Positions 1 through 32,000 of a stretch of 32,000 nt of DNA are shown here, one piece after another (within the stretch, counting starts at the first letter, position 1; the number at the start of each line of letters is the position of its first letter). The DNA is from Candidatus Heimdallarchaeota archaeon B3_Heim (lineage in GTDB: Archaea > Asgardarchaeota > Heimdallarchaeia > Hodarchaeales > Hodarchaeaceae): the NCBI GenBank assembly GCA_003144275.1, contig NJBF01000011.1, forward strand, positions 61,042-93,041, read 5' to 3'. The notes beneath the pieces are model-generated. The model was not told the origin of the DNA. It ran no database searches and was given only the letters and a program-made list of their open reading frames with translations. The translations under genes were made by a program, and so were the position numbers.

Positions 1-1
1 T

Positions 2-733
2 CCAAATGAACTCTTAATTAGAGGATATCCCCTCGATGAACTCATTGGTTCCATTTCTTATGCAGCCGGAATTTATCTAGCATTAAAGGGAGATTTACCA
101 ACCAAACAAGAGGAAAGGGTTATTAATGCCATTCTAGTAGCAACAATGGATCATGGAGTGACTGCACCGTCGGCAGTGGCTGCTAGAACGGTAGCTTCCT
201 GTGGAGTTCCAATTACCACCGCTATGGGTGCTGGAATACTTGCAGTTGGTGATCATCATGGTGGGGCTGGTGAAAAATGTATCAAATTCTTAAAAAAGGC
301 ATTCGAATATCAGGAAAATGATCAATCTCTTTCAGAATTAGCTAAAAATGTTGTTACCCAAGCTAAAAAGAAAAAACAACGAATACCAGGTTTTGGACAT
401 CGTTTTCATACTGATGATCCCAGGACAAAGAAGCTCCTTCAAGTTGCATTAGATGAGGGAATTAGCGGAATGTTCGTGGAATTGGCTAAACTGATTGCAT
501 CGGAATTATCTACACAATCAAATCGACCGCTACCACTCAATGTTGATGGAGCAATCGGTGCATTACTCGCTGATATGGGATTCAAAGCTCAAATTGGTAA
601 AGCGTTTTTTGCCATCGCACGTGTAACTGGGTTGACAGCTCATATCTTAGAGGAATATTCTCAGAGACCCGTTCGGACAATTATTCCTTCAGACGCGAAA
701 TATACTGGTGAGGAAAAAAGGCAGATACCTTGA
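2..733 (+). CDS. Citryl-CoA lyase / citrate synthase-family protein, 5'-truncated by the window edge
   Basis: Frame is open from base 2 (PNELLIRGYPLDELIGSISY...), upstream of the track's Met at 146. Motifs DHGVTAPS, GDHHGGA, IPGFGHRFHTDDPR and LNVDGAI are typical of the citrate synthase fold. Confidence 0.85.
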   Translation, partial: PNELLIRGYPLDELIGSISYAAGIYLALKGDLPTKQEERVINAILVATMDHGVTAPSAVAARTVASCGVPITTAMGAGILAVGDHHGGAGEKCIKFLKKAFEYQENDQSLSELAKNVVTQAKKKKQRIPGFGHRFHTDDPRTKKLLQVALDEGISGMFVELAKLIASELSTQSNRPLPLNVDGAIGALLADMGFKAQIGKAFFAIARVTGLTAHILEEYSQRPVRTIIPSDAKYTGEEKRQIP

Positions 734-738
734 AAAGA

Positions 739-1731
739 TTACAAAATTTGTCTTTTGACTTCATCTTGATCTTTCAAATGTTCTTGTTTCCAATATGGAT
801 CCCGAATAAACAGGTATGCCCCATGAGCAGCTAATGCTCCTTGTGCAGCAGCAACAGCTGCTAACTGGTAAGGGGTGACAATATCCCCAGCTGCAAAGAT
901 GCCCTCTACATTTGTGCGCATTAGGTCATCAACAATAATAAATTTACCAGAGAAATATAGTCCCAAATTCTCAAAAATTTCAGTATTAGGTTTTAATCCC
1001 ACAGCAAGAATCACACAGTCTACTTCTAGGTCAAATTTCTCATTAGTATCAACATTTTCTAGAACTGCTCCTTCTACTCTTTGTTTTCCAGTAATTTCTA
1101 AAATATTGGTCTTGAACAGGATTTCTGCAAGCTTGTCGTTGGTAACTTTTGCTAAGTTCATTTCAGATGCTCGGAAGGCATCCCGTCTGTGGGCAAGGTA
1201 AACCTTGTCAGCAACATTAGCTAAATCAATAACGGCATCAATAGCAGTATCTCCCCCACCCACTACAAGAACGCGCTTATCATAGAAGGCTGCAGGCTCA
1301 GTGACATAGGGGTAAACACCACGGTTTTTCTTTGAGAATTTAGATTCACCAGGAATACCTAGCTCGTTAGGTTTCATTCCTGTGGCAATAATAATGGATT
1401 TTGCTTGAAATTTCGACCCTTCAGCAGATTCGAGTGTTAAATCTTTATAAATTTTAGTAATACGATCCTTTACAAGATGTACACCATGATCAGCTGCTTG
1501 TCTTACCCATTCCGAGACTAAATGATCTGCCCGAATACTAGGAGTCCCTGGATAATTGTAAATCTTTTTATGAGGATAGATGGTAGATAAAAGACCACCC
1601 CAGGTACCACCTTCAAACACAGCCGCACGTAATCCTTTACCTGATGCGACTATTCCTGCCGATAACCCTGCAGGCCCTCCACCTACGATAATTAGATCAA
1701 AATTCATAACGCGTTCGTTTTGTTCTGACAT
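739..1731 (-). CDS. TrxB-fold NAD(P)/FAD oxidoreductase without CxxC; YumC-type ferredoxin/flavodoxin-NADP+ reductase-like
   Basis: GGGPAGL FAD motif, GGGDTA plus HRRDAFRA NADPH-binding motif, GIFAAGD. IYPHKKIYNYPG resembles type-2 FNR. No CxxC at the TrxR active-site position (GVYPYV). Confidence 0.75.
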   Translation of the reverse strand: MSEQNERVMNFDLIIVGGGPAGLSAGIVASGKGLRAAVFEGGTWGGLLSTIYPHKKIYNYPGTPSIRADHLVSEWVRQAADHGVHLVKDRITKIYKDLTLESAEGSKFQAKSIIIATGMKPNELGIPGESKFSKKNRGVYPYVTEPAAFYDKRVLVVGGGDTAIDAVIDLANVADKVYLAHRRDAFRASEMNLAKVTNDKLAEILFKTNILEITGKQRVEGAVLENVDTNEKFDLEVDCVILAVGLKPNTEIFENLGLYFSGKFIIVDDLMRTNVEGIFAAGDIVTPYQLAAVAAAQGALAAHGAYLFIRDPYWKQEHLKDQDEVKRQIL

Positions 1732-1895
1732 TCATAAAATCCCCTGAATTGGATTATTTGTCTCTTTTTTTTTCGATGTTATATTATATTACTGCTCTGT
1801 TTGTAGTAAAAAATCATTATAGTATCTAATGACAGAAATCTCAAGGAATTTTCCCTCTAATTAGACTTTGGTAGGGATAAATGTGGAAAAAAATG

Positions 1896-1912
1896 AAGGA
1901 GTTGTTCTCCTT
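1896..1912 (-). terminator. Hairpin downstream of htpG
   Basis: AAGGAG-ttgtt-CTCCTT inverted repeat next to an A-run on the + strand (T-run on the coding strand). Confidence 0.4.
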
Positions 1913-1937
1913 AATATCAAATAATAAAACAAACACT

Positions 1938-3800
1938 TTATTTTTCTAGTATTTGCGTCATAAAATCTGTGATACGCGCAATCATGGCAGCTGGATCTTT
2001 TAAATTACCTTCTGCTAATTCTTGACTTTCAAGTAACTGAAAACTACACTCTTTTAGTAATGAAGATTCAGGTTCAGTTTCAAATAACTGTTTTAACGCG
2101 ACGACTATTGGATGCGTTGTGTTTAATTCCATTATCTTCGCCTGAGGAACATAATCCTCGGTCATATACCGCAACATCCGTGTATAAGCAGCTGCCCCTT
2201 GCCCAAGTAACCGACAAGGACTATCAGTCAATGAATCCGTAAATCGAACATCAATCACCCGATCACCCAATATTTCTTTCATACCCACGAGGAAGGGGTC
2301 TTTTTCCTCCTCTTCCTTTTCCTTCTCGCCACCTTCTTCTTTCTCATCTGTTGAATCGGCAGGAAATTCGGGTTCAGCCTGATCAATTGCTTTAAATGCC
2401 TTTTCACTGAAAGTAGTCACATGCATCATTAAAAAAGTATCAATAGGTTCATCGAAGAGGATGATTTCTTGATCAAGTTGTTTAAAATGCTCTAGATGGG
2501 GACTTTGTTTGAGGGTTTGGAGATTTTCCCCTAAAAGGTATAAAATGTCCTCCTGTTCCTCTGGCATACTTTCAACGTATTTAGTAAGGGTAATAGGTTT
2601 CTCTTCAGATTTTGAGGTCTTAACTCGTATTAGTCCAAGCAATTTTTCCCTTCGTTTCTGATCATTAGCAATCCCTTCTTTGATGAAAACTGAAAATTGG
2701 TCATACCATGCCAGATATTTATCCTCATCTTCCTCTGCTATCTTTTCTAGCTCGCCAATGATCTTTTTGGTTATTGCTTTCGAGATTCGACGGATGGTTC
2801 GATCAACCTGGATAACCTCACGACTGACATTTAATGGAAGATCTTCGGAATCAACAACACCAAAAGCGAATCGGAGATATTCAGGAAGTAGATCTTTCGC
2901 TTTTTCTTGAATGAGGATTTTTTTACTATATAATTTCAAGCCGTAATCTTGGAATTGGACAGAGGTCATTGAACGATCTCGTCTACTGGGGATAAAAAGT
3001 AAGGCGTTAAACTGGATCGGCGCATCAACGCTCATTCGTATCCTATGAAAAGGTTCTGTGAAATCCATACTTACTTGCCTGTAAAATTCATTATATTCCT
3101 CATCCTTAACCTCATCCTCTGACTGATGCCAAATTGGGGTTTGTCTATTGACGATCTCTTCTTCTTCTCCAATGCGAATAGGAAAACCAACAAAATCACT
3201 ATATTTCTTAATGAGTGTTTCTAATTTGTATTTATTCAGAAATTCTTTTGCGTCTTCCTTCAATGTAAGAATAATCTCAGTTCCACGAGAGGGTTTATCA
3301 AAGTACGCAACAGAAAATTTACCAGTGCCTTCAGATCGCCATTCTATCCCTTTCGAATCGGTCACAAATGATCGTGATCGTACAGTTACGTCAGTCGCCA
3401 CAATAAAGCTCGAATAAAAACCCACACCAAACTGTCCAATTAAATTAGCTACATCTGAAGAATCATCGAGTTCTTTGAGAAACTCAAGGGTTCCACTTTG
3501 AGCAATAGTCCCAAGGTTCTGAACTGATTCATCATAAGTCATACCAACACCAGAATCAGTAATTGTGATTGTATTCTCCTCTTCATCAAAGGATACATTG
3601 ATGGCTAATTCTGCATCGGGATCTAGAATACCTTCTTTTTGTTCAAGCTGCACAATGCGAAAACGATGCAATGCATCAACAGCATTCGAAATTAATTCAC
3701 GTAAAAAGATCTCCCGGTTCTTGTAAAGACGATTGATCAAAATATCAAGAACTTTTTGAATTTCTGCTTGAAAATCGTATGTTTTGCTCTCTTCACTCAT
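1938..3800 (-). CDS. htpG: Molecular chaperone HtpG (bacterial-type Hsp90)
   Basis: LRELISNAVDAL, NLGTIAQSGT, IGQFGVGFYSSF, GVVDSEDLPLNVSRE motifs; 620 aa; no C-terminal MEEVD. Confidence 0.97.
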   Translation of the reverse strand: MSEESKTYDFQAEIQKVLDILINRLYKNREIFLRELISNAVDALHRFRIVQLEQKEGILDPDAELAINVSFDEEENTITITDSGVGMTYDESVQNLGTIAQSGTLEFLKELDDSSDVANLIGQFGVGFYSSFIVATDVTVRSRSFVTDSKGIEWRSEGTGKFSVAYFDKPSRGTEIILTLKEDAKEFLNKYKLETLIKKYSDFVGFPIRIGEEEEIVNRQTPIWHQSEDEVKDEEYNEFYRQVSMDFTEPFHRIRMSVDAPIQFNALLFIPSRRDRSMTSVQFQDYGLKLYSKKILIQEKAKDLLPEYLRFAFGVVDSEDLPLNVSREVIQVDRTIRRISKAITKKIIGELEKIAEEDEDKYLAWYDQFSVFIKEGIANDQKRREKLLGLIRVKTSKSEEKPITLTKYVESMPEEQEDILYLLGENLQTLKQSPHLEHFKQLDQEIILFDEPIDTFLMMHVTTFSEKAFKAIDQAEPEFPADSTDEKEEGGEKEKEEEEKDPFLVGMKEILGDRVIDVRFTDSLTDSPCRLLGQGAAAYTRMLRYMTEDYVPQAKIMELNTTHPIVVALKQLFETEPESSLLKECSFQLLESQELAEGNLKDPAAMIARITDFMTQILEK

Positions 3801-3990
3801 TTAGATACACTATCCTTTGAAAATAGCCCCTTAATGCGAGTTTTAAGGGTGTAGAACATATATCAGATTGAAAATTAATGCTTTATGGATTCTTCAAAGA
3901 ATAATACAACTTAAAAGGAGTTGTTTTTGGTTTTTGTTTGTTTACATCCGTTAGCCTGCGATTAAAAATAACAACAAGAGTTGAACAAAT

Positions 3991-4122
3991 ATGAAATGGG
4001 AATGCATGATATGCGGTTATGTCTATGATGAAGACGCAGAGGGAGTTAAATTTGAAGACCTCCCTGATGACTGGGTATGTCCAGAGTGTGGCGCTCCTAA
4101 AGAAGATTTTGAACAAATCTAA
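3991..4122 (+). CDS. rub: Rubredoxin, 43 aa (absent from the ORF track)
   Basis: My translation: [43 protein letters not shown]. Two CxxCG knuckles plus [11 protein letters not shown]. Confidence 0.96.
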
Positions 4123-4171
4123 TCGTCACCCATTTTCTTTTTTTTCTCCTCCGCTTTGTGAGGTGTATTCT

Positions 4172-5377
4172 ATGGTATGTATTGAAATCACTCCTAATAT
4201 TTATTGGAATGGATTAAATGATCGAACGAGTGATCTTTTCGAGGGGATATGGCCGATCACCAAAGAAGGTGTCTCCTATAACTCCTATATCATCGCTGAT
4301 GAAAAGGTTGCATTGATTGACCTAGTTAAAGGGATTAAAACAGATGATTTTCTAAGTCAGATTGAAGAGGTTGTGGATCCTGCAACCGTAGATTATGTGA
4401 TTATTAATCACATGGAGCCCGATCATACGGGTATGATTAAGACGATGCAAAAAATAGCTCCACAGGTAACATTTGTGGGCTCAGAACGAACTAAGCAGAT
4501 GTTGGATAAATTCTATCACTTAAACACAAATTTTAAGGTTGTAAAAACAGGAGATACAATTGAACTTGGAACGCATATTCTAGAATTTTATGATATACCG
4601 TTTGTCCATTGGCCAGAGACCATTGCCACCTATGAACGAACTAGTAAAATTCTCTTCCCGTGTGATGCATTTGGAGGGTATGGCGCATTAGGCGGATCAA
4701 TATTTGCTGATGAGTATGAGGACTTAGACTTCTATAAGGAGGAAGCATTACGGTACTATTCCAATATCATCGCAAAATTTAGTCGTTTCACTCTGAAGGC
4801 AATTAATTTGCTGAAAGAATTAGATATTCGAATTATCGCCCCTTCACATGGCCTTATCTGGCGAAATCCCAAAGAAATTATAGACCTTTATGAGCGATGG
4901 GCACGTTATGGAACTGAACCTGAATCTGCAGAAGAAGGCGTAACCTTCCTTTACGCGTCAATGTATGGGAATACGGAGAAACTTATGGGAGCTGTAGCTC
5001 AAGGGTTATCTCAAGAAGGAATCCCCGTAAAAATTTTCGACGTAGCCCGAACACATGTCAGCTATATACTACCATACCTGTGGAAGTATCGAGGAGTGGT
5101 CATTGGTTCACCAACGTATGAAGCAAAGTTGTTTCCGCCAATGGCTTATGTTTTGGACATTGCAACATCAAAACGTGTAATAAATAAGGAAGTCATCCGC
5201 TTCGGTAGTTACGGCTGGTCAGGTGGAGCTCAACGTGACCTTGAACCGCGGTTGGATAAGCTAAAATGGAATCTCCTTGAATTTTTCGAATGGCAGGGAG
5301 GTCCAACGCTAGAAGATTTCCAAAAGGGGGAAGAATTAGGTAAACGGTTTGCCCAACATCTGAAAAATTTCAATTAG
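4172..5377 (+). CDS. fprA: Flavodiiron protein (FprA, class A); start corrected from 4019
   Basis: HMEPDH, FVHWPE, CDAFG and PSHG di-iron ligands; flavodoxin domain SMYGNTEK and FGSYGWSGG. GAGGTG RBS lies just upstream of ATG 4172. The track's longer N-terminus overlaps rubredoxin in another frame. Confidence 0.95.
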   Translation: MVCIEITPNIYWNGLNDRTSDLFEGIWPITKEGVSYNSYIIADEKVALIDLVKGIKTDDFLSQIEEVVDPATVDYVIINHMEPDHTGMIKTMQKIAPQVTFVGSERTKQMLDKFYHLNTNFKVVKTGDTIELGTHILEFYDIPFVHWPETIATYERTSKILFPCDAFGGYGALGGSIFADEYEDLDFYKEEALRYYSNIIAKFSRFTLKAINLLKELDIRIIAPSHGLIWRNPKEIIDLYERWARYGTEPESAEEGVTFLYASMYGNTEKLMGAVAQGLSQEGIPVKIFDVARTHVSYILPYLWKYRGVVIGSPTYEAKLFPPMAYVLDIATSKRVINKEVIRFGSYGWSGGAQRDLEPRLDKLKWNLLEFFEWQGGPTLEDFQKGEELGKRFAQHLKNFN

Positions 5378-5385
5378 GAAGGGGT

Positions 5386-5401
5386 GATTCGCACGCGAAT
5401 C
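5386..5401 (+). terminator. Inverted repeat after rub-fprA
   Basis: GATTCGC-ac-GCGAATC followed by tttcgtt, 9 nt after the fprA stop. Confidence 0.5.
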
Positions 5402-5487
5402 TTTCGTTAAATTCAGAAAAAGATTCTTACTTACCCTGTTTATCGTCTAGTTTATCCGAATATCAATTGTAAGAGTAGTGAATTAAA

Positions 5488-6465
5488 GTGAAATATCGTC
5501 AAATGGGTCGCACTGGGTTAAAAATAAGTGAAATTAGTCTAGGTGCCTGGCTAACCTACGGAGGAACCGTAGAAGAACTGGGTACCCAAGCATGTATTAC
5601 TAAAGCTGTTGAGCTCGGCATAAACTTCATAGATATCGCTGATGTTTATGCTCGTGGGAAAGCGGAAGAAGTTGTGGGAAAAGTCATTACCAAGGAGAAT
5701 TATGATCGGAAAAATCTGGTTGTAAGTAGTAAAGTGTTCTGGCCAATGTCAGATGGGATTAATGACCGGGGACTCTCGCGAAAGCATATTATGGAAAGTA
5801 TAGATCGCTCACTAGATCGAATAGGGACAGATTATCTTGATATCTATTTTGCACATCGGTTTGATTATCACACTAAGCTCGAAGAGACACTGCGTGCCAT
5901 GTCTGATCTGATAGATCAAGGCCTAGTCCATTATTGGGGTACATCTGTCTGGCCAGCAGTCCAACTAGAACGTGCAGTTTGGATGGCTAAAGATCTCGGA
6001 CTACATCCTCCCGTTGTTGAACAACCGCGTTACAACATGTTAGACCGATTTATTGAACGAGATGTCATGGACACCTGTGATCGGAATGGGATTGGGATAG
6101 TATGCTGGTCACCTTTAGCCCAAGGGGTGTTAACTGGAAAATATAATGATGGAGTGCCTGAAAATAGTCGAGCTACAACTAGTAACTTCATTCAGCGTGA
6201 TTTAACGGAAGAAAATTTATCCAAAGTCCGTCAATTGAAAGATATAGCCACAAGTAAGGAAATAACTGTCGGTCAGCTTGCCCTTGCGTGGATTCTTCGT
6301 AGAAGTGAAATATCATGTGCTATCACTGGAGCCACTTCTGAAGCCCATGTTCTTTCTAATGTTACGGCTTCTGATATAACCTTAGATAACCAAACTCTTG
6401 AAGAAATAGAAGGCATACTGAACAATAAACCAAAACAACATCCAGTCTATCTCCCACCATGGTAA
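5488..6465 (+). CDS. Aldo/keto reductase (Kv-beta/AKR6-like group)
   Basis: GRTGLKISEISLGAWLTYG, IDIADVYARGKAE, SKVFW, WSPLAQGVLTGKY; GTG start. Confidence 0.93.
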   Translation: MKYRQMGRTGLKISEISLGAWLTYGGTVEELGTQACITKAVELGINFIDIADVYARGKAEEVVGKVITKENYDRKNLVVSSKVFWPMSDGINDRGLSRKHIMESIDRSLDRIGTDYLDIYFAHRFDYHTKLEETLRAMSDLIDQGLVHYWGTSVWPAVQLERAVWMAKDLGLHPPVVEQPRYNMLDRFIERDVMDTCDRNGIGIVCWSPLAQGVLTGKYNDGVPENSRATTSNFIQRDLTEENLSKVRQLKDIATSKEITVGQLALAWILRRSEISCAITGATSEAHVLSNVTASDITLDNQTLEEIEGILNNKPKQHPVYLPPW

Positions 6466-6482
6466 AAAAAATGAAATAAAAG

Positions 6483-6594
6483 ACAATTTATGCAATTTTT
6501 GGATAAATTGAGGTAAGAAAATTATATTTTTTTACGTTGGACTAGAGGGGGTAATTATTGGGGGAGAATTTTTTCCAGTAACTGCATAAATTGT
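6483..6594. repeat. 12-bp perfect inverted repeat bracketing a 112-bp non-coding segment
   Basis: ACAATTTATGCA (6483-6494) and TGCATAAATTGT (6583-6594); 14/15 match when extended inward. Confidence 0.7.
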
Positions 6595-6613
6595 GATTTA
6601 AGATTGGGAACTG

Positions 6614-6781
6614 TTAAGCGGCGGATCGATTAACTTTCTCTGTGGATTTGACTGTTGGTCTGAGATTCTGGGTATATAATACACCATTATAATTCAGGTA
6701 TTCTAAGGTGAGTCGAAGGCGAGTCTCTTGATGGATTAAAGCTAGCCGCTCGTCGGAGTTCAGCTTTGTTGTTGGAGTCAT
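6614..6781 (-). CDS. Small protein A (55 aa) of a YL[NK]YxG-motif paralog trio
   Basis: MTPTTKLNSDERLALIHQETRLRLTLEYLNYNGVLYTQNLRPTVKSTEKVNRSAA*. GAGGA RBS at 6787-6791 and TATAAAAA at 6816-6823. Core similar to the two neighbouring small ORFs. Confidence 0.8.
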   Translation of the reverse strand: MTPTTKLNSDERLALIHQETRLRLTLEYLNYNGVLYTQNLRPTVKSTEKVNRSAA

Positions 6782-6882
6782 TTAGTTCCTCGAGATATTA
6801 CCATTCTCAAACTAATTTTTATATTCCCATAACATTTCCAGAATATAACTAGTTCTGGGATCTCTCCTTCAAAGTCTCTATT

Positions 6883-6912
6883 AAAAAAAGAGAAAAGGAG
6901 AAAAGGGAAAAA
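6883..6912 (-). terminator. Pyrimidine/T-rich tract ending the small protein B transcript
   Basis: Minus strand reads tttttcccttttctccttttctcttttttt, typical of archaeal intrinsic terminators. Confidence 0.55.
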
Positions 6913-7002
6913 TTGGCCGTCGCTAGTCTTCTTGACCCGACTCAAATTATCAAAAGGTGTTATTTCAGATTTGTGATGTTAATATGAAGACAAACTGCAA
7001 TG

Positions 7003-7158
7003 TTAATATGCAGATGAACCAATAATCTTCAGTGAACCTTTCTGATCCTCCGTACTCGGTTCAGCACGAAGGTTCGTGAATACGGGTCCAGTGTAATTGA
7101 GATACTCGATAGTTGACTGTAGTCGTTCTTGTGAAGGTCGTAGTAAGGGACGTGCCAT
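7003..7158 (-). CDS. Small protein B (51 aa) of the YL[NK]YxG-motif trio
   Basis: MARPLLRPSQERLQSTIEYLNYTGPVFTNLRAEPSTEDQKGSLKIIGSSAY*. TTAAATA box about 24-30 nt upstream (leaderless geometry). Confidence 0.8.
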   Translation of the reverse strand: MARPLLRPSQERLQSTIEYLNYTGPVFTNLRAEPSTEDQKGSLKIIGSSAY

Positions 7159-7169
7159 ACTAGAAATGT

Positions 7170-7201
7170 TGTTCTAGATACTATTTAACTGTTCTAGATA
7201 C
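7170..7201 (-). promoter_or_regulatory. TATA box flanked by 12-bp direct repeats (putative operator) upstream of small protein B
   Basis: TGTTCTAGATAC at 7170-7181 and 7190-7201 (20-bp period, TCTAGA palindromic core), separated by tatttaac (GTTAAATA on the minus strand). Confidence 0.65.
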
Positions 7202-7233
7202 CTAGGTAGTACGTGGGGAGGAAATTATTGGTG

Positions 7234-7392
7234 TTATACCAAAGGAAAGAGAGGAGAGGAGGATATTTCGGGAGAAATTGGTGGAATTTCTTCAATTCTT
7301 CGTAAATAAAGAGGTCCTTGGTATTTTAGATAGGCGAGTACTTCATTTAGATTACTTAGATTTATTGATTCTGTATCAATCATTTTCATCAT
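7234..7392 (-). CDS. Small protein C (up to 52 aa) of the YL[NK]YxG-motif trio
   Basis: MMKMIDTESINLSNLNEVLAYLKYQGPLYLRRIEEIPPISPEISSSPLFPLV*. TATATAAA at 7411-7418. Start could be 7392, 7389 or 7383. Confidence 0.72.
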   Translation of the reverse strand: MMKMIDTESINLSNLNEVLAYLKYQGPLYLRRIEEIPPISPEISSSPLFPLV

Positions 7393-7595
7393 CCATGATC
7401 CTGTATTTGGTTTATATATTTAGAATCCCAAAAAAATACTTAGAGGGGTTTATCTATTTGAATAATGTGAAAGTTAGTATAAAAACTCGTAGAGGGAGGT
7501 TTTTCTATCCTAATTAGTGATTATTCATCCAATGAAGGACGATCTGTAGAAATCTCCAAGGATTATCTCGACAAAAAAAAGGAGAAGGAAATTAA

Positions 7596-8843
7596 TTAGC
7601 TATTACTTAGGTATTCCCTGATTGCAATAGCTCCCGCAGCCCCTTCACCAGCTGCTGCCACAGCTTGTTTCACTGATCCGAAGCGACAATCCCCCGCTGC
7701 AAAAATCCCTTGGACTGAGGATTGCTGTTGAGACGTGGTGATAAAACCTTGGGAATCAAGATCAACTCCCTTTAGGAACTTTGTATTGGGTGATAATCCT
7801 ACGAAAACAAAAATTCCATCTGGATGATAATCTTTTACTTCTCCAGTTTCCGTATGCTTAACTCTAACAGCCTCAAGACTGTCCTCACCTAGTAGTTCAA
7901 CAACTTCAGAATTTGCCCAGACTTCTATGCCTGATCGATCTCTTACTTTTTCCTGTAAAACAGGAGAAGCACGGGGTTCATTCCCACGGACGAGAATTGT
8001 CACATGATCAGCAAATTTCTCTTTCAGAAAAAGAGATTCTTCAAAAGCACTATTACCACCACCGATTACAAAAATCTTCTTATTTTTGTAGAAGAATCCG
8101 TCACAGGTGGCACAGTAATGTATACTTACTCCCAAAAGTGCGTCAGAACCCGGAACCACAAGCTGACGATAATTAGAACCAGTAGCGACAAGAACAGCTG
8201 AGCATGTAAACTCCTGAGACTCAGTTTTTGCGACTTTATATTGACATTCATCAAAGGAAGCATTAGGATGACAGGTACCCACGTTCAAGACTTTTTGAGG
8301 GGAGAGAATCTCAACCCCAAACCGTTCGGCCTGTTTTTTAACATTCTCTGCAAATTCTGCGCCAGTAATTCCTTCTGGAAATCCTGGAAAATTATCCAAT
8401 CGATTTGTTATGAAGGCCTGTCCTCCAACCGTTGATTGTTCTATTACTAGTACATCATACCCATCTCGAGCAAGATAAATCGCTGCGGTAAGGCCAGCTG
8501 GTCCTGCTCCTATGATAACCGTATTATAGAATGATTTTTTTGCTCTTTGTGCTAACCCTAAGAAATCAGCTAGTTCAAAATTACTGGGTTCTACGAATAA
8601 TTTTCGTTCTCCATCCTTTATTACTTCAACAGCGGGTATTTTTCGTTTTTTAGTCCCAAAAATTGTTTCATTCGTGTCATACACGAATTGTAAAGCTTTT
8701 TTCCCTTCAGCGTCTGGTTTTTCAATGTCAAACCAGCCATAGTGAATTCGCTGTTCACCTAAATATTTCTTTGTACGTCTACAATCACTACACCAGTTAG
8801 CTCCGTAAACATTAACTATTATTTGTTCTTCTGACATATTCAA
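7596..8843 (-). CDS. trxB: Glutaredoxin/NrdH-like domain fused to thioredoxin reductase
   Basis: N-terminal YGANWCSDC redoxin domain, then GAGPAGL, NFPGFPEGITG, active-site HYCATCDG, GGGNSAFEE, GIFAAGD. Confidence 0.92.
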   Translation of the reverse strand: MNMSEEQIIVNVYGANWCSDCRRTKKYLGEQRIHYGWFDIEKPDAEGKKALQFVYDTNETIFGTKKRKIPAVEVIKDGERKLFVEPSNFELADFLGLAQRAKKSFYNTVIIGAGPAGLTAAIYLARDGYDVLVIEQSTVGGQAFITNRLDNFPGFPEGITGAEFAENVKKQAERFGVEILSPQKVLNVGTCHPNASFDECQYKVAKTESQEFTCSAVLVATGSNYRQLVVPGSDALLGVSIHYCATCDGFFYKNKKIFVIGGGNSAFEESLFLKEKFADHVTILVRGNEPRASPVLQEKVRDRSGIEVWANSEVVELLGEDSLEAVRVKHTETGEVKDYHPDGIFVFVGLSPNTKFLKGVDLDSQGFITTSQQQSSVQGIFAAGDCRFGSVKQAVAAAGEGAAGAIAIREYLSNS

Positions 8844-8855
8844 TCCCTTTCACAT

Positions 8856-10028
8856 CTAACTAAACACTTTATCGAACACAGGTATGTATTTTGATAGCAT
8901 AAAGCGTCCTATGATCATCCGTTGTACTTGGGAAGTTCCTTCGTAAATTTGGTACAGCTTCGCATCCCGAAATAACTTTTCGATCAAATAATTTGTTGTA
9001 TACCCATATCCTCCAAAGATCTGTAGCGCATCTGAAGCTGTTTTCATTCCCGAATCCGTGGCAAATGCCTTCGCACAGCTTGCTGTTACCGTATTGTCCC
9101 AACCTTTATCCGCTTCCCAAGCTGCTTTCCATGTAAGTAACCGCGCGGCCTCATAATGCATTTTCATTTCAGCAATCATGAATTGAATTGCTTGAAGGTT
9201 CGCAATCTCAGTTTCAAAAGCCTTACGTTTCTTAGCATATGCGATTGCATATTCCATTGCTCCTCGTGCCATTCCACATGCAAATGCTCCAATGGTCGGT
9301 CGTGTATGCGCAAATGTTTGCATTGCTAATGGAAATGCCTGTCCAGGTTCACCAAGGACATTTTCTAGGGGTATCCTTACATCCTCCATCCGTAACATTA
9401 CCGTATTGGAAGCTTTATGACCCATTTTTGGAATCGGTTTTCCGATGGATAGACCAGCAGTCTCTGTAGGTACCACGACCGCGGTGACGCCTTTATGACG
9501 CTTAGTGCCCTCCAGACGGCAAAATAAACTAATAATTTTACTTACTCCCCCGTTCGTTATCCACATCTTCCGGCCATTTATCACGAGTTCATCACCCTCA
9601 ACTCGTGCTGTTGTTGACATTCCCGCTACATCACTCCCCATTCCTGGTTCACTTGTGGCAAAAGAAGCAAACTGTAATTCTTCTGTAAATGGTCTTAAAA
9701 ATCTCTCTTTCTGTTCTTCATTTCCCCCTAGGATAATTGGTTCTTGTCCAAGACTATTACAGAAAAGTGAAGTGGTTATTCCTGGATCTGCAGCGGCTAT
9801 TTCTTCCACTAACAAACATGAATCTAATATCCCTAATCCCAATCCTCCATTTTCTTTTGGTATTGTGATATTAAGCAATCCAGCTTCGAAAGCTTTGTTA
9901 TAGACATCATAAGGAAATTCCCCAGACAGGTCATATTTTCGGGAGACAGGAATTATCTCATTTATTGCAAAGTTACGCGCCTTCTTTTGTAGACTAATTT
10001 GCTCTTCAGATAAACTAAAATCAATCAT
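8856..10028 (-). CDS. Acyl-CoA dehydrogenase
   Basis: FATSEPGMGSDV, INGRKMWITNG, QIFGGYGY, RDAKLYQIYEGTSQVQR. Confidence 0.96.
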   Translation of the reverse strand: MIDFSLSEEQISLQKKARNFAINEIIPVSRKYDLSGEFPYDVYNKAFEAGLLNITIPKENGGLGLGILDSCLLVEEIAAADPGITTSLFCNSLGQEPIILGGNEEQKERFLRPFTEELQFASFATSEPGMGSDVAGMSTTARVEGDELVINGRKMWITNGGVSKIISLFCRLEGTKRHKGVTAVVVPTETAGLSIGKPIPKMGHKASNTVMLRMEDVRIPLENVLGEPGQAFPLAMQTFAHTRPTIGAFACGMARGAMEYAIAYAKKRKAFETEIANLQAIQFMIAEMKMHYEAARLLTWKAAWEADKGWDNTVTASCAKAFATDSGMKTASDALQIFGGYGYTTNYLIEKLFRDAKLYQIYEGTSQVQRMIIGRFMLSKYIPVFDKVFS

Positions 10029-10220
10029 GGATAAGACACCTTTAATGTTGTTTTTGTCATAGAATACCTACCCTAATTATCTTCAAAAATATTCGCCCAA
10101 TGATTGCGTAACTCGGTTATGTTTATTCGTAATTATGAGGTTTCAAGTCATAACCTAGATTTTATCTAATTGTGAAGTTAGAACCTGAAAAATTACGCTG
10201 ATTCCAGTTCTTTTCCTATT

Positions 10221-12035
10221 CTATTGTTCACTCTCATCGTATTCTATGGGGTCTAGCTCATGAGTCGTTGTAGATGATAATTGTTCTTTTCTCAATTGAA
10301 GCTTAAAGGGGAGAAGAGTAAAACAGAGAATGACAATTAAAAATACTACAAACATGAACAAAGGAGCCATAAAATTCCAGTCAAACACAAAGAATACTGA
10401 ACGGGCGAAATTAAGCTCTCCTCCAGTAGTAATATTGTAGCCCCGTGCTAATATTCCAAGGAACGACCCATATTCCATTAAGCCGACACTAACTAGAAAG
10501 CTTAACCCAAAAGATAGTCTGAATCTTCTTAGATAATTTTTTGATTTGTCCTGTCTATATTCCAATCCTAGAAGCATACCAAGGGGAATATTAATGAAAA
10601 CGAGTAGTAATAACATACTCAGAGGTAACCAAAGTGATTGGTCTTCAAATATTGTGGCTGTTAATAAAATTGCATTTCCTATGTATAGAAAAAACCCAGT
10701 AACTATCGAGATAGGGAGGAGATTAGAAAGGTGATTATGTCCTCTAGGAAGCATTTTTATGACGACTACACCTAGTATCGCAGCTAATCCACTTATTCCA
10801 CCAACTATACAGATCAAGCGGACAGACGCAAGTATCCGACTGAGAATATCCTGACCTGCCCAATTGGTTCCAAAGATATGAGCACCTCCTGGCTCTGCAT
10901 ATGCAGGAAAACCATTTGAAAAATCATCATTTATCGGATCAAAAGGAGTAAGAAATGAGATTAGTATAATTACTCCAAGAAAACCCAAAAAACCAATGGT
11001 TAGAATTCTTTCACTTGGGTAACGTTTGAAATCTGTTCTAATTTGATTTGCAATCTCATTAAGTGTATTAGGTGATGTTTCTACATTATTTCCTTTATTT
11101 AATGGAAGAGGAATGAGGCTGATAATGATAAATCCAACAAGAATCATAAAACCATAGTTATATATGGAAGCGAATACAACGGGGATATTCATCAGCAATA
11201 AACTTGAGTAGAAGTACCGTCCTAGGCCTGGCCAACTGTAAATCGTTTCAAAAATAAAATCTCCGAGGAAAATTGATAGATAAGTCGCTTTTAGGGTGGT
11301 TCGAATACTCAACTTGGAAGCAATGGTTATTAATCCGATAATGATTGAAAAAAAGCTCATACTTAGTACAGGTAGAAAATTACGAGCAGCTGGTGAAGCT
11401 TCACTTCTCCATCCTGGAAGAATACGTACTCCTTCCCAGATTAATCCTGGATCAACTACTGATAGTAAGACAAGAGGTATTGAAATAAGTAAAATAGGGC
11501 TCAGTAAACCAGCTATCCTTAGTATTCCATCTAACCTTCTGGATTTATAAATGTTTAAATCTTCTAATACTCTGATTACAATAAATGGAGAAAGGATGAT
11601 TATTGTAAGAGTTAAGGCTCCACTTAAAATTACTTCTGTGGCACCTGAGAGTGATGAAAGCTCTTCTGCAATGGCTCCGCTAGTCATCCAGTTCGTACCA
11701 AAATCTGCACTTAAATATTTGGTTAAGAGATAAGGAAATGAGAAGGGGAATCTTGGAAGATTTAAACTTTCACGAAGGGTATTGTACTGATCTAATAGTG
11801 GAATCAACTCTACAGAAGATAACTTTGGTCTAATTGTTCGAGGATCAACTTCTCCACCAAATATTAGTACTAACAAGTCTCCAACCAAAAGGTTATAGAT
11901 GAAAAAAAGTACTGTAAATGCAATTAGGAATCCAAGAATTGATGTTAATATAGAATAACCAGCATTAATCGCATAAGGCTTTGAATAAATCCTAAATTTC
12001 TCATATAGCTCATTTTGTGTAGTTTTTTCTTCCAT
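10221..12035 (-). CDS. Fused DppB/OppB-DppC/OppC-like ABC permease, divergent
   Basis: DppB-like segments (SADFGTNW; FETIYSWPGLGRYF) followed by DppC-like segments (HIFGTNWAGQDILSRIL; EYGSFLG); many TM helices; GAGGGG RBS before ATG 12035. Confidence 0.75.
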   Translation of the reverse strand: MEEKTTQNELYEKFRIYSKPYAINAGYSILTSILGFLIAFTVLFFIYNLLVGDLLVLIFGGEVDPRTIRPKLSSVELIPLLDQYNTLRESLNLPRFPFSFPYLLTKYLSADFGTNWMTSGAIAEELSSLSGATEVILSGALTLTIIILSPFIVIRVLEDLNIYKSRRLDGILRIAGLLSPILLISIPLVLLSVVDPGLIWEGVRILPGWRSEASPAARNFLPVLSMSFFSIIIGLITIASKLSIRTTLKATYLSIFLGDFIFETIYSWPGLGRYFYSSLLLMNIPVVFASIYNYGFMILVGFIIISLIPLPLNKGNNVETSPNTLNEIANQIRTDFKRYPSERILTIGFLGFLGVIILISFLTPFDPINDDFSNGFPAYAEPGGAHIFGTNWAGQDILSRILASVRLICIVGGISGLAAILGVVVIKMLPRGHNHLSNLLPISIVTGFFLYIGNAILLTATIFEDQSLWLPLSMLLLLVFINIPLGMLLGLEYRQDKSKNYLRRFRLSFGLSFLVSVGLMEYGSFLGILARGYNITTGGELNFARSVFFVFDWNFMAPLFMFVVFLIVILCFTLLPFKLQLRKEQLSSTTTHELDPIEYDESEQ

Positions 12036-12342
12036 TACGTACCCCTCAAATATAAAGGATAATTCAGAATTAATTTCACCTCTTGAGTCGACTAGAGGCT
12101 TAAAAGTTTTATCTTCCCAGAAGACTGCATTTTTTCATTGACGAGATTCTTCCTCTATTAGTTCAAAGGAAAATTTTTTACACCATTTCTCAATGGCATT
12201 AATCGATCTATTGTACAATAATACGATTCCTACCTTCCCCTCTCAAGTGTATGCGTTGAACAGCAGAAATTATTTAATTTGGAACTATTTGGGAATAAAC
12301 TGACCTGTTCTCGTAAACAAACATTTCTAAGGGTGTTTTTTC

Positions 12343-12984
12343 ATGAATTCTCTTTCACGTGGTATTCTAATCGCATTTGAAGGTATCGATGGCTCGGGAA
12401 AAACAACCCAAATACACAAAGTTGCGGAGTGTCTACGAGAACTTAATTATCCAGTAACCGTTACTCATGAACCTAATCCCAATAGTCCGTATTCACAGTT
12501 AATTCAGCAAAAGGTGAAGAAGCAACGAGACCAAGTCTCTCCTGAACAAGAGTTGGAATGGTATACAGAAGACAGACGATGGGATTTAGAGAACAATATT
12601 CTTCCTGCGCTTGAGCGAAATGAACTGGTGTTAGTTGATCGGTATTATATGTCTAGTGCCGCATATCAAGGTGCTTTGAAAGTTTTTTCATTAGATTATG
12701 TTTTAGAGAAGAATTCCTTTGCAAAACGACCAGATCTATGGATTATCCTGGATGTATCTGTCAAACTTGGTCAATCTCGATTGGGAATGCGCGATAAACG
12801 AAACGATGATCAACTTGAAAAAACAGAGTATCAGAAATTGGTCTTAGTCAATTATCAACGACTTTCTGAAATGGATCTCGGTGGCCAAGTCGTATGGATC
12901 GATGCCAGTATTGAGGAAGCTCAATTAACCCAAGTAATTGGACAGACAATCATTGATTTTCTGAAGGCATACGTTATCCACTAA
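12343..12984 (+). CDS. tmk: Thymidylate kinase
   Basis: FEGIDGSGKTTQ P-loop, THEPN, DRYYMSSAAYQG, PDLWIILDV. Confidence 0.95.
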   Translation: MNSLSRGILIAFEGIDGSGKTTQIHKVAECLRELNYPVTVTHEPNPNSPYSQLIQQKVKKQRDQVSPEQELEWYTEDRRWDLENNILPALERNELVLVDRYYMSSAAYQGALKVFSLDYVLEKNSFAKRPDLWIILDVSVKLGQSRLGMRDKRNDDQLEKTEYQKLVLVNYQRLSEMDLGGQVVWIDASIEEAQLTQVIGQTIIDFLKAYVIH

Positions 12985-13458
12985 TTATTTTTTTAAAAGG
13001 GCTCGGGCTGCTGTGATATAGACATCTAAATTTTGCAAAGTCTCCTGTTGAAAATTACGAATTGTTTCAGCAGTTTTTGTGTTATCATAGATAGCGCTGG
13101 CTTGTTGTAGGATTTTGATGTCTTTGATGAGTTTAGTAATATCTTTCTTTAATTTCTCATCTTTCTCGAATGTCATCCCTCTTACTCTGACTAATAAGGC
13201 CAAAGCATCAGTAAATTGTAGATCGTAAACTAAAATTAGCGCCCGAATGAATAGGCTTTGTGAAATGACCAACTGGGCATTATAATCAGCATTTCTGTCA
13301 ATACGATTTAGGAACTGTATTGCAGTCTGAACTTGTCCTTCTTCTATGTATGCTTTCGCCAACATAAAGTTCCTAAAGTCACGTAGCTCCATAAAATTTT
13401 GGAGCGCGTTTTCTATACGTTGTAATGAAAGCCTTATTTCACCGTCAAGTAAAGCCAT
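12985..13458 (-). CDS. Hypothetical all-helical (TPR-like) protein
   Basis: Repeating amphipathic helices (AKAYIEEGQVQTAIQFL; ALILVYDLQFTDALALL); no enzyme motif. Confidence 0.6.
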   Translation of the reverse strand: MALLDGEIRLSLQRIENALQNFMELRDFRNFMLAKAYIEEGQVQTAIQFLNRIDRNADYNAQLVISQSLFIRALILVYDLQFTDALALLVRVRGMTFEKDEKLKKDITKLIKDIKILQQASAIYDNTKTAETIRNFQQETLQNLDVYITAARALLKK

Positions 13459-13616
13459 ATTTTAGGTCATTCCAATAGGAATCTGCACTATTCGTGCAAA
13501 TCTCATGTTTCTCAGAGAATGTTTCTGCATAAAAAGATTTGTATAATTCCTGTTTAAAAATTTTGGTAAAAATCGTTGAGTAACTCCCTCTGGATATTAT
13601 TTACGAAATAGACTGT

Positions 13617-13907
13617 TCACCTTGTTCGCTTGATGATGTGATAACCAAACTTTGTTTTAACAGGGATTTGTGTCATCTGATTTTTCTGTAATGCAAACGT
13701 TGCCTTTTCAAATTCTTTTACCATCTGGCCTCGGCCAAATTCTCCCAAATTTCCACCTTTTTTCTTTGATGGACATGTGCTGTGTTTACGGGCCATTTCC
13801 TCAAATTTTGCTCCACTATTAATCTCTTCAATGATTTCTTCAGCCAACGTTTTTTTATCCACTAGTATGTGACGTGCTGTTACTTTGTTAACCATATTTT
13901 TCACCAT
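13617..13907 (-). CDS. ppiC: Parvulin-type peptidyl-prolyl cis-trans isomerase
   Basis: ARHILV, FEEMARKHSTCPSKKKGGNLGEF, FGYHII; ATG directly follows the stop of the upstream gene. Confidence 0.95.
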   Translation of the reverse strand: MVKNMVNKVTARHILVDKKTLAEEIIEEINSGAKFEEMARKHSTCPSKKKGGNLGEFGRGQMVKEFEKATFALQKNQMTQIPVKTKFGYHIIKRTR

Positions 13908-15166
13908 TCATCGTTCGGGCAATTCTGGTAAGGGGCCAAAATCTTTAATCATTTTCAAAATTTCGGTATCGGTGAGGACTTTGTTTTGACTTTTTGCATG
14001 GTCAAGAATGATTCTCACCAGATCGAGATTAAACGAGAATTGATGGTACACCAACCACCAAATCAAATTGCTCCTTCCACTATTAGGCCCGATTTCTATT
14101 CTCTGTTCTCTACCTATCCATTCAGCAGGTACTGAGGAATACACTCGATCCTCTAACCATGTATCGCCAAGTCTCTTCGCCTTGACCAATGCTGATGCGT
14201 GAATGCCAGTCTGGGTTCGGAAAGCGTCTTTTCCAATTACTGGTAAAGAGGGGGGAATTGGGACATTCGTTACTTCCGACACTGTTTTCGAATATTTGGG
14301 TAGTGCATATAATTTATTATCAATCAAGCCAAGCATTTTGCAATTAGTCAGTAATAGCTCCATTGACAGGTTACCCGAACGTTCACCAAGACCCAAGGCA
14401 GTTGCATGAATTCTTGATGTACCAGTTTCGATTGCTGTAAGTGTATTCGCCAAGGCCATCCCTCTGTCACAATGTCCATGCCAATCTATACCTACAGTTT
14501 CCCCTAGGTCGTGAATGACTGTCTTCGCGAACTCCACAATCTTTTTTGTCCCTTGGGGAGTTGCATGTCCCACTGTATCGCAAAGAGCAATTCGATTTGC
14601 CCCTGCCTCCACTGCCACTGTTATGAGCTTCTGTAAAACCTCAGGTGCAGATCGAGTGGTATCTTCAGTCACGAATGTAATTTTCTCAATAGACTGATTG
14701 ACTGCACGAGTAATTGTCTTGGTGACATCATTAATTATTTTCTCAAGCTTCCAGCCTTCAACTAGTACTCTGATAGGACTAGAGGCAATAAATGTACATA
14801 CTTCAATAGGTGTTTCAGTTTTACCAATAATATCAACTAGAATATCAATATCTTCTGGAATCATCCGTGAAGGGGAATTAGCTTCGATAGAGAGTTTTTC
14901 TAGAGTAATTATTTTGCCAGACCCACAACATCTTCATGAAAATTTGTTGAAGCAAAAGCCATGCCTAGATTCACACTATTTATACCAAGTTGTTCCATTA
15001 AACGAATAATCTGCGCTTTTTCCTCTAGAGACGGATGTCTAACACTTGCAGATTGTAAACCATCTCGTAGGGTTTCATCTAGAAATTGTAAATCAGTTGG
15101 CCCCTTTGGAGTTGACGAGGGATCAACATTCCAATCATAAATTAATTGTGATAAATCTCGATACAT
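13908..15166 (-). pseudogene. DRE-TIM metallolyase (LeuA/homocitrate synthase-like, no regulatory domain) split by a single-base frameshift
   Basis: N-part 14909-15166 has DETLRDGLQ. C-part has CDTVGHATP, WHGHCDRG, GLGERSGN and GIHASA. A -1 shift at GCA AAA TAA (14909-14917) gives a continuous ...GLAK-IITLEKLSIEANSPSR-MIPED... of about 419 aa. Confidence 0.8.
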
Positions 15167-15185
15167 ATTAATCCCTTTATGTGAG

Positions 15186-18100
15186 TTATTTACCTGATAA
15201 TGTTTTCCAGTTAGAGCCTTGCTCTGTGATCCATGTCTTATTCACAAACAGGTGCATTTTATACCAAATGGTTAAGCCAACAATTTCATCAACACATGCT
15301 AAATCGGGGTTTGTCGTAAGCCATTTATAGGCTTCAGGATACATTTCAGCATACGGTGGTACACCTGTTCCTTTCTCTGAATCCCACCAGTGTCCCGTAT
15401 GATTCACTATAACCCAAAAGTGTATATCGGGTAAATGGTTTGTGAAATAGTCATTCACATCAGAAGTTGAATTTGAAGAGAAAGGATAATTACCTGTTTC
15501 TTTGACTTCGTATTCTAGATAATATCGAAGGGCAAATTGAGTACCTCCCTCATTTATTGCCCATGTACTATAATTATAATCTCCACCATGGTTATTGATA
15601 TATATCGCCATCTCCTGGTATCGAAGATCGAATATTTGATTGTAATGGACATTAGTAGAGACATTTACTAACATCCCTGACATAGCGAGGGCAAGAATTA
15701 TTGTAAGTTGAGGTTTAATCTTTGGTTTCAACCAGTACAACCCAACAATCAACAATATCAGTCCAACGAAAGTAGCTAGGGGGGCTCCAAACTCCATTAC
15801 TTCTCCGATCCATGAAAAATCTAATTCGAATAGCATGTCTAGGAAATCATAGACTATATAGTCGTATAATCGATACAACCCACCCCCTCCCCTAAACCAT
15901 GCATCGATAAAGAATTTGTATGCAAACCCAGCAGTAATGATTCCAGGAAACGTTTTCAGTACATGAAAGCAAAGAAAAATGAATGGGATTAAATAAATGG
16001 CGCCGACAAAGAGGTTTCTGAACAAAGAATTTAGATTTCCATTACCCAAAAAAGCGGTGAGGGGAACGTAAACAAATGTAAATCCGATTTCTAAGAAAAA
16101 ATATCCTCCAGCTAGCCCTTTTTCAACATTATCAACAGCTAGTAATCGCATTTTCTCATATGAATAGATAAACTCAAAACCTTTGGCTGCAATAGCGAGA
16201 TAAGGGAGTACAAGGGGAATATAGTAATAATTCAACTGAAACATTGCGGGGAAGAAAACAAGAGGAATGACAAGTAACCAAGTGATCAGGGCAGAACCTA
16301 ATGCGGGATTACGACGTTCTGAAAAGAAAAATGCCCAGAGTCCAATTAGGAAGAATGGTAGCATGACAACCAACACGTAATCGTTTATTGCACCCCCTAA
16401 ACTATCAGCTAAATTATACTTGGTTCCAGACGTGTAACGCCACCCAATGTAATAATCAAAAAATAAAAAGGTATATGTAACGACATCAGGCTTATTAGGA
16501 TCACCAGCAAGCTCTCCTGGGGTCCGTACCACCCATGGAAAGTTCACAAGATTAGTATCGATATATTGTATCCAGGCAATAAAGGGATAGAAGCTGAGAA
16601 TAATGACAATGAGGGTGATTCCAATAAACAGGATATGGGATGAGAATATTGACTGCTCTGTTTGAGAGCGAATTCTAGCTTTAAGATTGTAAAATTTTAT
16701 GAGCTTATTCTTAAGATGTGGATAGTAGGACAGTAAGGGAATTAGTAATAAGGAGATAGCAACACCCATTAACGTTATTGATGAAGCATTTCGATCAAAA
16801 ACAAGTCCAAGCAGAAGTAATCCAACAAACCAAAACATCAACCAAATCCCCATAATAATTAGGGGAAAACTGTCTATTAACTCGTAAATAAAACGAATGA
16901 AGGCTCTATCGGAGGAAATAAAATCTAATAACAACCCAAATACAATTAATGCGAGAATGATTGTAACAATCGATCCTAATAATGCTCCGATGAGTTCTAA
17001 TAATGCTAGAATGAAGACCTCGTTATTGAGTGCTTCTAGATTTTCTAGTGTTTCTTCTGATAGAAAGAACAATATTCCTTTAATTATGGACATATCATTC
17101 GAACTTAAAGCCGTTGCAAATTGTTTGAAAGCATCCTCTAATCGATTATAAAAAAGAGATACGATGATATTCCCTGCAAATGCTGCCAATACGCTCGTAA
17201 GTCCAGTGAAAAATAACACAAGGTAGTTTCCTTCAACGAACTCATTTTTCCAAAACCGAAGAAACACAGCAAAACATGTAGAAGCGCTCACGATAGCTAT
17301 TATTAGACCAGCGACAAGAAGTTGATTGTAAATAACAGCAATAATAAATGAGATGACCGATGCAAGTAAGAATACAAAATACGGGAAAAGATTGGCATAG
17401 GTTTGTTCTGAGGAAGAAGAACGTTCCTCATTGTCGGAGAAAGAAAGAGAAAATGATTCACGAATCTCATATAGAGCAATTTTTAATTGAGAGAAATCAA
17501 CATGCCGCTCTAAATATCTGAAAACCAAATAGATGGCTATTGATGGTGCAATTAATACCCCTTGCCATGCTTTCGTCATGACATTTAGTACATTAAGTAT
17601 TCCTGTTAGTATGATCAATAAATAGCCTTTTTTCAGATTGTTATCAACAAATATCGCATCAATGGCACGAATTCCTGCTAAAAAAACTATAGATCCCATG
17701 AAAATAACAAAGGGGTCGATATATGCAGTTCGAGAATAGAAATTTAGAAATGAGGCTAGTGCAACCAGAAGCCCTGCTATAGCATGTGCGCTCTTAGTTT
17801 CTTTTTGATGACTGAACAAGAGGTATATCACTACCGCAAGACCAGCCCCACCTATAGCATTCATGCCATTTGCCCCAAAAGTGCTTTTTCCAAAGATATT
17901 CATGAGGAGCGCGCCAAAAATGAAAGCAAAAGGAGGTTTATCAAATAATTGAAGGGTTTCATTATTCCCCCTATAATATAAAGGTAAGAAAGGATCTGAT
18001 AACCCGTCGGCTATTCGTGAAGCAATGGAAACAAACCAACCTTCATCCCACATGTCAATAGACGAAGTATAAACTATCTTTAACCAAAAGGCTAAAAGAC

Positions 18101-18221
18101 CTACAATCAGTAATAAACGATATCGTACAAAGTAGTCCCATAGTCTTACCGCTATCTTTTCTAACATTTGATTCTTCGGTGATATTGGGGGTGGGTTTTG
18201 TTCCTCTTCTTGGGCAGTCAT
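15186..18221 (-). CDS. Large GT-C fold (GT39/ArnT/PMT-like) membrane glycosyltransferase
   Basis: DMWDEGWF acidic loop after TM1, FDKPPFAF, RTAYIDPF, MTKAWQG, NYYYIPLVLPYLAI; 1011 aa with many TM helices. Confidence 0.8.
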   Translation of the reverse strand: MTAQEEEQNPPPISPKNQMLEKIAVRLWDYFVRYRLLLIVGLLAFWLKIVYTSSIDMWDEGWFVSIASRIADGLSDPFLPLYYRGNNETLQLFDKPPFAFIFGALLMNIFGKSTFGANGMNAIGGAGLAVVIYLLFSHQKETKSAHAIAGLLVALASFLNFYSRTAYIDPFVIFMGSIVFLAGIRAIDAIFVDNNLKKGYLLIILTGILNVLNVMTKAWQGVLIAPSIAIYLVFRYLERHVDFSQLKIALYEIRESFSLSFSDNEERSSSSEQTYANLFPYFVFLLASVISFIIAVIYNQLLVAGLIIAIVSASTCFAVFLRFWKNEFVEGNYLVLFFTGLTSVLAAFAGNIIVSLFYNRLEDAFKQFATALSSNDMSIIKGILFFLSEETLENLEALNNEVFILALLELIGALLGSIVTIILALIVFGLLLDFISSDRAFIRFIYELIDSFPLIIMGIWLMFWFVGLLLLGLVFDRNASSITLMGVAISLLLIPLLSYYPHLKNKLIKFYNLKARIRSQTEQSIFSSHILFIGITLIVIILSFYPFIAWIQYIDTNLVNFPWVVRTPGELAGDPNKPDVVTYTFLFFDYYIGWRYTSGTKYNLADSLGGAINDYVLVVMLPFFLIGLWAFFFSERRNPALGSALITWLLVIPLVFFPAMFQLNYYYIPLVLPYLAIAAKGFEFIYSYEKMRLLAVDNVEKGLAGGYFFLEIGFTFVYVPLTAFLGNGNLNSLFRNLFVGAIYLIPFIFLCFHVLKTFPGIITAGFAYKFFIDAWFRGGGGLYRLYDYIVYDFLDMLFELDFSWIGEVMEFGAPLATFVGLILLIVGLYWLKPKIKPQLTIILALAMSGMLVNVSTNVHYNQIFDLRYQEMAIYINNHGGDYNYSTWAINEGGTQFALRYYLEYEVKETGNYPFSSNSTSDVNDYFTNHLPDIHFWVIVNHTGHWWDSEKGTGVPPYAEMYPEAYKWLTTNPDLACVDEIVGLTIWYKMHLFVNKTWITEQGSNWKTLSGK

Positions 18222-18386
18222 AACTATCCACCCATCTGTTCAGTGCATTCATTTAAGTTAGTTTTGCCCTCAATCTGTTATGGATTCCTAAGTAGTAAAG
18301 AGGCAAAAAGAACTTTCTTAAGGGGTGATACTTTATTATTCGGTTGTCCGTTGATGTGAGAGATAAGGCAAACGAGTCTACTAATT

Positions 18387-20204
18387 ATGAATACGTTCCA
18401 ATTAGAACAAGTAGAAGAGATGATAAGCCAAGCAAACTATCGTGATGCTCTGAATGCGATAGAGAGCTATGAAAAATTAGATGAACTGTCTGACGATGAG
18501 CAACTGACATTAAAATACTTGAAGAGCACTCTTTATTTACGGAAGGGATTATTTAAGGAGGGAAAGAAGTATTCTGAAGAATTCCTTGAAGCAAGTCGTG
18601 ATTTACTCAATCCTGCTCGAGAAATAGATGCCCTGGTTTCTCTTGGAATGGCTATAACTATTTTAGGTGACCCAGATAATGGATTAAATTTTGCAGGTAA
18701 GGCAAAAAGAATACTAACGATGCTTACTAATGATCCTACGACCGAGCTATCAAAAAAAGAGGCAGATCTTCTTCATCTTAAAGGAATTATTCTTCGATTT
18801 AAAGGAGAGGATGTTAAGGCGCTTAAAATGTTCCAACAAAGTCTTTTATTGCGTGAAAAAGTTGGTGATGGTATAAAAATAGTCGATTCACTTTATGAAA
18901 TAGGTGTTATTCATTATTATAGTGTTAGACCAGAAAAATGTTTGGAATGTTGTCAAAGAACTCTTGAAATTAGTAACGCAACCAACAACAAAAGAGGAAT
19001 TGCGCTGGCCAAAATAGGATTCGGTGCGATCCATAGAATAAATGGAGAACATAGTAAAGCACGAAAGCTTTTTCAAGATAGTTTAAAGATTGGTGAGGAA
19101 ATTGATGATCAAAGGATTATCAGTTTGTCTCTTCAATTCATCAGTACAGTTTGTTTTGATATAGGGGAGCTATCCATAGCCTTGGAATATATTGAAAGAT
19201 GGAAGTTCCTGGTTGAAAAAACTGGTAACTTTGGAGAAGAAACTATGATCTATAATAATCTTGGTGCTACATACACCTATGCAGGAGATGTCAACCGAGC
19301 ACTAGAACATTACCAAGTAAGTGTCAAGAATTTAGAGAAGATTGGTAACCAGAGAGCCATTATTATTTCCCTTGTTAATGTTGGTGAAATTCTTTCAATA
19401 ATGGGTAAAAACAAACCATCCAGGGAGTATATTGAAAGGGCTATAGAATTGGCTAGACAGAATAAGTATGATTATGGACATTTATTTGCTCTTTATGCAA
19501 TGATTCGATATTTTAACAATTCCATCAGCTCTGATGCTTTAGACGAATATTTACTAGAGCTTAAAGAGATATATGATCGTCATATTGAAACTCCAGCCAT
19601 AAACCAGCAATACCGTCTTGCAAAAGCAATTATATTGAAATCTAAAGGCAGATTAGCCGATAAAATGGCAGCGCAGAAAATTTTCCAACAGATCAGTGAG
19701 GAAAAATGTGTCCATCTTGATAATACTGTTGATGCATTGATAAACCTAAGTGAATTATTGTTATTTGAATTAGAAACTACTGGAAACAAGAAAGCGTTAG
19801 CAGAATTAAATAAAATCTCGAATAAATTGCTTACTCTAGCGAAAACCCAATATGCTTATCCATGCATGGCTGAAGCATATCTTATTCAGTCTAAACTGAA
19901 ATTGATCGAATTTGATATTGATGAATCACAACGTTTACTATCACAAGCTCATCTTATTGCACAGGAGAAGGGGTTAAACAGACTGAGCCAAATTATTTCT
20001 ATTGAGGAAGAATCCATGCTCAAGCTATTCAGCACTTGGGAGAAAATCCTGGATCAGAACCCCTCTATAAGCGATATAATAAAAATTTCGCGAGTGGAAG
20101 ATCTGATTACTGGGGTTATTCGAAATAAAATATATCAGAACGAAGAAGAGGTCATCGCTTATGCTGATAAAGCTCTTCAGATTGCGAAAGCATGGAAAAC
20201 ATAA
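18387..20204 (+). CDS. Tetratricopeptide repeat protein
   Basis: Tandem TPRs (IYNNLGATYTYAGDVNRALEHYQ; LVNVGEILSIMGKNKPS). Confidence 0.9.
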   Translation: MNTFQLEQVEEMISQANYRDALNAIESYEKLDELSDDEQLTLKYLKSTLYLRKGLFKEGKKYSEEFLEASRDLLNPAREIDALVSLGMAITILGDPDNGLNFAGKAKRILTMLTNDPTTELSKKEADLLHLKGIILRFKGEDVKALKMFQQSLLLREKVGDGIKIVDSLYEIGVIHYYSVRPEKCLECCQRTLEISNATNNKRGIALAKIGFGAIHRINGEHSKARKLFQDSLKIGEEIDDQRIISLSLQFISTVCFDIGELSIALEYIERWKFLVEKTGNFGEETMIYNNLGATYTYAGDVNRALEHYQVSVKNLEKIGNQRAIIISLVNVGEILSIMGKNKPSREYIERAIELARQNKYDYGHLFALYAMIRYFNNSISSDALDEYLLELKEIYDRHIETPAINQQYRLAKAIILKSKGRLADKMAAQKIFQQISEEKCVHLDNTVDALINLSELLLFELETTGNKKALAELNKISNKLLTLAKTQYAYPCMAEAYLIQSKLKLIEFDIDESQRLLSQAHLIAQEKGLNRLSQIISIEEESMLKLFSTWEKILDQNPSISDIIKISRVEDLITGVIRNKIYQNEEEVIAYADKALQIAKAWKT

Positions 20205-20226
20205 TAAGCACTAATAATGCGAAAGG

Positions 20227-20649
20227 TTGGTTTTGAAATTGCCGTTTTGGGTTTATATGTTACTCGTAGGAAAAAAATCCAGTGGATATAATCGTAAAAT
20301 TTACACGGGGTACACACATCATCTTGTGAATCGACTTACCCAACATATTGGCTTAAATAGTGTAAAAGGTGCACGGATAACTCGTAAACAGCCAATTGAG
20401 CTTGTGTATCTGGAAAAATTTTCTTCTCGTAAACTGGCTCTGAAGCGTGAGTGGGATTTCAAACATACAAGTCCAATAAATCAAAAACCGAATAAGCTTA
20501 GTCTAATAAAAGAGTTCCAAACAAAGAATGCGGACATTTTAAAGGATTTAAATACGACTTTTGAGGAACATTATCAATTTCTTGAAACTTTGACAATTGA
20601 AATCAAAAAAATTGAAAAGGGATTTGAGCGACGATTAACACCAAAATAG
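20227..20649 (+). CDS. GIY-YIG nuclease (UPF0213/SLX1-like)
   Basis: VYML...IYTGYT..LVNRLTQH...GARITR...ALKREW pattern; TTG start, exact start uncertain. Confidence 0.85.
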   Translation: MVLKLPFWVYMLLVGKKSSGYNRKIYTGYTHHLVNRLTQHIGLNSVKGARITRKQPIELVYLEKFSSRKLALKREWDFKHTSPINQKPNKLSLIKEFQTKNADILKDLNTTFEEHYQFLETLTIEIKKIEKGFERRLTPK

Positions 20650-20724
20650 TTATTTATTAGCATAATTCAATACTTATTTTAAGACGGGTTATGATTATAA
20701 CCTATTGGAAGTGAGTTCGAACCT

Positions 20725-22062
20725 ATGGTAGATCCTTTGTTAATTGGTGCCTTCTTTATTCTTCTGATATGTCTGATCATGATTATTCGTTTCACAGAGA
20801 TCATTCCATACCTTTATATCTATTTTACTGCCAGGAAAGATCTTCCAGTCAAACTTCCAAGTGATTTTGGATTAGAAGCTACCTCCATCTCTTTTCCTGT
20901 TAAAGGTAATTTACAGAAAGCTTGGTTTTTTCCCAGTAAGCAAGAAAATGATGCTACCATTCTTATGATCCCAGATTGGACAAATGAACATTCTTTAGAA
21001 AACAGTTTGAAAACATCTGGAGTATTTCAAATCATGGGATTTAATGTCTTACTCCCTATTATTCATAACATTGATGAATCAACGCGTCTTCTTCTAAAGA
21101 AGAATTTTTCAACTCGATATTATTCGCTAATAATCCTAAAGGCGTATGAATACCTCATCTTACGTGATAATCTTAATAAACGGAAAATTGCTGTGTACAG
21201 CCAATCATTCAGCACACTATTAGTAAGTACCTTAGTAAAAGATCAACCGATCCGAGCTGTCATTCTCGATAATGGACCTGTTTCGTTAAATATTCTAATT
21301 GCTCGTAAATTACCCTATGCGGGTTTTGGTGTCTCTCTCTTAAGATTCTTGACCCGTTTGATTTTGTGGCCTTTCACGTGGAGAACACGATGGAATCTAA
21401 AATATTCTCTCTCCATGCTCCATTCCTGTCCTACGTTCCAAATATCAGTTTTTGATCATAAAAATATGCCTAACAAGAATATTTTCAAAATTTTTACGTC
21501 CTTATATAAACCTAAGCAGCTTTGGCTTGAAGATGCTCTTCTACCATCTGGTGGGATTCGGGATACTTGGCCAGATGAATATTTCTCACAGTTAAATTAC
21601 TTCTTCAACCGATGGTTAAACAAAGAACCCGCTCCTGAGTGGCATTGTGAACTGCAGGTTTCAAAGCTTGGGAAAAGAGAATTTTCCGCGTCACTTAGAG
21701 TTTCAGCTCTCCCTCCTCAAATGGAGCATATTCCCCTTCGTATAACATTGTCTGATAAAAAAAATCGACTAGTCCATGAACGAGTATGGTTTTTAGGGGC
21801 AGAACAAACATATGAATTTCAACTACCATTTCGTCCTAGCTTTAATTCATTATTACCCTATTTAAATGTCGAACGCGTCAATAATAAGAGTATTCCATGG
21901 GTAAAGCTTGATGCTGAAGAAGCGTTAAAATACACAGTTCATACAATTGTTTCTCTCAAGCTATCTGAATTGATAGAATACGAAAAACGGTACTTTAAGA
22001 CCAAAAAAAGGATTTCAACTGATATAGCACTTGAAAATACGGAAGAAATTACGATACCTTAG
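20725..22062 (+). CDS. Membrane-anchored alpha/beta-hydrolase-fold protein with degenerate catalytic motifs
   Basis: N-terminal TM helix, LQKAWFFP, ILMIPDW (in place of hLHGW), IAVYSQSFS (in place of GxSxG), IRAVILDNGP; extra beta-rich C-terminal region. Confidence 0.6.
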   Translation: MVDPLLIGAFFILLICLIMIIRFTEIIPYLYIYFTARKDLPVKLPSDFGLEATSISFPVKGNLQKAWFFPSKQENDATILMIPDWTNEHSLENSLKTSGVFQIMGFNVLLPIIHNIDESTRLLLKKNFSTRYYSLIILKAYEYLILRDNLNKRKIAVYSQSFSTLLVSTLVKDQPIRAVILDNGPVSLNILIARKLPYAGFGVSLLRFLTRLILWPFTWRTRWNLKYSLSMLHSCPTFQISVFDHKNMPNKNIFKIFTSLYKPKQLWLEDALLPSGGIRDTWPDEYFSQLNYFFNRWLNKEPAPEWHCELQVSKLGKREFSASLRVSALPPQMEHIPLRITLSDKKNRLVHERVWFLGAEQTYEFQLPFRPSFNSLLPYLNVERVNNKSIPWVKLDAEEALKYTVHTIVSLKLSELIEYEKRYFKTKKRISTDIALENTEEITIP

Positions 22063-22354
22063 CATAGTGGCATGATTCGCAAAACGGATTATCTTGATCG
22101 AATAATGTGCAGTGAAAAATTGACCTATCTGTACTAGTTCTTGTAAAATAAAGACATTCTAAATTATATTTTTTCTGCTCCACTTCTTCTAGGTTTCCGA
22201 CTACACCTTCACTAAAATAACCGCACTGATTTGGGCATTTGCTTATCCACTCATGATATGTAACGCAATAAGAAAGGGATTTGCCAGGTGTGGCAATTAA
22301 TGCGGTACATGGTTTGAATGCTAAATTGTTCATCTCATTTCCCAAGAAGGCCAC
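22049..22354 (-). CDS. Small Cys-rich protein (8 Cys, two 4-Cys modules)
   Basis: CPNQCGYF and CESCHY ends of two similarly spaced modules. The track start is GTG; ATG at 22333 is an alternative. Confidence 0.6.
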   Translation of the reverse strand: MAFLGNEMNNLAFKPCTALIATPGKSLSYCVTYHEWISKCPNQCGYFSEGVVGNLEEVEQKKYNLECLYFTRTSTDRSIFHCTLFDQDNPFCESCHYAKVS

Positions 22355-22477
22355 CTTTCATTTCTAGAGTGCGGATCCATTGTTATAAGCATCACGTTTT
22401 CTGGTTTAATTTTGAGTATATATGCTCTGAATATAATCAGTATTAGAGGAACTCATGATCTTTGAGGATTTAACAGG

Positions 22478-22936
22478 ATGACAAGTTTGTTACAGGATCC
22501 CCATTTAGTTATCTACGACAACTTATTTTTCGGATTATCACTGGGTAAGTACGATATCAATTTGATTAAGGAGTTTGAATGGATTATAGAAGAATTTGTG
22601 TTAGTTAGACAAGTATACAAAGATAGGGTACCTCAATTAGAATTGATATTACCTTACTATACAGTAAAAGCATTTACTATGATATCCAAGAGTAAAAACA
22701 AAAGATTCCTTGAAAATAGTGGTTTATTCATTCAGTTCATCAATTACTCAGATCTAACAAATCGAGAATTGATTGGATTAGGTCTAAGAATTACTTCGAA
22801 TACTAAAATTACCTTACAAACCTTCGGTGCCTCTTCTGAGGATCGTATTCAAAAAATTATGTTTCTCCTTTCAAGAGGTTTATTGAAGTCTCTATTTCAC
22901 AGGATAGAACATGAAGATATTGAAATAATTATTTAA
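22478..22936 (+). CDS. Hypothetical protein
   Basis: 152-aa ORF, not overlapped by longer ORFs, with GAGGA upstream; no recognised motif. Confidence 0.6.
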   Translation: MTSLLQDPHLVIYDNLFFGLSLGKYDINLIKEFEWIIEEFVLVRQVYKDRVPQLELILPYYTVKAFTMISKSKNKRFLENSGLFIQFINYSDLTNRELIGLGLRITSNTKITLQTFGASSEDRIQKIMFLLSRGLLKSLFHRIEHEDIEIII

Positions 22937-23048
22937 CAATGGGTGTACAATGTCCTACTTAACATCAGTAATATTGGAGCAGTATTTGTTTTGTCCTCGA
23001 TATTTTTATTTGTATAGGATAAGCGGAATACGGGGGAAATGATTCTTA

Positions 23049-23915
23049 ATGGTTGAACTACTAGATCTTGTTGTTCAAGGCCTTAGTGATTTCATACATT
23101 GGTACACTGTAGGCGTTCAGGGAGAGGATCTTGTAGATTTTTTTGTTAAACAATTTTCTTATTACTTGTTGCTCCAAATCATTCTTTATTTTCTCCCCTT
23201 CTTACGAAGGATATTAGTTATTTTTTTTCTTCCCTTCCGATGGATTCATGTCTATCTTCATGTGTACACAGCTAAACAAATTTTAAAGGAAATTGAATCT
23301 CGTAAGGAGTTAGGAGAAAAAGAACCAGTTATTGATACAGGGAGTCTCCGTGCATCTTTAATTTCAGGTATAGATGTTTCAGACGAGAATCCTGGATTAC
23401 TTATGGGTTTTAATCGATTTGAATATGCAAGACGAGTAGCCTTCGCACCCAATAAACTTGCTTTTGCAATGTTGCTAGGCTATCTTATTGTGACCCCATT
23501 GATCTTTGCTGATACAGGTATTCTTTCATCTCAAGTGGGAGGAATGGTCCATTTGTACCTCTTTATCGGGATTTTTGGGGTATTAATGCCTAGTATTAAC
23601 GATTGGTATTTTATGATTCATGCTTTGATGATAAACCTCCAAATTAGACCATTTTGGTTTTACAACGCTATAATTGTGTATGTTGTTTTCACGTTTGATA
23701 CGCTTTGGAGAACACAGAATTTTTTTCTCTCCATTCTTTTGGGAACATTATGGTTTGTAGTATATGTTATTGGTTTATTTGTGGTAGGATATATCGCTCA
23801 AGGTGGGAAAGTAAAAAAACCAGTTTTTTTCTGGGTACCTACTGAAAAACCGATACAGAAATTCACAAAAAAGGCAGATATTGATTTCCTCTCTCTAGAA
23901 GACCTAGATTACTAA
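23049..23915 (+). CDS. Integral membrane protein resembling M50/DUF3267-like metalloproteases, with HVYLH in place of HExxH
   Basis: TM-embedded RWIHVYLHVY, VAFAP, and LMPSINDW (PSxxD-like third-ligand motif). Confidence 0.55.
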   Translation: MVELLDLVVQGLSDFIHWYTVGVQGEDLVDFFVKQFSYYLLLQIILYFLPFLRRILVIFFLPFRWIHVYLHVYTAKQILKEIESRKELGEKEPVIDTGSLRASLISGIDVSDENPGLLMGFNRFEYARRVAFAPNKLAFAMLLGYLIVTPLIFADTGILSSQVGGMVHLYLFIGIFGVLMPSINDWYFMIHALMINLQIRPFWFYNAIIVYVVFTFDTLWRTQNFFLSILLGTLWFVVYVIGLFVVGYIAQGGKVKKPVFFWVPTEKPIQKFTKKADIDFLSLEDLDY

Positions 23916-23926
23916 GCTGGATTTAA

Positions 23927-24646
23927 CTATCCTAAATCCTTATCTCTATCCAAAAACAGTTCAATAGTGGTTGATCCAAGAAATTGATTGTATACATAGA
24001 AATCTAGTGAGGATCCATTACTAGATTTATGCAATACTGATTTTGTCATACAAAAAGGATCTATTAATCTATCTTTACTTGCTAATTCCTTTGAAGCATC
24101 GGAAAAAGCATGATGAGCAATGATGATAGGTAAGTTTCTTCTAATAGCGATTTTTCTAAGATCTAACATAAAATTAAAGATATTTCGTGTCCATTTTTTC
24201 TTAGATTCGCCAAAAAGCTCAATAAGTTGCATAGGTGAACCAAATATTGTGTCTAAAATTAGTAGGGAAATATCTGAATACTGTCCCTCAACAATTTTTT
24301 TAATTAGGATGATATTCTCTAAAAGAGAATTTGGGTGGAAAAAATTTACTTGATCCAGAAATTCTTCACAATTCAAAGTTCTTTTGAGATTCAGATATCG
24401 AATATTTCCTGAAAAATCCGAATAAATAACATTCGCATTCCGATCACTAATGAGTATTGAGTTAATTGCCTGTTGACAGAACCACGATTTCCCGACTCCC
24501 GATTCACCTAAAATCGAATGAATTTGTCCTGTACTAAGACCCCCTATAAGATTATCAATAATATCAATACCCATCGTGATTTTAATGGATTTTTCTAGCT
24601 CTTCATTTATTTCTTGAAGACTTTTAACTCTATCAATGGTTTCCAT
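23927..24646 (-). CDS. RecA/RadA-family ATPase, RAD51-paralog/RadB-like (no N-terminal HhH domain)
   Basis: ITMGIDIIDNLIGGLSTG, Walker A GESGVGKS, VIYSDF, Walker B LLILD, LRKIAIRRNLPIIIAHH. Confidence 0.85.
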   Translation of the reverse strand: METIDRVKSLQEINEELEKSIKITMGIDIIDNLIGGLSTGQIHSILGESGVGKSWFCQQAINSILISDRNANVIYSDFSGNIRYLNLKRTLNCEEFLDQVNFFHPNSLLENIILIKKIVEGQYSDISLLILDTIFGSPMQLIELFGESKKKWTRNIFNFMLDLRKIAIRRNLPIIIAHHAFSDASKELASKDRLIDPFCMTKSVLHKSSNGSSLDFYVYNQFLGSTTIELFLDRDKDLG

Positions 24647-25098
24647 TATGAGTCAACTACAAAGCGTGTGCATTCGTTTGCTGGAAACAGATCTTTGGAA
24701 ACGATAACAATAACGACCATTGAAACTGCTAATTTTTTAAGGTATGTCCAATTTTCATGGTTGTTAGTACACAATGGCGGATAATTCACAATCAGCGAAG
24801 AAAATCCATTTTTCAAGTATGTTGAAAGCTCATTTGAACCAAGAACTTGCTTATAATCCTCAATTGACAATATTTCCATAAAAGAAAACTTATTTTCCAA
24901 GGATTTATACCGACGAAGTATATGGTAAAAATAAGGTAACGGAACTACTCGGAAATCAATCCATAATATTTTGGGAATCACCCATTCTTCGATTCTAGCA
25001 GTCATTAGAAGACTCACACACTTGTAATAATCCCCTATCAAGACATTTGGTTGAGTTAATGTCGTAGATTGTTGATGAGAATTCACTGGGTTCTTCAC
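24646..25098 (-). CDS. Hypothetical protein, probable degenerate RecA-fold (inactive RAD51-paralog-like)
   Basis: Co-linear similarity to the neighbouring ATPase (KILWIDF/NVIYSDF; SSLIVNY/SLLILDT; LKKLAVSM-VVIVIV/LRKIAIRRNLPIII); no P-loop; coupled by overlaps at both ends. Confidence 0.55.
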   Translation of the reverse strand: MKNPVNSHQQSTTLTQPNVLIGDYYKCVSLLMTARIEEWVIPKILWIDFRVVPLPYFYHILRRYKSLENKFSFMEILSIEDYKQVLGSNELSTYLKNGFSSLIVNYPPLCTNNHENWTYLKKLAVSMVVIVIVSKDLFPANECTRFVVDS

Positions 25099-26153
25099 AT
25101 TTTTCCTAAGTCTGAATCTATGATTCGATCGTCTTTTTCAGAAAGTTCCTCCTGATAGACATAATAATATGGAATCCCAAACAGAATGAAAATCAGTACT
25201 GGAATCATTATAAATCCAGGAATGGGATGACTAACCGACTCTAAATTGTTATTTAATGTGTTAATTTCCTTCAGAAGGCCATAAGCTCTAATAGAAATAC
25301 TTATTGTAGAATAATCATCAGTAGAGGAAATTATCGGGATAATATAGAGATTAATATGCCAAATCTGGTTTTCAAGATCGACTTTATTGACTGTTGAATT
25401 TATTCTTACAACATTCCCATCTATGGCATGATTTCTTCCCGTTCCAAGTGCTATGTAATCAAATTGTCCACCTTTAATAGTAATTTCAAGAATTGATGAA
25501 AGATACAAATTATCAGGAATATCCACAGGAAGTAGACTTTTTGTAAGTATTTTTTTACCAAAAAATGATATTTGTGACGGTTGAAGAGCATATTGGAAGT
25601 TGCTAGACAAAATCATCAAAGATTGTTCACTAAGGGGTTGTACAAGATCAACTGCATGAACAGTTGCCGAAAATATTATGAAATTATATTCCACTTCGCG
25701 CCAAGATATGAGGGAGTCTAGATACATGGAAACAGAAACGGAGAGTATTTCTTGATATGAATAATTTAGCGGAATCATCAATGCCTGAGGTTGATCAAAC
25801 TGATAAACAAGACAATTCTTAAGGCCTTCTCTTTCATTACTTGAAAAAACGTGATCTGTGATAATATCATTAATTTTGATTGTAGTTAAGATAGTATCAA
25901 TTGGTTCTCCAAAATTTTGAATGGATAAATTTAGAAATAACTTATCCCATGGTCTAGACAAGACAATAAAACGATTAAAAGTTAATTCTGGCTTATCCAT
26001 TGTATAATTAAAGTTCAAATCATACGAACTAGATTTACTCTCTTGTTGCTGGAGTGTCTTGGCCAAATCTCCTTTACAAATTACTGTTATTCCCTGGATA
26101 ATAATTAATAAGATACCTAAAGTGATAATTTGTTTCTTATCTATCAGAAGCAT
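25095..26153 (-). CDS. Hypothetical membrane-anchored extracellular protein
   Basis: N-terminal hydrophobic signal/TM, beta-rich middle with NxT/S sequons, C-terminal TM (PGFIMIPVLIFILFGIPYYYVY). Confidence 0.7.
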   Translation of the reverse strand: MLLIDKKQIITLGILLIIIQGITVICKGDLAKTLQQQESKSSSYDLNFNYTMDKPELTFNRFIVLSRPWDKLFLNLSIQNFGEPIDTILTTIKINDIITDHVFSSNEREGLKNCLVYQFDQPQALMIPLNYSYQEILSVSVSMYLDSLISWREVEYNFIIFSATVHAVDLVQPLSEQSLMILSSNFQYALQPSQISFFGKKILTKSLLPVDIPDNLYLSSILEITIKGGQFDYIALGTGRNHAIDGNVVRINSTVNKVDLENQIWHINLYIIPIISSTDDYSTISISIRAYGLLKEINTLNNNLESVSHPIPGFIMIPVLIFILFGIPYYYVYQEELSEKDDRIIDSDLGKM

Positions 26154-26156
26154 TCT

Positions 26157-26723
26157 TCAATAACTCCAAAATAATGAAAGGAACATTCTTGCACAATTTA
26201 AGGAAAAAATGAATAACCCCAGATAACCCAAATTCTTATTTACTCTTGGATCATTGAACGGGATTCGAGCAATACGTATTCGTTTTGTATTTCGGGGGAG
26301 GGTCCAATGAAACTTGTAATGCTTAACAGGATGATTACTAAAGACAGATCGTTTTCCTAAAGGTAATCCCCCGGGATTTAATGAATCTATTAATAAATGT
26401 GAAAGCCAACTTATTGTAAATAATATTATTACAACTTCTAAAATTGTTACATTAGATTTCTGTCCAAGATAAAGGAAGGGAAGGAAATAGAAAACTGTCC
26501 AAGGAGAGTGTGTAAGAGGATGTCTATTCCTTGTTAATAAAACACCCTCATTTTCATATTGAACATTAACATATCGATCTATGATATTCGGAACCAAACT
26601 GAACAAACTGGTAATCGTTGATAGTACCATAATTATCCAAGAGGAGAACATCTCCTCTACTATCAACATCCCATATAAATTTGTAAATCCGAGCGAGAAT
26701 AGATAATGAGTAATATTTTTCAT
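26157..26723 (-). CDS. YdjM-like membrane metal-dependent hydrolase
   Basis: N-terminal TH, LVPNIID, RHPLTHSP and WLSHLLIDSLNPGGLPL match the family's His/Asp pattern. Confidence 0.8.
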   Translation of the reverse strand: MKNITHYLFSLGFTNLYGMLIVEEMFSSWIIMVLSTITSLFSLVPNIIDRYVNVQYENEGVLLTRNRHPLTHSPWTVFYFLPFLYLGQKSNVTILEVVIILFTISWLSHLLIDSLNPGGLPLGKRSVFSNHPVKHYKFHWTLPRNTKRIRIARIPFNDPRVNKNLGYLGLFIFSLNCARMFLSLFWSY

Positions 26724-26728
26724 TTAAT

Positions 26729-29700
26729 TCACGGTTCCCTTTTTCGAAGAACTGTATTACCGAGAGCGACAAGACTAGCAAAAAGTCCTCCTCCGATACC
26801 TATTTCGATCAAGTCATTTATACCTGTATCCAAATTAACCTCTTTTCGAGTACTTGTCTGAGAAGTTAGATCCGGTGGGTCTGTTGTATCTATTGTTCCA
26901 GAAGTAGTAGTAGTGGTTTGATCAATCGGACTCTGGACGTATAAATTCGTTAAAAATTCCGTTGTTTCTTGATTTATATCATCTATTACTGATAATTGAA
27001 GAACATAGGAGCCTTGAGTTAAAAAGAAATCAACGGATACGTACGAATTATTTATCTGAGTGAATGGAAATTCGACACCATTAATGTACAGAAAAGCTTC
27101 TATTCCATCAAAATCATCAAATACTTGGACGTTTAATCGATAGAGGATCCCAGTGGATGTGTTATCAAGGATTACTAGGGATGATGCTCCTATCTTTGGA
27201 GGAGAATCCGTTGAGTTAAAAAACCCAAAAAACTGACTTGAATGTCCATAAATATCGAATACAGTTAGATTATAATTCCAAACATTCGGAGTTAACCACG
27301 GAGAAGTGAATTGCCAGATTTGATAGCTTCCTGTTGTTGATTCATAAATTAAAGTTCCATCAGCAATGAAAACTTGAGACCCACTTTCGATTGCTAGAAA
27401 GGGATTATCAGTAGAAAGTGATGCATTTACCTTCTCAACTCGAATTTCAAGATTAAACCCATTTCTTTCGAATTCTGATTCCACTACAATGATATGGGGG
27501 GCATACCACAGAATTTCAAAATCTCTGCTAGCAGAAGGCTTGTCATCCCATGGATACCATATGTCTAACCTAAGAGTGTAATTTTGTGGGTTGCAGTAAA
27601 CTTGTGTGTACCATTGATCACCAAAATAATTACTTAAACTGTAATTCATACCATCAAGCGTTACCTGGACAAGATTAAGGTCAAGAGTTTGTGAATCGAT
27701 CGTTGTTCTTAATTCATAATAAGTCGATTCCCATGAAACGGACAGAGAATTGATAGTTGGCTGTGGTGGATACCAACTTTCAAGAAATAGTCTAAAATCG
27801 TACTTATTTTCAGCTGTGTGGGCATACAAAGAGATTTCCCATTGGCCAGGGGAAGGAAACTGAAATTGAATTCGATAATCCCGCTGAAACGCATCCCATT
27901 CCAACACCCCAAAATGGCTCCCATTCAAATATATTCCGACTTGTTCGAAATATGGATTTGATAATATCTCTGTACTTAGGAGATAGTTTCCAGCAGAGTC
28001 AATTTCTGTGAGATACGAATTAGTTAAAAGATCAACTTTTTCTACCACAGAAAAATTTACTTGCGCTGATATAAAGTTCCCAGCAGAGTCAAATGAATAA
28101 GCATTGAGTGAATAACTGCCAATGGGTAAATACAGTACTAATGATGTAGTATATGTCTGATTAGTATTATTTACTTCTGGAATACAATATAGGATTGTTT
28201 GACCATCTGAATTGATGGATAAAGGTATTTTTTCAATATAGGTGTAATTATAGGGGGAAAAAATCGTTAGAGAAGGAGCAATTGTATCAATATTGAAAAT
28301 TGAGGTTTTAATGACAAAATTCTCAGCAGTATCTCTAACCTGAATAGTAACGTTGTGATTTCCTTCAGATAAGTCAGTTAAAACGAAACCTGAGCTTCCA
28401 ACGATTGAAGTATCATCTAAAAAAATAAATACAGTTTCTTCATCGGTTAAAAATGAAAGTGAAATAGAATTCGTTTTGTATGACTCATTCTTTGGACTTA
28501 TAATTACTAATGAAGGCGCAGTTGAATCAATCCTGAATGATGAAGAAGCATAAGATAACGCCCCATAGGAATTTTCACCATAAACATGACAAGTATATAA
28601 CCCCTCAGGTAAGTCACGATATGCAGTATCCGTCCACGAGCTATTCGTTTGATCAAGAGGTTCAATAAAGTACCAATAACTCACAGCATCTCCTCGGAAA
28701 GATAGCTCTAATATAGATCCATGAATAGAGTTGTTGACAGGTGAAAGAATTTCTATCGTAGAAGGTAAAGAATGAATTACAATTGAAAATTGAGGACTAA
28801 ATGAGGTATTGAAATAATCTTCGAATTGTAAAGGCACTTTTACAGAAACTGTATAGATTCCAGGCTGATCAAATGAAATTATGAAATCGAAGATACCTGC
28901 ACCATTTGTAGAATCAACCCCATTCTCCATCCCACCCATCAGTAGAATCGTATCTACTCCCATGATAGGACCCGAAACTTCTCCTATAACATTACCATCA
29001 ATATGAATTGACATATTCACAAAAGCTTCTCCAGGAATGCTTACAGAAATAATTAGGTCTTCAAAAATTGTTACTTGATAATGAAGAATCCGATAATAGA
29101 CGTATGTATCATTACTAATTATGGAAATTTCTTTTACTCCTCTGTTATTGAAGCTATATGAGTATGAATGTTTTCCTGCTGGTGACCAGTCTCTCCATAA
29201 TTGACCCCCCATCCAAATCTGATAAACTTCCGTACAGTTAACTGTAAATAAATAATTATCATTTACATTTCCATAATCACCACCGATTACTTCAATGTCA
29301 GCAGTACTGTACATGAATGTATGATCATATTTAGTATTCGTACCATTGAGATTTGAAGCTCGTAAAGATAATCCACCTTTGTAATAAGGTGTTGTCCAAT
29401 TATAATTTCCTAGTCCAGAAGCATTCAATGCGATTACGGCGATAAAATTCCAGGTACTCTCTCCATCCCGTTGCCAATAAAGGGAAATATCTTCATTCAA
29501 CCCACCTTCTAGTTCTATCATTGTCCAGTGATTTGAGAGGATGGATCCTTGAATCATAACTGAAAGAGGAGGACGAATCGTGATAGAAAAAATTGCTGGA
29601 CTAATTGACTGTAAATAAAAAGCTCCTACATTCCCTTGATAGCTGCATTGTAAGATATGTACTCCTATTTGGGATGATACTGTCACAGAATAGTCAAAGA

Positions 29701-31543
29701 AAAATAGTCCTTCTACATCAGAGGTGACAAAACCCAAAAATTCTCCAGTCGTCGTATCAGTAAAGTGGATTGCTTCATTGATTACAGCTTTTCCACCTTC
29801 GTCAAGCAAATACCCCCAAAGACGGCATGATTGCCCATTAATCACTTCTGTTGAATTTTGATTCAGAGAACTAAAATGGGGAACCGAAAACACAGTTAAT
29901 TTTAATGTAGTAGCTCCTTCATCATAATTTTCGGAATTATAGAAATGGACAAGGAGGTAAATATCACCTAAGGAGTGATCATTACAGATGTGATAATTAA
30001 AAATAAGTCCTGATACGCAGCTCTGAGTATCAATAATAGTAGAATTACTGTACTCCAATGAGACTAACCCCTCATTAATTGTTACACCTCCCGAGTGAAC
30101 TGTCACTTGAATCTGAGTATCTGTGTTTCGATTAATCCCTCCGCTTTCATAAGTCAAATCAAACTCAATTAACCCCTTAATAGATACTAGAATTATACTT
30201 GAGACTGCGAGAATATTTGGTGTTACATCAAATACTCGGAGTGAAAATTCATGGTTTCCGATGCTGATTCCTTCTGGAAGAGGATAATTAAAGGCCACAT
30301 ATCCATCTGAGTTAGTAAATTTATTCATCAATGAAATATTCCCATCAGTTAAATCTCTGAATTCTACTTGACACGTAACGGGAACAGTATGTATATCTTC
30401 TAATGTGATGTAGGCTTCGAGATGAATTGTTTCATTTTGCCTATAATCTGAAGAATTCAAATAATATTGGATCCGAGCACGATCCTGTATTGTAATAGTT
30501 GATGAGACATTAGCATATAACTCGTACTGGTCATTTTTTAGCTCCGTGTAAATCGTTAGTTCACCCAAGGGAATTGAACTTTTAGGTGAAAACACTATTT
30601 GATTATTTCGACGATAAATCACTTTTTCTGTAAGAATCATTGGTTGTGAGCCAAGTAAATAGTATATTGAGAGCAATAATCCATTTGGATTATCTCCAAG
30701 AATTGTGGTATTGATAAAGACTGATTCTTCGGTCCGTTGAAGTTTTGTCGTATTAATAGTCTGGTAAAGCCAAAATCCCGAGCTCAAGACCGTTACATTG
30801 ACAGGGTTTGATGTACAGGGAGATGTTTGGCTTTGAGAGCTACCAGTATAGCTCGCATAAAACTGTGATTTTCCGACAACAGAAAACACAGGAATATTAT
30901 AATCAAACTCAAGCGTCAAAATTGCAGGATCAGTCCCTGGATAATAGTTTTCTAATGGACCATAGGTATAAATTACTGGAGCTCCAGTTAAATTAACATT
31001 AATTACAGTGATATACCCTCCTTGGAACCACCACCTATAATGAATAAATAAATTAAGAGTAAAATGGAGTGAAGCATTCCTATAAACGGTCGTTGAGTTC
31101 ACAACTAGTTGTAAAGATGTTGAACGAGTGCTGCCAGGACTAATCTCTTCAAATCGAACATTGCACGATCCATCAGAGGAAAGATATCCCAAAAAACCAA
31201 GATATTCAGCGAGGAATAAATGCTCTCCAGATTGAATTGGCGATGGTACAATCCAGTCAACTTCCGCTGTACCATTGGTAATCATTGTCTCAATAAATTC
31301 CCCGGTAAAAATATCTGTTAATCGTATTTGTCCAAAAGGTACAGAGTCAAAACCTGCGTACGTCCAAATAGAAAAGCGAATCACATCACCTGAACCCACA
31401 ACCCCTTTATCAGCTAGAACTGTTGTCGAAGTCTCTTGATCAGTAGCACTAACCTGGTTAACTCCTATATTTACTAAGACAAACAATCCGAGGACGAAAA
31501 TTAGAATCAAAGTATTTTGTATTTTTCTCTTTTTTTTCCACAA
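26729..31543 (-). CDS. Large cell-surface protein with Ig-like repeats and C-terminal TM anchor
   Basis: Basic N-terminus plus signal helix, recurring xxG[H/E]xhxhxYxG strands, D[ST]xAPSLxIxSPxNx[ST]Y repeats, many sequons, Thr-rich linker, terminal TM plus RKREP; TTG start. Confidence 0.85.
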   Translation of the reverse strand: MWKKKRKIQNTLILIFVLGLFVLVNIGVNQVSATDQETSTTVLADKGVVGSGDVIRFSIWTYAGFDSVPFGQIRLTDIFTGEFIETMITNGTAEVDWIVPSPIQSGEHLFLAEYLGFLGYLSSDGSCNVRFEEISPGSTRSTSLQLVVNSTTVYRNASLHFTLNLFIHYRWWFQGGYITVINVNLTGAPVIYTYGPLENYYPGTDPAILTLEFDYNIPVFSVVGKSQFYASYTGSSQSQTSPCTSNPVNVTVLSSGFWLYQTINTTKLQRTEESVFINTTILGDNPNGLLLSIYYLLGSQPMILTEKVIYRRNNQIVFSPKSSIPLGELTIYTELKNDQYELYANVSSTITIQDRARIQYYLNSSDYRQNETIHLEAYITLEDIHTVPVTCQVEFRDLTDGNISLMNKFTNSDGYVAFNYPLPEGISIGNHEFSLRVFDVTPNILAVSSIILVSIKGLIEFDLTYESGGINRNTDTQIQVTVHSGGVTINEGLVSLEYSNSTIIDTQSCVSGLIFNYHICNDHSLGDIYLLVHFYNSENYDEGATTLKLTVFSVPHFSSLNQNSTEVINGQSCRLWGYLLDEGGKAVINEAIHFTDTTTGEFLGFVTSDVEGLFFFDYSVTVSSQIGVHILQCSYQGNVGAFYLQSISPAIFSITIRPPLSVMIQGSILSNHWTMIELEGGLNEDISLYWQRDGESTWNFIAVIALNASGLGNYNWTTPYYKGGLSLRASNLNGTNTKYDHTFMYSTADIEVIGGDYGNVNDNYLFTVNCTEVYQIWMGGQLWRDWSPAGKHSYSYSFNNRGVKEISIISNDTYVYYRILHYQVTIFEDLIISVSIPGEAFVNMSIHIDGNVIGEVSGPIMGVDTILLMGGMENGVDSTNGAGIFDFIISFDQPGIYTVSVKVPLQFEDYFNTSFSPQFSIVIHSLPSTIEILSPVNNSIHGSILELSFRGDAVSYWYFIEPLDQTNSSWTDTAYRDLPEGLYTCHVYGENSYGALSYASSSFRIDSTAPSLVIISPKNESYKTNSISLSFLTDEETVFIFLDDTSIVGSSGFVLTDLSEGNHNVTIQVRDTAENFVIKTSIFNIDTIAPSLTIFSPYNYTYIEKIPLSINSDGQTILYCIPEVNNTNQTYTTSLVLYLPIGSYSLNAYSFDSAGNFISAQVNFSVVEKVDLLTNSYLTEIDSAGNYLLSTEILSNPYFEQVGIYLNGSHFGVLEWDAFQRDYRIQFQFPSPGQWEISLYAHTAENKYDFRLFLESWYPPQPTINSLSVSWESTYYELRTTIDSQTLDLNLVQVTLDGMNYSLSNYFGDQWYTQVYCNPQNYTLRLDIWYPWDDKPSASRDFEILWYAPHIIVVESEFERNGFNLEIRVEKVNASLSTDNPFLAIESGSQVFIADGTLIYESTTGSYQIWQFTSPWLTPNVWNYNLTVFDIYGHSSQFFGFFNSTDSPPKIGASSLVILDNTSTGILYRLNVQVFDDFDGIEAFLYINGVEFPFTQINNSYVSVDFFLTQGSYVLQLSVIDDINQETTEFLTNLYVQSPIDQTTTTTSGTIDTTDPPDLTSQTSTRKEVNLDTGINDLIEIGIGGGLFASLVALGNTVLRKREP

Positions 31544-31710
31544 ACTAGAGACCCTCAGTAATGAGGGGCTTCTTCATCTTTTATATTCGAAATTACTATT
31601 TATAAGTGGTTTATAAAAAAACGATTCCTCGAATGATGAGTAAGTCACCATCGGGGAGTAATGACGGAGCTGACCCATAAGCATTTAACTTCTGAGCCAA
31701 ATGTTTTTCT

Positions 31711-32000
31711 ATGATAGCAAATCAAGAAATACACTCGTTAGAAAACAGACTCCGTCACTATCCCTCACGGACAGTCCAAGTTTTTAAAACTACCCATCTG
31801 GCCCGTATTCTCAGAAAACACATTCACGAGACAGATGCCGACAAAAATCGGAAAGAATTTAGCTGCGAACAGTGGATTAAAGGTCTTTCCTTGATGCAGA
31901 TTCAGAAATTCGAAGCGGTACGACCCTTTGTGCGACAGCTAGAGCAAAATAGATCCTGGCAAGCTATTTGTGGTTATCAAGGAAACGTACCCACTCAAGG
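31711..32000 (+). mobile_element. 5' part of a DDE transposase (IS5/IS1182/IS4-like, DUF772-type N-terminus), truncated by the window edge
   Basis: Open frame MIANQEIHS...FSCEQWIKGLSLMQIQKFEAVRPFVRQLEQNRSWQAICGYQGNVPTQ resembles the transposase N-terminal pattern K.L.L...R...L..N..W...CG...VP; absent from the ORF track. Confidence 0.7.

Follow-up and report, generated by a model that had tools for sequence, protein, structure and literature searches.

In the window, a 32,000-nucleotide stretch of a contig from the assembly of Candidatus Heimdallarchaeota archaeon B3_Heim, an aldo/keto reductase gene (5488 to 6465, plus strand) and a glutaredoxin-thioredoxin-reductase-like gene (7596 to 8843, minus strand), both assigned by Pfam, lie 1,130 bp apart. 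Rfam and tRNA scans of the window were both empty. The gap is occupied by three minus-strand open reading frames (ORFs) of 51 to 55 amino acids (aa), here called A, B, and C; the ORF list bears out the coordinates and lengths given in an earlier note on this DNA:

6614-6781, minus strand: micro-protein A, 55 aa, with a longer N-terminal helix via the insert DERLALIHQET, the core LEYLNYNGVLY, and a tail ending in RSAA
7003-7158, minus strand: micro-protein B, 51 aa, with the core IEYLNYTGPVF, an acidic tail, and the C terminus SSAY
7234-7392, minus strand: micro-protein C, 52 aa, with the core LAYLKYQGPLY and a Pro/Ser-rich tail, on the thymidylate-kinase side of the cluster

The cores of the three proteins align without gaps, and those of A and B continue with T(Q)NLR, exactly as the earlier note had quoted them. 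The pattern [YF]L[NKQ][YF]xG[PVS][LIV] has four occurrences in the six-frame translation of the 3.9-Mb genome, three of them within the gap, and the recurrence of the core in A, B, and C is far beyond chance. The same six-frame search found the motif in no larger protein of this genome, and there is thus no sign of host-motif mimicry. The family sequences show neither a signal peptide nor a hydrophobic segment.

A, B, and C are almost certainly genuine protein-coding genes. Compared with orthologs from four sister species (Nei-Gojobori), the three ORFs have dN/dS values of 0.05 to 0.24 at dS 0.5 to 1.9; the range for A alone, against its orthologs in genomes G013, G018, G003, and G020, is likewise 0.05 to 0.24, and that for C is 0.07 to 0.14. 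Resolved by region in the sister-species orthologs, dN/dS falls to 0.02 for the core, against 0.24 for the N terminus and 0.19 for the tail. Variable sites number 41, 21, and 92 at codon positions 1, 2, and 3, respectively (chi-square p ~5e-12). In a whole-spacer alignment of four species, the fraction of invariant columns is 0.63 to 0.80 in the ORFs versus 0 to 0.47 in the spacers, where the promoters form smaller islands of conservation. The earlier note's view that these are real, translated genes conserved at the amino acid level is upheld by the low dN/dS and the third-position excess, and the dN/dS check that it had proposed returned values far under 1.

Homologs were sought with a profile of the three sequences in 61 related genomes, comprising 21 of the genus and 40 of neighboring families. 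All 21 genus genomes gave matches, usually as open frames of about 50 to 60 aa, two or three in tandem, while the 40 genomes of neighboring families yielded no match below an E value of 0.002 in this profile search, the best ones being broken by stop codons. With a 32-sequence profile, two to five members were found in 20 of the 21 other genus genomes, the exception being an 80%-complete assembly. The ORFs stay open with the same motif in about 20 genomes of the genus, and A matches the family profile at an E value of 5e-13. The profile search of Asgard genomes suggested in the earlier note thus finds the ORFs retained across the genus.

The 32-sequence family alignment also served as the query for searches of protein sets. 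A word-indexed set of 5.8 billion proteins contained 45 clusters of 45 to 81 aa, which carry only the name "hypothetical protein" of Candidatus Hodarchaeales or Promethearchaeota metagenome-assembled genomes (MAGs). An exhaustive HMMER scan of 1.84 billion representative proteins returned 44 matches, all of 37 to 97 aa; no fusion to a known domain occurs among them. A word search with the same alignment directed at longer, fused forms found none, a result that is weak by itself but with which the exhaustive scan concurs. Because some members are named "hypothetical protein" in public Hodarchaeales MAG annotations, the earlier description of the ORFs as unannotated holds for the annotation track of the window alone and not for all databases.

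No family in Pfam, NCBIfam, PADLOC, or PHROGs matched at or near its curated cutoff; a PTS_EIIB match of 13 bits against a cutoff of 27, covering only 7 residues, was dismissed as chance. A profile search of the PDB gave nothing even at an E value of 10, the ESM Atlas look-alikes of B included no usable match, and viral contigs searched with back-translated EYLNYNGP gave none. The failure of the earlier note to recognize a family is therefore matched by the Pfam, NCBIfam, PADLOC, PHROGs, and PDB profile searches, and a literature search found no description of the family. The YLNY family, a name coined here, is a new and previously undescribed family, known so far from one Hodarchaeales genus only; in kind, it is a lineage-restricted small-protein family.

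These data also bear on whether the conservation could come from an RNA, from regulatory DNA, or from the remains of a decayed longer gene. The small size of the ORFs, and nothing else, speaks for such an origin, whose probability is negligible: the Rfam search of the window is empty, third codon positions vary in excess and dN/dS lies at 0.02 to 0.24, the frames are open in about 20 genomes, neither the fused-form search nor the exhaustive scan found a longer homolog, and start, stop, and promoter are separate for each ORF. Taken together, the selection data and the missing longer homolog rule out noncoding DNA or gene debris. Fragmentation of one degraded longer gene, in particular, was rejected with dN/dS well below 1 and no protein longer than 97 aa among the 44 scan matches; the earlier note had named such fragments as a refutation.

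Each of the three ORFs is preceded, at a promoter-like distance, by its own TATA-like box, as the earlier note had reported, and these boxes are conserved among sister species. The candidate expression elements, all on the minus strand, are as follows:

6814-6825, minus strand: TATA-like box of A, AATATAAAAATT, kept in loci L023-L026, a conservation island in the spacer
6787-6791, minus strand: Shine-Dalgarno sequence of A, GAGGA
7171-7212, minus strand: promoter of B, with the TATA-like GTTAAATA (7182-7189) between two GTATCTAGAAC repeats
7195-7212, minus strand: upstream element of B, GTAYTAC-N4-GTATCW, conserved genus-wide
7411-7422, minus strand: TATA-like box of C, TAAATATATAAA, about 20 to 30 nt ahead of the ATG
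~6883-6913, minus strand: T-rich, terminator-like tract of B, about 90 nt past the B stop, with the conserved 3′ element AAGTCGGGTCAAGAAGACT ahead of it, kept in loci L023-L026

The short distance between the TATA-like box of C and its ATG implies a very short leader or none. GAGGA-type Shine-Dalgarno sequences are also found on B-type genes of other species. The sequence GTAYTAC-N4-(G)TATCAC stands directly 5′ of the B-type TATA box in at least 10 species, and the operator-like element occurs upstream of B-type genes in loci L025-L038. When the genome of the window was searched for the B operator, six strict matches were found, none of the others at a promoter-like site, and no regulon emerged. 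Of the T-rich tracts that the earlier note had placed after A and B, the one after B is conserved, but the one after A is weak here, though clear in the sister locus L024 (T8 just past the stop). In most species, 40 to 80 nt past the B-type stop, TTCCTCAC is followed by a T-run (loci L027-L040), a combination that could be a terminator with its own upstream element; the lineage of the window has AAGTCGGGTCAAGAAGACT and the T-rich tract in its place. From this arrangement, we infer that A, B, and C are separately transcribed.

The sequencing runs on record that contain the locus include no RNA run; the DNA runs are marine-sediment and cold-seep metagenomes. One 219-nt contig covers positions 6914 to 7132, that is, most of B and its 3′ region, and comes from a run labeled metatranscriptomic but flagged "probably DNA." Since contigs cannot show transcript ends, it is counted as a weak hint of expression of B.

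The family core reads L-x3-[IL]-x-[YF]-L-N-Y-x-G-P-[LIV]-[FY]. Residue frequencies, counted over 92 distinct cores, are as follows:

Position -6: L, 99%
Position -2: I/L, 96%
Position 0: Y/F, 88%
Position +1: L, 100%
Position +2: N, 82%
Position +3: Y, 95%
Position +5: G, 99%
Position +6: P, 72%
Position +7: L/I/V, 99%
Position +8: F/Y, 87%

The structural reading comes from one AlphaFold2 model, that of B with the family alignment (mean pLDDT 68). In it, a single helix at residues 10 to 20 is followed by a stretch that is nonhelical and confidently placed; mean pLDDT is 91 for residues 11 to 20 and 84 for residues 21 to 30 and falls below 50 in the tail, which is predicted to be disordered. 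The N-Y-x-G-P segment of the model looks like a helix C-cap and turn, and the [LIV]-[FY] pair that follows could pack back onto the helix. The family alignment, the model, and the tally of cores agree with the earlier proposal that A, B, and C form a single paralogous family whose core is conserved and whose flanks are divergent and disordered. A visual comparison of the core with the PIP box, MIM1, UIM, LIR, clathrin box, and HbYX motifs led to the rejection of each, on residues or spacing.

Two paralog lineages can be distinguished at the main locus, and both are old. The distal gene lineage, made up of the B type and an A-like form with a longer helix, ends in S-A-[F/Y/A]; B belongs to a lineage with an S-A-[F/Y] end throughout the genus, and 42 members have a [SA]-A-[FYAS] C-terminal end. 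In the kinase-proximal lineage (C type), the core runs on as F-[IV]-[RN]-I-P-S-D in most species. The S-A-[F/Y]-ended and "FIRxPSD" types coexist in most genomes searched, and in the lineage of the window, A-like and B-like copies of the distal gene are both present.

Members also occur away from the main locus. Solitary ones lie at loci L028, L035, and L039. A dispersed subtype, which in two species carries a C-terminal, zinc-ribbon-like CxxC...CxxC end, lies at the following positions:

L033, 8627-8929, minus strand: dispersed subtype
L041, 6531-6869, minus strand: dispersed subtype
L035, 8521-8727, plus strand: dispersed subtype

The closed genome G009 keeps the YLNY part open, but its ribbon part has decayed: the cysteines are lost, and a stop codon comes before it. 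The genome of the window has a fourth member of 79 aa with the core SYLNYSGPI (contig C45, 2447 to 2683, plus strand; L043:2447-2683). The C-terminal half of this long form is aromatic-rich and highly conserved, with about 90% identity among three species; the form is present in 8 of the 21 genus genomes, and its AlphaFold2 model (mean pLDDT 56) is unusable.

Across the genus, the main locus opens with an aldo/keto reductase or, in its place, a PKD-domain protein, followed in order by two or three YLNY genes, a divergently transcribed thymidylate kinase, a 157-aa tetratricopeptide repeat (TPR)-like protein, and a protein of about 1,000 aa without a known family. The reductase, the kinase, and the TPR-like protein are the constant neighbors. 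The Grx-TrxR fusion, an acyl-CoA dehydrogenase, and a 604-aa gene stand between the cluster and the thymidylate kinase only in the sublineage of the window, and HtpG and a flavodiiron-like gene adjoin the reductase only in that sublineage and one further species. Among the genus loci, the gene neighborhood reveals no consistent functional partner. In the window, the 1,011-aa protein (15186 to 18221, minus strand) and the 604-aa protein (10221 to 12035, minus strand) have no Pfam family; the former, syntenic across the genus, has no relative found in the PDB.

The earlier note had set the genes inside a redox/chaperone block. Pfam does place in the window two thioredoxin-reductase-like genes, HtpG, a flavodiiron-like ODP-flavodoxin protein, and the aldo/keto reductase, but outside the sublineage of the window, neither HtpG nor the thioredoxin reductases border the cluster. 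Checked for conservation of the neighborhood, the aldo/keto reductase is a frequent neighbor genus-wide, whereas the other redox and chaperone genes are lineage-specific. The flavodiiron-like protein (4019 to 5377, plus strand) combines an ODP metallo-beta-lactamase fold with a flavodoxin, and the thioredoxin-reductase-like protein at 7596 to 8843 (minus strand) has an N-terminal, glutaredoxin-like CxxC extension; with HtpG and a second thioredoxin reductase (739 to 1731), they form an oxidative-stress gene cluster. The C45 gene for the 79-aa member lies directly downstream of a desulfoferrodoxin gene and a rubredoxin-reductase-like gene. All four members of this genome are thus located beside thioredoxin-reductase, flavodiiron, superoxide-reductase, or aldo/keto-reductase genes. 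We regard the redox link of the YLNY genes as a lead, not a finding.

The reading that we prefer, and to which we give an even chance, is that A, B, and C are partner-docking micro-proteins that combine a shared module with paralog-specific tails. The near-invariant 15-residue module, the constrained disordered flanks, the divergence of the paralogs in their tails, and the separate promoters fit such a docking role. The three genes, each with its own transcript, would encode cytoplasmic micro-proteins built from a short variable N terminus, a module of about 20 residues, and a flexible, acidic, Ser/Thr/Pro-rich tail. In the module, L-x3-[IL]-x-[YF]-L would be the amphipathic helix and N-Y-x-G-P the turn at its end, after which [LIV]-[FY] could fold back. 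Docking would bury the hydrophobic face (L-6, I-2, Y0, L+1, Y+3, the hydrophobic residue at +7, and F+8) on a common partner or on a sister paralog, and the tails, which differ by paralog lineage, would give each paralog its own output. C-terminal tags are read by PDZ domains, TPR domains, and the tag recognition of proteases; by analogy, the S-A-[F/Y/A]-COOH end of the A/B lineage looks like a recognition tag for peptide-binding grooves and might be a second anchoring point or a tag that affects stability. The paralogs would be regulated separately, B through the conserved operator-like repeat at its TATA box. Several observations weigh against this assignment: the motif recurs in no larger protein of this genome, the gene neighborhood offers no consistent functional partner, the structural reading comes from a single model of mean pLDDT 68, and a conserved N-terminal part joined to a variable C-terminal part also fits a precursor with leader and core. 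No partner emerged from the analysis, either for docking or for the competition over one partner that the earlier note had proposed.

The hydrophobic face, as judged from the conservation of the core, seems too large for a 20-residue monomer, and at least two paralog lineages are kept together in most genomes searched. Both points would suit a self-associating pair or trio, in which the paralogs join via the amphipathic helix, and the resulting small hetero-oligomer would be the unit that functions, such as a regulator or a structural adaptor. The single members at loci L028, L035, and L039 argue against this arrangement, which we consider unlikely.

If the micro-proteins instead dock on a partner, the 157-aa TPR-like protein (12985 to 13458, minus strand) is a reasonable candidate because it is syntenic, found only in the genus, and TPR-like. 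TPR domains clamp C-terminal peptides, and the protein might clamp either the module or the S-A-[F/Y] C terminus. Its gene lies 1 to 6 kb from the YLNY pair in every syntenic locus, and the protein was found in 17 of 21 genus genomes and 0 of 40 others, although this restriction, obtained with a single-sequence query, may reflect fast divergence only. Its TPR character is drawn from weak Pfam matches, atlas features, and structure, together with a PDB profile match to a kinesin-light-chain-like TPR at an E value of 9e-8. However, synteny within a genus is expected by common descent alone, and the dispersed YLNY members are not beside a TPR gene; we rate the pairing as quite improbable. When the TPR-like protein and B, each supplied as an alignment, were co-folded, the score was 0.00, a "no answer" that counts neither for nor against. 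The protein matches no Pfam family at threshold and is always beside thymidylate kinase near the YLNY pair.

Hodarchaeales are widely discussed as one of the archaeal groups most closely related to eukaryotes, and, to our knowledge, the genes specific to this lineage are almost wholly uncharacterized; conserved genes in these genomes are missed by gene callers with length cutoffs. The near-invariant 15-residue core, the several paralogs per genome, the strong purifying selection, and the separate promoters make for an unusually clean family and thus a tractable entry for a partner screen with a synthetic peptide, which the clean motif, the paralog structure, and the host lineage make worthwhile. 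Should the module prove to dock on a conserved hub, regulation by linear motifs would have an example in archaea; otherwise, YLNY is one more orphan small-protein family. As a long shot, the module could be a new autonomous peptide-docking mini-fold that tunes one hub, perhaps linked to oxidative stress here, or else the family could be the first dispersed-precursor class of ribosomally synthesized and post-translationally modified peptides (RiPPs) of Asgard archaea.

Several known systems resemble the module in part. In the Trp-cage, the C-terminal mini-fold of exendin-4, a short helix and a Gly-Pro turn are followed by hydrophobic residues that fold back to meet an aromatic residue in the helix. 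The predicted YLNY helix likewise ends in a Gly-Pro turn, after which hydrophobic residues could fold back, and the exendin segment, which we take to be IEWLKNGGP, resembles the YLNY stretch IEYLNYNGP. The likeness is a structural analogy only, with no homology detectable in the PDB profile search, which was empty at an E value of 10. YLNY has Tyr in place of Trp and no poly-Pro tail and is archaeal and cytoplasmic, whereas exendin is a secreted animal peptide.

Asgard archaea have actin, and the eukaryotic WH2 and beta-thymosin peptides bind actin through sequences whose defining motif is LKK[TV]. YLNY shares with them an amphipathic helix, a short conserved linear motif, a disordered tail, and occurrence as small proteins or tandem copies. 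Membership in this group was rejected, as LKK[TV] is missing and positions +2 to +8 read N-Y-x-G-P-hydrophobic-F in the 92 cores. Among regulatory micro-proteins, the small protein sP26 of Methanosarcina reportedly acts on glutamine synthetase. YLNY proteins are similar to this type in being about 50 aa long, cytoplasmic, lineage-restricted, and under their own promoters and in probably acting by binding; they have no sequence relation to sP26, and they differ in forming a multi-paralog family with one invariant module.

The remaining comparison is with RiPPs, which the earlier note had named as an alternative. The helix and YLNYxGP would here be a leader for a maturase with a RiPP recognition element (RRE) encoded elsewhere, with modification falling on a core formed by the variable Ser/Thr-rich tail. 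Such precursors would account for the conserved N-terminal part, the variable C-terminal part, and the several tandem, precursor-like genes, and Y-x-G-P-x-[FY] recalls the Y-x-x-P-x-L of lasso leaders. Lasso-peptide leaders carry a YxxPxL...T motif that is bound by PqqD-like RRE domains; YLNY matches them in its Y-x-x-P-x-hydrophobic element, in its small, tandemly duplicated, precursor-sized genes, and in the presence of RRE-type domains in the genome. Three PqqD-like domains were found, on contigs C31, C54, and C96, and thus only on contigs other than that of the window.

The likeness ends at the remainder of the motif and at the genes that should accompany it. Tested against the leader pattern YxxPxLx3Gx5T and a core that begins with G/A/S/C, only Y-x-x-P-x-[FY] fits; the Gly/Thr spacing is missing, the Thr of B comes one residue early, and the would-be core of B lacks the ring-forming Asp/Glu at positions 7 to 9. 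The earlier note had seen no maturase in the window, and indeed none of the lasso set (an RRE/PqqD-like protein, a transglutaminase-like protease, and an Asn-synthetase-like cyclase) was found there or at about 20 related loci. The genes next to the family at these genus loci likewise include no peptidase or exporter, and no cyclase, protease, or RRE adjoins the YLNY loci. The lasso-type protease domain (PF13471) and YcaO were not found in this 94%-complete genome. The tails, almost without Cys, are conserved within paralog lineages (dN/dS 0.19), and selection is strongest on the supposed leader (0.02), which suits a leader and a docking module equally. Given that no maturase lies near any locus, the precursor reading is the weaker one, and we hold it to be very unlikely. 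Thiazole/oxazole or thioamide RiPPs were rejected separately, there being no YcaO in the genome and no Cys in the tails.

On contig C31 (25379 to 31920), a stand-alone PqqD-like protein of 113 aa is encoded near an apparent TldD/PmbA-like pair and ABC-transporter ATPases, calls made from N-terminal sequence only; this region may be an unrelated peptide-processing cluster.
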